Source: a bacterium
GTDB lineage: Bacteria > Bacteroidota > Ignavibacteria > Kapaibacteriales > UBA2268
Assembly: GCA_030431515.1 (NCBI GenBank)
Contig: JAUIIX010000008.1
Span: forward strand, 13,071-77,070
Direction of reading: 5' to 3'
DNA length: 64,000 nt
Shown in pieces: positions 1 to 64,000 of this stretch (positions are counted from its first letter, which is position 1; the number at the start of each line of letters is the position of its first letter). A program made the translations under genes and the position numbers. The notes under the pieces are model-generated. The model saw only the letters and a program-made list of their open reading frames with translations. It did not search any database and was not told the DNA's origin.

Positions 1-621
1 AAAGGCACCTGCCCAAGAACCTTTCAAACTAAATATTGATTTAGGAAGTACACTATTTATTTTTGATAATGCAACTAATTCATTAATTGCCCAATTTGTT
101 TTTTTATTTGCTCTAGCTTTTATCTTTTCTATGTATTCGTGTAGTTTTTCAGAATCTTCAGTATAACTCTCAATAAAAATATCAGTATTCATTTTGATAT
201 ATTCTTCTTGATTTGCCATTGCTGTAGATAAAAAAACAGAAGGTATATGATTATCACCTAAATAATTTCCTACTTTTGTTTCGACCCATAAAATTGAAGT
301 AATAACTTCTTTAGGAACATTATATTCTGCTTCTGCTCTTTTTAAAATTTCAAGATGTTTGTCGAGAAAAGATTTTGATTTTTTAACTGAAAATTCTGAG
401 TAATTTTGAGAGTAATCTGCCTTTTTAAGATAACCAGTTACGTTAATTTTAACATATTTCTCATTAAACTTTACTGTTTTATGGTTAACAAGTTCAGAAA
501 TGAAGGTCGAATCAACACCTTTTTCTAATAACTGTTCAATAACAGGTCTAAAAAAATCGTCTTTTTCAGTTGATAATAATAGACTTGGCATAAATATAAG
601 TATATATAAATATATTTTCAT
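1..621 (-). CDS. lytic murein transglycosylase (MltB/SLT_2-like), 3' end truncated by window edge
   Basis: Minus-strand ORF starts at ATG 619-621 (MKIYLYILIFMPSLLL, signal-like) and runs off the window start. Contains the catalytic-Glu motif region ILWVETKVGNY and C-proximal GSWAGAF, as in MltB family. Not in the ORF track because it is edge-truncated. Confidence 0.55.
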   Translation of the reverse strand, partial: MKIYLYILIFMPSLLLSTEKDDFFRPVIEQLLEKGVDSTFISELVNHKTVKFNEKYVKINVTGYLKKADYSQNYSEFSVKKSKSFLDKHLEILKRAEAEYNVPKEVITSILWVETKVGNYLGDNHIPSVFLSTAMANQEEYIKMNTDIFIESYTEDSEKLHEYIEKIKARANKKTNWAINELVALSKINSVLPKSIFSLKGSWAGAF

Positions 622-745
622 AGTAATCCTCTTTTTTGCTGCTTTGTAAAATCGTGGAAGCTAAAATTATCAAATATTTGTTAATAAACAAAATTATTTT
701 ATAAATTTTACCTAATTTTGAATTTTAAAATAAAAGCAAATCAAA

Positions 746-1918
746 ATGGAACTAAATATTTACCCAAAATTATATTTACAAAAAGGCAGAGAAAAATCAG
801 ATAGTAGGTTTCACCCATGGATATTTTCGGGAGCAATAAGTTCTAAAACAACAAATATTAGGCAAGGTGATTTAGTTTCAGTTTTTTCAGCAGATGAAGA
901 ATTTATAGGAATTGGAACATTTTCTCCAAGTACTATAGCTGTTAAAATATTATCAAGAATTGATGTGCTGATTAACAAAGATTTTTGGTTAGTAAAGTTA
1001 CGTGACGCAAGAAAATTACGAGAAGAATTAGATATTAATTCAAATGCTTATAGATTAGTTCATGGTGAAGGGGATTATCTTCCAGGATTAATAATCGATA
1101 AGTATGACAGAGTCTTTGTAATTCAAGCTCATGATGAAGGCATTTTCAAGCAAATTGAAAATATTAAAAATGCTTTAGTTGATTTATATGGTAAAGATAT
1201 TTCTATTTATAATAAAAGTAAAAAATCTATTCCATTCTTAAATAATGTGGAAGATTCTTATATTTATGGTGAAGAGTTAGAGCAAATTATTATTGAAGAA
1301 AATGGACTTAAGTTTTATGTTGATATTGTTTCTGGACAAAAAACAGGATTTTATATTGACCAAAGAGACAATAGAAAGCTAATTAACAAATTTAGCAAAG
1401 GCAAAAAGGTTTTAAATACTTTTTGTTATTCAGGGGCATTCTCAGTTTATGCTCTTAGTGCTGGAGCAAGTTCATGTCATTCTGTAGATTCTTCTGAAAT
1501 AGCAATTACTAAAACAAAAGAGAATATCGAGTTAAACTTTAAAAATTCAAATCATTCAGAAGAAAAAATTGAAGTATTCAAATTTTTTGAAGGAAACACA
1601 GAAAAGTTTGAGTTAATAATTGTTGACCCACCTTCATTTGCAAAGCACCCCAGAGCAAAGAAACAAGCTCTACACGCTTACACGAAAACAAATAGAATGG
1701 CTATCGAAGCATTAGAAGAGAAAGGGATAATATTCACATTCTCTTGCTCACAAGCTGTAAGTGAAGATGAATTTCAGAGGTCAATTTTCAATGCAGTTTT
1801 ATCAACTAATAGAAAATGTCAGATTATTGCAAAGTTAGGTCAGCCTTCTGATCATCCTCTTGATATTTATCATCAAGAAGGCAAATATCTAAAAGGGTTC
1901 TTATTAAAGTTTGACTAA
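746..1918 (+). CDS. class I SAM-dependent rRNA (cytosine-C5) methyltransferase, RlmI/YccW-like (PUA + MTase)
   Basis: N-terminal PUA-like region. MTase core motifs FCYSGAFS, VDSS and IVDPPSFAK (the DPPSF motif typical of RlmI family). Confidence 0.7.
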   Translation: MELNIYPKLYLQKGREKSDSRFHPWIFSGAISSKTTNIRQGDLVSVFSADEEFIGIGTFSPSTIAVKILSRIDVLINKDFWLVKLRDARKLREELDINSNAYRLVHGEGDYLPGLIIDKYDRVFVIQAHDEGIFKQIENIKNALVDLYGKDISIYNKSKKSIPFLNNVEDSYIYGEELEQIIIEENGLKFYVDIVSGQKTGFYIDQRDNRKLINKFSKGKKVLNTFCYSGAFSVYALSAGASSCHSVDSSEIAITKTKENIELNFKNSNHSEEKIEVFKFFEGNTEKFELIIVDPPSFAKHPRAKKQALHAYTKTNRMAIEALEEKGIIFTFSCSQAVSEDEFQRSIFNAVLSTNRKCQIIAKLGQPSDHPLDIYHQEGKYLKGFLLKFD

Positions 1919-1982
1919 TAAATATGAAATAAACTCAAAGTTAAAATTATAGATAAATTATTTAGGCATAAAAATAAATAAT

Positions 1983-4190
1983 TTATCTTTTCTTTTTAAT
2001 AGTAATTTCAACAGTTCTACTTATAAATCTTTCTTCTGGTGTTTGGTATGATTTAATACCAGGAGCAAATTTTTCTGAACCAAGCCCAACAACTTTAGTA
2101 AATTTAGCTCTTGGAGCAATAGAACTTATATATTTTTTTACTTCATCAGCTCTTACAGCAGATAAATTTTTATTTGCAATTTCATTTCCAAGTTTATCAC
2201 TATAACCAGTGATTTCTATTTCAGAATTTTCATCCAGGTTTCTAATAAACTTCTTAATTTCATTTTTAATTCTATTGTCTAAAGTCGCTTGAGATACTTT
2301 AAATACAGTTAAAGTCAATTTTTCTACTTCAGTTAAAGATGTATCTTTCACAATACCAATAGAAATATAATCATTTGCCTCTTTACCCATATCATCTATT
2401 CCACGTAAAGAAATATCTAAATTTCTATCACTTACAAGATCTGTAGCGTTTTTACGTGAGAACTCAAATGGCAATTCTGAGTATTGACTTTGACCATTAT
2501 TTTCAAATAAAACATTATTCCCTTGACTAACTTTTAAATTCCAAAAGTGTAGCATTGAGTATTTATAAGTACTTTTTTTAGGATATGCTTGGTAATTGTC
2601 ATCAAAAGGAGATTTAGAAACAATTTGATCAGCATTAATTTTGAATAATATATTTGCTGGTTTGATTTTAATTGGCTCTTCATATTTGGTATTGGTAACT
2701 GCAAAAAGAAGTTCGGGCATATTAGAATTTATTTCAACTCTACGATTTTCTGCGTATCCATCTTCTGTTTGAGTTCTTGTTAAATCATTAGGAACACAAT
2801 CATTATTATTATCTATTATTTTAATTCGCTTATCTTCTATATTAAATACATTAACTAAATAAAATTTAATTGATTTAGCTCTTTCCAAAGCTAAAGAACA
2901 ATCAGACTCAGTAGTGGGGTCAATATATCCTGTAATATCTAAATTTGCATTAACATTTTTAGACATTCTTTCACCAATAATATTCAGTGTATTTCTATTA
3001 TATACAATAGGATTCGGCTCTAATTCGTTCAAATCAAATTCATTAGCATTTCTAAATTGCTGGTATCTTTCAGGAATTCTATTGCTTTTCACTTCAAAGA
3101 AAATTGTAGGTAGTAGGGGATATATTTCTCTTGTTAATTCAACTTCTAATTTAATTTTATCTAATTTAACTTGATTATTATTTTCGTCGTAAGCATCAAT
3201 TTCAATGTTAACTGCAACATCTTCAAATACATCTAACTTAGTGTCTTTTGCATAATCAATAATCGCTTCTTTACCTTTAGTAAACAAAGTATCAGTTCTT
3301 GAAATCATTGTAATATAATCAATTTTTTCTGAGCTTTCTTTTTCAATTACTTCTTTCTTTTGTTTTCCAAGTACTACAAATTCATCTTTAATATAGTCTT
3401 TCTTAACTTTAATAGTATCAATATTATACTCATCAAAATAATACTTATCAAGTCTTTTTGGAGCATAGAAAATATTAATTCCGATATTGAAGTTGCTCAT
3501 TTTCCAATCATTGTCGCTAACAAAACTTGTAATTCCATATCTGTAAGATAGTTCAGGTAGTAATCGAATAGTATTGTCTTTATTCATTTGTATTTCATAA
3601 CTTGCACCGACTACAATCCCTAAATCAAAAGAAGAGAGATTTGGAATATCACCACTTGTTTGGTTTCTACTTCTTGAGTTAGTAGATTCATTTTTCTCTT
3701 CGTCCCAAAAAGTTCCAGTATTATTTGGTTTAGTAATTTTCTCAACAGAATTATGTGTTCCTGAAAGCATAGAAGAAAACTGAATTCCACCATTCAGATA
3801 TAATTTATCAAAAATATTATAACTATAATAAGGTTCAAAAGTAATTGCTTTTACACTTGCATCAATGTAGTGAGTGAATTGCCCAAGTGATTTCCCAGAA
3901 GGTAAGTTTACATAAGTGTTTTCAGTTCGTGTTAATTCACCAGAGTAATCATTTAGTCCAAGTCTTAAACCCACATATGAAGTTTTATCTAAGGGGAACT
4001 TTACATTAGCTCCAAATGAAAAACCTGAGCCAGAACCATCTAAATAGCCAGGGCAACATGAGTTGAATGCTTCTAATTCTTGAAAGTCTGCACTATATTG
4101 ATTGAAGTTATAATTTGTATATATTCCATAATATATTGCTTCTTTTGCAGAAAGTGTACTTATAAATAAAATAATTAGTATTATTTTCAT
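1983..4190 (-). CDS. OmpA-family outer membrane protein: N-terminal porin-like beta-barrel plus two OmpA/peptidoglycan-binding domains
   Basis: Signal peptide, ~240-aa barrel region (CCPGY ... IFYAPKRL). Internal OmpA-like segment (TGYIDPTTESDCSLALERAKSI...NRRVEI) and C-terminal OmpA domain (TGYSDKLGNEIANKNLSAVRADEVKKYI). Paralog of 9585..11618. Confidence 0.7.
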   Translation of the reverse strand: MKIILIILFISTLSAKEAIYYGIYTNYNFNQYSADFQELEAFNSCCPGYLDGSGSGFSFGANVKFPLDKTSYVGLRLGLNDYSGELTRTENTYVNLPSGKSLGQFTHYIDASVKAITFEPYYSYNIFDKLYLNGGIQFSSMLSGTHNSVEKITKPNNTGTFWDEEKNESTNSRSRNQTSGDIPNLSSFDLGIVVGASYEIQMNKDNTIRLLPELSYRYGITSFVSDNDWKMSNFNIGINIFYAPKRLDKYYFDEYNIDTIKVKKDYIKDEFVVLGKQKKEVIEKESSEKIDYITMISRTDTLFTKGKEAIIDYAKDTKLDVFEDVAVNIEIDAYDENNNQVKLDKIKLEVELTREIYPLLPTIFFEVKSNRIPERYQQFRNANEFDLNELEPNPIVYNRNTLNIIGERMSKNVNANLDITGYIDPTTESDCSLALERAKSIKFYLVNVFNIEDKRIKIIDNNNDCVPNDLTRTQTEDGYAENRRVEINSNMPELLFAVTNTKYEEPIKIKPANILFKINADQIVSKSPFDDNYQAYPKKSTYKYSMLHFWNLKVSQGNNVLFENNGQSQYSELPFEFSRKNATDLVSDRNLDISLRGIDDMGKEANDYISIGIVKDTSLTEVEKLTLTVFKVSQATLDNRIKNEIKKFIRNLDENSEIEITGYSDKLGNEIANKNLSAVRADEVKKYISSIAPRAKFTKVVGLGSEKFAPGIKSYQTPEERFISRTVEITIKKKR

Positions 4191-4267
4191 TTGGTATGTT
4201 TTGTTAAAATCAATAAATTCAAAAATATGAAAAAATAATTAGAATAATTAAGAAAATATACTCATAT

Positions 4268-5257
4268 CTACTTTTTACCACCAAAATTTCTAATTTTATT
4301 TTTTATTTCATCAATTTTGCTATTAAGTTTCTCTTCTTTACTTTTCAATTCTACCTTAGATGAATCTTTTTTAACTTCTTCTTTAATTGTATCAGCTTTT
4401 GTTTTAACTTGATAGGCAGTAGTATCATAACCAGTAACTTCTAAGACATCATCAAAGAGTTTAGAATTTACTTGAGAGACGCCTGGCTCTATAAAAACTT
4501 CAATTCTTCTATTTCTCTCTCTATTTTCTCTTGAATCATTAGGAACTAAAGGCTCACCATCAGAATGACCTATAATTTCAAGTTGAGAAGTAGGGAATCC
4601 ACCATATAATTCAAAAACTTGAGCTACAGATGACGCTCTAGCACCAGATAAATCCCAATTAGAACGAAACTTACCACTACTAATAGGAACATCATCAGTA
4701 TGACCATTTACTACAAATGAAAGATCTAAACCTCTTAAACTATCTGCTAATGTAATTATTACTTTCTCCATCGCTTTTTTTAAATCAGCACTTCCACTTT
4801 CAAAAGTTGCTTCTGCAGGAAATCTAATTAAGAGTCTTTCTTGTTTATTTTCAACTTCAGCAACACCACTATCTACTTCCACATTTAATAATTCTTGAAC
4901 AACTTCTTCTAAAACATTAACAATTTGAGCTTTATGTTTTTCTTGTTCAGTATATTCTTGTTCTTTAGTATTAGTAAGCTCTTGACTTTCTTCTTGTTCT
5001 TTAACTTCAACTTTCTTACTCGCTGGGTCAAGCTCCATTATAGATATAATATTTTTAGTAGGTTGACCAAAAACATAAATACCTGAAAAAGCTTCTTTAA
5101 TAGATTCAGTGGCTTGTTGAAATTTAGGATCAGAAATTGTGGACATAGAAAGCATGATAACAAAGAATGTCATTAATAGGGTCATTAAATCAGAAAAGGT
5201 TACCATCCAATCGGGGGCACCTTTCTTACATGGGGGGCATTCTGGTTCAGCAGCCAT
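4268..5257 (-). CDS. motB: MotB-like stator protein (OmpA/MotB C-terminal domain) with K/E-rich coiled-coil tail
   Basis: N-terminal plug/TM with conserved Asp (WMVTFSDLMTLLMTFFVIM). C-terminal peptidoglycan-binding motif NGHTDDVPISSGKFRSNWDLSGARASSV. Lies 7 bp downstream of motA-like gene. Confidence 0.7.
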   Translation of the reverse strand: MAAEPECPPCKKGAPDWMVTFSDLMTLLMTFFVIMLSMSTISDPKFQQATESIKEAFSGIYVFGQPTKNIISIMELDPASKKVEVKEQEESQELTNTKEQEYTEQEKHKAQIVNVLEEVVQELLNVEVDSGVAEVENKQERLLIRFPAEATFESGSADLKKAMEKVIITLADSLRGLDLSFVVNGHTDDVPISSGKFRSNWDLSGARASSVAQVFELYGGFPTSQLEIIGHSDGEPLVPNDSRENRERNRRIEVFIEPGVSQVNSKLFDDVLEVTGYDTTAYQVKTKADTIKEEVKKDSSKVELKSKEEKLNSKIDEIKNKIRNFGGKK

Positions 5258-5263
5258 AATTAT

Positions 5264-6022
5264 TTATTTCTTTTTATCATCAGTTGGTTTTTTAACATAA
5301 GTTTCAAGTAATTGGTTCATAATTATAGCAGATTGTCCTTGTTGAATTGACAACACACCTTGAATAATTAATTCCAATGTATCTTTTGTTTCTTTTGTTC
5401 TTAGTTTTAATTTTTCAGCTAATGGGATACAAAAAACCTGAGCAATAACAGCACCATAAAGTGTAGTAATTAAGGCAATCGCCATACCTGGTCCAATAGC
5501 ATCAGGGTCACTCATATTTTGAAGCATTATCACAAGTCCAATTAATGTACCAATCATACCCATAGCAGGTGCAGAATCAGCCATTCCACTTAGTAAGTTT
5601 ACTCCTGTTTCAGATGCTTCAATTGTATTCGACATTTCATTTCTTAATACTTTTTCAGTAAATTCAGGAGAATGTCCATCCATAACTAAATCTATACCTT
5701 TTGAAAAATATGAATTTTTGATTTCTTGTCCTTCTAAAGCAATAACACCTTCTTTCTGTACAATTTTAGTTAAAGAAGTTGCAAGTTCAATTAATTCTTG
5801 AGGTGATTCAGATTTCTCAAAAAAAGCAGCTTGGATAGCTAACTTAAAACTATTTAATAATTCACTAAGTCTATATTTAATTAAAGTAACACCTAATGTA
5901 CCTCCTACTACTACGAATATAGAAGGAATATCAATAAAGTAAATAATACTTGTATTGATAGCGGCTAATACTACTATTAATGTGGCAACTAAGCCAATCA
6001 GGGTTCCTAAATCCATAAACAT
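5264..6022 (-). CDS. motA: MotA/PomA (MotA/TolQ/ExbB proton-channel family) stator protein
   Basis: 252 aa, 4-TM topology. Conserved C-terminal channel region (PAMGMIGTLIGLV...MAIALITTLYGAVIA). Immediately upstream of motB-like. Confidence 0.7.
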   Translation of the reverse strand: MFMDLGTLIGLVATLIVVLAAINTSIIYFIDIPSIFVVVGGTLGVTLIKYRLSELLNSFKLAIQAAFFEKSESPQELIELATSLTKIVQKEGVIALEGQEIKNSYFSKGIDLVMDGHSPEFTEKVLRNEMSNTIEASETGVNLLSGMADSAPAMGMIGTLIGLVIMLQNMSDPDAIGPGMAIALITTLYGAVIAQVFCIPLAEKLKLRTKETKDTLELIIQGVLSIQQGQSAIIMNQLLETYVKKPTDDKKK

Positions 6023-6121
6023 TCCTTTTATGGTAAAAATTCATTTCAAATCTACTAATTAAGTAAATCTACCTAATTTATCGGTAATAAGGTTATAATC
6101 TTTAATAATATCATTTAAAAT

Positions 6122-6157
6122 TTTATAAAATTAAAATGAAAAGGAGCCGAAGCTCCT
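6122..6157 (-). terminator. rho-independent terminator after BNR-repeat gene
   Basis: Hairpin AAAGGAGC-cgaa-GCTCCTTT (6138-6157) followed on the minus strand by a U-rich tract. Confidence 0.55.
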
Positions 6158-6163
6158 TTAATA

Positions 6164-9100
6164 TTATTTTCTTAATTCATCTGGTAACCAAGGTGAATTT
6201 GCATTTGTAAGTGCTTGTTCAATACTTTCAATATCACTTTCAATTGAAATTAATTGAGCTTTCAAACTGGTATATTGTTTTTCTAATAAATCTAAACCTT
6301 TCTTATTTGTTTCAGTTGGGTCAGAAGATGAATACCAGAAACTATATAGCATATTTCCTAATCTATCAGACATAGATGGAGTTTGATTCGCATTTCTTGA
6401 ACTTTTGCTTGCATCTCCATTAACTAATATATTTGCTTTATCTAATTTTATATTAATTTTATTGATTTGAGCTAATAACTCATTATTAGCTTCATTACTA
6501 AATAAAACCCCATTTTCTAATACTTTCAATTTATTATTCACAGATTTTATATAGTTATTAGCACCATCTAAATTTTTTCTAACTTCAAAAGCACGTTTAT
6601 GGAATGCCATTAGTTCAGCACTATTAGTAGCAGGCATTGTTTTATTATCAAGTACTTTTGCATTAAAAGAAACTTCATCAGATATTTTAGTTAATTCTCC
6701 ATAATGTTCTTTGTAAATAGAAACTGTATATTTACCTGGCATAATAGGGAATCCACCACTCTTATTGATATCGCTTTTGCTGCTAAGAGGAGCTGTATCA
6801 GGGTATCTTAAATCCCAAACAATTCTTTGTAATCCTTTTTTGTATGAAGATGTTAATTTTCTTACAGTGTTTCCTTTGTCATCTTTAATAATAAAAATTA
6901 GTGATGGTTTTAGTTCATCGTCTTCTAATTTTAATTCAGCAAATGAAGGATATTTTACACTTTGACCTTTCTTTTCTAATTCTTTTGCTTCTTTTTGTCT
7001 TTTAGATTTTAATGTTTCATAGTTATCTTTAATAAAATAAGTGAAAACAGCTCCATAAGGATGATTTTCTCCTCTCCAAAATGTCTCTCCTAAACTACGT
7101 CTTCCAAAAGATCTATCTTCTATGTACATCCATGAATCTTTAATAGGGAAGAGTTTAGCTTCTTGTTTAATCATTTCATCATTGATTTCTCTCAAAGCAG
7201 AATAATCATCTAAAATATAAAAGCCTCTACCAAATGTACCTAAAGCCAAATCATTTTCTCTTCTTTGAATTTCAATCTCTTTAACACAAATAGTAGGCAA
7301 ACCAGCAGAAAGTTTTATCCAGTTTTTACCACCATTATAAGTGTAATAAACTCCAAATTCAGTTCCAATAAATAACAAGTCAGATTTAACATGATCTTGC
7401 TTTATAGAGTGTACTGGTAAATTTTCAGGTAATCCATTTGCAATTGATACCCAAGTTTTACCTTTATTATTAGATTTCATTATATATGGTTTGAAATCGC
7501 CTCTTTTTCTATTATCAAATGTAGCATACACAGTATTCTCATCAAATAAATCTGCCTCTAAATCAGAAACATAAGTAGTTTCAGGAACTCCAGTAAAGGA
7601 AGAATATTTTGCCCAAGTTGTTCCATCATTTTCAGTAACTTGGATTAGACCATCATCAGTTCCGACATAAATCAATCCTTTCTTTTTACTTGATTCGTCT
7701 AAAGAAACAATATTTCCATAAAGAGAAGTAGAAGCATTTTTAGCAACAGCTTCTGGCTCCCAAACCTTGTCCATAACTTTTAAAGTATTTCTATCAATCT
7801 GTTGTGATAAATCTCCACTAATCTTAGTCCAAGAGTTTCCTTGATTTGTTGACTTAAATAATTTATTTGCTGCAAAATACAAAGTCTTATTATCAAATGG
7901 AGAAATAATTACTGGGGAATTCCAATTCCATCTTAATTCTTCATTCTCTTCTTCTTGAGGTTGAATACCTGTAATCTCGCCTGATCTTTTATCATATCTA
8001 ACTAAAAAGCCATATTGAGGTTGAGAATATACAATGTTAGGATCCTTAGGGTCAATCACAGTTTTAAATCCATCACCACCTACAGTGAAATAAAAATCTT
8101 GATTCATTAAACCATCAGCATTTTGTGTTCTTGTAGGTCCACCTATAGTATTATTATCTTGAGTTCCACCATAGATATTATAAAATGGATAATCATTATC
8201 TACAGAAACTCTATAAAATTGAGTTACTGATAAATTTTCAAAGAACCTCCAAGTTTTTGAATCATCATAAGTTTCATATAATCCACCGTCACCACCAATT
8301 AAAATATGCTTAGGGTTTGTTGGGTTTATCCACATTGCGTGGTCATCAACGTGTCTTTCTTTTAATCCTATTTTTTCAAAAGTTTTACCACCATCAGTTG
8401 TTAAACTGGTATAAGTTGATACAGCATATACAGAATTTTTGTCAGTTGGATGAGGAAATAATTCTTGGTAATATTGAGCAGAACCAGAAATGAAAGGATT
8501 TCTTTTTTCCCAACTTGCACCTCTATCAGTACTTCTAAAAAATCCACCATTAGTACCAGAAGCTTCTACGATTGCATAAACATAATCTGGGTCGGCAGGA
8601 GAAATTGCAAGTCCAATTCTACCAACCAAACCGCTTGGTAATCCATTTTCTAATTTGTTCCAAGTTTTTCCAGCATCTTCAGATTTGTAAAGAGCACTTT
8701 CAGGACCACCATTAATTAATGTCCAAACATGTCTTCTTCTTTGATAAGAAGCAGCGTAAAGAACATCAGGGTTTCTTGGATCCATTAATAAATCAGTCAC
8801 TCCAGTTTTTGGAGATATTTCTAAAACATTAACCCAATCTTTCCCACCATTTGTAGTTTTATAAAGTCCTCTATCACCACCATCCTTCCAAAGTGGTCCT
8901 TGTGCGGCAACATATACTATATTTGAATTCGAAGGGTGAACAATAACTTTTGCAATATGCTCAGAGTTTTTCAAGCCAACATTTTTGAAAGATTTACCAC
9001 CATCTTCACTTTTATATAATCCATCACCATAACTAACAGCTCTTTGTGAATTATTTTCTCCAGTACCAACCCATATCGTATTATGATTATTAGGATCTAT

Positions 9101-9382
9101 AGTAACACATCCGATAGAGTAGGAACCATAGTTATCAAAAATTGCTTCAAAGCTACTTCCTTTATTGGTAGTTTTATAAACACCACCAGAAGCAACTGCA
9201 ACATAAAATTCATTATAATCATTTGGATTAACTGCTAAGTCAATAATTCTACCTGATGCTAAAGCAGGTCCAATAGCTCTAAATTTAAGACCACTAAGCA
9301 TAGATGATTCTACTTCATCTTTAGAAATGGCAAAACTATGTAAAGCAAAAGTTAATAAAATCAGAACATTTATTAATTTCAT
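6164..9382 (-). CDS. secreted BNR/Asp-box repeat protein (sortilin/VPS10-like or GH74-like double beta-propeller)
   Basis: Signal peptide. At least 10 Asp-box repeats (YKSEDGGKSF, YKTTNGGKDW, YKSEDAGKTW, FRSTDRGASW, FKSTNQGNSW, MKSNNKGKTW ...). Confidence 0.6.
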   Translation of the reverse strand: MKLINVLILLTFALHSFAISKDEVESSMLSGLKFRAIGPALASGRIIDLAVNPNDYNEFYVAVASGGVYKTTNKGSSFEAIFDNYGSYSIGCVTIDPNNHNTIWVGTGENNSQRAVSYGDGLYKSEDGGKSFKNVGLKNSEHIAKVIVHPSNSNIVYVAAQGPLWKDGGDRGLYKTTNGGKDWVNVLEISPKTGVTDLLMDPRNPDVLYAASYQRRRHVWTLINGGPESALYKSEDAGKTWNKLENGLPSGLVGRIGLAISPADPDYVYAIVEASGTNGGFFRSTDRGASWEKRNPFISGSAQYYQELFPHPTDKNSVYAVSTYTSLTTDGGKTFEKIGLKERHVDDHAMWINPTNPKHILIGGDGGLYETYDDSKTWRFFENLSVTQFYRVSVDNDYPFYNIYGGTQDNNTIGGPTRTQNADGLMNQDFYFTVGGDGFKTVIDPKDPNIVYSQPQYGFLVRYDKRSGEITGIQPQEEENEELRWNWNSPVIISPFDNKTLYFAANKLFKSTNQGNSWTKISGDLSQQIDRNTLKVMDKVWEPEAVAKNASTSLYGNIVSLDESSKKKGLIYVGTDDGLIQVTENDGTTWAKYSSFTGVPETTYVSDLEADLFDENTVYATFDNRKRGDFKPYIMKSNNKGKTWVSIANGLPENLPVHSIKQDHVKSDLLFIGTEFGVYYTYNGGKNWIKLSAGLPTICVKEIEIQRRENDLALGTFGRGFYILDDYSALREINDEMIKQEAKLFPIKDSWMYIEDRSFGRRSLGETFWRGENHPYGAVFTYFIKDNYETLKSKRQKEAKELEKKGQSVKYPSFAELKLEDDELKPSLIFIIKDDKGNTVRKLTSSYKKGLQRIVWDLRYPDTAPLSSKSDINKSGGFPIMPGKYTVSIYKEHYGELTKISDEVSFNAKVLDNKTMPATNSAELMAFHKRAFEVRKNLDGANNYIKSVNNKLKVLENGVLFSNEANNELLAQINKINIKLDKANILVNGDASKSSRNANQTPSMSDRLGNMLYSFWYSSSDPTETNKKGLDLLEKQYTSLKAQLISIESDIESIEQALTNANSPWLPDELRK

Positions 9383-9584
9383 TTAATATTTCCTTGTTAT
9401 AAAAACTAAAATACAAATTTAATTATTTTTTTTATTTAATGATAGTTTGGTTAAAAAAAACTTCAATTTGTGGAAATATAAAAGGACATAAAACAACTAT
9501 TTATTTTGTTTATATGAGAAAATTAAATAATTTTGCTATATTGCATTCAAGAAAAATGTTTTTTTAAAATATATTTTGTAAAAA

Positions 9585-11618
9585 ATGAAAATATTAATAC
9601 TCTTTTTTCTAATAAACTTCAATTTCTTGCTTACTCAAGAATACGTTGACGAACCATATTCACCACGAAATAGTTTAGGATTATTTGGTGGAGTTGGTTT
9701 AAATTTTCACGCTGCTAATTTTCAAACACTTCCTGGAATAGATGGATGTTGTGATGAATATAACGTAGGTAGTGGGTTAGGTTATAATTTTGGTTTGTTT
9801 TATGATATGCCTGTATCAACTAAAATTGATCTTGATATTAGATTAATTTATGCAGAAATGGGTGCAAATCTATTAAAAGCTAGAGTGCAGAAAGTTCAAG
9901 ATGCTAATTATCAAGAAGTTGATAATGCAGAAGTAGAGTTTTCTATTGATTCAAAGTTGACAACATTTGGTTTAGAACCCTTGTTGGCTTGGAAGGTGTC
10001 AGATCAATTGAGAATTAAAGCTGGTGTAAGAGTAGCATATTTATTGTCAAATAATGCTATTCAATCTGAAAAAGTTTTAACTCCAAGTTATGGTGTTTTG
10101 ATTGATAAAGATGGAAATCAAAGAAGAGAAATAAATAAATATGATGGAGAAATACCAGAAATAGGAAGTATTGACATCTCTATTGTTGGTGCTATTTCTT
10201 ATGATTTACCATTAAACAAAAATTATACTTGGTTTTTAGTGCCAGAGGCAAGATACAGTTTAGGGCTTATGTCTTATCATCCTGATGATTTATGGCAATC
10301 TAACCAATTAACTGGTGGACTTGGAATAAGATATGCTCCAAGAAAATTAAAACCAGTAACACCACCGCCACCGGCACCACCACCACCACCACCGCCGCCA
10401 TTACCAATGCCTCCGCCTGCTGAGCCAGAGTTGGAAGCAAATATAATTGCAATGTCTGTTGATGAAAATGGAAATGAATCAAGTGTAGCAACAATAAAAG
10501 TAGAAGAGTTTGTACAGAATAAAACTCACCCTTTGCTTAATTTTGTTTTCTTTGATAATAATTCAGATCAAATTCCACTTCGTTATACAAGAATTACAGA
10601 AAGCGAAAAAGAAAACTTTAGTTTCAAACAATTTTTTTCACAAACAACTATGGAAGTATATCATAATATATTAAATATAGTTGGAAAGAGAATGGCGTTC
10701 TATCCTCAAGCAGAATTAACTTTAATAGGGTGTAATTCTAATACTGGAGATGAAAAGAACAATACAGATTTATCTAAAAGAAGAGCTGAAAGTGTTAAAA
10801 AATACTTAATTGATAACTGGAACATTAGACCTGACAGAATAAAAGTGGAAGCTCGTAATTTACCTTCTGTTGCTTCAAACCCAACTGCTGAAGATGGAAT
10901 TGAAGAAAATAGAAGAGTAGAAATAGAAACTAATATACCTTTATTGTTTGAGCCAATGATTGTATTAGATACCTTAAGAAATACAAGTGTACCTAATTTG
11001 AGATTTAAACCAAATGTGAAGACTCCAATTGGAATTAAATCTTGGAAATTATCTGCATCTCAAAATAATAAAACAATTAAAACTTTTACTGGTAAAAATG
11101 ATTTACCAAAAGTAATTGATTGGGATTTTGTTGGAGAAGAAAATCAAAAGTATATACCAAACTCGGAACTTCCAATTCAATATAATTTAGAAATTACTGA
11201 TAATGACAGTAAAGTATGGGCATCAGATATGCAATCTTTACCAATGAGACAAATGACTATCCAAAATAAAATTTGGGAAAATGTTGAAGATTATGAGATT
11301 GATGAATTTTTAATGATTGGATTTGGATACAATAAATCTGACTTAAATGAAGGTAACAAATTAATTGCTGACAGAGCTAAATTAAGAGTAAGAGATTATT
11401 CTGAAAATGACATTAAAGGTTACTCTGATAGAATGGGTAATGATGACTATAACAAAAGACTATCTGAAAGACGTGCTTTAGAAGTAGCAGACTATTTAGA
11501 AATTAACAAAAAATTTGTTAAAGGAATTGGGGAAGAAATTTTACTATATAATAATGATTTACCAGAAGGTAGATATTATAGTAGAGTAGTAAAGATTGTA
11601 ATTAAAACTCCAATTTAG
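9585..11618 (+). CDS. OmpA-family outer membrane protein (barrel + poly-Pro linker + two OmpA domains), paralog of 1983..4190
   Basis: Signal peptide. Barrel region (CCDEY ... IRYAPRKL) co-linear with paralog. PPPPAPPPPPPPPLPMPPP linker. OmpA-like motifs (NRRVEIETN; IKGYSDRMGNDDYNKRLSERRALEVADYL). Confidence 0.7.
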   Translation: MKILILFFLINFNFLLTQEYVDEPYSPRNSLGLFGGVGLNFHAANFQTLPGIDGCCDEYNVGSGLGYNFGLFYDMPVSTKIDLDIRLIYAEMGANLLKARVQKVQDANYQEVDNAEVEFSIDSKLTTFGLEPLLAWKVSDQLRIKAGVRVAYLLSNNAIQSEKVLTPSYGVLIDKDGNQRREINKYDGEIPEIGSIDISIVGAISYDLPLNKNYTWFLVPEARYSLGLMSYHPDDLWQSNQLTGGLGIRYAPRKLKPVTPPPPAPPPPPPPPLPMPPPAEPELEANIIAMSVDENGNESSVATIKVEEFVQNKTHPLLNFVFFDNNSDQIPLRYTRITESEKENFSFKQFFSQTTMEVYHNILNIVGKRMAFYPQAELTLIGCNSNTGDEKNNTDLSKRRAESVKKYLIDNWNIRPDRIKVEARNLPSVASNPTAEDGIEENRRVEIETNIPLLFEPMIVLDTLRNTSVPNLRFKPNVKTPIGIKSWKLSASQNNKTIKTFTGKNDLPKVIDWDFVGEENQKYIPNSELPIQYNLEITDNDSKVWASDMQSLPMRQMTIQNKIWENVEDYEIDEFLMIGFGYNKSDLNEGNKLIADRAKLRVRDYSENDIKGYSDRMGNDDYNKRLSERRALEVADYLEINKKFVKGIGEEILLYNNDLPEGRYYSRVVKIVIKTPI

Positions 11619-11679
11619 TAACGTTTCTTTCGTTTATGTGTATATTAAAATAAGTTCGATTTAAAAAAAGGTAAAAATC

Positions 11680-14600
11680 ATGAAAAATATAATTTTAATT
11701 TTATTTTTAATTTCTGGTTCTTTGTTTTCACAAAGTATAGTAATCAAAAATGTAGATGCTTCTGATTATCCAAATATATTGGTAGAAGTAGATGCATTTA
11801 AAGCAAATGGAGATCAATATAGAGATTTAGATGCAAACCCATTAATCCTAAAAGAAAACGGAACGGTTAGAACAGTTACAAATAGTTTTTGTGAAGAGGA
11901 TGCTGTAAGATTTTCATTGTTAATTTCTATCGATGGTTCAAGATCAATGGACTTAAATGAACAAGGAAATGATTTTGTTAGAAAGCCACAAAGAAGATAT
12001 GATGCAATTCTTAGATCGGTAGAATTTTTAATTACTCAATTAGATTTAAGTGCTTCTGAAGTTTCATTATTCCAATCATTAGGTTCTTCTAATTTAGTGA
12101 TGGATTTTTCACAAGATAGAACAGATATAATTAATAATATAAATTCTTTTCCTGATACAGAGTTAGCTTCAGATATTAATGCAGCTTTTTTAGGGTTTGA
12201 TGATATGAATAGACCATCAGGTATTGGAACTTTACAACACGCTGAAGAAGCAAGATGGAAACCTGTAGTTATATTTTTATCTGATGGTGGTCAACAATTA
12301 GGTAATCCTCCAGAAACATTTCCTCCAATATTAAGTGAAATTGATGCTGTTAGAATTACAACCAAAGCAAATGAAGTTGGTGCAATCATCTATAATATGA
12401 ATTTTGGTGATTATCCTAATTCTAAATTACAATCAATTTCAAGTTCATCAGGTGGAAAAGTATTTGAAAAAAGTGAAGTAAATACTGAAGATGGAATTAA
12501 AAATGTATTATATCAAATTATACAAGATGTTTCTCAAAATCCAGCTGCCCTTGCTCCTTGTGAAGTAAATTTTAATACTGATTGTAGTGGTGGTGGTGAA
12601 TTATATATCGAAACAGAAATTGAAGGAGTAACTGTTTCGGCAACTACGACTTACGTATTGCCAGATAATGTAAAACCTGATTTATTAATAGATAACAGAG
12701 CACCTAATTTTTTAAATGTAGCTGATGGTAGTTCTAAAGATTTTACAATAAAATTAACTGCAAAAGACAATAAGGTTAAATTTACAGGTTTTAATTCTGA
12801 TGATCCTCGATTTACCTTGTTGGATGATGTAAGAAATTTAACTTTAGATAAAGATGAAGAGAAAAATGTCAAAGTTAGGTTTACGGCTGATTCTGAAAAA
12901 ACTTGTTTAACTCCAACTCTTACTTTCGAATCTTCAGCTTGTTCTGGAAATGTATTTAACCCAACTGCTGGTTGGTTAAATGCTGTTGATGTCAACGTAG
13001 GAGCTGCAATTTTAGGTGATAAAGTAACAAATACAAGATTAGCTTATGAAAATAATACATGTGAAGAAATTACAATAACTAATATTTCAATTGATAATCC
13101 AGCATTTACCTATAACGCTACTTTACCTTTGAATATAGCTGCCGGAGCAACTGCTCAAATCGAGTTTTCTTACGAGCCAACTATAACTGGTCAAGTATCA
13201 TCACCTTATACAATTACTGTTGGAGGTGTTGATTATCCTGCTACTATTAATGGTGGTGGATCTGGACAACCAGAAATAGTTACTTCAGCTCCAAATGTAC
13301 CAACTGTTACTTGTGATGCAACTCAAAATATTATATTTGAGATAGAAAACACTGGTCCAGTTACTATGAATGTTTCTTCTATTGTTATCGATAATACTAC
13401 AGACTTTACATTAAATTCACCAAATACTTTAACTATTGCAGCTGGTGCTAAAGAAACTGTAGATATTACGTTTAATCCAGCAAATGAAGGTACTAAATTA
13501 GCAGATGTAACTATTACAAGTGATGCAACTGAAGCAATTAAAATAGTAAAAATTTCTGGAAAAAGAAATAATGTATCTGCACAAGCTAATACTTTAGATA
13601 TTGGAGTGATTTGTCCAGATAATGATTATGAATTTGATATTCCAGTTAATAATAACGGTGAAGTAGTATTTAATGCAACTTTATCAACATCATCATCTGA
13701 CATTACTTTTCCTAATGGTCCTACATTAGCATTAAGTACAGTTGGTGGTAATACAGTAGCAAAAGTTAAAATCAATAGCTCTACAGAAGGTGTTTTTGAT
13801 GCAGATATTGTAATTGAAGATGAATGTGGCGATCAACAAACAGTTGTTAAAGTTACTGGTGAGGTTAGATTAGCTACTGTAGATTATGATGATATTTCAT
13901 CTATAGCTATCAATACTAATTTAAATGTTCCTGTAACGGAAACTATAGCAATTAGAAATTTAGATAACAGACAAATTGATAATCTTGCTTTTAGTATTGT
14001 AGATAATCCAACTCAGTTTTCAATCACATCTGCACCAACATCAGTTGCTGCTGGTGGAACAGCAAATATAGAAGTTGAATATCTACCAACAACTCAAGGA
14101 ATTCATGACTTAAATATCATGGTAACAGGAGATGTTGCTGGAAATTCTTGCTTATCTACTCAATTACCAACAATATCTGGAGCTACAAATATTGCTGAAG
14201 CAACAATAACTGCTGGTGGATATCAAGGGTTAATTGGACAAGTTATTACTTTAGATAATATTACATTAACAGACGATATAGGATTTGCTTCATCAGGTGT
14301 TACCGATATTGAATTAGAAATTGTTGTTAATCAAAGATTATTAGTAGGGACTGGAAGTACACCAGTTGGCACTGTAACAGGTGAAGAAAGAACAATATCA
14401 TATACTTATAATGTATCGAATCCAATACCAATTACATTGTTAGTAACTGACCCTTTAGATAATAATATAAATTCAAGCGATATTATTATTAACACAATTG
14501 GAACTGTTCCTGCAAACAGAGCAATTTTAAATATTGTGAATGGTAATTTTAACTTGATAAGAGCAAAAGGTGATATAAAAGTTAGTGATTATTCTACGGA

Positions 14601-15285
14601 GGTTGGAAAAAATGTAACAATAACTTTAACAGCTGATAACTTTATAGAAGTTGATGCTAACCTACACCAAAAAATCAAAGGCGAATTAAAATTCAACGCA
14701 TCTATGTTAGCATCTCGTGGAAATACTGATAAAGGAAGAGTAGAATATGAAGGTGGTATTCCATATAAATACATTCCGTTTGAAATTGCATTAACACCTC
14801 CTAATCCTAAAACTCCTTCAATCCAGGTTGCAAGTTCAACTCCAGTAGATTTAGAATTTGTTGCAACATTTGGTTCTGCAGAAGAAACAAATTTAGAATT
14901 AGTTAATCTTTCTTCAGAAGTTGGAGTTATTGAATTAACTTCACCAAATATTGCTAAATTTACTATCACTAATTTATGTAAAAATAGCGATGGTACAATA
15001 TTGATGCTTTGGAAATCAGATGCTACTGCTCCAATAACTATGCTCGGTGAAAACCCAGTTTATAGGGCTACTGAATTTAGTATTAGTGCCTATGAAGACG
15101 GACCTTACAAAATTATTATTACAGACTTTAATGGTAATATTGTAAGCAATATTTACGAAGGTGATTTGACGAGAGGTGAATATAGATTTAATGTTCAACC
15201 AAATAATTATTCACAAGGAACATACTATATTAATTTAATAGCACCATCTGAAAGATTTACAAAAAGTTTTATTTTTGTCAAATAA
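11680..15285 (+). CDS. giant secreted vWA-domain adhesin-like protein with T9SS C-terminal sorting domain
   Basis: Signal peptide. N-terminal vWA MIDAS motif (LLISIDGSRSM). Long Ig-like/beta-rich repeats. C-terminal ~80 aa matches Por_Secre_tail pattern (KIIITDFNGNIV...GEYRF...GTYYINLIAPSERFTKSFIFVK). Confidence 0.65.
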   Translation: MKNIILILFLISGSLFSQSIVIKNVDASDYPNILVEVDAFKANGDQYRDLDANPLILKENGTVRTVTNSFCEEDAVRFSLLISIDGSRSMDLNEQGNDFVRKPQRRYDAILRSVEFLITQLDLSASEVSLFQSLGSSNLVMDFSQDRTDIINNINSFPDTELASDINAAFLGFDDMNRPSGIGTLQHAEEARWKPVVIFLSDGGQQLGNPPETFPPILSEIDAVRITTKANEVGAIIYNMNFGDYPNSKLQSISSSSGGKVFEKSEVNTEDGIKNVLYQIIQDVSQNPAALAPCEVNFNTDCSGGGELYIETEIEGVTVSATTTYVLPDNVKPDLLIDNRAPNFLNVADGSSKDFTIKLTAKDNKVKFTGFNSDDPRFTLLDDVRNLTLDKDEEKNVKVRFTADSEKTCLTPTLTFESSACSGNVFNPTAGWLNAVDVNVGAAILGDKVTNTRLAYENNTCEEITITNISIDNPAFTYNATLPLNIAAGATAQIEFSYEPTITGQVSSPYTITVGGVDYPATINGGGSGQPEIVTSAPNVPTVTCDATQNIIFEIENTGPVTMNVSSIVIDNTTDFTLNSPNTLTIAAGAKETVDITFNPANEGTKLADVTITSDATEAIKIVKISGKRNNVSAQANTLDIGVICPDNDYEFDIPVNNNGEVVFNATLSTSSSDITFPNGPTLALSTVGGNTVAKVKINSSTEGVFDADIVIEDECGDQQTVVKVTGEVRLATVDYDDISSIAINTNLNVPVTETIAIRNLDNRQIDNLAFSIVDNPTQFSITSAPTSVAAGGTANIEVEYLPTTQGIHDLNIMVTGDVAGNSCLSTQLPTISGATNIAEATITAGGYQGLIGQVITLDNITLTDDIGFASSGVTDIELEIVVNQRLLVGTGSTPVGTVTGEERTISYTYNVSNPIPITLLVTDPLDNNINSSDIIINTIGTVPANRAILNIVNGNFNLIRAKGDIKVSDYSTEVGKNVTITLTADNFIEVDANLHQKIKGELKFNASMLASRGNTDKGRVEYEGGIPYKYIPFEIALTPPNPKTPSIQVASSTPVDLEFVATFGSAEETNLELVNLSSEVGVIELTSPNIAKFTITNLCKNSDGTILMLWKSDATAPITMLGENPVYRATEFSISAYEDGPYKIIITDFNGNIVSNIYEGDLTRGEYRFNVQPNNYSQGTYYINLIAPSERFTKSFIFVK

Positions 15286-15310
15286 GTGCTAATTAAATTC
15301 ATTTAATTTA

Positions 15311-15340
15311 AAAGGACTTATTTAATAAGTCCTTTTTTTA
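15311..15340 (+). terminator. rho-independent terminator
   Basis: Hairpin AAAGGACTTA-tttaa-TAAGTCCTTT followed by T-run, 26 nt after stop of 11680..15285. Confidence 0.6.
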
Positions 15341-15373
15341 TATTTAAGTAAAAAGCTAACTAATTCAAACCAA

Positions 15374-16717
15374 ATGCCAAGTAAAATAATAAATAATAAA
15401 AATAATTTTGAAGAAGGAATATTTAAAATTTCTACTTTGTACATTATTGTATTTACATTAATTTCTTTGATTGTAGATTATTCAATTGTAGGATATGGTG
15501 TTCTACAACAATTCTACTCTGTAAATATGTTGTTATTTATATCAATATACCTTTTATCAAGAAAATTAAACTATACTAAGCTTATTATTCCATTATTAAT
15601 TGTTGGACTATCTACAATAATCGCAGTTTGGTTCTTAAATGGAGGAGTTGGTGGTATTGCTCCTTATTTATTAATGTCCTTCTCATTTATTGTTTTAATT
15701 ATCTGTAATCAAAATCAAAGATCAGTTTATTATTTAATTTTAATAATAGTTTTCTTTTTATTAACTATAATTGAAGCAAGATATCCAGAACTTGTAATAA
15801 ACCCAACACCACTTGAATTAAGAGCATTAGAGTTATCAATTAGTATGTTTATTGTTTTAAATGCAACATTTTTATTATTAAATAAATTCTTAAGTAAACA
15901 TGATGATTCTAAGCAAGAATTGAGTGAGAGGTCTGAAGAAATTAATATTAAGAACTCACAACTCGAAGAAATCAATTCAGAATTAAATAGCAAAATTACT
16001 GAATTAAAAAACTTAAATGACATTCAGAAGCAACTTAATACTATAATAGTTCACGATATAAAAGGTCCTGTATCATCTATAATTAATGGACTTGAAATCT
16101 TGAAACCTGAGTTTTCAGATAGTGGTACAAGTAAGTCAGATATTGATTTCTACAAAAGTATAATAGATTCATCTAAGCAGGTGAACTTAGTGGTAGATAA
16201 TATTCTTTTAATGGCTCAAATTGACAGAGGGTCATTACTGCTTAAAAATGAATTAATCCAGATAAAATATTTTGTAGATGAAGTAACAAAATTAGTTGAA
16301 GTTAGTGCCAAATTGAAAGATATTAATATTGTCAATAAAATTGGAGAAGGATTAGTAACAAACTTTGATAAAAATATATTTTCAATAATTATTAGAAATA
16401 TAATATATAATGCAATTAAATATTCTAAAAAGAATAGCGAAATTATTATAAACTGTAAAGAGTTAGATGAAGTATATGAAATTGAAGTTCAAGACTTTGG
16501 TTTAGGAATGGATATTAGTTTAATTGAGAAAATATATAAAGGAATAAATACTTCAAAATCAAGCAACTCAGAATACAATGATATGAGCACTGGGTTTGGA
16601 TTTAAAATAATTCAATCACTTATTAAATCTACAAAACAAAGTTTTAATATAGAAAGTGAAGAAAATAAAGGGACAAAAGTTAATTTTACTATCCCTAAAT
16701 TTAAAACAAATGATTAA
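15374..16717 (+). CDS. membrane sensor histidine kinase (orphan)
   Basis: Multi-TM N-terminus, coiled coil, H-box (IVHDIKGPVSSI), N-box (YNAIKYS), G-box (GFGFKIIQSL). No response regulator adjacent. Confidence 0.75.
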   Translation: MPSKIINNKNNFEEGIFKISTLYIIVFTLISLIVDYSIVGYGVLQQFYSVNMLLFISIYLLSRKLNYTKLIIPLLIVGLSTIIAVWFLNGGVGGIAPYLLMSFSFIVLIICNQNQRSVYYLILIIVFFLLTIIEARYPELVINPTPLELRALELSISMFIVLNATFLLLNKFLSKHDDSKQELSERSEEINIKNSQLEEINSELNSKITELKNLNDIQKQLNTIIVHDIKGPVSSIINGLEILKPEFSDSGTSKSDIDFYKSIIDSSKQVNLVVDNILLMAQIDRGSLLLKNELIQIKYFVDEVTKLVEVSAKLKDINIVNKIGEGLVTNFDKNIFSIIIRNIIYNAIKYSKKNSEIIINCKELDEVYEIEVQDFGLGMDISLIEKIYKGINTSKSSNSEYNDMSTGFGFKIIQSLIKSTKQSFNIESEENKGTKVNFTIPKFKTND

Positions 16718-16736
16718 TTAGAATTCTAAAAAAATA

Positions 16737-17513
16737 TTACAATAAATATCCAAACAAGGCATCTAAAATAAGAATAGAAGCTGCAGAAATTGTAAATGCC
16801 TTAACTGTACTTTGACCCACTCCTTCTGCTCCACCTTGAGTAGTAAAGCCAACATGTACACCAATTAATGCAGTTACACCACCAAAAACTAAAGATTTGA
16901 ATAAACCGATAAACACATCATAAACAGAAAAATAAGAAATAATTGAATCAAAAAATACATTAAATGCGAAATTAAACTTGATATTAGTTAAAACAAAACC
17001 ACCAGCCAAAGCAACAATATTAGAAAAAATTGCTAGAACAGGCATCATAATTATCGCAGCATAAATTCTCGGTAAAGCTAAATATCTATTCTTATCAATT
17101 GCCATCATTTCTAAAGCATCTATTTGTTCTGTTACCTGCATAGTACCTATTTGTGCTGCAATAGAGCCACCCACTCTACCAGCAATAACTAATGCAAGTA
17201 ATACTGGAGTCAATTCAGTAAATACTACTGTAGCAATAGAAGACCCCAAAAAAGGTGTTGCTATCCCAATCAAATTAAATTTATCAAATAAATTAGTAGC
17301 TTGAAGTGCTGCAATCGCTCCAGTAAATGAACCAATCAACAAAACTAATGGCAATGAGTCAGCTCCTACAATTGCCATCTGTTCAATTAATAATTTTCTA
17401 TCTTTATAAATCCTTTTCGTATATCTTAAAACATTATAAAATAAAATTACAATCGCTCCTAAAAACGAAAATGAGCCAATTATTTTTTTTCCTATCGCTT
17501 GAAAAAATTTCAA
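16737..17513 (-). CDS. mlaE: MlaE/YrbE-family ABC transporter permease
   Basis: 258 aa. Conserved MlaE region (VGADSLPLVLLIGSFTGAIAALQ...). Confidence 0.7.
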   Translation of the reverse strand: MKFFQAIGKKIIGSFSFLGAIVILFYNVLRYTKRIYKDRKLLIEQMAIVGADSLPLVLLIGSFTGAIAALQATNLFDKFNLIGIATPFLGSSIATVVFTELTPVLLALVIAGRVGGSIAAQIGTMQVTEQIDALEMMAIDKNRYLALPRIYAAIIMMPVLAIFSNIVALAGGFVLTNIKFNFAFNVFFDSIISYFSVYDVFIGLFKSLVFGGVTALIGVHVGFTTQGGAEGVGQSTVKAFTISAASILILDALFGYLL

Positions 17514-17530
17514 ATTTATCCTCTATATTA

Positions 17531-19099
17531 TTAATCTTTCTTGACTTTTCTTTCAAAAGCCGCTAATCTCATTATTATCAAGTCTTGTATATTCCTTACA
17601 GTGCTTGATGGTGTAGTAAAGTTATTAAAGCATATAACAAAAGATACAAGTTCACCATCTTTTGTCTTCAAATACCCAGCAATATTATTAACAAAATTCA
17701 TTGACCCAGTCTTTGCCCATACCTTTTTTTCAGCATTTGTATTTTTGAACCTATGCTTCAAAGTACCTTTTTCATTTGGTCTTGCCAAACTATTTAAAAA
17801 TAAATTATAGTCCTTTTGTGCGGCTATATAATTAAGTAATCTAATGATAGCTATAGGAGAAAGCAAGTCCATTCTAGACAATCCAGACCCATCAAATAAT
17901 TTCATACCAGAGCTTGGGATACCAATATCTTCTGCTAATTTTTTAATTTGTTCCAATCCATTTTCAGTAGATCCAACTCCTGACTTCTCTTTAGCAATTT
18001 GTTTTAATAAAATTTCTGCTAATAAATTATCGCTTTCAGAGTTAATTTCCTTAATAATCTGTACTATATCATTACCTTCATTCATAGCCATTAAATTCAT
18101 CTGATTATAATCCAAAACATTATCTAAATAACTATGAACTATAATTTCTCCATTGAAAGATATTTTATTCTTAATCAAAAAATCTTTAAAAACAGCTGCA
18201 AAATATAAACTTGGATTGTGAATTGTGCTACTTAGAAAGTATGATTTATCCTTATATTCATCTTGTTTAATTGTACCTTTCAATGAAATATTATTAGAAG
18301 TAAAATCTCTATCAAAAATAATATTAGATTCAGAATTATCTCCTTTAATCATTACTTTATTATCAATTGAAACATAATTACAATTTGGTTTTAATATAAT
18401 TTGAGCTTTTTCTCCTTTCTCACCGTCGCTATAAATCGAAATATCAACTAAATTATTATTAAAATTGACTGCACTTATTTGTGAAGAATAGTTATACTTA
18501 ATATCATCTATAGCCCAACCAATAGGATAATAAATATTATCAAAAAAACTTTCATCAATCACTAAGTTGCCACTAATAGACGAAATACCTGCCGAATCTA
18601 ATGATGTAATCCAATCTCCAAAAATTGTTTCATAATTTTGATTTGTGATTGATAAATTACCATTACTTCTAATAACTAAATCACCCATCAACATACCTTT
18701 ACGATTGACAACTCCATTAGTGTATATTTCTGTTGAAGGTCTAAAATCATTATTCAAATAAGATAAACCCATATATGTTGTAAAAAGTTTTACTAAAGAA
18801 GCAGGTGTAAAATTCTTATTCTGATTATAGTTATACAAATATTGGTTTTTACTTATAGAATATAAACTCACTCCAATATTTGCATTAAATAGTTCAGGTA
18901 TATTAATAAAATTATCAATATCATTAATCAAATCCTTAACAGGATCATAATTAATGTAAAAGATTGAGTCTTTCTTTATTTGTTCAGTATTGCTTTGAGA
19001 TTTTAAATTTAAAGCAATTAGAAAAATAATAGAAATATAAAATAATTTGCTTTTCATATTTAATAAATATTCATTAAATTCGTGTAAGATATTATACAA
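17531..19099 (-). CDS. dacB: D-alanyl-D-alanine carboxypeptidase/endopeptidase (PBP4, peptidase S13)
   Basis: Signal peptide. SxxK active-site motif in context (FTPASLVKLFTTYMGL). Size ~520 aa typical of PBP4. Confidence 0.65.
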   Translation of the reverse strand: MYNILHEFNEYLLNMKSKLFYISIIFLIALNLKSQSNTEQIKKDSIFYINYDPVKDLINDIDNFINIPELFNANIGVSLYSISKNQYLYNYNQNKNFTPASLVKLFTTYMGLSYLNNDFRPSTEIYTNGVVNRKGMLMGDLVIRSNGNLSITNQNYETIFGDWITSLDSAGISSISGNLVIDESFFDNIYYPIGWAIDDIKYNYSSQISAVNFNNNLVDISIYSDGEKGEKAQIILKPNCNYVSIDNKVMIKGDNSESNIIFDRDFTSNNISLKGTIKQDEYKDKSYFLSSTIHNPSLYFAAVFKDFLIKNKISFNGEIIVHSYLDNVLDYNQMNLMAMNEGNDIVQIIKEINSESDNLLAEILLKQIAKEKSGVGSTENGLEQIKKLAEDIGIPSSGMKLFDGSGLSRMDLLSPIAIIRLLNYIAAQKDYNLFLNSLARPNEKGTLKHRFKNTNAEKKVWAKTGSMNFVNNIAGYLKTKDGELVSFVICFNNFTTPSSTVRNIQDLIIMRLAAFERKVKKD

Positions 19100-19110
19100 T
19101 TTACAAAATT

Positions 19111-19638
19111 ATGCTAAAGGTAGCAATTATGAAAAAAATATTATTAATTATTTTACTTTTTGGGGTGATTTTATCATCTTGCCAAGAGTCTGAACTTAAA
19201 GATGAAGCGTATTTGATTGAAAGAAGTGAACTTGAAACGCAAGCTGGTTTTGACTGGTTTAGATATAATTATGATGAATACGAAGTAAATCAACTTGCTA
19301 TTGATAATATTAAATCCGAATTTAATAATTCTTATAAATTTTTAGTATTTGTAAAACCAACTTGTAATTGCAAAGGAACACAAATTGACTTTCCAAGTTT
19401 AATAAAAACTTTCGAATTAGCTGGTATTCCAGTTGATAATTATGAAATTTGGGCAACTGCTAAAGAAGATTACAAACACCCTTATACTGACAAAATTTCT
19501 TTAAATGATTTACCATCTTGCTATATTTTAAAAGATGGCATTCCAGTTTATTCTGTACTTGATACATTTAATTTACGACCAAATATTGATAGTATAGTAA
19601 AAGTTGAAGACATAATATCAGAGGCATTGAGCAAATAA
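19111..19638 (+). CDS. lipoprotein, hypothetical (possible thioredoxin-like fold)
   Basis: Lipobox-like LLFGVILSSC. No recognisable catalytic motif. Stop overlaps start of the next gene (ATGA). Confidence 0.4.
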   Translation: MLKVAIMKKILLIILLFGVILSSCQESELKDEAYLIERSELETQAGFDWFRYNYDEYEVNQLAIDNIKSEFNNSYKFLVFVKPTCNCKGTQIDFPSLIKTFELAGIPVDNYEIWATAKEDYKHPYTDKISLNDLPSCYILKDGIPVYSVLDTFNLRPNIDSIVKVEDIISEALSK

Positions 19639-20042
19639 TGTCATATTGGATAATAAAATCAGATCCTGAGAGCTATTCTTGGGATCAAATGAAAAAAGAC
19701 AAGCAAACATTTTGGGACGGTGTCCGAAACTATCAAGCTAGAAATAACCTCAGAGATATGAAAGAAGGAGATATTTGCTTGTTTTATATTTCTAATAAAG
19801 GCAAGAGTTTACTTGGAGAAGTTGAAGTATTAAAATCCAGTTACCCTGACCCAACTACAGACGATGATAGATGGCTTGCAGTTGATGTTAGATTTCACCT
19901 TGAGTACAATAAGCCACTGTCCTTAGCTGAAATAAAATCAAATAAAAAATTAGAAAATATTGGATTAGTAAAGCAAAGTAGATTATCAGTTATGCCAATC
20001 ACAATTCAAGAATACAATGAAATTAGAAAATTAGTAGATTAA
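19638..20042 (+). CDS. EVE (PUA-like) domain protein
   Basis: MSYWIIKSDPESYSWDQ...GVRNYQARNNLRDMKEGDICLFY matches the EVE/DUF55 signature. Confidence 0.75.
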   Translation: MSYWIIKSDPESYSWDQMKKDKQTFWDGVRNYQARNNLRDMKEGDICLFYISNKGKSLLGEVEVLKSSYPDPTTDDDRWLAVDVRFHLEYNKPLSLAEIKSNKKLENIGLVKQSRLSVMPITIQEYNEIRKLVD

Positions 20043-20087
20043 TATTTTCTTAATTTTACAAATAACTTTAAATAAATATACCAATAA

Positions 20088-21095
20088 TTGAATAATCCAA
20101 AAAAAATACTTGTAATACAGACTGCATTTATTGGAGATTTAATAATGACTACATCATTATTTCCTGCAATTAAAGATATTTATCCAGATGCAGAAATCCA
20201 TACTTTGACAATACCACCAGCAGAAGTACTATTAAGAAATAACCCTTTTATATCTAAGAGATTTGTATTTGATAAAAAGAATTCATTTTTTACAAAAGTC
20301 AAGTCTTTTTTCTCATTAGTATTCAAACTTAGAAAAGAAAAGTATCATATTGGTATGTCTGTTCAGCATTATTTAACAAATGCTCTTCTGATGAAGTTTT
20401 CAAATATTAAATTGAAAATTGGAAGAACTAAAATGAGATTTGTAGATGAAAAAGTTTATTTTCCTAACAAAATTCATAATAGATTACGTGTATTAACTTT
20501 ACTCGAACCTCTTTCTAAAAATGTAAGACAACACGATACACATATTTATATTGACTCAGAAAGCGAAGATAGAATTAAAAGCCAACTTCAAACTAAAGAT
20601 AAAAATATCTGTATCGCACCTGGTTCTGTTTGGCACACTAAAAAACTTCCAAAATATAAATTTATTGAAATAATTAAACTTCTAAAAGATTACAACATTT
20701 ATTTAATTGGTTCTCCACAAGAAACTGAACTATGTAATGAAATAATGCAAGAAGCAAATCATCCAAGTATTTACAATTTTGCTGGTAAATTAAACTTATT
20801 AGAATCATCAGCTTTAGTAAAGAATATGGATTTAATGCTATGCAACGATTCGGCACCTCTACACATAGCAAACGCAGTAGAAACAACTGTATTTGCTTTC
20901 TTTGGTCCAACAATTAAAGATTTTGCTTGTTTCCCTTATCGAGAACAAGACAAAATAATTGAAATAGATTTAGATTGCAGACCTTGTGGGAAACACGGAG
21001 CAAAATCATGTCCACTCAAACATCATAATTGTATGGAAATGATAGATGTTAAAAGTGTTGTAAATTCTGTCAATACATTCTTTTTACAAAGGTAA
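20088..21095 (+). CDS. glycosyltransferase family 9 (ADP-heptose:LPS heptosyltransferase-like)
   Basis: N-terminus KILVIQTAFIGDLIMTTSLFPAIK typical of RfaF/WaaC/WaaQ. Conserved C-terminal GSxQ..L..L region (LIGSPQETELCNEI ... LCNDSAPLHIANA). Confidence 0.75.
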   Translation: MNNPKKILVIQTAFIGDLIMTTSLFPAIKDIYPDAEIHTLTIPPAEVLLRNNPFISKRFVFDKKNSFFTKVKSFFSLVFKLRKEKYHIGMSVQHYLTNALLMKFSNIKLKIGRTKMRFVDEKVYFPNKIHNRLRVLTLLEPLSKNVRQHDTHIYIDSESEDRIKSQLQTKDKNICIAPGSVWHTKKLPKYKFIEIIKLLKDYNIYLIGSPQETELCNEIMQEANHPSIYNFAGKLNLLESSALVKNMDLMLCNDSAPLHIANAVETTVFAFFGPTIKDFACFPYREQDKIIEIDLDCRPCGKHGAKSCPLKHHNCMEMIDVKSVVNSVNTFFLQR

Positions 21096-21098
21096 GAA

Positions 21099-22136
21099 AT
21101 GGTATTCTCAGAATTAATATTAAAAATACCTTATTCTATTGCTTGGAGAATTATTAATACCTTCCGTAAAAAAAAGGAAATATCATTCTATTGCGACAAT
21201 GAACTTGATTATATTGTATTCAAAAACATTCATAAACATCTTAATAATATTACATTTATAGCAAAAAACAAGAAAGTACAAGAAGACTTAAAAAAATATA
21301 ATATAGAGTCAAAATTATATCCTCAATTTCCTAATGTATTGATAATAGCTCGAGTATCATTACATAAATTCCCAGAAAAAAGAATAATCAAAATCGGAAT
21401 GCAACACGGAGTTTACCATTTCAAAAACTTTATATCTGCTAAAAAATATAATAGATTTGACTTATATTTCTTATCCTCAAAATATGAAATAGAAGAAGCA
21501 AAAAAACACGGAATGAAGAACTTAGTTTCAACTTCATACCCAAAAGTAGATGATTTTTTTGATAAAGAAAAGATTGAAGAATTTGAAAAGTGTAAATCAA
21601 AATTTAATAACAAGCCAATTCTACTATTTACAGCAACGTGGGATAAATCAGGATTATCAGCAGTTGAAAAGTGGTATGATAAACTTAATCTACTAAAAAA
21701 TGAATATCACATATTTGTAACATTACATCCTTGGATTAGCGAAGAATTTAAATCAAAAATTCAATCAACACAAGGAATACACTTTATAACAGATTCTGAC
21801 ATCGCCAAATATTTATACATTTCAGATTATTTGATAGGAGATACAAGTTCAATAATAGGGGAGTATCTTGCTCTTCAAAAACCTATAATAACTTTCAAAA
21901 TCAATACACAAGGTCGATTAACCCAAAATATAGTAGATATGATAAAAGATATATCGTATCAAATAGACACATTCGAAGAAATAACTCCAACAATCAAAAA
22001 AATTAATAATTCCGGTGATATTAAAAAAGAAACATATACCAAATACATTGAAAAACTCTACGACCTACCGCTCGGCAATGGAGGCAAACAAAGAGCTGAA
22101 ATAATTAGAGAGTTTATTGAGGGAAAGGGGTTTTGA
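21099..22136 (+). CDS. CDP-glycerol glycerophosphotransferase (TagB/TagF)-like protein
   Basis: Co-linear TagF-family motifs ILLFTATWDKSG ... VTLHPWI ... LIGDTSSIIGEYLALQKPII. 3 bp after GT9 gene. Confidence 0.45.
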   Translation: MVFSELILKIPYSIAWRIINTFRKKKEISFYCDNELDYIVFKNIHKHLNNITFIAKNKKVQEDLKKYNIESKLYPQFPNVLIIARVSLHKFPEKRIIKIGMQHGVYHFKNFISAKKYNRFDLYFLSSKYEIEEAKKHGMKNLVSTSYPKVDDFFDKEKIEEFEKCKSKFNNKPILLFTATWDKSGLSAVEKWYDKLNLLKNEYHIFVTLHPWISEEFKSKIQSTQGIHFITDSDIAKYLYISDYLIGDTSSIIGEYLALQKPIITFKINTQGRLTQNIVDMIKDISYQIDTFEEITPTIKKINNSGDIKKETYTKYIEKLYDLPLGNGGKQRAEIIREFIEGKGF

Positions 22137-22137
22137 A

Positions 22138-23592
22138 TTAATTATTAATACTCTCCATAGTATTAATTATTTTTTGATTATAGAAATTTATACTATCTTT
22201 ATTAATTGGTTTATTCGATTTTAATGTGTTTTGAATATATTTTAAGATTTTTATTCTTAATTCTACATATTCTTTTAATTTAATGTTAAGGTTTTCTATG
22301 TTTTCAGGTAGACTTAAATCTTCAAGTTCATTTAATATATTTAAACATTTATTCCAATTGCTGAGTCCTATTTGTTCTATTGCCAATTCAAACTGATTTT
22401 CGGGAATATCATTTATCGACAATGCTATTTGTTCTAATTTGCTAAATTCTTCAGTTTTTTTGAAGTAAATAGCCATATCAGAAGTAGTAGTACTAAAAAC
22501 ATATATTGTTGAAAAAGTAAGAACAACTAAAGAAAAAACAAAAGAGAAGTATTGAAGAACTTTTTTATTAGAATTAATTATTGCAGGATAAAATATATAA
22601 CCAAAAAATATTCCGCTTAATAAGCCTCCAATATGTGCCGCATTATCTATATTACTATTTATCCCATTAGATAAATTTATAAATACAAAAATCAACATAC
22701 TCTTAAACATTGTTTTTCTAGCGTTTTTTTCAATTAGACTGGTAGTTAGTAATGCAATAAAAACACCGTAAATTCCAAATATAGAGCCAGATGCACCAGC
22801 ACTTACTATATTCTCATTCCACCACAAACTAGATAAACTTGCAATTATACCTGTAACTAAATACAATGAAATAAATTTTATTCTTCCGAGTAATGGTTCT
22901 AAATGTATTCCAATATAAATTAAAGCAAACAAATTAACAAATAAATGGAAAATTCCTATATGTATAAAGTTTGATGTTATAAGTCTCCACCACTCTCCAT
23001 CTAAAGTTTTAGGGCGATAATTTGCACCACTATTTAATAAATCTTGTATTTCAGGTTGAAAGATACTAACTCCACTAAGTACCATAATGATAAAAATTAA
23101 TAGATTCAAATATAAAAGTATTGGAGTTACATAATAATCATCTTTTGGAATAAATAATGATGATAAATTATTGTCATTTTCTAAAATTAATGTATCTGAG
23201 TTAGATATTAAATCAGTTTCATATAATACAAATTCATTATTTAATTCTTTGTATATTTCGACATATTCTTCTTCGTCAAATGTTGGCATTATTTCATTAA
23301 ACTTGTTAATAAAATTATTAATATTTCTGTTATTCTTGCCATAGTCAAATAATTGCATCCCCAAACTTTTACTAAATATATTTACATATTCATTCGTTAT
23401 TACAATCCTAATCTCTTCTCCGAGAGATGTTATTGATGATTTAGAATTAGCGATTATTCCATTAGGACTTATGAATTGCAATTTCCAATTTAACTCTTCA
23501 ACAACTTCACTTGCTATAACTAAGTATTGTTCTTTTGTTAATTCTCCTAAAGATAGACTTTGTGAAGAATTTGGTATTAATTTTAATGACAT
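22138..23592 (-). CDS. rhomboid-family intramembrane serine protease with ~150-aa N-terminal domain and C-terminal extension
   Basis: Catalytic GASGSIFG (Ser) and AHIGGLLSG (His) in TM helices. 6-7 TM core. Confidence 0.75.
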   Translation of the reverse strand: MSLKLIPNSSQSLSLGELTKEQYLVIASEVVEELNWKLQFISPNGIIANSKSSITSLGEEIRIVITNEYVNIFSKSLGMQLFDYGKNNRNINNFINKFNEIMPTFDEEEYVEIYKELNNEFVLYETDLISNSDTLILENDNNLSSLFIPKDDYYVTPILLYLNLLIFIIMVLSGVSIFQPEIQDLLNSGANYRPKTLDGEWWRLITSNFIHIGIFHLFVNLFALIYIGIHLEPLLGRIKFISLYLVTGIIASLSSLWWNENIVSAGASGSIFGIYGVFIALLTTSLIEKNARKTMFKSMLIFVFINLSNGINSNIDNAAHIGGLLSGIFFGYIFYPAIINSNKKVLQYFSFVFSLVVLTFSTIYVFSTTTSDMAIYFKKTEEFSKLEQIALSINDIPENQFELAIEQIGLSNWNKCLNILNELEDLSLPENIENLNIKLKEYVELRIKILKYIQNTLKSNKPINKDSINFYNQKIINTMESINN

Positions 23593-23622
23593 ATTGTATT
23601 GTTTTTATTCATGAAAACAAAT

Positions 23623-24591
23623 TTATCTACACTTCTTCAAAACCACTTTAATCTTCTCGACTATTTCTTGATTTGGCAAATCATTATTACCCAAAATTGC
23701 TAAGGAAAAGTTTTCAGCCATAATTTCTTCAGGGTTAATAATATATTGAGTATTCATTCCGACTTGCTCAAAAAAACCAGAAACTTGGTTGATTTCATAT
23801 ATAACAGCTTTATTATCGACATAATCAATAGTTTTAACTTCTTCACCAACTAAACTTAAAAACCCTATATTCACATAATTAAAGAATACACCACCATCAT
23901 AATCCCTTTTTGAATACATTATCATCATACAATCTACACTTTGCTCACCAACCTTTAAACTAATATAACTATCGGTTTGAGTAGCATCAGGATTAGAAAT
24001 TCTATATTGTTTAATACTTTCAGGATAATCAACACTTTCCATAATTCTAAAACCAATAAGACTATACATTTCTTTTCTAAATTCTGGGTTTTTACGAGAT
24101 AAAACATGAAATAACTCATGCAAAACTAAATGAGTTAAATCAACTTGCTTGCTATAAATAGCATCATCTTTTAGTACAATATAATTTGCTCTTGTAAAAC
24201 CAAAAGCACCACCTTCATCTTTGGCAGTAGTTTTTACAATATAGATTTCATCAGGAAAATCAATATTAAATCCATTCTTTTTAATTAGTTTATCAATATT
24301 GTCAAAAATAGAATCTAAAGTATTTTTCTCAGAAGATGTCCATTCTCGAGTTTGCTTCTTTATAAACTCAAATAATTCTGCTTTACTACTATTTTTCTTT
24401 TGCATTCTTGAATCAATATCAAATTGACTCCAGTTTTTAGTGTAATCATCTTCTTGCATCAAAAGTTGATTTCCTTTTTCAACAGAAGTATATTTTACTT
24501 TTTCTTTTAATGACCCGTTACATAATAATGAACTAGTAAAAGTGCCTATTAATAATCCTACTATTAAAAATATTTTCATTTTATTTCTCAA
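23623..24591 (-). CDS. secreted HExxH zinc metallopeptidase-like protein, hypothetical
   Basis: Signal peptide (MKIFLIVGLLIGTFTSS). HELFH motif (LVLHELFHVLS). Confidence 0.4.
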   Translation of the reverse strand: MRNKMKIFLIVGLLIGTFTSSLLCNGSLKEKVKYTSVEKGNQLLMQEDDYTKNWSQFDIDSRMQKKNSSKAELFEFIKKQTREWTSSEKNTLDSIFDNIDKLIKKNGFNIDFPDEIYIVKTTAKDEGGAFGFTRANYIVLKDDAIYSKQVDLTHLVLHELFHVLSRKNPEFRKEMYSLIGFRIMESVDYPESIKQYRISNPDATQTDSYISLKVGEQSVDCMMIMYSKRDYDGGVFFNYVNIGFLSLVGEEVKTIDYVDNKAVIYEINQVSGFFEQVGMNTQYIINPEEIMAENFSLAILGNNDLPNQEIVEKIKVVLKKCR

Positions 24592-25271
24592 TTACTTAAA
24601 TTTTATTTATCTTTTTTACTAATATCTATAATTTCAAAAATATAAAAATAAATTTTAAATTAACCGAATAATTTAGAAATGAATAAAAATCTAATATCAC
24701 ATTTTATAATTTTATTATAATAAAACTTAGTAAAAAGCACTTTCTCGAAACATAATGTTCCACGAATTGAAAAAATGCTTGTTTTTTTCAAAAATATATC
24801 TTAATTTTACCAAAACACAAATACAAAAAAGATAATTTATTATAAATAAAGGTCTTATTCGTCTTAATTGATATTCTCAATTTTTAGATATTAAGTAACT
24901 ATTCTAAGTCACAATTAAAATTTTGTTGAATTACTTGTTAGAACTTAGTGTTTCAAGCTTAAAATAAATTTCTTTTTTTTACTTACATCATTCTAATTTT
25001 TTTATTCAAATAATTGTTAATAACTAATGACAAAGTGCAGAAAAAGTTCTTTGATTAAAAAAAATAATTTGGTTTTTTAGTACCCTATATTAGAACAAAT
25101 TTTCAAAAAGTTTATTATTTATTGGTCTAAAAAACTAATTAAAATGCTTTTTTCTACTAAACTAATTAGATTAGAAAGCGTTAGGGAATTTGTCTCTTTT
25201 ATCGAACTTAAAACACTTTTTTTATTAAAAGCAAGAAAAAAAAATAATTATTTAAAATATTTGGAGCCACG

Positions 25272-28200
25272 ATGAAAATTTCGAGAAAATTTACCAAAGA
25301 AGGTACTAGCCCGTACCAACAATTCACATATACAAAAAGAACTTCAGTATTAAAAAATGCTGATGGATCAACTGTATTCGAACTTAAAGATGTTGAAGTA
25401 CCAAGCCAATGGTCTCAAATCGCAACTGATGTACTTGCCCAAAAGTATTTCAGGAAAACTGGTGTTCCTCAATTCGATAAAGACGGAAAAAAAATCTTAG
25501 ACGAAAATGGAAACCAAGTTCTTGGTAGTGAAAACTCAATCAAACAAGTAGTGCATAGATTAGCTGGTACTTGGAGGCATTGGGGAGAAAAAAACAACTA
25601 CTTTACAAGTAAAGATGACGCTCAAATATTTTATGATGAAATTGCTTATATGTTATTAAACCAAATGTGTGCTCCAAATTCACCTCAATGGTTTAACACA
25701 GGTCTTAACTGGGCTTATGGTATCACTGGCTCCAAACAAGGTCACTATTATGTTGACCAAGATACTGGTAAATTACAAAAATCGAAAGATGCATACTCAC
25801 GCCCTCAACCTCATGCTTGTTTTATCCAATCAGTAAGCGATGATATGCTTAACGATGGTGGAATTTTTGACCTTGCTACTCGTGAAGCTAGAATATTCAA
25901 ATTCGGGTCAGGAACTGGTTCGAACTTCTCTCAATTAAGAGGAAAAGGCGAAAAATTATCTGGTGGTGGTGTTTCTTCTGGACTTATGAGCTTCCTAAAA
26001 ATATTTGATAGAGCCGCTGGTGCTATCAAATCTGGAGGTACTACTCGTCGTGCTGCTAAAATGGTAGTAGTTGACATTGACCATCCGGATGTTGAAGAAT
26101 TTATAACTTGGAAAGCTCGAGAAGAAGAAAAAGTTGCTGCCTTAGTAGCTGGCTCAAAAGTTAGTGCAAAGTTCTTACAAGCAATTTTGGAAGAAGCGGT
26201 TAATAATAGTTCTGATATTCAGAAAAATGGTAATTTAAAACTTCTTGTTCAAAAAGCACTAAATAGGGGAGTTCCTCTTAATTATATAGATAGAACTTTA
26301 GATTTAGTGGAGCAAGGTTTCACTTCTATTGATTTCGAAACATTTGATACCCACTATGAAAGTGAAGCATATAATACAGTGTCAGGTCAAAATGCAAATA
26401 ACTCTGTTAGAGTTACAAATGACTTTATGCGTGCTGTAGAAAATGATGAAATGTGGGAGTTAAGATTTAGAACTGATGGTTCTGTTTGCAGACAAGTAAG
26501 AGCAAGAGAATTATGGGATAAAATTAATTTATCTGCATGGAAATCGGCTGACCCTGGTTTACAATTTGACTCTACTATTAACGAATGGCATACTTGTCCT
26601 AATTCTGGTAGAATCAACGCTTCAAATCCTTGTTCAGAATATATGTTCTTAGATGATACTGCATGTAATTTAGCGAGTTTGAATTTAATTAAATTTTATG
26701 ATGATGAGACTGACCAATTTTTAGTAGAAGATTATAGACATGGTGTTAGATTATGGACTATAGTTCTTGAAATTTCAGTATTAATGGCTCAATTCCCTTC
26801 TAAAAATGTTGCAGAATTAAGTTACCAATTTAGAACACTTGGATTAGGTTATGCTAATTTAGGTTCTTTATTAATGGTTAATGGTATTCCTTACGATTCT
26901 AAAGAAGCTCTTTCTATCACAGGTGCTTTAACTTCAATACTTTGTGGTGAATCTTATGCAACATCTGCTGAAATGGCTGGCGAACTTGGTGCTTTCCCTA
27001 AATATGATTTAAACAAAGAACCTATGTTACGAGTTATTAGAAATCATAGAAGAGCTGCTTATAATGCAAAGCCACATGAATACGAGGGTTTAACTATTAG
27101 ACCAATGGGAATTAATCCACTTTACACACCTAATAATATGTTATCTGCTGCCCAAGAAGTTTGGGATAATGCTTTGGCTTTAGGTGAGAAAAATGGATAT
27201 AGAAATGCACAAGTAACTGTAATTGCACCAACTGGAACAATTGGGCTTGTTATGGATTGTGATACAACTGGTATCGAGCCAGATTTTGCAATCATTAAAT
27301 ACAAAAAACTTTCGGGTGGTGGTTACTTCAAAATTGTAAACCAATCTGTTAGAAAAGCATTAGTTAAATTAAACTACACTGAAAGACAAATAGAAGAGAT
27401 AGAGAAATACTCAAAAGGTCATGGAACTTTAATAGGTTGCCCAGGCATTAATAAAAAATCTTTAAAAGATAAGGGCTTTACAGACGAAAAACTTGAAGCA
27501 ATTGAAAAACAACTTGATGATGTATTTGATATTACATTTGCATTCAACAAATGGTCATTGGGAGAAGATTTCTTAAAAGAATTAAACATTTCTTCTGATG
27601 TGTATAATGCACCTCACTTTAATTTATTGAGAGAAATTGGATTCACAGACGACCAAATTGATGCAGCAAATGACTACATCTGCGGAACAATGATGTTAGA
27701 AAATGCTCCTCACCTTAAAGATTACCACTTACCAATCTTTGATTGTGCTAATAAATGTGGTAAAAAAGGAAAGCGATTCATTGATTATATGGCTCACGTT
27801 AGAATAATGGCTGCAGCACAACCATTTATTTCTGGTGCAATTTCAAAAACTGTAAATATGCCAGCAAACGCTTCTGTTTCAGAAGTTGGTGATGTTTATA
27901 TGAAGTCATGGAAATATATGTTAAAAGCAAATGCTTTATACAGAGATGGATCTAAATTATCACAACCATTAAATTCAGCTAATTATGATGGATTAGAAGA
28001 AGTAATTGCACTTAGTGATGAAGAAACAATTGGAGACTTAGTAGATTCAAAAGAAATCCACAAAGTTATTGAAGATAAAATCGAAGCTAAACGCAGAAGA
28101 CTACCTAAAAGAAGAAAAGGAATTATTAGAGAAGCAACTGTAGGCGGACACAAAGTTTATGTAAGAACAGGCGAATACGAAGATGGAGCATTAGGCGAAA

Positions 28201-28796
28201 TCTTTATTGATATGTACAAAGAAGGTGCAGCATTCAGAGGACTTTTAAATAGTTTTGCAGTATTAACCTCAAAAGCATTACAATACGGAATTCCACTTGA
28301 TGAACTTGTTGATTCATTTACATTTACAAGATTTGAACCAGCAGGAATGGTACAAGGTCACGAAGCAATTAAAAATTCAACTTCAATATTAGACTACGTA
28401 TTCAGAACACTTGGATATGATTATTTAGATAGACAAGATTTTGTTCATGTAACAGCTATAGATGAAGTTTCTGGAACTCCTTTAGAATCAGAAAATAATA
28501 ACAGAACTGAAGAAATTGAAGCTACAAAAATCGAGATTGATGACACTCCACAAAGGGACGAAAGAGATATAATAAGTATCACTAAAAATCAATCTGATTT
28601 AAACTTAGAACCAGTGGCTACAACGAATATTGGCGGTGTATCTGTAGGAAATAAAACTCAATTAAAAGTAGCAGACCCAATGAAAGCATTAGGTTATACA
28701 GGCGAAACTTGTGGCTCATGCGGTTCACTAAGAGTAAAACGAAACGGAAGTTGCACAGTATGTGAATCATGCGGTGGAACAAGCGGCTGCTCGTAA
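25272..28796 (+). CDS. nrdJ: adenosylcobalamin-dependent (class II) ribonucleoside-diphosphate reductase
   Basis: 1174 aa. N-terminal MKISRKFTKEGTSPYQQFTYTKRTS, NPCSEY active-site region, C-terminal Cys-rich redox/Zn tail (CGSCGSLRVKRNGSCTVCESCGG) typical of NrdJ. Confidence 0.9.
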   Translation: MKISRKFTKEGTSPYQQFTYTKRTSVLKNADGSTVFELKDVEVPSQWSQIATDVLAQKYFRKTGVPQFDKDGKKILDENGNQVLGSENSIKQVVHRLAGTWRHWGEKNNYFTSKDDAQIFYDEIAYMLLNQMCAPNSPQWFNTGLNWAYGITGSKQGHYYVDQDTGKLQKSKDAYSRPQPHACFIQSVSDDMLNDGGIFDLATREARIFKFGSGTGSNFSQLRGKGEKLSGGGVSSGLMSFLKIFDRAAGAIKSGGTTRRAAKMVVVDIDHPDVEEFITWKAREEEKVAALVAGSKVSAKFLQAILEEAVNNSSDIQKNGNLKLLVQKALNRGVPLNYIDRTLDLVEQGFTSIDFETFDTHYESEAYNTVSGQNANNSVRVTNDFMRAVENDEMWELRFRTDGSVCRQVRARELWDKINLSAWKSADPGLQFDSTINEWHTCPNSGRINASNPCSEYMFLDDTACNLASLNLIKFYDDETDQFLVEDYRHGVRLWTIVLEISVLMAQFPSKNVAELSYQFRTLGLGYANLGSLLMVNGIPYDSKEALSITGALTSILCGESYATSAEMAGELGAFPKYDLNKEPMLRVIRNHRRAAYNAKPHEYEGLTIRPMGINPLYTPNNMLSAAQEVWDNALALGEKNGYRNAQVTVIAPTGTIGLVMDCDTTGIEPDFAIIKYKKLSGGGYFKIVNQSVRKALVKLNYTERQIEEIEKYSKGHGTLIGCPGINKKSLKDKGFTDEKLEAIEKQLDDVFDITFAFNKWSLGEDFLKELNISSDVYNAPHFNLLREIGFTDDQIDAANDYICGTMMLENAPHLKDYHLPIFDCANKCGKKGKRFIDYMAHVRIMAAAQPFISGAISKTVNMPANASVSEVGDVYMKSWKYMLKANALYRDGSKLSQPLNSANYDGLEEVIALSDEETIGDLVDSKEIHKVIEDKIEAKRRRLPKRRKGIIREATVGGHKVYVRTGEYEDGALGEIFIDMYKEGAAFRGLLNSFAVLTSKALQYGIPLDELVDSFTFTRFEPAGMVQGHEAIKNSTSILDYVFRTLGYDYLDRQDFVHVTAIDEVSGTPLESENNNRTEEIEATKIEIDDTPQRDERDIISITKNQSDLNLEPVATTNIGGVSVGNKTQLKVADPMKALGYTGETCGSCGSLRVKRNGSCTVCESCGGTSGCS

Positions 28797-28821
28797 CAAT
28801 TCTTAAATATTATAGTTAATT

Positions 28822-28855
28822 AAAAAATCCAACTTGAAAGAGTTGGATTTTTTTT
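28822..28855. terminator. bidirectional rho-independent terminator between convergent nrdJ and CoiA-like gene
   Basis: Perfect 10-bp stem AAATCCAACT/AGTTGGATTT with loop tgaaag, flanked by A-run and T-run. Confidence 0.65.
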
Positions 28856-28877
28856 GTTTAGAAATGTTTTTAAAAGC

Positions 28878-29831
28878 TTAATTTTTTAATAGAAGTATAT
28901 CACAATGTTGACAATGAAAACCAATGTCGTATGATTCAGATGGAATTTCACCATATTCAGCAGGAGTAATATATTCAGAAATAATATGAAAATCACCAAC
29001 AAAAGAACCACAATTTCTGCATGTATTAGCTAAATATTTACATTCCATAGTACTACTATAATGCACTTTTAACAAAACACCTTTAGATCTTGCAAATTCA
29101 ATTTCTTGATTTGAAAAATATTTTGGAGAGGAATTCATATAACTTTTGAAAGTTGATGCAATTTTCATTGTATTTTTACATCTCCAACATTCACCATCAA
29201 TTATTTTCATTTGAGATTTGAGTTTATAATTTCCACAAGTTTTGCATTTTGGATTAAAACAAATATCGACCAAGTCAGGATTAGAAATCTTTTCTTCAAG
29301 TAACTCAATATCTTTATGAGAAGTTAAATTAATTTGTATTAGAATTATATTATTTTCTTTATAATAGTTTAAAACTTCCTGTTCTGGTTTGTGAGTTACA
29401 ACCACTTCAAAAACAGCAATGGTTTTATTATCATTATCTAATAATGTTAAATCTGGTTGACAAACTTTTAAATTATGTTCAAGCTTTACAGAGGTTACTT
29501 TTTTAAGTAAATTACCTTTATGATTATCATTACAATATTTGCAGTGCCATGAAATATTAATTGGCAATTTTAAGTTTATTTTTCCATCAATTTCTTTAAA
29601 TAATAAATTTTTAAAGGAAAAATGTAATGCTGATTCTGGAGTACAATTTGGAGTTAAATTATTGTGTGCAAAATGAGGTCTTTTAGAACCTTTTCCTGTA
29701 TTGCCACTTTTACGAAGTATTAACTTTTCTTTACAAATTGGACAATAAAAATCATTGCCTTTTTCAGCGTCTATTGCTTGAATAAATTGTCCATCTTTTT
29801 TTGTGGCAACAGTGTATAGTAGTTTTGTCAT
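28878..29831 (-). CDS. CoiA-like competence/nuclease family protein with extra C-terminal zinc-ribbon-rich region
   Basis: N-terminal CoiA signature (FYCPICKEKLILRKSG...RPHFAH). PD-(D/E)xK-like core (CQPDLTLL...IAVFEVVVTHKPEQE). At least 5 additional CxxC pairs C-terminally. Confidence 0.5.
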   Translation of the reverse strand: MTKLLYTVATKKDGQFIQAIDAEKGNDFYCPICKEKLILRKSGNTGKGSKRPHFAHNNLTPNCTPESALHFSFKNLLFKEIDGKINLKLPINISWHCKYCNDNHKGNLLKKVTSVKLEHNLKVCQPDLTLLDNDNKTIAVFEVVVTHKPEQEVLNYYKENNIILIQINLTSHKDIELLEEKISNPDLVDICFNPKCKTCGNYKLKSQMKIIDGECWRCKNTMKIASTFKSYMNSSPKYFSNQEIEFARSKGVLLKVHYSSTMECKYLANTCRNCGSFVGDFHIISEYITPAEYGEIPSESYDIGFHCQHCDILLLKN

Positions 29832-29855
29832 ATTATACCAATATTTAAGTTTTTC

Positions 29856-30179
29856 TCATACCCTCTTATAAAATAATTTACCAACTCTTTGAATATGATC
29901 TAAAAGTTGTTTGTTCTTGATTTTTTCAAGGATTTGTAAATCAACTAAAAAAGGAATGTCACTATTATCAATTTGATATTTAATTTTACCTAAACTTTGC
30001 CTATCTAATTTACTATTCTTTATAACTAAATCAATGTCACTTCTCGAATGATGAGTATCTTTAGCACGTGAACCATACAATATAACTTCATTAACTTCTT
30101 CAAAATCATTAAAAATGCTTGCTAAAGTATTGATAATATTCTCATTTAATGTTAAATTATTATTCATATTAAGATTCAT
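29856..30179 (-). CDS. minimal nucleotidyltransferase (MNT, HI0073-type) antitoxin
   Basis: Pol-beta NTase motif ILYGSRAKDTHHSRSDIDLVI. Overlaps HEPN gene by 11 bp. Confidence 0.8.
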   Translation of the reverse strand: MNLNMNNNLTLNENIINTLASIFNDFEEVNEVILYGSRAKDTHHSRSDIDLVIKNSKLDRQSLGKIKYQIDNSDIPFLVDLQILEKIKNKQLLDHIQRVGKLFYKRV

Positions 30180-30573
30180 TTAAAGAGTAATACAAAGCCA
30201 ATAAAAGAGGAGTATACTTTTTTTGAATATCAGGAACAATCTCCATAATTACATCCGAATCATAAGTATGGCTTAATAAGTTGCGGTCATTTATCATTTC
30301 AAGCCATAATTCAATATCATCAACATACTTATTTTTAAATGCTTCTTTTAAAACCATTTTAGGAGATATTTTATTCAAAATCAGTCCATCAAACTCCATT
30401 TTATCTTTAAGAGTTTTCCAAGCCAATTCAAGAGTAAATTCAAAACGCTGAATAACACCTTCCTTTTCCAAAAAAGAAAGTCTTTCTAAATCCAAATCAG
30501 GAATTTCTTCTAAAAGAAAGATTGCTTTTTGAAAATTAGACAATTGTTGTTTCCATCTAATATCTTGTTTCAT
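30169..30573 (-). CDS. HEPN-domain protein (HI0074-type nucleotidyltransferase substrate-binding protein), toxin of HEPN/MNT pair
   Basis: RW...FQKA...QRFEFTLELAWKTLKD ... Rx4-6H motif (DRNLLSHTY). Confidence 0.8.
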   Translation of the reverse strand: MKQDIRWKQQLSNFQKAIFLLEEIPDLDLERLSFLEKEGVIQRFEFTLELAWKTLKDKMEFDGLILNKISPKMVLKEAFKNKYVDDIELWLEMINDRNLLSHTYDSDVIMEIVPDIQKKYTPLLLALYYSLNES

Positions 30574-30798
30574 CTATATTTATAAAATTTAATTATTTAG
30601 ACGAAACAAAATAAAATATATTATTTAGTAACTTAATCTCATATTCAATGCTATATTCATTTATTTTCAACATAATTTTAAAATAAAATTAGTTTTAATT
30701 CCTTTATATATTAAATAAGAATATTAATTTTGAATTTATAAATAAAATTAATTTATATTAAAGTCCAATCTTAAAAAAAAGAAAAAACACCGTTTTTA

Positions 30799-30933
30799 CT
30801 GCAAAAACTGCAAAAATCACGTAAAGTAATAAAATACAATATATTACAAAAGTTAAATATGGTAAAAAAACTTAATTTTATAAAATTGTGGCTGCAAAAT
30901 ACTGCAATTTTCTGCAAAAACTGCAAAAATCAC
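30799..30933. repeat. array of CTGCAA(A/T)n boxes including two direct copies of the 22-mer CTGCAAAAACTGCAAAAATCAC
   Basis: 22-mer at 30799-30820 and 30912-30933. Additional CTGCAAAATA/CTGCAATTTT units at 30890-30911. Confidence 0.6.
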
Positions 30934-30936
30934 TAG

Positions 30937-31360
30937 GTCATTCTGAACGAGGGTGAATAATCCAATTCTTAAAATTAAAAATATTTAAAATAAAAACTAT
31001 TAACTATTTGAATAAACTAAAATATATCTTATTTTCGCAGTATGAATAAAGCTTATGTAAATATTCTTGCGTCATATAAACACGGCACCTTATATGTTTG
31101 AGTAAGTTCTAATCTTATGAAAAGAAATTATGAGTATAAGACTGTTGCAATTGAAGGATTTACCAAAAAATATAAAATAGATCGCTTGGTTTGTTATGAA
31201 GAAGGTAATGATATCAAAGAGGCAATTGAAAGAGAGAAAGTTTTAAAAGGAAAAATCAGAAGTTATAAAATTGAGTTGATTGAAGCTCAAAATCCGGAAT
31301 GGAATGATTTAAGTAAAGATTGGTTTGAAGGAATGGATTCATCGCTTCGCTCTGAATGAC
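30937..31360 (+). mobile_element. GIY-YIG mini-element copy 1 (diverged left repeat, conserved leader, inactivated GIY-YIG gene, right 26-nt repeat)
   Basis: 30937-31050 is ~90% identical to 32142-32255. Right repeat GGATTCATCGCTTCGCTCTGAATGAC at 31335-31360. Left repeat GTCATTCTGAACGAGGGTGAATAATCC is a diverged copy of the inverted motif. Confidence 0.5.
31042..31359 (+). pseudogene. GIY-YIG nuclease family gene disrupted by in-frame TGA at 31099-31101
   Basis: MNKAYVNILASYKHGTLYV* aligns to the intact paralog MNKVYVYILASYKHGTLYVGVSS (GGA>TGA). Downstream frame continues (track ORF 31117..31359). Conserved EH of the R..EH motif is EY here. Confidence 0.7.
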
Positions 31361-31403
31361 AGGGAATGGATTCTTCGCTTCGCTCTGAATGACGGAGAGA
31401 AGA

Positions 31404-31536
31404 CGGCGTAAGGAGTTAAGAAGAGGAAATTTAACTTTAAATTTTTTAGGAATCTTTGAATTTTAGAAAAAGTATAAGGGAAATTCATGAATTTCCCCTA
31501 CAAATACAGTGGATTCATCGCTTCGCTCTGAATGAC
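31404..31536 (+). repeat. ~134-bp conserved intergenic segment, copy 1, containing a perfect 20-bp palindrome and a terminal 26-nt repeat
   Basis: Near-identical to 33161-33294. Palindrome GGGAAATTCATGAATTTCCC at 31478-31497. 26-nt motif at 31511-31536. Confidence 0.7.
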
Positions 31537-31646
31537 GAAGAGTAGAAGACGGAAGAGGTATTCAAGACGGCGTGATGAGTTAAGAAGAGGGTTTTTCTTA
31601 TATTTGTGAAATAGTTTTTGAAAATTATTAGAAAGGTGGGGATAAA

Positions 31647-32027
31647 ATGAAATCAGTTAGTTATTTTTTAATAATGGTTTTTCTTTTTTTATTTAAGGTT
31701 TTAGCTAATGATAAGCCTGAAGGGATTCCTATAGATGGTGAATATATTTATCAACTTAGATTTGCAGAATGGAATATGGCTTATCATGGTCAAGATGTCA
31801 AAGTTATAATAAAAGAAGATTCTATTAAAATCTTTTTATATAAAGGTGAACTCACAGGATTAAAGAAAGGCGATTTAATTGAAGAAGGATTAATAAGATT
31901 TCATAATAAAACAAGTAATTGGGTAATAGTTAAAGATGAAAATGAATTAGAAGTAGATGATGTTGGAGGTTGTAGTGATGGTCCAAGTATTATTGATTTC
32001 AAAAATAAAATTTATATAACTTGTTGA
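31647..32027 (+). CDS. small secreted hypothetical protein (cargo ORF 1)
   Basis: Signal peptide MKSVSYFLIMVFLFLFKVLA. Preceded by a leader conserved with that of 32669..33136. Confidence 0.45.
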   Translation: MKSVSYFLIMVFLFLFKVLANDKPEGIPIDGEYIYQLRFAEWNMAYHGQDVKVIIKEDSIKIFLYKGELTGLKKGDLIEEGLIRFHNKTSNWVIVKDENELEVDDVGGCSDGPSIIDFKNKIYITC

Positions 32028-32141
32028 AAAGTCGTAAATACTATTCGAGACAGCATAGAAAGTATTCGAGACGGTGGAAGGTGTTAAGAAGAGGCGGATG
32101 TAGTATTCGATACGGCGATAATAGTTTAGAAGAGAGTTTCC

Positions 32142-32564
32142 GTCATTCAGAGCGAAGCGAAGAATCCAATTCTTAAATTTAAAAATATTTAAAATAAAAA
32201 CTATTAACTATTTGAATAAACTAAAATATATTTTATTTTTGCGGTATGAATAAAGTTTATGTATATATTCTTGCGTCATATAAACACGGCACCTTATATG
32301 TTGGAGTAAGTTCTAATCTTATAAAGAGAATTTATGAGCATAAGACTGGAGCGATTGAAGGATTTACCAAAAAATATAAAATAGATCGCTTAGTTTATTA
32401 TGAAGAAGGTAATGGTATCAAAGAGGCAATTGAAAGAGAGAAGTTTATTAAAGGTAAATCAAGAAAATATAAAATTAGTTTGATTGAAGAAAATAATCCT
32501 AATTGGAATGACTTGAGTAGTACTTGGTTTGAAGAAATGGATTCATCGCTTCGCTCTGAATGAC
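32142..32564 (+). mobile_element. GIY-YIG mini-element copy 2: 26-bp terminal inverted repeats flanking an intact GIY-YIG gene
   Basis: Left GTCATTCAGAGCGAAGCGAAGAATCC (32142-32167). Right GGATTCATCGCTTCGCTCTGAATGAC (32539-32564), which is the reverse complement at 25/26. Element length 423 bp. Confidence 0.55.
32246..32563 (+). CDS. GIY-YIG nuclease family protein (small COG2827/URI-domain type)
   Basis: VYVYILASYKHGTLYVGVSSNLIKRIYEHKTG (GIY..YVG..R..EH). Last 7 codons and TGA stop are encoded by the right terminal repeat. Confidence 0.75.
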   Translation: MNKVYVYILASYKHGTLYVGVSSNLIKRIYEHKTGAIEGFTKKYKIDRLVYYEEGNGIKEAIEREKFIKGKSRKYKISLIEENNPNWNDLSSTWFEEMDSSLRSE

Positions 32565-32668
32565 GAAGAGTAGAAGACGGAAGAGGTATGCGAGATTGTG
32601 TAAGGAGTTAAGAAGAGGGTTTTGATTATATTTGTAAAATAGTTTTTGATAATTATTATAAAGGTGAG

Positions 32669-33136
32669 ATGATGAAAGGGATAGTTTTAGTTGTTTTAGT
32701 GATGGTAGTTGGTTTAATATCAACAACAAGAATTAATTGTGAAATGGTTGATGTTTCAAAAACTTTTGATTACGTTTATGAAAATTGTATAAAAGAAGGA
32801 AAAGATGAGTCTATATGTTATGAACTATTTATTGAAGCATGGAAAGAACATTTAGATAAATTAATATTAGAATATAAAACTAAATTAGAAGAAAACAATT
32901 ATAATGAAGAAAGTAAGTTATTTGCAATATATCAAGAGAATTGGCAAAATTATTATGAATCTCTAAAAAACTTTTATCAAGTGCTTACTTTAAACATTAG
33001 TAATGATGAAATTGATAAAGAAGAAATAAAAAAAAGAATTATTTCCTTTTTATCTTATAGATGTTTTGAAATAGAAAAATGTATAAGCTGTCTTGATTAT
33101 GCAATTGAAAGAGATAAAAAAAAAGATAAGGACTAA
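32669..33136 (+). CDS. small secreted Cys-containing hypothetical protein (cargo ORF 2, possibly DUF1311/LprI-like)
   Basis: Signal peptide. Conserved Cys/Trp spacing (CIKEGKDESICYELFIEAWKEH...YQENWQNYYESL...CFEIEKCISC). Confidence 0.4.
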   Translation: MMKGIVLVVLVMVVGLISTTRINCEMVDVSKTFDYVYENCIKEGKDESICYELFIEAWKEHLDKLILEYKTKLEENNYNEESKLFAIYQENWQNYYESLKNFYQVLTLNISNDEIDKEEIKKRIISFLSYRCFEIEKCISCLDYAIERDKKKDKD

Positions 33137-33160
33137 TGAGGCGGTATGAAGGGTATTTGA

Positions 33161-33294
33161 AACGGCGTAAGGAGTTAAGAAGAGGAAATTTAACTTTAAA
33201 TTTTTAGGAATCTTTGAATTTTAGAAAAAGTATAAGGGAAATTCATGAATTTCCCCTACAAATACAGTGGATTCATCGCTTCGCTCTGAATGAC
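33161..33294 (+). repeat. ~134-bp conserved intergenic segment, copy 2 (palindrome at 33235-33254, 26-nt motif at 33269-33294), abutting the uvrA 3' end
   Basis: Near-identical to 31404-31536. Confidence 0.7.
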
Positions 33295-33310
33295 GAGAAA
33301 TATTTTGAAT

Positions 33311-36178
33311 TTACTTATTCAATTCTTCCTTTAAGTATTTCCCTGTTAAGCTTTTCTTTGATTTGCAAATGGTTTCGGGAGTGCCTTCTGCTATGATGTA
33401 GCCACCTTTTTTACCACCTTCAGGACCTAAATCTATTATCCAATCTGCACATTTGATTACATCTAAGTTATGTTCGATAATCACGACTGTATTTCCTTTA
33501 TCTACTAATTTATTTAATAGTTTCATAAGGATGTTTATGTCGTGGAAATGAAGTCCTGTTGTTGGCTCGTCAAGCATATAGATAGTTCGACCAGTCTGCT
33601 TTTTGGCAAGTTCTGTTGCGAGTTTAACTCTTTGAGCTTCTCCACCAGATAATGTCGGTGCCTGCTGTCCTAATGTGATATATGTAAGTCCTACATCGTA
33701 AAGGGATTTAACTTTGTTGTAGATTTTAGGGATGTCTGCGAAGAATTCGATTGCTTCTTCTACGGTCATGTCAAGTACATCTGATATATTTTTACCTTTG
33801 TAAGTTATCTCTAAGGTCTCGCGATTGTAACGCTTTCCATCACAAACATTACATCTTACGTAAACGTTTGGTAAGAAACTCATTTCGATTTTTTTCATTC
33901 CACCACCTTCACATTCGGGGCATCTTCCATCTTTCACGTTGAAAGAAAATCTTCCCGCTGAGTAACCTCTGATTTTTGATTCAGGTAGAAGGGTGAAAAA
34001 GTCTCTTATGTGAGTAAACAAGCCAGTGTAAGTTGCTGGATTGGAACGAGGGGTTCTTCCAATTGCTTGTTGATCGATTTCAATGACTTTGTCAACATAC
34101 TCCAAGCCCTTGATGTCCTTATATGCTAATGCTGATCTATTTGCATTATTGTAAGTATTCATCAAGATTGGCATTAAAGTGTCGTTTATAAGAGTTGATT
34201 TTCCAGAACCAGACATTCCTGTAACGCAAACCATCATACCAAGAGGCATTTTCATAGTTACATTGTTCAAGTTGTTTCCAGTTGCATTTATTAATTCAAT
34301 CCAATGACCATTTCCTTCTCTTCTTTTTTCTGGTGCGTCAATATCTAAATCGCCAAGTAAATATTTGACTGTTAATGATTTGTCGCCTTTACCATTTAGT
34401 GTGCTAATTTTATCAGGAGTAGTTTCGAGAACAATCTCTCCACCGTGAACACCAGCACCTGGACCCATATCAATGAAATAATCTGATGCTTCAATCATTG
34501 CTTTATCGTGTTCGACAACGATTAAAGTATTTCCTAAATCTGTTAGACTTCTCAATGAATTTATCAATCTATTATTATCATGTTGATGCAGCCCAATTGA
34601 TGGCTCATCAAGAACATACATAATTCCAACTAACTTAGAACCAATTTGTGAGGCAAGTCTAATTCTTTGGGCTTCTCCTCCAGAAAGTGTACGAGATGCT
34701 CTGTCTAAACTTAAATAACTAAGTCCAACATTATTAAGAAACTCTAATCTTGAAATGATTTCTTTAATTACTAATGTAGAGATTGCAATTTCATTTTTTG
34801 TTAAGTGCTTTTTTAAATCTTTGAAAAAGTCGATTGATTCTTCAATGTCCATTTTCACAACTTCTGCGATATTCTTATTGTTAATTCTAACATAAAGACT
34901 TTCTTGATTTAATCTTCCACCATTACAAGTCGCACAAGGAATATCACGCATCATATTTTCGTAACGCTTTTTTTGTGAAGTAGTTGTAGTTACTTCGTAT
35001 TGTGCATTAAATAAAGGAATAAATCCTTTGAATCTACTTTTAATTTGAGTTTTTAAACCAGAAGATAAAGTGTAATCATATTCAAATTCTCTTTCATTTG
35101 AACCGAAAATAATTAAATCCAATAGTTCTTTATCAATTTGATTAACTGGAGTATCTAAATCTAAATCAATGCTTTCGGCAAAAGAAATTAATTGAACATA
35201 CATCCAATTTCCTCTTTTGATTTCAAGACCTTGTATCGCTCCTTGATTGATAGAAATATTTTTATTTGGAATTAATAAATCAGGGTCAATTTGAAATAAT
35301 TTACCAATTCCATTACATGATGGACAAGCACCATAAGGTGAATTGAAAGAAAACTTATTAGGGGCTAACTCTTTGTATGCTCTACCTGTAACTGGACAAC
35401 TAAAATTAATATTATAAAGTTTATCTTCCCAGTTGTCATCATTTTTAAAGTGAATAACAACATTACCAGAGCTCATTTTTAAAGCTAAATCTAATGATTG
35501 GCTAATTCTTTGAATATATTCTTCTTTAACTACTAATCTATCAATAACTACGTCAATATCATGCAGTTGGTAACGTGCTAATTTAATATCTGCTTCAAGT
35601 TCTAATAATTCTCCGTCAACTCGAACTTTTGTGAAACCTTGTTTGACTAAGTCTGCGAATAATTCTCTGTAATGTCCCTTTCTTGCTTGTACAATAGGGG
35701 ATAGTATCATCACTTTTTTATTTTCAAATAGTTCAAGTATCTCGTTTAAGATTTGTTCATGGCTTTTAGCAATAACTGGTACATCTGCATCAATTGAATA
35801 TTGTACTCCAATTTTAGCAAAAAGTAATCTTAAATAATCATAAATTTCAGTAACTGTTCCTACAGTAGAACGAGGATGTTTTGAAAGAGTTTTTTGTTCG
35901 ATAGATATAGCAGGGGAAAGCCCTTCGATTCTATCTACATCGGGTTTTTTCAATACGTTAAGAAATTGCTTTGCGTAACTTGAGAGTGTTTCTACGTATC
36001 TTCTTTGCCCTTCAGCAAAAAGTGTATCAAATGCAAGAGAGGATTTACCAGAGCCAGATAGACCTGTGATAACAGTTAGTTTATCTCTTGGTATTTTCAA
36101 AGATATGTTCTTTAAATTATGCTCTCTCGCACCAGAGATAGTTATTTCTTCTAATTCGTGTATTTCTTCTTTAATCAT
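33311..36178 (-). CDS. uvrA: excinuclease ABC subunit A
   Basis: 955 aa. Two ABC ATPase modules with Walker A (GLSGSGKSSLAFDT; GMSGSGKSTLIND). ABC signature LSGGEAQRIRLA / LSGGEAQRVKLA. Zinc-finger CxxC pairs. Confidence 0.95.
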   Translation of the reverse strand: MIKEEIHELEEITISGAREHNLKNISLKIPRDKLTVITGLSGSGKSSLAFDTLFAEGQRRYVETLSSYAKQFLNVLKKPDVDRIEGLSPAISIEQKTLSKHPRSTVGTVTEIYDYLRLLFAKIGVQYSIDADVPVIAKSHEQILNEILELFENKKVMILSPIVQARKGHYRELFADLVKQGFTKVRVDGELLELEADIKLARYQLHDIDVVIDRLVVKEEYIQRISQSLDLALKMSSGNVVIHFKNDDNWEDKLYNINFSCPVTGRAYKELAPNKFSFNSPYGACPSCNGIGKLFQIDPDLLIPNKNISINQGAIQGLEIKRGNWMYVQLISFAESIDLDLDTPVNQIDKELLDLIIFGSNEREFEYDYTLSSGLKTQIKSRFKGFIPLFNAQYEVTTTTSQKKRYENMMRDIPCATCNGGRLNQESLYVRINNKNIAEVVKMDIEESIDFFKDLKKHLTKNEIAISTLVIKEIISRLEFLNNVGLSYLSLDRASRTLSGGEAQRIRLASQIGSKLVGIMYVLDEPSIGLHQHDNNRLINSLRSLTDLGNTLIVVEHDKAMIEASDYFIDMGPGAGVHGGEIVLETTPDKISTLNGKGDKSLTVKYLLGDLDIDAPEKRREGNGHWIELINATGNNLNNVTMKMPLGMMVCVTGMSGSGKSTLINDTLMPILMNTYNNANRSALAYKDIKGLEYVDKVIEIDQQAIGRTPRSNPATYTGLFTHIRDFFTLLPESKIRGYSAGRFSFNVKDGRCPECEGGGMKKIEMSFLPNVYVRCNVCDGKRYNRETLEITYKGKNISDVLDMTVEEAIEFFADIPKIYNKVKSLYDVGLTYITLGQQAPTLSGGEAQRVKLATELAKKQTGRTIYMLDEPTTGLHFHDINILMKLLNKLVDKGNTVVIIEHNLDVIKCADWIIDLGPEGGKKGGYIIAEGTPETICKSKKSLTGKYLKEELNK

Positions 36179-36815
36179 TATAATGCCATTTTTTAATATC
36201 TTCTAATATATCTTGACCAATCCAATGTCCGCCGCTATGTTCTATATACTTATATCTTTTTAAATCAAATTCTTTAAGTATTCTATTACTTTCTCTTGCT
36301 TGAGTAATTGGAATAACTTCGTCATATTCTCCGTGACAAACAAATAACTCTAAATCTTTATTGTTTAAGCCATCAAGATTTGTAACTATTTCATCAATAT
36401 AACCACTAAAAGCGTAAACTCTTTTAATTTTCTTTAATTCTGAAGCAATTGCATAACTTAAAATTGCACCTTGAGAAAAGCCAAGTAAGTAAATAGATTC
36501 TTTATCATATTCTAGATTTAGTTTATCTAAACCATCATTAATAAAGTCAATTACTAATTGTTTAGATGATTCTTCTTGCTTATGATTTATTATTTTATCA
36601 TCACCAACCCATTGAATCTCATACCAATAGCTTTGATTATAAGCCATAGAGTAAGGTGCTTCGAGTGATAATAAATTAACATCAGGAAATAATACATCTA
36701 ATCCAAGTAAATCCATTCTATTAGCACCAAAACCATGAATTAATATCATGAGGGGTGCAGTTTTAGGACTTATTTTAGCTTTTTTAAATTCAAATACCAT
36801 TTTAAAATTTCTCAA
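36171..36815 (-). CDS. alpha/beta hydrolase (phospholipase/carboxylesterase family)
   Basis: LILIHGFGAN ... nucleophile elbow GFSQGA ... C-terminal His (HSGGHW). Confidence 0.65.
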   Translation of the reverse strand: MRNFKMVFEFKKAKISPKTAPLMILIHGFGANRMDLLGLDVLFPDVNLLSLEAPYSMAYNQSYWYEIQWVGDDKIINHKQEESSKQLVIDFINDGLDKLNLEYDKESIYLLGFSQGAILSYAIASELKKIKRVYAFSGYIDEIVTNLDGLNNKDLELFVCHGEYDEVIPITQARESNRILKEFDLKRYKYIEHSGGHWIGQDILEDIKKWHYND

Positions 36816-37644
36816 TTAATTCACCAAATAAACCTTGATTATAATCAAGGAAAGCTTTTTTTGCTTCGCCTATACTGTTCATTACGAAGGGTCCCATTGC
36901 AGCAACATGTTCTCCATTGTCATTACCAGACATAACAAGTAGTTTAGCATTATTAAGAACGCTAATACTTACGCTGCTAACTTTATCTAAAACAACTAAC
37001 TTGTTCTTAGTTAGAGTTTGTTCGTTCATGATTAAATTGCCAGCGATTATATAAATATAAGTATCTTTATTTTCATCTAATTTTAATTCAAACTCTTCGT
37101 TATCTTTAATTTCTACAAGGAGTAAATCAATATCAAATTTTGATTTTGCAACTCCTATTTTATCTTCATATTTGCCAGATATTATAGATATTTTAGTACC
37201 ATTAGAAATATATTTAGGAATTTCATTGTCTTCCCAAGCAAGATATTCAGGGTCGTTCATTTTATCTTCTTTAGGTAGATTAACCCACAATTGAATTAAC
37301 TCAAGTTCACCACCATTTTCGGATAATTCTTTAGTTGGTCTTTCACTATGAACTAAACCACTTCCAGATGATGTCCATTGCACTCCACCAGCATTAATAA
37401 TACTGCTGTTTCCTAATGAATCTCTATGATGCAAAGCACCTTTGAGAATAATAGAAACAGGTACAAAACCTCTATGAGGATGAGGAGGAACACCTAAGTT
37501 TTCTGGTTTCTCTCCACCTTCAAAGTAATTGTGAGCGTGATGTAACAGAACAAAAGGATTTAGAAAATTAATTTCATTATTAGGAAATGCCTGCATGATT
37601 TCAAAAGAATCCATATTGGCTTTCACTGCATTATAAATTTTCAT
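36802..37644 (-). CDS. pirin-family cupin protein
   Basis: HPHRGFVPVSIILKGALHHRDSLGN matches the pirin N-terminal metal-binding signature. Confidence 0.8.
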   Translation of the reverse strand: MKIYNAVKANMDSFEIMQAFPNNEINFLNPFVLLHHAHNYFEGGEKPENLGVPPHPHRGFVPVSIILKGALHHRDSLGNSSIINAGGVQWTSSGSGLVHSERPTKELSENGGELELIQLWVNLPKEDKMNDPEYLAWEDNEIPKYISNGTKISIISGKYEDKIGVAKSKFDIDLLLVEIKDNEEFELKLDENKDTYIYIIAGNLIMNEQTLTKNKLVVLDKVSSVSISVLNNAKLLVMSGNDNGEHVAAMGPFVMNSIGEAKKAFLDYNQGLFGELIEKF

Positions 37645-38828
37645 TTAGAACCCTCCAAAGTTGTTAATTTTAATGAAATTAGTATAGCAATTATTGTAGT
37701 TGCTATACCTAAATATCCTACATATTGATAGTTGTGTAAAGTGCCATCTGCAGCTATATAAACTACTATACCAGCCACCAAAGATGCGATTCCAGCACCT
37801 ATTTGTTGGAAACTTGATGACAAACTCATAAACCCACCTCTGTTTTCTGGTAATACAACAGAAGTCATTAGTGCATTTGATGGAATCATTCTGCCGCTAA
37901 TACAAACATAAAACAAGCCATTAACAGCAAGTGCCATATATAAGGGAACAGTTTGTAAATTTGTCAATACATATAGTGGTATAATTGACAAAACTGCCAT
38001 AATTAAGAATATTTGCTTTCTTCCATATTTATCAGCAAGTTTACCGATTAATGGACCAGTAAATATTGTTAAGCCACCACCAACAAGATAAATAAGTGGA
38101 ATTTCTTCACTTGTAAATCCAACATTTCTAATCATAAAAGGTGCAATAAATGGGATAACCATAAACTGACCTAATACGAGTAAAAGCATAAATATAAGTG
38201 CCAATTGTTGATTACGTTTCGCTAGTAATATTTTTAAAAGTTCAAGTGGTGATCTTTTAACATTTATACCTTCTAAATGACTTGTCATGTTAGGAATAAA
38301 TTTAATAACAAATACAAGAACTATTGCACCTAAAGCAGCCATTACAAAAAAAGGAAACTGCCAACCATATAAATTTGCCAAGTATAGTCCAGATGGAACT
38401 CCTAATACAGCAGCAACAGAAAATGAAGCAGTTATAACTCCCATAGCTCCAGAACGTTTGTCAATTGGAAAAGCATCGCCAACTATTGTAAATAATAGAC
38501 TATTAATTAAGCCACCAAACATACCTGTAACGACTCTTGCTCCAAGTAAAAGTGGAAATGTATCTGCTAATCCACAAAGTGCTGTACCTATAAAAAATCC
38601 AGTATTTACAAATATTAACGCTTTTTTTCTGTCAAATCTATCTATAAAAAAAGCACTTGTAAAACTAGCAGTACCAGCAGTAAAAGTATATGAAGAAACT
38701 AAAATGCTAAACTCTTTTGGAGTTATGTTAAATAGACGCATAAACTCATCACCTAAAGGCATAATGATCATAAAGTCCATTATATGAGTGAATTGTAGAG
38801 CAGCTAAAATAAATAAAACTATTGCCAA
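37641..38828 (-). CDS. MFS transporter
   Basis: 12-TM profile. MFS motif A-like GARVVTGMFGG and DRFDRKK loop. Confidence 0.75.
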   Translation of the reverse strand: MAIVLFILAALQFTHIMDFMIIMPLGDEFMRLFNITPKEFSILVSSYTFTAGTASFTSAFFIDRFDRKKALIFVNTGFFIGTALCGLADTFPLLLGARVVTGMFGGLINSLLFTIVGDAFPIDKRSGAMGVITASFSVAAVLGVPSGLYLANLYGWQFPFFVMAALGAIVLVFVIKFIPNMTSHLEGINVKRSPLELLKILLAKRNQQLALIFMLLLVLGQFMVIPFIAPFMIRNVGFTSEEIPLIYLVGGGLTIFTGPLIGKLADKYGRKQIFLIMAVLSIIPLYVLTNLQTVPLYMALAVNGLFYVCISGRMIPSNALMTSVVLPENRGGFMSLSSSFQQIGAGIASLVAGIVVYIAADGTLHNYQYVGYLGIATTIIAILISLKLTTLEGSK

Positions 38829-38991
38829 CTAATTATGCTTTCTATTAAATTTTATAATAATGTATTGACGATTGAAACTGATATTTCACTTTAAAAAGTT
38901 GATTTAATTTATAAACAGTGTTTAATAAAAATAAAAAATGATATATAAAGTTAATTATATATCATTTTGAATAATTTTTAAAGATAAATAT

Positions 38992-39621
38992 TTAATCTTT
39001 AGCAGTTTCGATTTCTTTGATTAATCTAGCAACTTCAGATTGTAAATTATCATTATTGCCATTTAATTCTAAGTATTTATCAAAATCTTTTAAAGCAGCA
39101 TCATTCATATTTAATATTTTGTTTGTGATTGCTCTTCCATAATAAGATAATCCATAATCTGATTGCAATTGTATTGATTTAGAATAATCATTTAAAGCAC
39201 TTTGATAGTTTTCTAAATAGTAATAAGCATTAGCTCTTGCATAGTATGCCTCTGGGAAAGCATTGCTAATATTTAATGCTTTATCAAAATTATTGATTGC
39301 AGATTGAAATTTAGAATTTTTTAAATCACAAATACCTTTAGCATAGTATGCTTCGAAGTAGTTTTTGTCAATCATAATTGCTTTATCAAAATCAGCTATT
39401 GCCTCGCTTAGTTTATCTAAATTGAAATTAGCTAAACCACGTCCATAAAAAGCTGGAGCATAAGTGTCATTGTTGGAAATTGCTTTAGTATAATTTTCAA
39501 TTGCAACACTATAATTTTTTGCTTGGATAGCATTATATGCTGTCTTAATAAAACCATCACTTGTTTGTGAAAATAAGACTGAACTTGTTAGTATAACAGC
39601 AATTAGAACTAATTTCAACAT
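38992..39621 (-). CDS. TPR-repeat protein, secreted
   Basis: Signal peptide. About 5 TPR units (AxxYYxRGxAxxxLxxYxxAIxDYxKAIxL pattern). Confidence 0.7.
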   Translation of the reverse strand: MLKLVLIAVILTSSVLFSQTSDGFIKTAYNAIQAKNYSVAIENYTKAISNNDTYAPAFYGRGLANFNLDKLSEAIADFDKAIMIDKNYFEAYYAKGICDLKNSKFQSAINNFDKALNISNAFPEAYYARANAYYYLENYQSALNDYSKSIQLQSDYGLSYYGRAITNKILNMNDAALKDFDKYLELNGNNDNLQSEVARLIKEIETAKD

Positions 39622-39724
39622 ATTTTTTCCATTTTTGTTTCAATTTTATTAACAAATATACGCTTTTGTTTTTTAAATTGCATATTATTTTTTCCAATTT
39701 TATAAAATTTTCAAAAAAAGTTAA

Positions 39725-41173
39725 ATGAGAAATAAATATACTTGCGTTATTGGTTTAGAAGTTCACACTCAGTTGCTAACTGAAAGTAAAGCTTTTTCTT
39801 TTAGTTCAACAAATTTTGGTGATAATCCAAACCATAATACTGACCCTGTAACTTTAGGTTTACCTGGTTCTTTACCTGTTTTAAATAAGAAATTAGTTGA
39901 ATATGCAATAAAAGTTGGTTTAGCCACAAATTGTAAAATTAGAGAAATAAATAGATTTGATAGAAAGAATTATTTTTACCCTGATATGCCTAAGGGCTAT
40001 CAAATTTCTCAACATGAAGGTCCGATTTGTTATGACGGAAATGTAGAAATAGAGCTTGAGGGTGAAAGAAAGCAAATAGGAATTACTCGTATTCACATGG
40101 AAGAAGATTCAGGGAAGTCTATTCACGATTTAGATATAGATACTTTGCTTGACTTTAATAGGGCAGGAGTAGCATTGATTGAGATTGTTACAGAGCCAGT
40201 AATTCGTTCGTCTGCAGAAGCATATCAATTCCTAACTCAATTGAAACAAATACTTCTATATACTGGAGTAAGTAGTGGGAATATGGAAGAGGGTGCATTA
40301 AGATGTGATGCCAATGTTTCTGTTATGCCAGTTGGAACTGAAGTTTTTGGAACTAAATCTGAAGTAAAGAATTTAAATTCATTTAGAAATGTTGAAAAAG
40401 CAATTGAATATGAAATTAATCGCCAAATTGAGTTAATTGAATCTGGTGGAAAAGTAATTCAAGAAACAAGAATGTGGGATGGTGGAAAAAATATAACTGT
40501 AGCAATGAGAACTAAGGAAACTGCAAGAGATTATAGATATTTCCCTGAAGCAGACTTACCAATGTTAAAAATTTCGCAAGATATGATAGATGGAATTAAA
40601 GCTGAATTACCTGAGATGCCACTTGAACGAAAATATAGATTACAAAATGATTATGATATTCCTTTGTATGATGCAGGTATTATAGTTGAAGATATTGATT
40701 TGGCTAATTATTTTGAAAAAACTTGTTCATTATTAGAAGAAAAATCTCCAAAATCTTATAAATTAGTAAGTAATTGGATTATGACTGAGTTATTAAGAAT
40801 TAAATCTGAGCAAGACTTAGCAATAATAGATTTGCCATTAAGTGAAGAGTTTTTAGCTGAGATTGTTGATTTACTTATTAGTGAAAAAATATCTAACCAA
40901 ATTGCTAAAGATATTTTCCCAATTATATTAGACGAGAAGAAATCACCTAAATTAATTGTAAATGAAAAAGGATTAGTACAAGTAAATGATACTGATTTGA
41001 TTGAATCAATGGCGAAAAAATTAGTTGATGATAATCCTGAAGAAGTAGAGAGATACAAACAAGGAAAAGATAGAGTTCATGGCTTTTTTGTTGGTCAGAT
41101 CATGAAAGAATCAAAAGGTAAAGCTAACCCTAAATTAGTTTCAGAAATAGTTAAAAAATATCTGGATGCATAA
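39725..41173 (+). CDS. gatB: Asp-tRNA(Asn)/Glu-tRNA(Gln) amidotransferase subunit B
   Basis: N-terminus VIGLEVHTQLLTESKAFS. Conserved GatB core and C-terminal GatB/YqeY domain. Confidence 0.9.
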   Translation: MRNKYTCVIGLEVHTQLLTESKAFSFSSTNFGDNPNHNTDPVTLGLPGSLPVLNKKLVEYAIKVGLATNCKIREINRFDRKNYFYPDMPKGYQISQHEGPICYDGNVEIELEGERKQIGITRIHMEEDSGKSIHDLDIDTLLDFNRAGVALIEIVTEPVIRSSAEAYQFLTQLKQILLYTGVSSGNMEEGALRCDANVSVMPVGTEVFGTKSEVKNLNSFRNVEKAIEYEINRQIELIESGGKVIQETRMWDGGKNITVAMRTKETARDYRYFPEADLPMLKISQDMIDGIKAELPEMPLERKYRLQNDYDIPLYDAGIIVEDIDLANYFEKTCSLLEEKSPKSYKLVSNWIMTELLRIKSEQDLAIIDLPLSEEFLAEIVDLLISEKISNQIAKDIFPIILDEKKSPKLIVNEKGLVQVNDTDLIESMAKKLVDDNPEEVERYKQGKDRVHGFFVGQIMKESKGKANPKLVSEIVKKYLDA

Positions 41174-41960
41174 AATGAAAAAAATAATATTATTATTAAG
41201 TATAGTTGTACTATTCGCTTGTAGTGAAGATGAAGAAAATTATGTTAATTCAGATTGGTCTGGAGCAAGTGGAATAATCAAACCGGACACAGTAGAATTT
41301 GCAATGAATATTGATGTAAATAATTATCAAACAATATTTAGATCATCATTGGCTTGTCCGAGTTATCCTAATAATGATAGTTTAACAAGAAGATATGTGT
41401 TTGCTTCTTATTTTAAAACTGGAAAAATATTTGGTGAAGTAGATAATTTTTATTTGAATGATACTAAGTTGACTTATTACAAGCAATTATTTTACCCAAG
41501 TTATTATTATAATACTGAGAGCTTCTTCTCAATGAGTAATAATGAAATGAATTTAAGATATTCTGAAAATGGAGTTGAAAATAATTATAGTATTTTAGTT
41601 GATGATATTTTTAAAGATTTAGAAGTATCTAATAATACTTTTGATTCTGATATTGATATTACATTCGATAATTCTTATGATATGTATTCATTACATGCTT
41701 ATTTTATTAATTATAATGAGTTAGGGAAAATATCGAATATTAGTTTGAATAAAACTTATGAATTATTGACTACTGATAATAAATTTACTATTAATAAATC
41801 TGTTGTTGATGAAAAAATTAAATCATTGGGTTTATCTTTAGATTTCGTACAAGCAATTAGTTTTTCAATAATTGCAACAGATACAACAGAAGTAATGCCA
41901 GGAAATAGAAATACTTTAATTTATAAATCAGCTGAAAAAATAATAAATTTAAAGTACTAA
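41166..41960 (+). CDS. lipoprotein, hypothetical
   Basis: Lipobox LLSIVVLFACSEDE. Alternative start MKKIIL at 41175. Confidence 0.4.
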   Translation: MHKMKKIILLLSIVVLFACSEDEENYVNSDWSGASGIIKPDTVEFAMNIDVNNYQTIFRSSLACPSYPNNDSLTRRYVFASYFKTGKIFGEVDNFYLNDTKLTYYKQLFYPSYYYNTESFFSMSNNEMNLRYSENGVENNYSILVDDIFKDLEVSNNTFDSDIDITFDNSYDMYSLHAYFINYNELGKISNISLNKTYELLTTDNKFTINKSVVDEKIKSLGLSLDFVQAISFSIIATDTTEVMPGNRNTLIYKSAEKIINLKY

Positions 41961-42664
41961 AATTCTAAATCGTAAGAATAAGAAATACATATAATATTAT
42001 CGCTTCTTGGGTTTGATGTATTTAGTTGGTATTGATATAAAAAAGAAATATCTAGTTCAGAGTTTTTAGTTATTTCTCTTGAATATTCTAACTCGAATCT
42101 TTCTCTATTAGTATAAGTAAATTCATCTGATAATTCAATAAAGTTTTCGTAGGCAAAACTTATTTTGCTTTTCTTATTAATTTCATATTTAATTCTTGGT
42201 CTAAATCTTAAAGTATTCTCATATTGGTAATTACCACTATAAATTAACAATGGGTCAATTACAAGATAACTTGGATTACTGTCATTATTCCTTTCTAATG
42301 AATACTGATATTGTGTTCTAAAATCAATATCTAGATCTTTGTTTATTTTATATTTTAATACTAAATTAGGAGCAAATCTACTCTCAGGTGTATATGATGC
42401 ATCAAGTTGTCTATTGAATGAATATCTATATTCAAATCCAATTTCAGCAAAATCAAAAATATCATAAGAAATTGAAATTTCATTTAATATACTTTTAGAA
42501 TATTTTGAATTTTCATTGCTTCTGTGAGATAATTTATATCCAAGATTTAACTCTCTATTAAGCTTATGCTTTAAACTCACTGTTGACCAAACACCAAAAT
42601 CATCATATTGTGAATAAGTTGAATAAGGTATTAGTATAAAAAATATTAAAATTAAGTATTTCAT
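41957..42664 (-). CDS. outer-membrane beta-barrel protein, hypothetical (DUF2490-like)
   Basis: Signal peptide. Alternating amphipathic beta pattern. C-terminal aromatic residue (…YDLEF). Last gene of a 4-gene overlapping operon. Confidence 0.4.
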   Translation of the reverse strand: MKYLILIFFILIPYSTYSQYDDFGVWSTVSLKHKLNRELNLGYKLSHRSNENSKYSKSILNEISISYDIFDFAEIGFEYRYSFNRQLDASYTPESRFAPNLVLKYKINKDLDIDFRTQYQYSLERNNDSNPSYLVIDPLLIYSGNYQYENTLRFRPRIKYEINKKSKISFAYENFIELSDEFTYTNRERFELEYSREITKNSELDISFLYQYQLNTSNPRSDNIICISYSYDLEF

Positions 42665-43296
42665 TTGGCTTTTTGGTCTTCTTCGTAATAATAAACATTT
42701 AGCATAGTAGTATCATTTAAAAAATCTACTTTCCCAATTTCAATTCTATTTATATTTAATCCTAATCTTTCTTCTAAATCATTTTTTAGAATGTTATAAT
42801 TTTGTAATTTAATATTTTCAATTATTTCATATTGAACAATTCTAACTAACTCATGTTTTAAGAACCAAACTTTTTCTAAGAAAAAAGTAATTATAAATAT
42901 TAGGAAATTAGCTATAAATATTTCTACAAAACTTATTTTTTTATTTGCAAGAGAATTTACAACTGATAAACCAATTACTATAAATATATAAGTCATTTCT
43001 TTAATTGGAATTGCATCAGTTCTATACCTTATAATTCCAAAAATAGCAAAAAGACCTAAAGCTAAGCCCATCTGTAGTTTTACGTTATCAAGTAAAAAAC
43101 AAATAATGAAGACTACACTACTAATTAATACATAAGTAAATAAATACTCTTTTCTACGGGATAGTGGGAAATATATATACCTACTAATAGTGAATACAAC
43201 AAGAAAATTAAAAATAAATCTAAATAGGAACTTTAACAAATCTTCTAAGTTAAATAAGTCCATTCCTAATAATGAATTTGCTGTTAAATCAAGCAT
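42661..43296 (-). CDS. DUF4956-like integral membrane protein
   Basis: 4-5 TM protein. Start overlaps upstream VTC-like gene by 8 bp. From memory, this family pairs with VTC-domain proteins in Bacteroidota. Confidence 0.35.
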   Translation of the reverse strand: MLDLTANSLLGMDLFNLEDLLKFLFRFIFNFLVVFTISRYIYFPLSRRKEYLFTYVLISSVVFIICFLLDNVKLQMGLALGLFAIFGIIRYRTDAIPIKEMTYIFIVIGLSVVNSLANKKISFVEIFIANFLIFIITFFLEKVWFLKHELVRIVQYEIIENIKLQNYNILKNDLEERLGLNINRIEIGKVDFLNDTTMLNVYYYEEDQKAK

Positions 43297-44038
43297 TAAT
43301 TACCCCTATGTTTTGCTTTTTTAGTCTTAATTCAATTGGTTTAAAATTATTATATTTTAAATTATTATTTAGTAAATTCATACCAACAAAATATTTACTA
43401 AATTTTGATTTTCTAATTTCTAATGTTTTTAGAATATTAAATATTTTTGAGTTTCTGTTAATACCATCTTGCTTTAACTCTAAAACAATTAAGTTACCCA
43501 TTTTTTTTGATTTATTATCTTTATTAAAAAGTAAATCAAAATCTAAGGTTACTCTTTCAGATTTATTTTTATCTACAAATGTTATTCTATTAAATTTTGT
43601 AACTATCTGTTCTTCAATCTTACCTTTAGAATCAAGTTGAGTATGAGAAAACTCTTCAAGTTTATTATCAATATCGCTAACCAGTATTCTTTTTCTATCT
43701 TTTAAAGTTCTACCGTTTATTTTGTGTTTAATTTCAAAATAGTTTAATTCTGAGTTTACATAAGTTCTATTTCTAACTTTCAAACGATGGTTTTTTCTAT
43801 TATGATGTGCATTGTAGAATTGTAAATCTTCTGTATCATAGTATATTGTGTAATAATCATTTATTAATCCGTGACCATAATCGATAATTTGGTAGTCATC
43901 TTTTAATAAATCAAATAAGGTTTCTACTAAATTTGAATTAAAAAAATACTTAGAATCAACTCTATTAATTAGCATTGAATCTGGTAATTCACTAAAGTGA
44001 ATGACACCGAAGTCTTTTATTAATTCTTTATTTATCAT
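43289..44038 (-). CDS. VTC/CYTH-like (polyphosphate polymerase domain) protein
   Basis: N-terminal NRVDSKYFF region and K/R-rich beta-rich core consistent with triphosphate-tunnel VTC domain (weak, motif-level only). Confidence 0.35.
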   Translation of the reverse strand: MINKELIKDFGVIHFSELPDSMLINRVDSKYFFNSNLVETLFDLLKDDYQIIDYGHGLINDYYTIYYDTEDLQFYNAHHNRKNHRLKVRNRTYVNSELNYFEIKHKINGRTLKDRKRILVSDIDNKLEEFSHTQLDSKGKIEEQIVTKFNRITFVDKNKSERVTLDFDLLFNKDNKSKKMGNLIVLELKQDGINRNSKIFNILKTLEIRKSKFSKYFVGMNLLNNNLKYNNFKPIELRLKKQNIGVINA

Positions 44039-44445
44039 TAATTATCAAGTACGATTATGTCTTCAACTAAGACTTTTTCATCATCATCTTTAAGAGTTAT
44101 ACTTTTTTTAACAGCATACTTAGGTAATCCAGTAATAGAAAGTGAATCCCTTGAGTAAGCAAAAACAGTATATTTACCAGATCTTAAATATCTAAATTCA
44201 AAACTACCGTCAAAGTTAGTGCGAACATCGTCATGGTAAGTAGTAGTGTCATCACCATAAATAATATAGACTCTTTCATCAGCTAAATAATATTCTTGAA
44301 TTAGTCTGGAAAAGTCTGAATTATACTTTTTCATAAAAACATGACCACGTATTGTGTTATTTCCGCCTTCACCTTCAGGTAAGTCGCAAGAGAATAATGT
44401 TAGCAGAATACAAAGTGAAAGGATTAATTTAAACATATATATCAA
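44038..44445 (-). CDS. carboxypeptidase-regulatory-like domain lipoprotein
   Basis: Lipobox LTLFSCDL. TNFDGSFEFRYLRSGKYTV motif typical of CarbopepD_reg_2 domains. Confidence 0.45.
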   Translation of the reverse strand: MIYMFKLILSLCILLTLFSCDLPEGEGGNNTIRGHVFMKKYNSDFSRLIQEYYLADERVYIIYGDDTTTYHDDVRTNFDGSFEFRYLRSGKYTVFAYSRDSLSITGLPKYAVKKSITLKDDDEKVLVEDIIVLDN

Positions 44446-44558
44446 ATTTTAAATCTTAAAATAATTGCAAAAATAAGAATTTATACTGATTTTACGTAAT
44501 CAATTAGATATTGTTTAATAATATTATTTTGAATAATTATTAAATTAATTTGATATTA

Positions 44559-47500
44559 CTACAATTTTATCATTTTATACTTTGCAGTACTATTAATTGT
44601 AATAATGTAAATGCCTGAAGATAAATGTGATAGGTCAAAATTGCATTCATTTTTATAGATTTCTTTATTTAAAACTTCATTTCCATAAAAATCAAAAATA
44701 GAAACTTCATTTATAAGAATTGATGATTTTAAGTTTAAAATGTTTTCAACAGGATTAGGGAAAAATTGAAATTTTACAAAGTCCTCTACATCAACTGCAC
44801 TCAAACAATTGAGTTCAGATTCATTTGTACATTTATTAGTGCTGGTTATTTCGACTTTATAACATCCGCTTTCAACTGGAGAAAATCTCCTATTTGTAGC
44901 ACCTTCTATTTTCCTATTATAGAAATACCATTGATATGCTGTCGCAGCATTAAGACACAATAATTCATTTGAATTTTTATTATATATTACATTTGGAACA
45001 CTCGGAATTGGCTTAGTTGTTACTGTTGCTTGATTAGAAGTATATTTTGTACCACTCAAGTCTAATGCTGTAAAGAAGTGTATTCCTGCTTTATAAACAG
45101 TATCGTATCTTGTTTGGCTACCACTTTGCCATTTAAAATCTGTATATTGGTTGCCTCCATCAAAAACTACTGTATCGCCTTCGCAAAGTATATAATCCCC
45201 AAAAGGAACAATATTCAATTGATAAGATGATAAATAATCTATTTCTTTCCAAACAGTGTCTCCACAACCAAATTCACTTTTTTCAATTACTCGAATTACT
45301 CCATTATCAGCATCATTCCATATAACTTTTATTGAGTTGCTTGAGTCAGAACCTAATATATCTCCGTTGATTGCTAACCATTTGAATCGTGAACCTACAT
45401 TATTAGGAGTGTAGTAAATGTATTCTATTCCATTGTCACATTTAAAGTCACCTATAATTTGTGAATTTATACCAGGTATTACGCTTACTAAAACTAAAGA
45501 AAGATATTTTTCATTATTTTCATCAGTAACGACACATTGATATTGAGTAGATCTATCAGGGCTAGCGATAGGAAACTCTTTTGTTGGGTCATCAAGACTA
45601 AGACCTGGCGACCATTGGAATCTGAGTTGTGTAGCAGTTGAAGAAATATCTGAAGCAATTTGAACTGAATTTCCTTTACAAATTATATAATCTGAATTTG
45701 TGAAATCTTCCATAAATGCTTCGATAACAAATGCATCTGATTTTAAAGAGTCTTGATATTCAAATTGTACACCATCTTCTGTTGTTGGGATAAAAGTAGA
45801 TGAAGTATTTCCTGTTATCAATACTGTATTTTCAAATTTTACTTCTATTGCTTTACCTAAGTCAGATCTTTCGCCTCCATAGTAACTTGAATAGATTAAA
45901 CTATCACCTTGTTGATTTACTTTAAACATTATCATATCTGAAAAAATCAAGGAATCATTAAAAGTATCATCGAAAGTTAAGTAACTTGTCGGATAATCTA
46001 ATGAATTAGTTAAACCAGTTCCATATAATGCACCAAATCTATCAATATCAATACCATAACATCTATCATTTGATTCGCCACCTAAATAACTTGAATAAAT
46101 TAAGTTTTCACCAAGACTATCAAGTTTCATTACAAAACAATCCACAGCAATAGATGAACCCTTTCCTTTATTTATTGATTTTGAAAAAGCATTAGATGTA
46201 ATGTCAAAATCTAAAGATGCAGTGGAACCTCCTATGAATACATTTTCTTCATCATCAACTGCAAGACTATAAGCTATGTCGGCTTTAGAGCCACCTATAA
46301 GAGTTGAAAACATAATCCTGCTACCGTCGGCTGAAATTTTACTTACAAAGCCATCACTATTAGTAGAACTATTTTCATTATCTGTATATTGTCTTTTAAT
46401 TACAAGGGGAGTAGTTGGGTAGTTAGGCGATCTGGTCAATCCACAAATATATATATTCTCTCGTTTATCAACTTTAATTTCTTGAGGGAAATCATCTTTC
46501 AAACCACCAATTATACCTGACCAAATTAAAAATTGTCCTGAATTATCTATCACTGTCACAAAACCATCTATATTGCCACCATAAACACTATTAAAGACCC
46601 CAGAAGTTGCAGGATAACGAGCAGAGTCAGGAGATTGAGTTGTGTATCCAGTTATGACACTTCTGCCATTTTTGAAGGTCTCTATGCTTAATGGGAAGTC
46701 ATCTCTAATTCCACCAATAAAAGTAGAATAGAAAATACTGTTTCCGGTGCTATTTAATTTAACAATAAAACCATCAAAAGCACCATTATGGGTTTGATTA
46801 TATGTATCTCCAACAATAGGGAAATCAGTATTAAATGAACAATAGCCAGTTATATAAATATGATTAAGTGAATCAAAAGATATACCACGACCATAATCTG
46901 ATTCAGAACTACCTATATAAGTTGTAAATAAATGATTGTTATTTATATCAAGTTTGGTAACAAAAATGTCGGGCTTTAAGACAGTATCTTTAGTATTCAA
47001 ATATCTATTAAATGCTCCAAGAGTAGAAGGAAAGTTTAAAGAAGAAGTTTCTCCTGTAATTAAAATATCACCATTATAATCTGTTTTAATATCTTCACCA
47101 GAGTCATATCCTAAGCCGCCAAGATATGCACCATAGATTAATGGGTCAATGATAAGTCCAGAAATATAATCAAGTTCGGACTTGTACTTAATAATATTAT
47201 CTTTTAATTCTATTCCAACACTTACTTCTTGATTATTAAAAATTCCTTTTATATCTTTTTGGATAATTTTTTTATTCTTGCTAATAAACTCTAATCTATC
47301 ATTATGCTGAACTATTTTATCAGCTCCATTGATTGAAATTTCAATATTATTATAATTCAAAATATCATATCTAAATCTACCATTTTCAAAATAATATCTA
47401 ACGTGAGAATCATCTTTTACATTATAAAAAATGACTTCATTACTTGGATAACAATCAGTAATCCATTTATTCTTATCATTACCAATTAAGAAATTTAACT

Positions 47501-47798
47501 TAATATTACTTATTCCATCTTCTTCAAAATCTCGAAAATTAGACTCTAAGAATTCATATTCTAAATTAAATCCTTCAATATGTTTGATATTCTCATTTTT
47601 TAAATCACTAATTTCTTCAATAGATTTGAAAGTATTTTGTACTATAAACCCTTTATTAGTCAGCCATATAGTTTCGTTTATGTCAAAGGACACAAAGAGT
47701 ACTTCCTTATCCCAGATACCAGAATTTTGGATAAATCCAGTATGTTTAGAATAAAGACTAATAGTTAAGATAAAAAATGTGAGAAAAATTTTAAACAT
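44559..47798 (-). CDS. giant secreted SBBP beta-propeller repeat protein with T9SS C-terminal sorting domain
   Basis: Signal peptide. Multiple SBBP-like repeats (…YGRGISFDSLNHIYITG; …DIAYSLAVDDEENVFIGGST…). C-terminus FFPNPVENILNL...FDFYGNEV...LSSGIYIITINSTAKYKMIKL is a strong Por_Secre_tail match. Confidence 0.75.
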   Translation of the reverse strand: MFKIFLTFFILTISLYSKHTGFIQNSGIWDKEVLFVSFDINETIWLTNKGFIVQNTFKSIEEISDLKNENIKHIEGFNLEYEFLESNFRDFEEDGISNIKLNFLIGNDKNKWITDCYPSNEVIFYNVKDDSHVRYYFENGRFRYDILNYNNIEISINGADKIVQHNDRLEFISKNKKIIQKDIKGIFNNQEVSVGIELKDNIIKYKSELDYISGLIIDPLIYGAYLGGLGYDSGEDIKTDYNGDILITGETSSLNFPSTLGAFNRYLNTKDTVLKPDIFVTKLDINNNHLFTTYIGSSESDYGRGISFDSLNHIYITGYCSFNTDFPIVGDTYNQTHNGAFDGFIVKLNSTGNSIFYSTFIGGIRDDFPLSIETFKNGRSVITGYTTQSPDSARYPATSGVFNSVYGGNIDGFVTVIDNSGQFLIWSGIIGGLKDDFPQEIKVDKRENIYICGLTRSPNYPTTPLVIKRQYTDNENSSTNSDGFVSKISADGSRIMFSTLIGGSKADIAYSLAVDDEENVFIGGSTASLDFDITSNAFSKSINKGKGSSIAVDCFVMKLDSLGENLIYSSYLGGESNDRCYGIDIDRFGALYGTGLTNSLDYPTSYLTFDDTFNDSLIFSDMIMFKVNQQGDSLIYSSYYGGERSDLGKAIEVKFENTVLITGNTSSTFIPTTEDGVQFEYQDSLKSDAFVIEAFMEDFTNSDYIICKGNSVQIASDISSTATQLRFQWSPGLSLDDPTKEFPIASPDRSTQYQCVVTDENNEKYLSLVLVSVIPGINSQIIGDFKCDNGIEYIYYTPNNVGSRFKWLAINGDILGSDSSNSIKVIWNDADNGVIRVIEKSEFGCGDTVWKEIDYLSSYQLNIVPFGDYILCEGDTVVFDGGNQYTDFKWQSGSQTRYDTVYKAGIHFFTALDLSGTKYTSNQATVTTKPIPSVPNVIYNKNSNELLCLNAATAYQWYFYNRKIEGATNRRFSPVESGCYKVEITSTNKCTNESELNCLSAVDVEDFVKFQFFPNPVENILNLKSSILINEVSIFDFYGNEVLNKEIYKNECNFDLSHLSSGIYIITINSTAKYKMIKL

Positions 47799-47800
47799 AA

Positions 47801-47844
47801 TTTTTACAAAAATACCTTCAGCAGATGTAATTTACTGAAGGTAT
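47801..47844 (-). terminator. rho-independent terminator after NifX-like gene
   Basis: Perfect 10-bp stem ATACCTTCAG/CTGAAGGTAT (47812-47844) followed on the minus strand by a T-run. Confidence 0.45.
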
Positions 47845-47873
47845 CGGTATTTTCCAAAAAATAATTAGTTTTT

Positions 47874-48302
47874 TTATTGAATTTCATCACGATAGTTCTT
47901 AATACTATCATTAAGAATTTGATTTATTACAGCATTAAAATCTTTATCTTTAGTAATAATTGCTTTCAATTTTAGTTGATCTACGCTATCCAAAGCATTA
48001 GCACACATTCTTCTTGCGACTACAAACTCACAATCAGAAACAGAACTTGCAATTTTTTTATGTTTTTCTTTAGATTTATCAACTACATTCAAACTAAATT
48101 GCCCAATCCCTGTTCCATCATTTTTAGAAACTAAGTTTGGCAAATCATTTTCTAATAAATCTTTGTAAACTTCTCTTATCTCGGAGTTTACGACTTCGCC
48201 ATTTTCAATAGTGTGAACAGAAAAATACTTAGATGAACCAAAACTTCCTAAGATATTTTTTCCATTATCGCTAACAAAAGCAACTTTTGTTGACTTACTC
48301 AT
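47874..48302 (-). CDS. NifX/NifB-type dinitrogenase FeMo-cofactor-binding family protein (DUF134-like)
   Basis: KVAFVSDNGKNILGSFGSSKYFSVHTIENGEV resembles the N-terminus of Nitro_FeMo-Co family proteins. Confidence 0.5.
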   Translation of the reverse strand: MSKSTKVAFVSDNGKNILGSFGSSKYFSVHTIENGEVVNSEIREVYKDLLENDLPNLVSKNDGTGIGQFSLNVVDKSKEKHKKIASSVSDCEFVVARRMCANALDSVDQLKLKAIITKDKDFNAVINQILNDSIKNYRDEIQ

Positions 48303-48356
48303 TAAATTCCTTTCTATATTTTTGTATTATTCAACAAAATGTAATAATTTTAAACT

Positions 48357-48836
48357 ATGGATAATGACGAAACAAAAAGAAAATTAATGGAAATTGCTTT
48401 AAAAGAAGCAAAAAAATCTTATTTAAAAGATGAAGTTCCTGTTGGCTGTGTTATTACAAGAGATAATAAAGTAATCTCTAAAGCACATAATTTGGTACAA
48501 TCTAAGAAAAATATTACTGCTCATTCTGAGATAATTGCTTTAAATAAAGCAATGAAGAAATTAGGCATAAAGTACTTAGATGATTGTGAATTATATGTAA
48601 GTCTTGAGCCATGTTCTATGTGTGCAGGTGCTATAGTTTTAAGTAAGATAAAAAAAGTGTATATTGCAACTGAAGATGTGAAAACTGGAGCAGCAGGGGG
48701 CGTGTTTAATATTCTAAATAACTCAAAGTTAAATCATCAATGTGAAATAGAATTTGGCATATTAAAAGAAGAATCATCAAAATTACTAAAAGATTTTTTT
48801 CGTGAGTTAAGAGTAAAGAAAAAGAATCCTATTTAA
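48357..48836 (+). CDS. tadA: tRNA-specific adenosine deaminase
   Basis: CDA zinc motifs HAEIIAL and LEPCSMCAGAI. Confidence 0.85.
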   Translation: MDNDETKRKLMEIALKEAKKSYLKDEVPVGCVITRDNKVISKAHNLVQSKKNITAHSEIIALNKAMKKLGIKYLDDCELYVSLEPCSMCAGAIVLSKIKKVYIATEDVKTGAAGGVFNILNNSKLNHQCEIEFGILKEESSKLLKDFFRELRVKKKNPI

Positions 48837-50118
48837 TTCTAACTTTTCTTAATTCCATAAGAGGTCTTTCTTCTTGCCATTTCAAGTTTGGTAAATTATA
48901 TTTATCAATAGATTCTTGAAGAATCTGCTCAGGAATATAAATTCCATTTGGTTTACCTATCCAATTAATATCTTCAGCTTCACCATCTTTGAAGATTATT
49001 TCAATTTTATCAGCCGATTTTTGATCAGCACCCTCTGGGCTACCTTCATTGTTTAGGAAATATAAACTCTTAGAAATGCCTTCTGAAGTGATTTTACTAA
49101 TTTGATTATTATCAATACTTATTTCAATATATTTTCCAGCAATTTGATTAAATCTTTTTTCAAATAATGTATCTTTATTCACAGAAATTGCATTTCCAAA
49201 GGCACTAATTTTACTTAGTTTATTATCTATTGTATTAATTATAATTGTATCAGCATATAATTGGAATTGGTCATACCAGATAATAGGATTTTTGTAAAAA
49301 GTAAATTCATTTTTAACTTTATCAAATATTGCAAGATCAGCTATTGCGTTGATATTATCTCTTTTAATTTTTACATTATCTCTAAAATAATATAATTGAC
49401 TACTATCTCTAAAAGATTCAATAACTTCACAAGTAATTATAAGCGAATCGATAATGCCCTCACTTGCATATTTACTTGTATCTATTTGAATTAAGTTTGT
49501 ATTTCCTTTTACGATAGAGTAGCTTTTTTGAGGATAATTTTCTAAAGTATCACCTAATAAATAGACATTATCTTTTTTCGATTTGATATTTGCATTACCA
49601 TAAGCAAGTGAAACATCAGTATCTCGATAAAATTTTACTTTATCAGAATACATTACTGTTGTATCATTTTCAATAAATACATTACCTTGGAAATCAGCTA
49701 ACTTTTCATCAACAAAATAAGTACCTCTTTTAGCAGTAAGATATGTGCCTTCATCTATTATTTCAACTTTACTATTAGACTTGGCAATCTTTTTATTTCC
49801 ATCATAATTCATTTCTTCGGAACTCAAAGTCATACCAGATTGATATACTTTTACATTTCTCTTAAGCAAAGCATTATTTGAATTAATAAATTGTTTTGCA
49901 TAGCCACAAGTGATTCTTATATCATCTTGATTTATAATCACATTACCTAAATACTCTCTAATAGGACCTAATTCACTATCATAACCATTCAACTCTTCGG
50001 CTTGGTATCTAAGAGTTGATTGTGAAAATAAATTTATATTATCAAAGCATAGTAAATGTATTAATAACAATGCTATGCAGAATTTATTTGAGATTACTTT
50101 TAAACAATTATCAAACAT
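48829..50118 (-). CDS. OstA/LptA-like (LptD N-terminal domain) periplasmic protein
   Basis: Signal peptide. Repeated OstA-like beta-jellyroll motifs (GNVIINQDDIRITCGYA; FQGNVFIENDTTVMYSDKVKFY; AYGNANIKSKKDNVYLLGDTL). Confidence 0.4.
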   Translation of the reverse strand: MFDNCLKVISNKFCIALLLIHLLCFDNINLFSQSTLRYQAEELNGYDSELGPIREYLGNVIINQDDIRITCGYAKQFINSNNALLKRNVKVYQSGMTLSSEEMNYDGNKKIAKSNSKVEIIDEGTYLTAKRGTYFVDEKLADFQGNVFIENDTTVMYSDKVKFYRDTDVSLAYGNANIKSKKDNVYLLGDTLENYPQKSYSIVKGNTNLIQIDTSKYASEGIIDSLIITCEVIESFRDSSQLYYFRDNVKIKRDNINAIADLAIFDKVKNEFTFYKNPIIWYDQFQLYADTIIINTIDNKLSKISAFGNAISVNKDTLFEKRFNQIAGKYIEISIDNNQISKITSEGISKSLYFLNNEGSPEGADQKSADKIEIIFKDGEAEDINWIGKPNGIYIPEQILQESIDKYNLPNLKWQEERPLMELRKVRIK

Positions 50119-50165
50119 ATTTTAATTCAATTCGTTATATTCTTTTTAACAAAATTAACTATAAA

Positions 50166-51947
50166 ATGGCAAAAACTCTTTACTTTTTAATAATTTTTAT
50201 TCCAATTATACTATTTGCTCAAAATCCAAAGTATGATTTTGCAAAGTCTTACCTTGAAAATGGTCAATATGAAGATGCTGCAAGACTATTTAAAGATTTA
50301 TACGATGAAAGTCCAAATAAGATAGAATATTTTGCTGGATTGGTAGAATCTTATAGATTACTTGGCAAAAATTCTGAATTAATTCCCATTGTAAACAAAC
50401 AGTTAAAGAGAGATTACCATCATGTATTAGATGCCCTTTTAGGTGAATTGTATTACAAAACAGGTGAAAAAGAGAAAGCAATTGCACATTGGAATAGTAT
50501 TATTGAAAAAAATAAAGATAATATCAATGTATATTCATCTGTTAGCAATGCCTTAACATTAAATAGAGAATTTAAAGAAGCAATAAAATTATTAATAATT
50601 GCAAAAGACAAATTCAATAACCCTGAGTTAAATGATAAGTTAATTAAATTATACATTTCTGATAATAATTATAAGGAAGGATCACTTTTAGTAATAGAGT
50701 CTTTAGGCAAAGATAAAGACTTAGTAAAAGCACAAGGTCATCTTTATGCTTTTATGACTAATGATGAGAGTAATGCTTACTTAAAATCTTATCTTTTATC
50801 TTTATCAGATAAAAACCCTAATGATATATATATTCAAGAACTTATTGCTTGGTTTTTTAGAACTACTAATGATTTAGCATCTGCTTTTAAAATTTATCAA
50901 AGATTAGACGAACTTAAAAATGTAAATGGAAGAGAAATACTTACATTTGCAGATATATCCAGAAAAGATGGTCATTATCAAGAAGCCTTAATAGCTTATG
51001 AACTTCTGATGGATAATGTAAAATATGAAAGATACAAAAGAAATGCAATTTATGGATATGCACTGACCTTAGAAGATAAAATAGATGATAATATTAAAGT
51101 TAGCGAGAAACAAGCAAAAGAAATTATTAATAGATATGATGACCTAATTAAAATAAATGCAAATAGTAATGAAGCCGCTGATGCAATGTATAGAATCGCA
51201 ATGATTAAAAAGAATTGGTTAAATGATTTTAAGGGGTCTAACAAGGATTTAAGAGAATTGATGGAAAAGTTCCCACGTTCGCCAATTGCAGCTCAAGCAG
51301 GGCTTAGAATAGGGCTTAATTTTCAAGAAATGGGCGAATTATCTAAATCTCAAGAGATTTTACAAGAAGTATATAGTTATCACACTAATAATAATAGAAA
51401 TATTTTTTCTGAAGTTGAGTTTGCTTTAGCAAAAACTATTTATTTCAGTGGAAATATTGACTCTGCAACAATTTTATTTAACTCTTTAATTCATAATGAA
51501 AAAGATGATATTTCAAATGATGCTCTTGAAAAATTGATGTTAATTAACGAAAATAAAGATGTTCCTCAAGCATTATCTGAATATGCGAAAGCTGATTATC
51601 TTCGATTTCAAAATAAACATGAACAAGCTATAAAATCTTTTAATGGAGTTGTGAAAGTTTATCCTGAAACAAAATTAGCTCAAAGAAGTATAATTAATAT
51701 CTCAAGAATATTACTTAAAGATAAAAAATACAGTGAGATAATAAGTTTACTTGAGGATTTTAGATTCAAATACGCTACTTCAATATTCTCTGATGAAGCA
51801 CTTTTATTGCTATCCGAAGCATATCATTTGAGTGGAAATAACGAAAAAGCAATTGAAAAACTAACTGAAATTCTTGTAGATTTTAATAAAAGTATTTATA
51901 TTCAAGATGTTAGAGACAGAATCCGAAAGTATAGGAAAGATATTTAA
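50166..51947 (+). CDS. TPR-repeat protein, secreted
   Basis: Start revised from track ORF 50016 to ATG 50166 (MAKTLYFLIIFIPIILFAQ signal peptide). This removes the 100-bp overlap with the convergent gene. Multiple TPR-like units. Confidence 0.6.
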   Translation: MAKTLYFLIIFIPIILFAQNPKYDFAKSYLENGQYEDAARLFKDLYDESPNKIEYFAGLVESYRLLGKNSELIPIVNKQLKRDYHHVLDALLGELYYKTGEKEKAIAHWNSIIEKNKDNINVYSSVSNALTLNREFKEAIKLLIIAKDKFNNPELNDKLIKLYISDNNYKEGSLLVIESLGKDKDLVKAQGHLYAFMTNDESNAYLKSYLLSLSDKNPNDIYIQELIAWFFRTTNDLASAFKIYQRLDELKNVNGREILTFADISRKDGHYQEALIAYELLMDNVKYERYKRNAIYGYALTLEDKIDDNIKVSEKQAKEIINRYDDLIKINANSNEAADAMYRIAMIKKNWLNDFKGSNKDLRELMEKFPRSPIAAQAGLRIGLNFQEMGELSKSQEILQEVYSYHTNNNRNIFSEVEFALAKTIYFSGNIDSATILFNSLIHNEKDDISNDALEKLMLINENKDVPQALSEYAKADYLRFQNKHEQAIKSFNGVVKVYPETKLAQRSIINISRILLKDKKYSEIISLLEDFRFKYATSIFSDEALLLLSEAYHLSGNNEKAIEKLTEILVDFNKSIYIQDVRDRIRKYRKDI

Positions 51948-51969
51948 CTCGTCAACAATTATATAAAGT

Positions 51970-53148
51970 ATGTTAAAAAAAGAATTAGATATAACAAATA
52001 TAGAACTAACTGAATATATAGCAAATGTAAATATACATAGACACTCTAAATTAAGCAAAAAAGAATTTTTAAATAGGTTAGAATATGTAAAAGCAATTAG
52101 AGTACGTGATGAATCTATTCATTATGATTTAAAAACTTTAGAAGATTTAAAAATTTTAAAATATTTACATGATTTAATTAGAAACGGTAATTTTAAAGGT
52201 TATATATTTGAAAAGTATATACAAAAATATAAAAGACAAATATTTATATTTGGAATACCAAGTAATATTTATTGGTGGTTAAGAAATACAGAATTTGAAA
52301 TAATTCAAAAGCAGTTATATAATTGGCAAGTTGCTTCTTTCTTTATAGATGATGAATTAAAAATGTTAGTAGAAGATGAAATTCATCCATTTATTCTTAA
52401 AGATATTATTAAAATTAAAAAAGAATATTATGATAAATATAGAATAGATAGTATTGATGATTATGATGAATTTGATTTTAAAAAAATCTATAACAACATT
52501 TCAATTGAATTAACAGGTGCTCTACCTCCAAAATTTTTAGATTATCCATTTTTGAAATATGGAATCAATAGTAAAGATTGGAGAATAAAAATTGGTCCTA
52601 CTTGTAATTTTACCATTGAAATTGGCTATTTTACTGAATTTGATTGGATATCTAAATTCGAAAAAAATCAAAATAAATTTGAAAAATATTTAGGAAAATC
52701 ATTTAATAATATTGATTTTGAGGATTATTTAACCCAACTTGAATTTGATTCGTTAGAAAGGTCTGATTCTAAACTAGAATTTTGGGAAATCTGGAAATCT
52801 ACCTTTGAAAACTATGATATATCAAATTCTTTTATTTATGAGAAATTATCGATTGATAATGAATGTGGGAATATTTATTTAATTAAAGAAGAACTTAATA
52901 AATCTATAAAAATAGGATGGACTAAAAGTAATGTTGAGAAAAGATTATTAGCACTTCAGACAGGAAATTCACAAAATTTAATAATTGTAGGATATTTTAG
53001 AACTTCAAGCATACGAACGGAAAAAGCATTGCATCAAAAATTTAAAAACAAAAGAATAAGTAATGGAAGTGAATGGTTTAATCTAAATGAAAATGATATT
53101 AATAATATTCTAGATTCTAAATGGAGAATTGAAAATAATATCTTTTAA
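51970..53148 (+). CDS. T5orf172 (GIY-YIG-like/MUG113) domain protein with unknown ~300-aa N-terminal domain
   Basis: C-terminal IYLIKEELNKSIKIGWTKSNVEKRLLALQTGNSQNL...LHQKFKNKRISNGSEWFNL matches T5orf172 signature. Confidence 0.5.
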   Translation: MLKKELDITNIELTEYIANVNIHRHSKLSKKEFLNRLEYVKAIRVRDESIHYDLKTLEDLKILKYLHDLIRNGNFKGYIFEKYIQKYKRQIFIFGIPSNIYWWLRNTEFEIIQKQLYNWQVASFFIDDELKMLVEDEIHPFILKDIIKIKKEYYDKYRIDSIDDYDEFDFKKIYNNISIELTGALPPKFLDYPFLKYGINSKDWRIKIGPTCNFTIEIGYFTEFDWISKFEKNQNKFEKYLGKSFNNIDFEDYLTQLEFDSLERSDSKLEFWEIWKSTFENYDISNSFIYEKLSIDNECGNIYLIKEELNKSIKIGWTKSNVEKRLLALQTGNSQNLIIVGYFRTSSIRTEKALHQKFKNKRISNGSEWFNLNENDINNILDSKWRIENNIF

Positions 53149-55382
53149 CTCGTTATTATCTTTAGTAACAGTTTAGTTTCATTGAAATCTATTTTATTTC
53201 CTAATAAAAACTGCAAATCACGACTACTCAAATTTGGATTTTCTTTCAAAAGTCTTTTTACTTTTTTAACATCTACTTCATTAAATAAGGTTTCAGCATC
53301 TATATATTTAACTAAACTTAATAAGTTGTTGATAATAGTTGTTTTATTGCTATTAGTTAAAGTAATTATTTCTTTTAATGATTTTTTAGAAGATACAAGT
53401 AACTTCAAGTTATCCAAATTAGTAGAGTAATTATGTTTTTCTATTTTTAATTTCTCTAAAGAATGAATTTCATTCCAAGATTTATCAAACTCAGCTTTAC
53501 TAACATCAATCAATGACCCATAACTGCTTAACTGATCGAAATTATTAATATAAATCTCTTGAGCTTTTGACCCACTTAAAATCTTCCAAGATTGAGATTT
53601 ATTAAACTCTTTTCTTGTTTCTTTATATAAACTACTTATCATATTTTTGATATAAGATATCATTTCATTATTGATGCTTTTGCTTCCAGTGCAAGATGAA
53701 CACCTTCCGCAAGTATCTTCTCTTTCTTCACCAAAATAAGCTAATAAGAAATTACGTTTGCATAAATTAGTTTTAGCGTATTGCTCAACTTGATTTAACT
53801 TATCAATCGAAAATTCTTTTCTTTTTAATAAAGATTCAAAATTAATAGGAATATCTCTGTTATTATATCTTGGCATCAAAAGACTAATAGCTTCCTTGGG
53901 TTTGTATCCTCTAAAATAAATAATATCATTATAAATAAAAGAATTAACAGCTTTATCTATATGCTCTTTATTCAGATTATATTTTCTAATTAATTCATCA
54001 AAATACACAATAGTATAATCATTGGAATTAGAGATTCTTACATTTCTCAAAAATGCTTCAAGTACAGATTTATTCTCTTCGCTTGTAAGTTCAAAATATT
54101 CCTTAACTCTATTTCTATCAGTATTAATTTTGATATAAGCCCAGTTGCTTGCTTTACCAGAACTTATTATATTATTCTTTTCAAGTAAAGATAAGATGTT
54201 TTGAGTTAGGTAATTAGGCATCTTCAAAGCAAAAGCAATATCATTTTGATTACCTTCAAAGCCCTTGCTTGCTGTTTCACCAATTTTGGTATTTGTTTTG
54301 TCATATAGAAAATTATAGACTTTTAGAATATCATCATATTTTGGGTAAGTTAGTTGAATAAAATAATCTTGCAGACCTCTATCACTTGTATGATACAACA
54401 TTATGCATTCTGCTTTCTTTTTATCTCTACCAGCCCTCCCAGATTCTTGATAATAAGACTCTAAAGTACTTGTTAAGTCAATATGAATTACTTTTCGAAC
54501 ATCAGATTTATCAATTCCCATTCCAAAAGCATTAGTAGCAACAATAATATTAGATTCATTTTTCAAAAATCTATCTTGCTGAATTTGTCTAAATTTCTCG
54601 TTCAATCCAGCGTGATAATAACTTACACCATTTATTTTGCCTTTAAGAAAATTATAAGTCTGTTCAACTCTTTTCCTGCTTCCTGCATATATTATCGCTG
54701 AACCATCCAAATCTTTGGTCATCTTGAGGATTTCTTCATTCTTATTATCAACTTCTTTAACTATGTAATTTAAGTTAGGTCTATCAAATCCTTTTACAAA
54801 AACATTAGCTCTTTTTAACTTTAGGGAATAGACAATATCCTCTTGAACATCTTCAGTAGCTGTAGCTGTAAATGCAGCAACAATTGAATTTGGCAAATAC
54901 TCTTTGAGAATATGAACTTTTCGGTAAGCCGGACGAAAATCATGACCCCATTCAGAAATACAATGGGCCTCATCAATTGCAATCAATGGCACATTAAGAT
55001 ATTTTAAAACATCAATAAATGCTTTACTTTCAATTCTTTCAGGAGCTAGATATAACATTTTTATCTTATCTTTTTTCAAATGATTTATAATAATATTCAA
55101 ATCATCATTAGATAAAGTAGAATTAATAAAAGCAGCTGGTATTTTCTTTGCATTTAAAGTATCAACCTGATCCTTCATCAAAGAAATTAAGGGAGAAATC
55201 ACAATCGTTGTACCCTGCAACATTAGGGCAGGTATTTGATAACATATAGACTTACCACCACCAGTAGGCATAATTGCCATAGTATCATTACCAGCTATAA
55301 TTGATTCAATTATCTCCAACTGGCCTAATCTAAATTCATCATAAGAGAAGAACTTATTTAGATATAATAAAGGACTATCCAT
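53145..55382 (-). CDS. recQ: ATP-dependent DNA helicase RecQ
   Basis: Walker A MPTGGGKS, DEAH box (IDEAHCISEWGHDFR), RecQ-C zinc-binding Cys cluster (CGRCSSC) and HRDC-like tail. Confidence 0.9.
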   Translation of the reverse strand: MDSPLLYLNKFFSYDEFRLGQLEIIESIIAGNDTMAIMPTGGGKSICYQIPALMLQGTTIVISPLISLMKDQVDTLNAKKIPAAFINSTLSNDDLNIIINHLKKDKIKMLYLAPERIESKAFIDVLKYLNVPLIAIDEAHCISEWGHDFRPAYRKVHILKEYLPNSIVAAFTATATEDVQEDIVYSLKLKRANVFVKGFDRPNLNYIVKEVDNKNEEILKMTKDLDGSAIIYAGSRKRVEQTYNFLKGKINGVSYYHAGLNEKFRQIQQDRFLKNESNIIVATNAFGMGIDKSDVRKVIHIDLTSTLESYYQESGRAGRDKKKAECIMLYHTSDRGLQDYFIQLTYPKYDDILKVYNFLYDKTNTKIGETASKGFEGNQNDIAFALKMPNYLTQNILSLLEKNNIISSGKASNWAYIKINTDRNRVKEYFELTSEENKSVLEAFLRNVRISNSNDYTIVYFDELIRKYNLNKEHIDKAVNSFIYNDIIYFRGYKPKEAISLLMPRYNNRDIPINFESLLKRKEFSIDKLNQVEQYAKTNLCKRNFLLAYFGEEREDTCGRCSSCTGSKSINNEMISYIKNMISSLYKETRKEFNKSQSWKILSGSKAQEIYINNFDQLSSYGSLIDVSKAEFDKSWNEIHSLEKLKIEKHNYSTNLDNLKLLVSSKKSLKEIITLTNSNKTTIINNLLSLVKYIDAETLFNEVDVKKVKRLLKENPNLSSRDLQFLLGNKIDFNETKLLLKIITS

Positions 55383-56738
55383 TTATAACAAATTACTTAT
55401 TTTAGAAATTAAACTATTACATTCTTCTTTACTTTTAGCTTCAGCAATTATCCTAATTATTGGCTCTGTATTACTACGTCTAACCTGCACCCAAGATTGA
55501 GGAAAATCTACTCTTATCCCATCTTCAGTATTAAATTTGCTATCCTTAAATTCATTTTTAACAGAATTAACTAAATCGCTGAAATCCTTGTCAAAAGTAA
55601 ACTTAGTTTTAACAATTTCATAACTTGGAAGTGAGTCTGCTAATTCACTCATAGTAAGTTCAGAGTTTGAAACTAAATAACTAAGCAAAGCAATACCAAC
55701 TAAACTATCTCTACCATAATGCGAATCTGGAAATATAACTCCTCCACTTCCTTCGCCACCAATAATAGAATTATTAGATTTCATTTTCTCAACAACATTA
55801 ATTTCACCAACAGCAGATCTTTCAATTTTAGCACCAAATTCAATAGCTAAATCTTCAATCATTCTCGAACTTGATAAATTAACAGTAGCAATCAAATCTT
55901 TTTTACCTTTATAAAAATCAAATACTGCTTTAGCTGCTAAAACAATAGTTTTCTCTTCACCAATTGGCTCGCCGTTTTCATCAATAATCACTAATCTATC
56001 GGCATCTGGGTCGATAGCAAGTCCAAAATCAGAATTAGTATTATAAACTTCTTCAGATAATTTTTCCAAATTTTCAGGGATTGGCTCAGGAGTATGTAAA
56101 AATACACCTGAAGCATCACAATACAATCTAACAACTTCATAACCCAACTCTTCCAATAAACTTGGGATAATCAAAGAGCCAGAGCAATTTACTGCATCAA
56201 CTACAACTTTCTTCTTTTTAGATGTAATTTTAGAAATTGTATCGTTTTTCTTGATAATATCCAAATTAAGAACATCATTAATGTGTTTATCATTAGGATT
56301 TTCAATCACTTCAGATTTAGATATAACTAATTCAGGAAAAACAAAATCATTAGCATCAAGCAAAGCCCAAAGTTTTTCATTTAACTCTTGATTTAGAAAA
56401 ACACCATTCCCATCTAAAAACTTTAAGCCACACCAATCTTGAGGGTTATGAGAAGCAGTAATAACAATTCCACCAATTGCGTTAGTTTTTTCAGTATAAA
56501 ATTGAACAGTCGGGGTAGGAACCATACCTAATATAATTAACTCTCTACCCAAAGACTCAAAAGTTCCAATTAAACACTTTTCAATCCAAGAACTACCAAG
56601 GCGACCATCTTTACCGATCACTATTTTTCCACTTGGCATAACTTTACTATATGAATATGCGTAGTTACATATTAACTGAGGAGTCAATCCAGAACCGAAT
56701 TGTGCCCTCAAACCAGAAATAGAACGAATAATAGCCAT
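55383..56738 (-). CDS. glmM: phosphoglucosamine mutase / phosphohexomutase family
   Basis: Active-site Ser loop GIVITASHNP, Mg-binding DPDADR, four-domain PGM/PMM length (451 aa). GlmM vs other PMM/PGM cannot be resolved by eye. Confidence 0.6.
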   Translation of the reverse strand: MAIIRSISGLRAQFGSGLTPQLICNYAYSYSKVMPSGKIVIGKDGRLGSSWIEKCLIGTFESLGRELIILGMVPTPTVQFYTEKTNAIGGIVITASHNPQDWCGLKFLDGNGVFLNQELNEKLWALLDANDFVFPELVISKSEVIENPNDKHINDVLNLDIIKKNDTISKITSKKKKVVVDAVNCSGSLIIPSLLEELGYEVVRLYCDASGVFLHTPEPIPENLEKLSEEVYNTNSDFGLAIDPDADRLVIIDENGEPIGEEKTIVLAAKAVFDFYKGKKDLIATVNLSSSRMIEDLAIEFGAKIERSAVGEINVVEKMKSNNSIIGGEGSGGVIFPDSHYGRDSLVGIALLSYLVSNSELTMSELADSLPSYEIVKTKFTFDKDFSDLVNSVKNEFKDSKFNTEDGIRVDFPQSWVQVRRSNTEPIIRIIAEAKSKEECNSLISKISNLL

Positions 56739-56799
56739 AATCCAATATTTTTTTTAGTTAAAAGTCTATTTCAAAATTAAAAAACAAAAGGTAAATAAA

Positions 56800-57246
56800 A
56801 TGGAAATGTTAAAAAATAATCCTTATATCCCATTAATCTCAAGAATAATTGTTGGGTCAGTATTTATAGTTGTGGGAGTTACCAAAATATTAGATCCAAA
56901 ACTATTTGCAAATGAAATAGGAAACTACGATTTATTACCAAACTATGTGCTACATATCCCGGCAATCATCTTACCTTGGATAGAATTAGTAGTAGGAATG
57001 CTATTAGTATTAGGAATAAAATTAAAAACAAACTCATTAATAGCAGGAACATTGTTAGTTATTTTCACAATTGGGGTAATAACTGCATGGAGTAGGGGCT
57101 TAGATATAAACTGTGGATGTTTCTCAGCAATCAAAGAAGAGAAAGTGGGACTAAGCAAAGTATTACAGAACTCAGGATTAATCCTCCTAACAATACTAAC
57201 ATTCATTTCAAACTCAACAAAATTCAAACTAAAATCAGAAGATTAA
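56800..57246 (+). CDS. DoxX/MauE-family membrane protein
   Basis: 4 TM. RIIVGSVFIVVGVTKILDP ... LPWIELVVGMLL ... CGCF motif. Confidence 0.55.
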   Translation: MEMLKNNPYIPLISRIIVGSVFIVVGVTKILDPKLFANEIGNYDLLPNYVLHIPAIILPWIELVVGMLLVLGIKLKTNSLIAGTLLVIFTIGVITAWSRGLDINCGCFSAIKEEKVGLSKVLQNSGLILLTILTFISNSTKFKLKSED

Positions 57247-57282
57247 AGTTTAATTAAATAAAGTAAACAGAAAAATCAAGAC

Positions 57283-57323
57283 GACCCTTCAGAAGAAACT
57301 TAAATTCGGAAGGGTTATTTTTT
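57283..57323 (+). terminator. rho-independent terminator after DoxX-like gene
   Basis: Stem ACCCTTC/GAAGGGT followed by TTATTTTTT. Confidence 0.5.
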
Positions 57324-57545
57324 GGAATATGATCGAATATAAAAATTAAAAACTTATTTTGCTTAGTCGAAAAGATGTCATTCTGAGTGAATTTATAAAT
57401 AATATTATCTTATAAGTAAGTTTGGGCTTCAGTTCAACTGTAAATACCAATAATAAAGGGCTTTAGCCCAACATCTTGTTCTATGAAATCTGAGTAATCA
57501 GTACAAATCTGTGATTCTGTATTTTCCTCATTTTGGGATAACTCT

Positions 57546-57580
57546 AATAAAAAAGCACTCCCGAAGAAGTGCTTTTATTA
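57546..57580. terminator. bidirectional terminator downstream of aconitase (minus)
   Basis: Stem AGCACT/AGTGCT with loop cccgaaga, flanked by A-run and T-run, 25 nt past aconitase stop. Confidence 0.55.
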
Positions 57581-57602
57581 AAAATTAGCAATAAATAATT
57601 AA

Positions 57603-59873
57603 TTATTTATTAGCAAATTTAGTCTTGATAAGATTCAATGCAGATCCTGCTTTAAACCATTCAATTTGTTGTTCGTTATATGTATGATTACATTTTATCT
57701 CAAATGAAGTTCCATCACTATGAGTTACTTTTAAAGTTAATTGTTTGCCAGTTGCAAATGAATCTAAATCTAAGAAGTCAAATGTATCGTCTTCTTGTAT
57801 TAAATCATAATCAGATGGATTTGCAAATGTTAAACCAAGCATACCTTGTTTTTTAAGGTTTGTTTCATGAATTCTTGCAAATGATTTAACTAAAATAACT
57901 CTAACTCCTAAGTGACGAGGTTGCATAGCAGCGTGTTCTCTGGAAGAGCCTTCACCATAATTTTCATCACCAACTACTATTGATGGAATTCCTTTTGATT
58001 TGTAAATTCTTTGAACATCAGGAACACCAGCATAAGTGCCATCTAATTGATTTTTAACACTGTTAGTTTCTTTAGTGAAAGCATTGATTGCACCTGTTAA
58101 AGTGTTATCTGCTATATTATCAATGTGACCTCTGAATTTTAACCATGGACCAGCCATTGAAATGTGGTCAGTTGTACATTTGCCAAATGCTTTAATAAGT
58201 AGTTTCATTCCTGTTATGTTTTTTCCATCCCAAGGAGTAAATGGTGCTAATAATTGAAGTCTTTTTGAGTTTACATCTACATCAATTGTAACGCCACTTC
58301 CGTCTTCAGCAGGAGCTTGGTAACCAGCATCTTCTACAGCAAATCCTTTTGAAGGTAATTCCATTCCAGTTGGCTCATCAAGCATCACTTCTTTGCCATC
58401 TTTATTAATTAACTTGTCAGTCATTGGATTAAAATCTAATGTACCAGCAATAGCAAAAGCTGTTGTAATTTCAGGAGATGCAACAAAAGCGTGTGTCTGT
58501 GGATTACCATCATTTCTTTTTGCAAAGTTTCTATTGAAAGAAGTCATGATAGAGTTTCTACGTTTTGGATCGTCTGTATGTCTTGCCCATTGACCAATAC
58601 AAGGACCACAAGCATTCGCAAGAACAACGCCATTTATTTCTTTGAATAATTCAAGTAAACCATCTCTTTCGATTGTATATCTTACAAGTTCAGAACCAGG
58701 TGTAACAGTAAATTCAGCTTTTGCTTCAAGATTTTTCTCTTTTGCTTGTTTAGCAATAGATGCTGCTCTTGATATATCTTCATAAGAAGAGTTAGTACAA
58801 GAACCTATTAAACCAACTTCAAGAGCCATTGGCCAATTTTCATCTTTAGCTTTTTGAGCAAATTGACTAACAGGAGTAGCTAAATCTGGAGTAAAAGGAC
58901 CATTGATATGTGGCTCTAATTCAGATAAATTAATTTCAATTACTTGGTCAAAATATTTTTCTGGAGTAGCGTAAACTTCTGGGTCAGCTGTTAAATGTTC
59001 TTTCACATTGTTAGCTAAATCAGCGATTCCTGCTCTACTTGTACCACGTAAATATCTTTCCATTGATTCATCATAAGGGAAGATAGAAGTAGTCGCTCCA
59101 ATTTCAGCACCCATATTACAAATTGTACCTTTACCAGTACATGACATTGATTCAGCACCTTCACCAAAATATTCTACTATTGCACCTGTTCCACCTTTTA
59201 CAGTAAGAATACCAGCCACTTTAAGTATAACATCTTTAGGAGAAGTCCAACCAGATAATTTACCTGTTAATTTTACACCGATAAGTTTCGGGAATTTCAA
59301 TTCCCAAGCCATACCAGCCATTACATCAACTGCATCTGCTCCACCAACTCCAATAGCTACCATTCCTAATCCACCAGCGTTAGGTGTATGAGAATCAGTA
59401 CCAATCATCATTCCTCCAGGGAATGCGTAATTTTCTAAAACTACTTGGTGAATAATACCTGCACCAGGTTTCCAAAATCCAATTCCATATTTATTAGAAA
59501 CAGTGGATAAAAAGTCATAAACTTCTTTATTTGTTGTATTTGCAGTTTTTAAGTCAGAAATAGCACCTGTTTTTGCTTGAATTAAGTGATCACAGTGAAC
59601 TGTAGAAGGCACAGCTACTTTTTTTAAACCAGATTGCATAAATTGAAGTAAAGCCATTTGAGCAGTTGCATCTTGCATAGCCACTCTATCTGGAGCGAAA
59701 TCAACATAATCCTTGCCACGAGCATATTCTTTCAAATCTGCTTTATCGTACAAGTGAGTATAAAGTATTTTTTCAGTTAAAGTTAATGGTTTATCTACAA
59801 TTTGACGAACATTGTTAAGTTTATGTTCGAACTTTTCATAAACTTTTTTAACCATATCTAAGTCAAAAGCCAT
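57603..59873 (-). CDS. acnA: aconitate hydratase (mitochondrial-type aconitase A family)
   Basis: 756 aa. Fe-S cluster ligand regions (IGSCTNSS; [11 protein letters not shown]), substrate-binding SRE/NRNF motifs ([15 protein letters not shown]). Conserved N-terminus. Confidence 0.9.
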
Positions 59874-60083
59874 AAAATCCTCCGATTATTTTTCTAAATT
59901 TTAATTATTTTAATTTACAAATATACGAAAAATAAAGGGAATATTTATTTATTTTGAATTAACAATCTATGTTTCAATTTTGCATAAGTACATTATTACT
60001 TCGCTTAATACTCAAAATATCACTCAAATTAAATTTAAGCAATTAATCTTTCCTTTCCACCCAAAAATCCTCTCAAAGAACTT

Positions 60084-60251
60084 TTCCGCAGTCTTCTCCC
60101 TATCATTCAGAGCGAAGCGAAGAACCCACTGCTTGCTTTCCCTGTCATTCTGAACGAAGTGAAGAATTTCTTAAGCATTAACTACTTCTATCATAGTACT
60201 TTACAAGCCCAAAACCCACTGGAAGAATATCTCCGCCGTCTCAAATGGTAT
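60084..60251 (+). repeat. ~170-bp composite repeat (MITE-like), copy A
   Basis: ~85% identical to 60964-61151. Contains two direct 26-nt motif units (60102-60127; 60144-60167). Bounded by TTCCGCNGTCT-like direct repeats. Confidence 0.65.
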
Positions 60252-60367
60252 TTATGAATTTATTTAAGGGATTTAATTTATCTTTTGAGCTAATGTTATC
60301 GTCATTTAGGATTTCTCTTCTTAAATTTTTTTATTTTTATAAATTCTTTTTGTAATTCAGCTATTTT

Positions 60368-60832
60368 GTGATAATTTTGAGTAACCCAAAGAATATTCTT
60401 TCTTTTTATCTTACAATTATAATTGGTAAATATATGGCATTGAGTGACTTCTCGATTTTTTATGATAATGAAAATAAAGTTGTAATAGCTAAAATAATAA
60501 GTAAATATGCTAACTTAAATGATCCGACTTTCTATATAGATTCTACTGAATTAATTCGCAAACTTTTAATTGAAAATAATTGTTTTAAGTTATTTGCGGA
60601 CTACTCATTGATTGGCATTCAAATGAGTTATGAAATGGAGTATTACTATGCGAAAAACATTAATAAGGTTTTTGACTATCCAGATGGGACTATAAGCTCC
60701 ATTTATGAAGGTGAATTTTACTCTAAAAAAAAATGGGCTCTCATTAAGAATATTTTTAAAGAAGATGGAGTTACAAACATAGAGTTTTTTGGTGACTACG
60801 ACGAAGCAATGGCTTGGCTAAAAAGTAAGTAA
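60368..60832 (+). CDS. hypothetical protein (154 aa) flanked by direct MITE-like repeats
   Basis: ORF only. No recognisable motifs. Confidence 0.35.
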   Translation: MIILSNPKNILSFYLTIIIGKYMALSDFSIFYDNENKVVIAKIISKYANLNDPTFYIDSTELIRKLLIENNCFKLFADYSLIGIQMSYEMEYYYAKNINKVFDYPDGTISSIYEGEFYSKKKWALIKNIFKEDGVTNIEFFGDYDEAMAWLKSK

Positions 60833-60963
60833 AACATTTTAATCTGCTTTTCAATTCCTTCTGCTGTCTCGAAAAATATATAAACATCAGAAAGAAGAAC
60901 CTATTGTATTAAGATATAAATTTTGTAAAGAGGCATAAGCTCCTCAATCAGATTTTTAAATAT

Positions 60964-61151
60964 TTCCGCCGTCTTCTCTCTGTCATTCAGAGCGAAGCGA
61001 AGAATCCACTGACTGCTTTCTCTGTCATTCTTAAATATGAGACCGTCATTCTGAACGAAGTGAAGTATCTCCCAAGCATTTTATACGTCTATCATAGCAC
61101 TTTACAAGCCCAAAACCCTCTCGAAGAACATTTCCGCAGTATCGAATGGTA
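60964..61151 (+). repeat. ~190-bp composite repeat (MITE-like), copy B, with 21-bp internal insertion
   Basis: Aligned to 60084-60251. Motif units at 60982-61007 and 61045-61068, plus a partial extra unit at 61024-61030. Confidence 0.65.
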
Positions 61152-61243
61152 TATGCGGCGATATGAAGATAAATACTACCTTTATAAATATTTAATTACA
61201 AAGCAATAATATTTTGAAGAGCTTATTCATAAGAATTTCTAAC

Positions 61244-62269
61244 TTAATCTTTCTCATTTGGATATAATTTTTTTCTATTAATACCCTTTTTTTCTAAAAT
61301 AAGTTTTATATCAGAACTTAAATCGTTATGAATATCAAAACACCATATCTTATCTTTTATTTGATCATAATAAGGACTTCCATCTATATTTATTATATTT
61401 TTATTTATAGATTCATTAAATACATTTTCAAGAGGTAATATTGGATCATTATTGAATATAAACAAACCTTTTTGACATAAAATATTTTGATTTGTATTAA
61501 CACTTATGTTCTCTTCAACTAAATATTTCCAATCTGATAAGAGTAAAAGCTTATGATTTTTTAAAATATTATAATTATAGATATTAATTATATTTTCAAC
61601 ATAATTAAAATCATTTTTAGGATATTTATTTCTTAAGTTATAGACTGAATACATTACTAATTGTTTAATAAATATAAAATTTGGTAAATTATCTAAATAC
61701 TTATTAGTATCAATTAAATATAAAGAAAAATAATTATCAATATCTGAATGAATATTACTATTAATTTCTAAAGTACTAAAATATAATGCAATAAAATAAT
61801 TAATTGACCAATCTAAAAGTGGTGTGAAAAATTCATTATGTTGTAAAATACTTAATAAACCAATATCAGTTAATCTTTCATTTGTATATTCTGTGTTTAA
61901 TATTTCGTTTAATTTATTTTTATTTGTTCTATAATTTTCAATATTTTCATTTATAAATTTATCAAATATGCTTGCGTTTTCAGCATTTGAATTATATTTT
62001 AAATAAATTTCTTCTTGTATCCACTTTCTCTGAATAGTATTGAATAATTTATATTTTGCTTTATTTACACCTCGAAAAATAATATTTGGATTATAATAAT
62101 TAATGTTTTTCTTATTCCTTTCTGTTTGAATTGAATCTTTATTTCCATAATAAATATCATCTATTCTTACAAACATTTTTAATAAATCTTCTTTCGTGTC
62201 TATTATATTGTGATAAAAAAAATTAGATTTTTCTTCAAAATTATTATATTCTTCTAATTCACTCATCAC
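61244..62269 (-). CDS. FRG-domain protein
   Basis: IFRGVNKAKYKL ... LLSILQHNEFFTPLLDWSINYFIALYFS matches the FRG-domain core (F-R-G; QHyG.pT.LLDWT...AlyFA). Confidence 0.5.
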   Translation of the reverse strand: MMSELEEYNNFEEKSNFFYHNIIDTKEDLLKMFVRIDDIYYGNKDSIQTERNKKNINYYNPNIIFRGVNKAKYKLFNTIQRKWIQEEIYLKYNSNAENASIFDKFINENIENYRTNKNKLNEILNTEYTNERLTDIGLLSILQHNEFFTPLLDWSINYFIALYFSTLEINSNIHSDIDNYFSLYLIDTNKYLDNLPNFIFIKQLVMYSVYNLRNKYPKNDFNYVENIINIYNYNILKNHKLLLLSDWKYLVEENISVNTNQNILCQKGLFIFNNDPILPLENVFNESINKNIINIDGSPYYDQIKDKIWCFDIHNDLSSDIKLILEKKGINRKKLYPNEKD

Positions 62270-62440
62270 TTTCCTTTTTTAATTATAAAATCTTTTGCAA
62301 CTTACAAAATCTTTTTATTTTAATCTACGACAACTTAATCAATTAGTGTATCTATTATTAACAAGATAGCTTTTGCCCTCGTTTTTTCTTGATTCGTGTA
62401 AGTTTTGATTTGGTGTATTGTATAGTTTATTATTAACAAG

Positions 62441-62466
62441 GGGTTGCAACCCCTTGTTGCAGTTAT
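62441..62466. repeat. perfect 24-bp palindrome AACAAGGGGTTGCAACCCCTTGTT
   Basis: Read directly. Lies 5 nt upstream of a 26-nt motif copy (62471-62496). Confidence 0.8.
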
Positions 62467-62525
62467 TTATGGATTCCACGCTTCGCTCTGAATGATGTTG
62501 GGTATTTCTGGGAGATTTAGTATTA

Positions 62526-62559
62526 ACCTTCCGAAGGTTCTGAATCTTCGGAAGGTTTC
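62526..62559. repeat. perfect 12-bp-stem hairpin AACCTTCCGAAG-gttctgaat-CTTCGGAAGGTT
   Basis: Read directly. Sits between two 26-nt motif copies, downstream of coaD. Confidence 0.8.
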
Positions 62560-62615
62560 GAAAGTCGTTAAGTATGTTTTTTTCGCTTCGCTCTGAATGA
62601 AAGGGATTTTTTTTC

Positions 62616-63092
62616 TTAATTTTTATTCTTTTCGATTAATTTTTGATTGACGAAGTCGGTAACAAAGTCTGAAACGTTTTCATTGTATCGACTTAATTCT
62701 CTTATTATACTTGAAGTAAGGTAAGAATATCTTTCATGGGGCATCATAAAAATTGTTGGAACATCACTGATTTTTCTGTTCATTAAAGCGATTTGCATTT
62801 CGTATTCAAAGTCTGTAACTGTGCGTAAGCCACGAATTAAAGCAACTGCTTTTTCATGGATTGATAGTTTGGCAATTAAACCAGAATAGAATATTACTTC
62901 AACATTGGATAAATGTTTTAATGATTCTCTTGTCATCTCAAGTCTTTCATCTTCTGTAAAAAGATGAATTTTTTTGGAGTTTATTGCAAGGACAACAATG
63001 ACTTTATCAAACATTTTAGCTGCTCTTTCAATAACATCGATATGTCCTTTATGAATTGGATCGAATGTACCTGCGTAAATTGCTTTTTTCAT
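62616..63092 (-). CDS. coaD: phosphopantetheine adenylyltransferase
   Basis: KAIYAGTFDPIHKGHIDVIERA (HxGH motif) and conserved PPAT C-terminal region. Confidence 0.9.
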   Translation of the reverse strand: MKKAIYAGTFDPIHKGHIDVIERAAKMFDKVIVVLAINSKKIHLFTEDERLEMTRESLKHLSNVEVIFYSGLIAKLSIHEKAVALIRGLRTVTDFEYEMQIALMNRKISDVPTIFMMPHERYSYLTSSIIRELSRYNENVSDFVTDFVNQKLIEKNKN

Positions 63093-63094
63093 AA

Positions 63095-64000
63095 TTATTG
63101 ATTTTTATTATTCTTTTCGTCTTGATTTAAAATAAACATTTTTAAAAGGTCTTCGGTTTCTTTACCATTAGAGAACTCTCTACCTAAAATAGATTGGTCA
63201 CTTGTGTTTGATGAAGAATTATTAATTTCTAATGCTGAATCTTCTTTATCAAACATCAAAGTGATAGCGTAAGTTACTAATAAACAAAATTCTAAACCTA
63301 ATGAAAAGAATACAAGTGATGGCTCTTGAGCAGGAATAAATTTTAGCCCTCTTAATCCAATTATAAAGATTAGGACGGCAGCACCAAAGTAAACTAATCC
63401 AAGAATAAAATTAGAATATTTGCTTGTTACATAAAATCTTAGATAAAATCCAATAGCAAATATAAATGTAGTTAAACTCATTGGAAAATTTGTATTTTGC
63501 CAAATTAATGCATTCCTTAGTGAAATAATATCTTCAACAGACATTTTCCAAGTTCTTTCGTAATCATGAATATCTCTAAGATCAGCGTTTATAAGCATTT
63601 CTTTAATTTTATTTCTTTCATTACTGCTATGAATACCAAAAACTTTTAAAGTTATTTTATCGATTTCAGATGCAATTACTCTTTCGATTTTTTGATGAAT
63701 AAATCCAATTGACTTAGGTAAAAGTGCAGAAACAATAAATGAAAAGAATAAACCAATGAAACTACAAGGGAAAATCAATGCTAATACTGGATTTAACCAA
63801 TATCTTGCTTCTTGAGGGGAGTTTTTATATATATCAATCACCCAATTAAATAAATAACTTGATTCCCTCACATCATTTTTTGAACTAAGTAGATAACTTG
63901 CAGAATCACCATTATTTATAATTACTCCAGCCAAATATGTACTGAAAAAATCTTCTAACAAAGGTAAAATTAAATAAAATGAACCAACTGTGCCTAAAAA
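63095..64000 (-). CDS. integral membrane protein, hypothetical (5' end beyond window)
   Basis: Reading frame stays open to the window end (…FLGTVGSFYLILPLLEDFF…). Multiple TM segments. Start 3 bp after coaD stop, suggesting translational coupling. Confidence 0.45.
   Translation of the reverse strand, partial: FLGTVGSFYLILPLLEDFFSTYLAGVIINNGDSASYLLSSKNDVRESSYLFNWVIDIYKNSPQEARYWLNPVLALIFPCSFIGLFFSFIVSALLPKSIGFIHQKIERVIASEIDKITLKVFGIHSSNERNKIKEMLINADLRDIHDYERTWKMSVEDIISLRNALIWQNTNFPMSLTTFIFAIGFYLRFYVTSKYSNFILGLVYFGAAVLIFIIGLRGLKFIPAQEPSLVFFSLGLEFCLLVTYAITLMFDKEDSALEINNSSSNTSDQSILGREFSNGKETEDLLKMFILNQDEKNNKNQ

Follow-up and report, generated by a model that had tools for sequence, protein, structure and literature searches.

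A GIY-YIG nuclease gene between inverted hairpin repeats in an uncultured bacterium: a probable Ssn-family system with an unusual repeat form

Ssn Nucleases and Their Repeats

The Ssn family consists of small single-domain GIY-YIG nucleases (about 94-110 aa; CDD cd10448) and was first described in Neisseria (Chenal et al. 2025, Nat Commun 16:2388, PMC11893778). SsnA, a protein of 94 aa, binds single-stranded CGTCATTCCCGCGMAVGCGGGAATCYRG and makes its cut just upstream of this sequence (PMC11893778). Ssn genes are typically arranged as repeat-gene-repeat, and ssnA itself is found as NTS-ssnA-NTS; with homologs defined by a cut-off of E < 1e-10, the authors reported a repeat nearby for 71% of Ssn homologs and a repeat on both sides for 42% (PMC11893778). 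The four members tested, from three Neisseria species and from Wolbachia, cut single-stranded DNA only, and only the strand that bears the repeat (PMC11893778).

The NTS/SRM hairpin repeats are the 'CGTC-tagged REPs' of 2013 (PMC11893778, PMC3733652), which were catalogued without a known enzyme and include dRS3 of Neisseria and RPE-4/6 of Rickettsia (Di Nocera et al. 2013, PMC3733652). The likeness of Ssn units to insertion sequences and to RAYT/REP systems has also been described, and the mobility of the units has been raised as a hypothesis (PMC11893778).

How does the present locus compare? A sequence-only reading of the 64-kb stretch of DNA analysed here (the window) had drawn attention to a small GIY-YIG nuclease gene between inverted repeats, and had found no class in which to place it. 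The repeat-gene-repeat layout and its likeness to insertion sequences and RAYT/REP were already in print, and the locus can be placed. With a probability of about 80%, the unit is an Ssn-family system, that is, a small single-domain GIY-YIG gene between inverted cognate repeats, with the repeat also spread intergenically.

The Nuclease Unit and Its Decayed Copy

The 26-mer GTCATTCAGAGCGAAGCGAAGAATCC brackets the nuclease gene in inverted copies, one on the plus strand at 32142-32167 and its reverse complement at 32539-32564; the two are identical at 25 of 26 positions, and the coordinates first given for them are accurate. The inverted repeat exceeds the 26-bp arms first reported, as its arms are 37 nt long with 92% complementarity (32141-32177 and 32529-32565). 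The left repeat (32141..32167, plus strand) consists of the tag C-GTC, the body ATTCAGAGCGAAGCGAAGAAT and then C-C(A); it is a GA-type variant of the SRM and its tag points outward. An AT-rich leader (32168..32245, plus strand) runs from there to the start codon; the three unit copies all retain it, and with its first 11 nt the inverted repeat reaches 37 nt. The intact ssn-like gene (32246..32563, plus strand) encodes 105 aa with a single GIY-YIG domain. At the right repeat (32539..32565, minus strand) the tag again points outward, and its reverse complement, TGAC, gives the stop codon; as had been noted, the last seven codons (DSSLRSE) and the TGA stop come from this repeat. The gene had been called the only ORF of the unit, and it is indeed the only one of at least 40 aa between the arms on the gene strand; the opposite strand has a 76-aa ORF (32499-32729), which overlaps the right arm.

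The second unit (30937-31360), which lies 1.2 kb upstream, has the same layout and is 92% identical to the intact one over 300 nt, and it is decayed. Its left repeat (30937..30963, plus strand; GTCATTCTGAACGAGGGTGAATAATCC) has diverged and carries an indel; its right repeat lies at 31335..31360 (minus strand). The gene between them (31042..31359, plus strand; 81% amino acid identity to the intact copy) was rightly recognised as disrupted: codon 20, which specifies an invariant Gly in the family, has become an in-frame TGA, and the substitutions Y7N and H32Y affect two further invariant positions. Because this copy has TGA where the intact copy has GGA, the reading of TGA as glycine (code 25) was considered. 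It was rejected because uvrA and other long ORFs are intact under code 11, and because the invariant Tyr7 and His32 have also been lost.

The Nuclease and Its Relatives

The only domain found in the 105-aa protein is Pfam GIY-YIG (PF01541, E = 1e-12). All of the family-invariant residues Y7, Y18, R28, H32, E65 and N84 are present in it, and the spacing of the catalytic Y7, Y18 and E65, invariant in the homolog alignment, equals that of Y6, Y17 and E64 in SsnA of N. meningitidis. An AF2 model gives a GIY-YIG fold with a pLDDT of 87, in which residues 101-105 are predicted to be disordered. The best matches among solved structures are UPF0213/YhbQ-type proteins (PDB 1ZG2 and 1YWL) and the nuclease domains of Slx1 and UvrC. 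These proteins share the GIY-YIG fold, but are only 16-27% identical and do not have the C-terminal helix region K-x-W/K-x-R-x-x-K..LIE..NP.W.DL that is typical of the window protein's family. A PDB sequence search with the window protein gave no match, and an NCBIfam search returned nothing above its cut-off.

The homolog search with the window protein retrieved 2556 homologs. They include a betaproteobacterial protein with near-consensus NTS flanks (62% identity, E = 1e-36) and a Rhodospirillaceae protein whose flanks are the exact NTS consensus (52% identity, E = 2e-35). A search seeded with the betaproteobacterial relative had no Neisseria entry among the 120 matches listed. Membership in cd10448 is therefore a probable assignment that rests on homologs flanked by canonical NTS and not on a direct comparison with SsnA.

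A Repeat Outside the Published Pattern

The published SRM search pattern matches the canonical NTS but has no match in the window. On its top strand, the GA-type repeat reads TTTCCGTCATTCAGAGCGAAGCGAAGAATCCAATTC, and its flanks read CCGTC, TCGTC or CTGTC on one side and GAATCCA on the other; the GTC tag and the following C are found in the best window copies. Covariation supports a folded form in which an outer stem of 5 bp would be followed by an invariant tandem G·A/A·G step, an inner stem of 2 bp and a GNA triloop, with GCGAAGC as the core. Across 37 distinct copies of the GA-type, pairing holds in 93.4% of cells, and changes on both sides are seen in six of the seven pairs; none of 500 shuffles reaches the GA-type values, and slid controls are at most 55% paired. 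As DNA, the core sequence GCGAAGC is known to form an extra-stable mini-hairpin (PMC13037366).

Nearest-neighbour DNA energies give -1.4 kcal/mol for the 26-mer (z = +0.4) as against -9 kcal/mol for the canonical NTS (z = -5.5). As this calculation predicts no stable hairpin for the 26-mer, the proposed hairpin rests on the covariation and on the non-canonical G·A pairs.

At 85 homolog genes, repeats of the pattern type occur at 39 and GA-type repeats at 11, with zero overlap between the two. The repeat type pairs with a protein subgroup. Gly70 is present in 35 of 35 proteins that are GA-type or have a DSSLRSE tail, whereas the canonical group has Lys, Arg or Ala at this position. Position 75 is Trp in 37 of 39 canonical proteins and mostly Lys, Arg or Tyr in the GA-type proteins, Trp falling outside their three commonest residues. 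Ser91 and Trp94 are further marks of the GA-type group. The SRM pattern is a search device and not a definition of the Ssn family.

Repeat Copies in the Window and Beyond

Nine copies of the 26-mer with at most three mismatches are present in the window, compared with none in 100 dinucleotide-preserving shuffles; a looser 25-nt consensus finds 12 copies, again compared with none in 100 shuffles. Solo copies had been described as scattered. Instead, the copies form two intergenic clusters, at 30.9-33.3 kb and 60.1-62.6 kb, and each of the 12 lies in intergenic DNA or at the 3' end of the nuclease gene, although ORFs make up 90.5% of the window. Within the window, the clusters surround small secreted proteins and an FRG-domain gene.

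In the first cluster, an exact 26-mer (31368..31393, minus strand) stands head-to-tail with the right repeat of the pseudogene unit. Another solo repeat (31511..31536, minus strand) is followed by a type B module, as is the right repeat of the intact unit (129 nt, 91% identical), and a third (33269..33294, minus strand) lies just downstream of the uvrA stop codon. The type B companion repeat (..GTAT.CGAGA..G.GTAAGGAGTTAAGAAGAGG), found at 32571..32618 on the plus strand, directly adjoins the tag side of the repeats; further type B copies lie at 31543-31590, 32047-32094, 32088-32135 and 33138-33185. The second cluster begins with a head-to-tail doublet of two repeat subtypes, AGAGCGAAGCGAAG and then TGAACGAAGTGAAG (60102..60168, plus strand). 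A second doublet of the same subtypes (60982..61069, plus strand) and two diverged repeats with 3 and 4 mismatches (62471..62601, minus strand) bracket the FRG-domain gene with their tags outward.

A scan of the whole window at Rfam gathering thresholds found no family. In metagenomes, at least 120 contigs with a GC content of 26-68% carry an exact match to the 26-mer, mostly as solo copies.

Association of Repeat and Gene across Phyla

Is the bracketing of the gene a local accident? The enrichment of repeats at the boundaries of the GIY-YIG gene, on which the sequence-only reading had hung its proposal, is found well beyond the window: of 82 homologous genes drawn from many phyla, 62 have flanking inverted repeats that exceed the 95th percentile of the 385 displaced controls. 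The GTC tag points outward at 47 of the 62 flanked genes, and 14 of them share with the window unit a right arm whose end coincides with the stop codon. Some homolog flanks equal the Neisseria NTS consensus exactly. In all three congeneric species pairs compared, the nuclease is kept at a syntenic locus.

Mobility, Homing, and Termination

The locus had been offered as a candidate miniature mobile element. No target-site duplication, empty site or transposase has been found to accompany it, and the locus is kept in the three congeneric pairs. An autonomous insertion-sequence-like transposon, with the GIY-YIG protein as its transposase and the solo repeats as non-autonomous derivatives, is accordingly improbable, even if several observations are in its favour. 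The 37-nt terminal inverted repeats reach beyond the core that is common to the solo copies; at least three diverged copies of the unit exist in the population, two in the window and one (L001) in a different gene context, and the homology among the three begins within 3 nt of the left tag. Moreover, two paralogs that are 86% identical are found at different loci of one MAG, and cross-phylum protein pairs reach 75-77% identity, which suggests horizontal transfer. On the right side, however, the homology continues into the type B repeat, so the boundary there is not sharp, and none of the three copies has a target-site duplication. An empty-site allele was not retrieved by exact look-ups of the window's ORF126, ORF155, UvrA and intact nuclease, which gave no match, and L004, which represents the window's population, ends inside the repeats. 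The window contains no known transposase domain. The biochemistry of the family also argues against a transposon: as the tested Ssn enzymes cut only the repeat-bearing single strand, a single strand of the unit would receive a cut at just one of its ends. Nucleases of the GIY-YIG type act by hydrolysis and are not known to have strand-transfer activity. It is somewhat easier to imagine, but still doubtful, that the unit is, or recently was, self-mobilising, with the GIY-YIG single-strand nuclease and host repair or replication taking the place of a transposase. The solo repeats would then be non-autonomous offspring, and the GA-type repeat, which is the same in organisms of 26% to 68% GC, would mark a lineage spreading between phyla. 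Such units pose the question of mobility versus domestication, as the locus is fixed in related species and yet some of the proteins are near-identical across phyla.

Two other readings are far less probable than either of these. One takes the gene for a free-standing homing endonuclease that has the repeat as its target and was copied into a repeat site: GIY-YIG is a classic fold of such enzymes, and the gene always adjoins the sequence recognised by its family. Homing would nevertheless leave the two halves of a single target in direct orientation, whereas the arms are two complete repeats in inverted orientation; the gene is intergenic, the protein has no separate DNA-binding domain, and the tested relatives leave double-stranded DNA uncut. 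The homing-like half of the earlier suggestion thus does not fit, while its other half, a GIY-YIG enzyme at work in a REP/RAYT-like system, corresponds in essence to the published Ssn/SRM system (PMC11893778), with which the cross-phylum association agrees. Equally remote is the idea that these are ordinary intergenic repeats, terminator-like or of the REP type, which are functionally unconnected with the gene and came to bracket it as a by-product of local duplication. Most copies are indeed solo and downstream of genes, in a region that is a mosaic of several repeat modules. This reading is disfavoured by the bracketing of 62 of 82 homologs across phyla and by the repeat type tracking the protein subgroup; furthermore, none of the repeats scores as an intrinsic terminator, and the two terminator-like hairpins of the region belong to another module.

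Predicted Activity

What might an Ssn-family system do in this organism? By analogy with the tested enzymes, we infer a biochemical activity, cut positions and a biological role for the window unit. When DNA becomes single-stranded, as incoming transforming DNA or during replication or repair, the repeat would fold into its hairpin, and the nuclease would bind both this hairpin and the C immediately after it. The GTC tag would direct a cut in the repeat strand to a position on its own 5' side, a few nucleotides away, leaving double-stranded DNA, RNA and the complementary strand uncut. For the top strand the cut is predicted at about 32136-32140, and for the bottom strand at about 32566-32570; as both tags point outward, these cuts would fall just outside the unit. 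The likely consequence of cutting repeat-bearing single-stranded DNA is that recombination at repeat-bounded cassettes would be modulated and that repeats might possibly be spread. The role that the system has in natural transformation in Neisseria may not be transferable to the window organism. For the use of Ssn as a single-stranded-DNA tool, the GA-type offers a new and very strongly conserved pair of enzyme and site to test.

Comparison with Known Systems

RAYT/REP (REPIN) systems and IS200/IS605 elements share with the window a nuclease gene bracketed by an inverted hairpin repeat that populates the genome, a position conserved between related species and, by analogy in the case of the window, the recognition of hairpins in single-stranded DNA. 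RAYT proteins have the HUH/Y1 fold and act with GTAG-type REPs, in contrast to the GIY-YIG fold and CGTC tag of the window, and with a GIY-YIG enzyme no covalent tyrosine intermediate is expected. No Y1 transposase is encoded in the 64-kb window.

The CGTC-tagged REPs resemble the window repeat in the 5' CGTC/TGTC tag, the AT at both stem ends, the CCA tail and the intergenic location. Their stem is a continuous 8-9 bp, whereas that of the window repeat is interrupted (5 bp + 2 bp); their loop has 4-5 nt as opposed to 3 nt, and they form head-to-head dimers, unlike the head-to-tail doublets of the window.

The window unit is best regarded as one more instance of the Ssn nuclease/repeat system, with an unusual repeat form, and not as a new class of mobile element. 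Like the described systems, it combines a single-domain GIY-YIG protein of about 95-105 aa with inverted tagged hairpin repeats on either side of the gene, and numerous solo copies lie in intergenic clusters near accessory genes; conserved in the repeat are the GTC tag, the AT at either end of the stem and the C that comes next. It differs in the repeat body, whose interrupted hairpin contains a tandem G·A/A·G step, has a 3-nt loop and lies outside the published SRM pattern, and in the protein, which has Gly70, a residue other than Trp at position 75, Ser91 and Trp94, unlike the canonical nucleases. Part of the Ssn family thus uses a repeat that the published search pattern misses and that is paired with a recognisable protein subgroup. 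The host also differs: an Ssn-type nuclease/repeat pair, its activity predicted, is now placed in an uncultured low-GC bacterium that appears to be related to Kapabacteria.

Architecture of the nuclease unit

The inverted pair that the sequence-only reading had placed around a GIY-YIG gene is present as it stated: positions 32142-32167 carry the 26-mer GTCATTCAGAGCGAAGCGAAGAATCC, and positions 32539-32564 its reverse complement, with 25 of 26 bases identical. The unit's inverted repeat as a whole extends to 37 nt with 92% complementarity (32141-32177 against 32529-32565). Between these arms the gene strand holds a single ORF of 40 aa or more (32246-32563, +). It encodes a 105-aa product that matches the Pfam GIY-YIG domain (E = 1e-12), and on the coding strand the right repeat does indeed supply its final seven codons (DSSLRSE) and TGA stop. 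The right arm is also overlapped by a 76-aa ORF of the opposite strand (32499-32729).

To which family does this nuclease belong? Identity is 62% (E = 1e-36) with a betaproteobacterial protein bordered by near-consensus copies of NTS, the hairpin repeat cognate to Ssn nucleases, and 52% (E = 2e-35) with a Rhodospirillaceae protein whose left and right arms both equal the NTS consensus. Y7, Y18 and E65 are invariant, with the spacing of Y6, Y17 and E64 in SsnA. Through these homologs with NTS flanks, the window protein has an indirect but strong link to the Ssn family. An AF2 model (pLDDT 87) has the GIY-YIG fold, with the repeat-encoded tail disordered; the nearest solved structures are UPF0213 BH0048, Slx1, and the N-terminal domain of UvrC.

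A second unit with a diverged left repeat and a disrupted gene had also been proposed, and the comparison bears this out. The copy at 30937-31360 is 92% identical to the intact unit over 300 nt, its left repeat is decayed, and its gene is dead (Y7N, Gly20 to stop, and H32Y, all at family-invariant residues). Immediately upstream there is a direct repeat, TTT(A/T)CTGCAAAAACTGCAAAAATCAC, at 30795-30820 and 30908-30933. Neither of the other unit copies has a left flank related to the one here.

Repeat copies and their neighbourhood

The window is ordinary chromosome of ~28% GC with a standard code; its genes include nrdJ, uvrA, gatB, aconitase, recQ, and proteins with type-IX-secretion sorting tails. 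Over a 3-kb stretch it shows 74% identity to a Kapaibacteriales MAG, which makes a relative of the Kapabacteria the probable host. No transposase or recombinase domain was found in the window ORFs scanned against Pfam. The 26-mer occurs nine times at up to three mismatches and 12 times under a looser consensus; 100 shuffles yielded no copy in either case. All 12 are intergenic or at the 3' end of the nuclease gene, with ORFs occupying 90.5% of the window. Solo copies thus exist as reported earlier, but they are not scattered: the 12 copies form two clusters (30.9-33.3 kb and 60.1-62.6 kb).

Cluster 1 belongs to an accessory island with nrdJ on one side and uvrA on the other. Also on this island are two small secreted proteins and, adjoining the units at 28878-30573, a CoiA-N-like protein (317 aa) and overlapping genes for a 107-aa nucleotidyltransferase and a 134-aa nucleotidyltransferase substrate-binding protein. 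The latter have the layout of an MNT/HEPN-type toxin-antitoxin pair. In cluster 2 (60102-62601), repeat doublets facing outward bracket an FRG-domain gene (61244-62269), an arrangement like that around the nuclease gene, and the two same-strand (+) doublets enclose a 154-aa ORF (60368-60832) that has no match in Pfam. Elsewhere, a 392-aa ORF (51970-53148) has a C-terminal T5orf172/MUG113 domain, which is GIY-YIG-related but unrelated to the repeats; this ORF and a RecQ-type helicase gene converge, their 3' ends overlapping by 4 nt.

Several companion modules accompany the repeats. Type B (..GTATTCGAGACGGCGTAAGGAGTTAAGAAGAGG..) is found at 31543-31590, 32047-32135, 32571-32618 and 33138-33185, and at 620-670 and 1150-1195 of L001, the locus outside the window that carries a third unit copy. 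It adjoins Ssn-type repeats at the tag side, the predicted cut side of the nuclease, and stands on both sides of the intact unit in direct orientation. Together with an AT-rich, promoter-like segment and a lipoprotein signal peptide (MKGIVLVVLVMVVGL..), type B makes up a 5' module (32578-32721, 31550-31644, and 400-543 of metagenome contig L085) whose copies share 86-90% identity. In the window this module heads two small secreted proteins unrelated to each other, and in L085 a third protein with a different body; it resembles a cassette. The ~85-nt type C module (31428-31510 and 33186-33268, 95% identical) contains a 26-nt palindrome (TAAGGGAAATTCATGAATTTCCCCTA) that scores as an intrinsic terminator on the minus strand; a solo repeat lies at the end of each copy.

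Spread of the architecture among homologs

The window protein has 2556 homologs. The DSSLRSE ending recurs in many of them, from different phyla and at only 55-65% identity, and several read through the upstream repeat at the N-terminus (e.g., CHSERSEES, VILNEVKDP). Arms were sought at 80 loci of species-representative genomes from many phyla by aligning the 250 nt upstream with the reverse complement of the gene 3' end plus 150 nt downstream; 385 controls, in which the identical geometry was shifted along the locus, set the cut-off at their 95th percentile. Scores exceeded it in 62 of 82 homologous genes. Arms conform to (C/T)GTC-AT..stem-loop-stem..AT-CCA and vary jointly, left with right, between genomes; 47 of the 62 genes have an outward GTC tag, and the right arm of 14 terminates at the stop codon, like that of the window unit.

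The exact 26-mer is present in at least 120 metagenome contigs. Of 134 copies, only 3 occupy the position of an arm next to a homolog, a figure compatible with numerous solo copies and a small number of genes in each genome. The contigs (L085-L204) come from soil, peat, sediment, gut and fermentation and range from 26% to 68% GC; for an intergenic repeat in such different genomes, this conservation is unusually strict.

A GA-type repeat and its protein subgroup

The published search pattern for SRM repeats has no matches in the window. By nearest-neighbour DNA energies, no stable hairpin is predicted for the 26-mer (-1.4 kcal/mol, z = +0.4), compared with -9 kcal/mol (z = -5.5) for NTS. Covariation among 37 distinct copies drawn from all loci nevertheless supports a structure: a 5-bp outer stem, a tandem G·A/A·G step, a 2-bp inner stem and a GNA triloop. 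Paired cells amount to 93.4%, with changes at both sides in six of seven pairs, a level attained by 0 of 500 shuffles, and slid controls reach at most 55%. The invariance of GA..GA is not independent evidence, because the collection pattern imposed that step. Between the window's two repeat subtypes, a G-C pair of the inner stem is exchanged for A-T. GCGAAGC, the core, is known to form a DNA mini-hairpin of extra stability (PMC13037366).

Of 85 homolog genes, 39 have pattern-type repeats within 400 nt and 11 have GA-type repeats, and no gene has both. Proteins adjoining GA-type repeats or ending in DSSLRSE all have Gly70 (35/35), share Ser91 and Trp94, and mostly carry Lys, Arg or Tyr at residue 75, which is Trp in 37 of 39 canonical proteins. 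These signature residues track the repeat type; thus, enzyme subgroup and repeat type go together.

Is the unit mobile?

Transposition of the whole unit would account for three diverged copies in the population (two in the window, one in L001) whose homology begins within 3 nt of the left tag, and for unit arms longer than the solo core. However, the right boundary is not sharp, since homology continues into the companion repeat, the unit copies lack target-site duplications, and no empty site could be retrieved. Two paralogs that are 86% identical occupy different contigs of one MAG (L025/L046), and Ssn-like proteins are 75-77% identical between Planctomycetales and Anaerolineae (L009/L042), Cloacimonadota and Latescibacterota (L043/L054), and Kerfeldbacteria and a deltaproteobacterium (L032/L050). 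These pairs hint at horizontal transfer. By contrast, the gene locus is syntenic in all three congeneric species pairs, and known Ssn enzymes cleave single-stranded DNA in one strand orientation only. On this balance, the mobility proposed from the sequence, as transposition of the whole unit, is a minority hypothesis.

Relationship to the Ssn system

The feature is real, and it is a member of the published Ssn/SRM kind. CGTC-tagged REPs, with a CGTC/TGTC tag, an AT-initial stem and a CCA tail, were catalogued in 2013 by Di Nocera et al., who included Neisseria dRS3 and Rickettsia RPEs and concluded that these REPs have no dedicated enzyme (PMC3733652). Chenal et al. identified that enzyme in 2025 as SsnA of N. 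meningitidis, a 94-aa single-domain GIY-YIG protein (cd10448) that binds NTS in single-stranded DNA and cleaves just upstream of it; homologs from Wolbachia and two further Neisseria species act similarly, and in Neisseria the system reduces transformation by NTS-bearing DNA (PMC11893778). The same authors pointed out the likeness of NTS-ssnA-NTS to an insertion sequence and to RAYT/REP, and proposed domestication (PMC11893778). The unit that had seemed to belong to no known class of mobile element therefore has the published repeat-gene-repeat architecture (PMC11893778). What it adds is a repeat variant, and a protein subgroup with it, that the published SRM search pattern misses.
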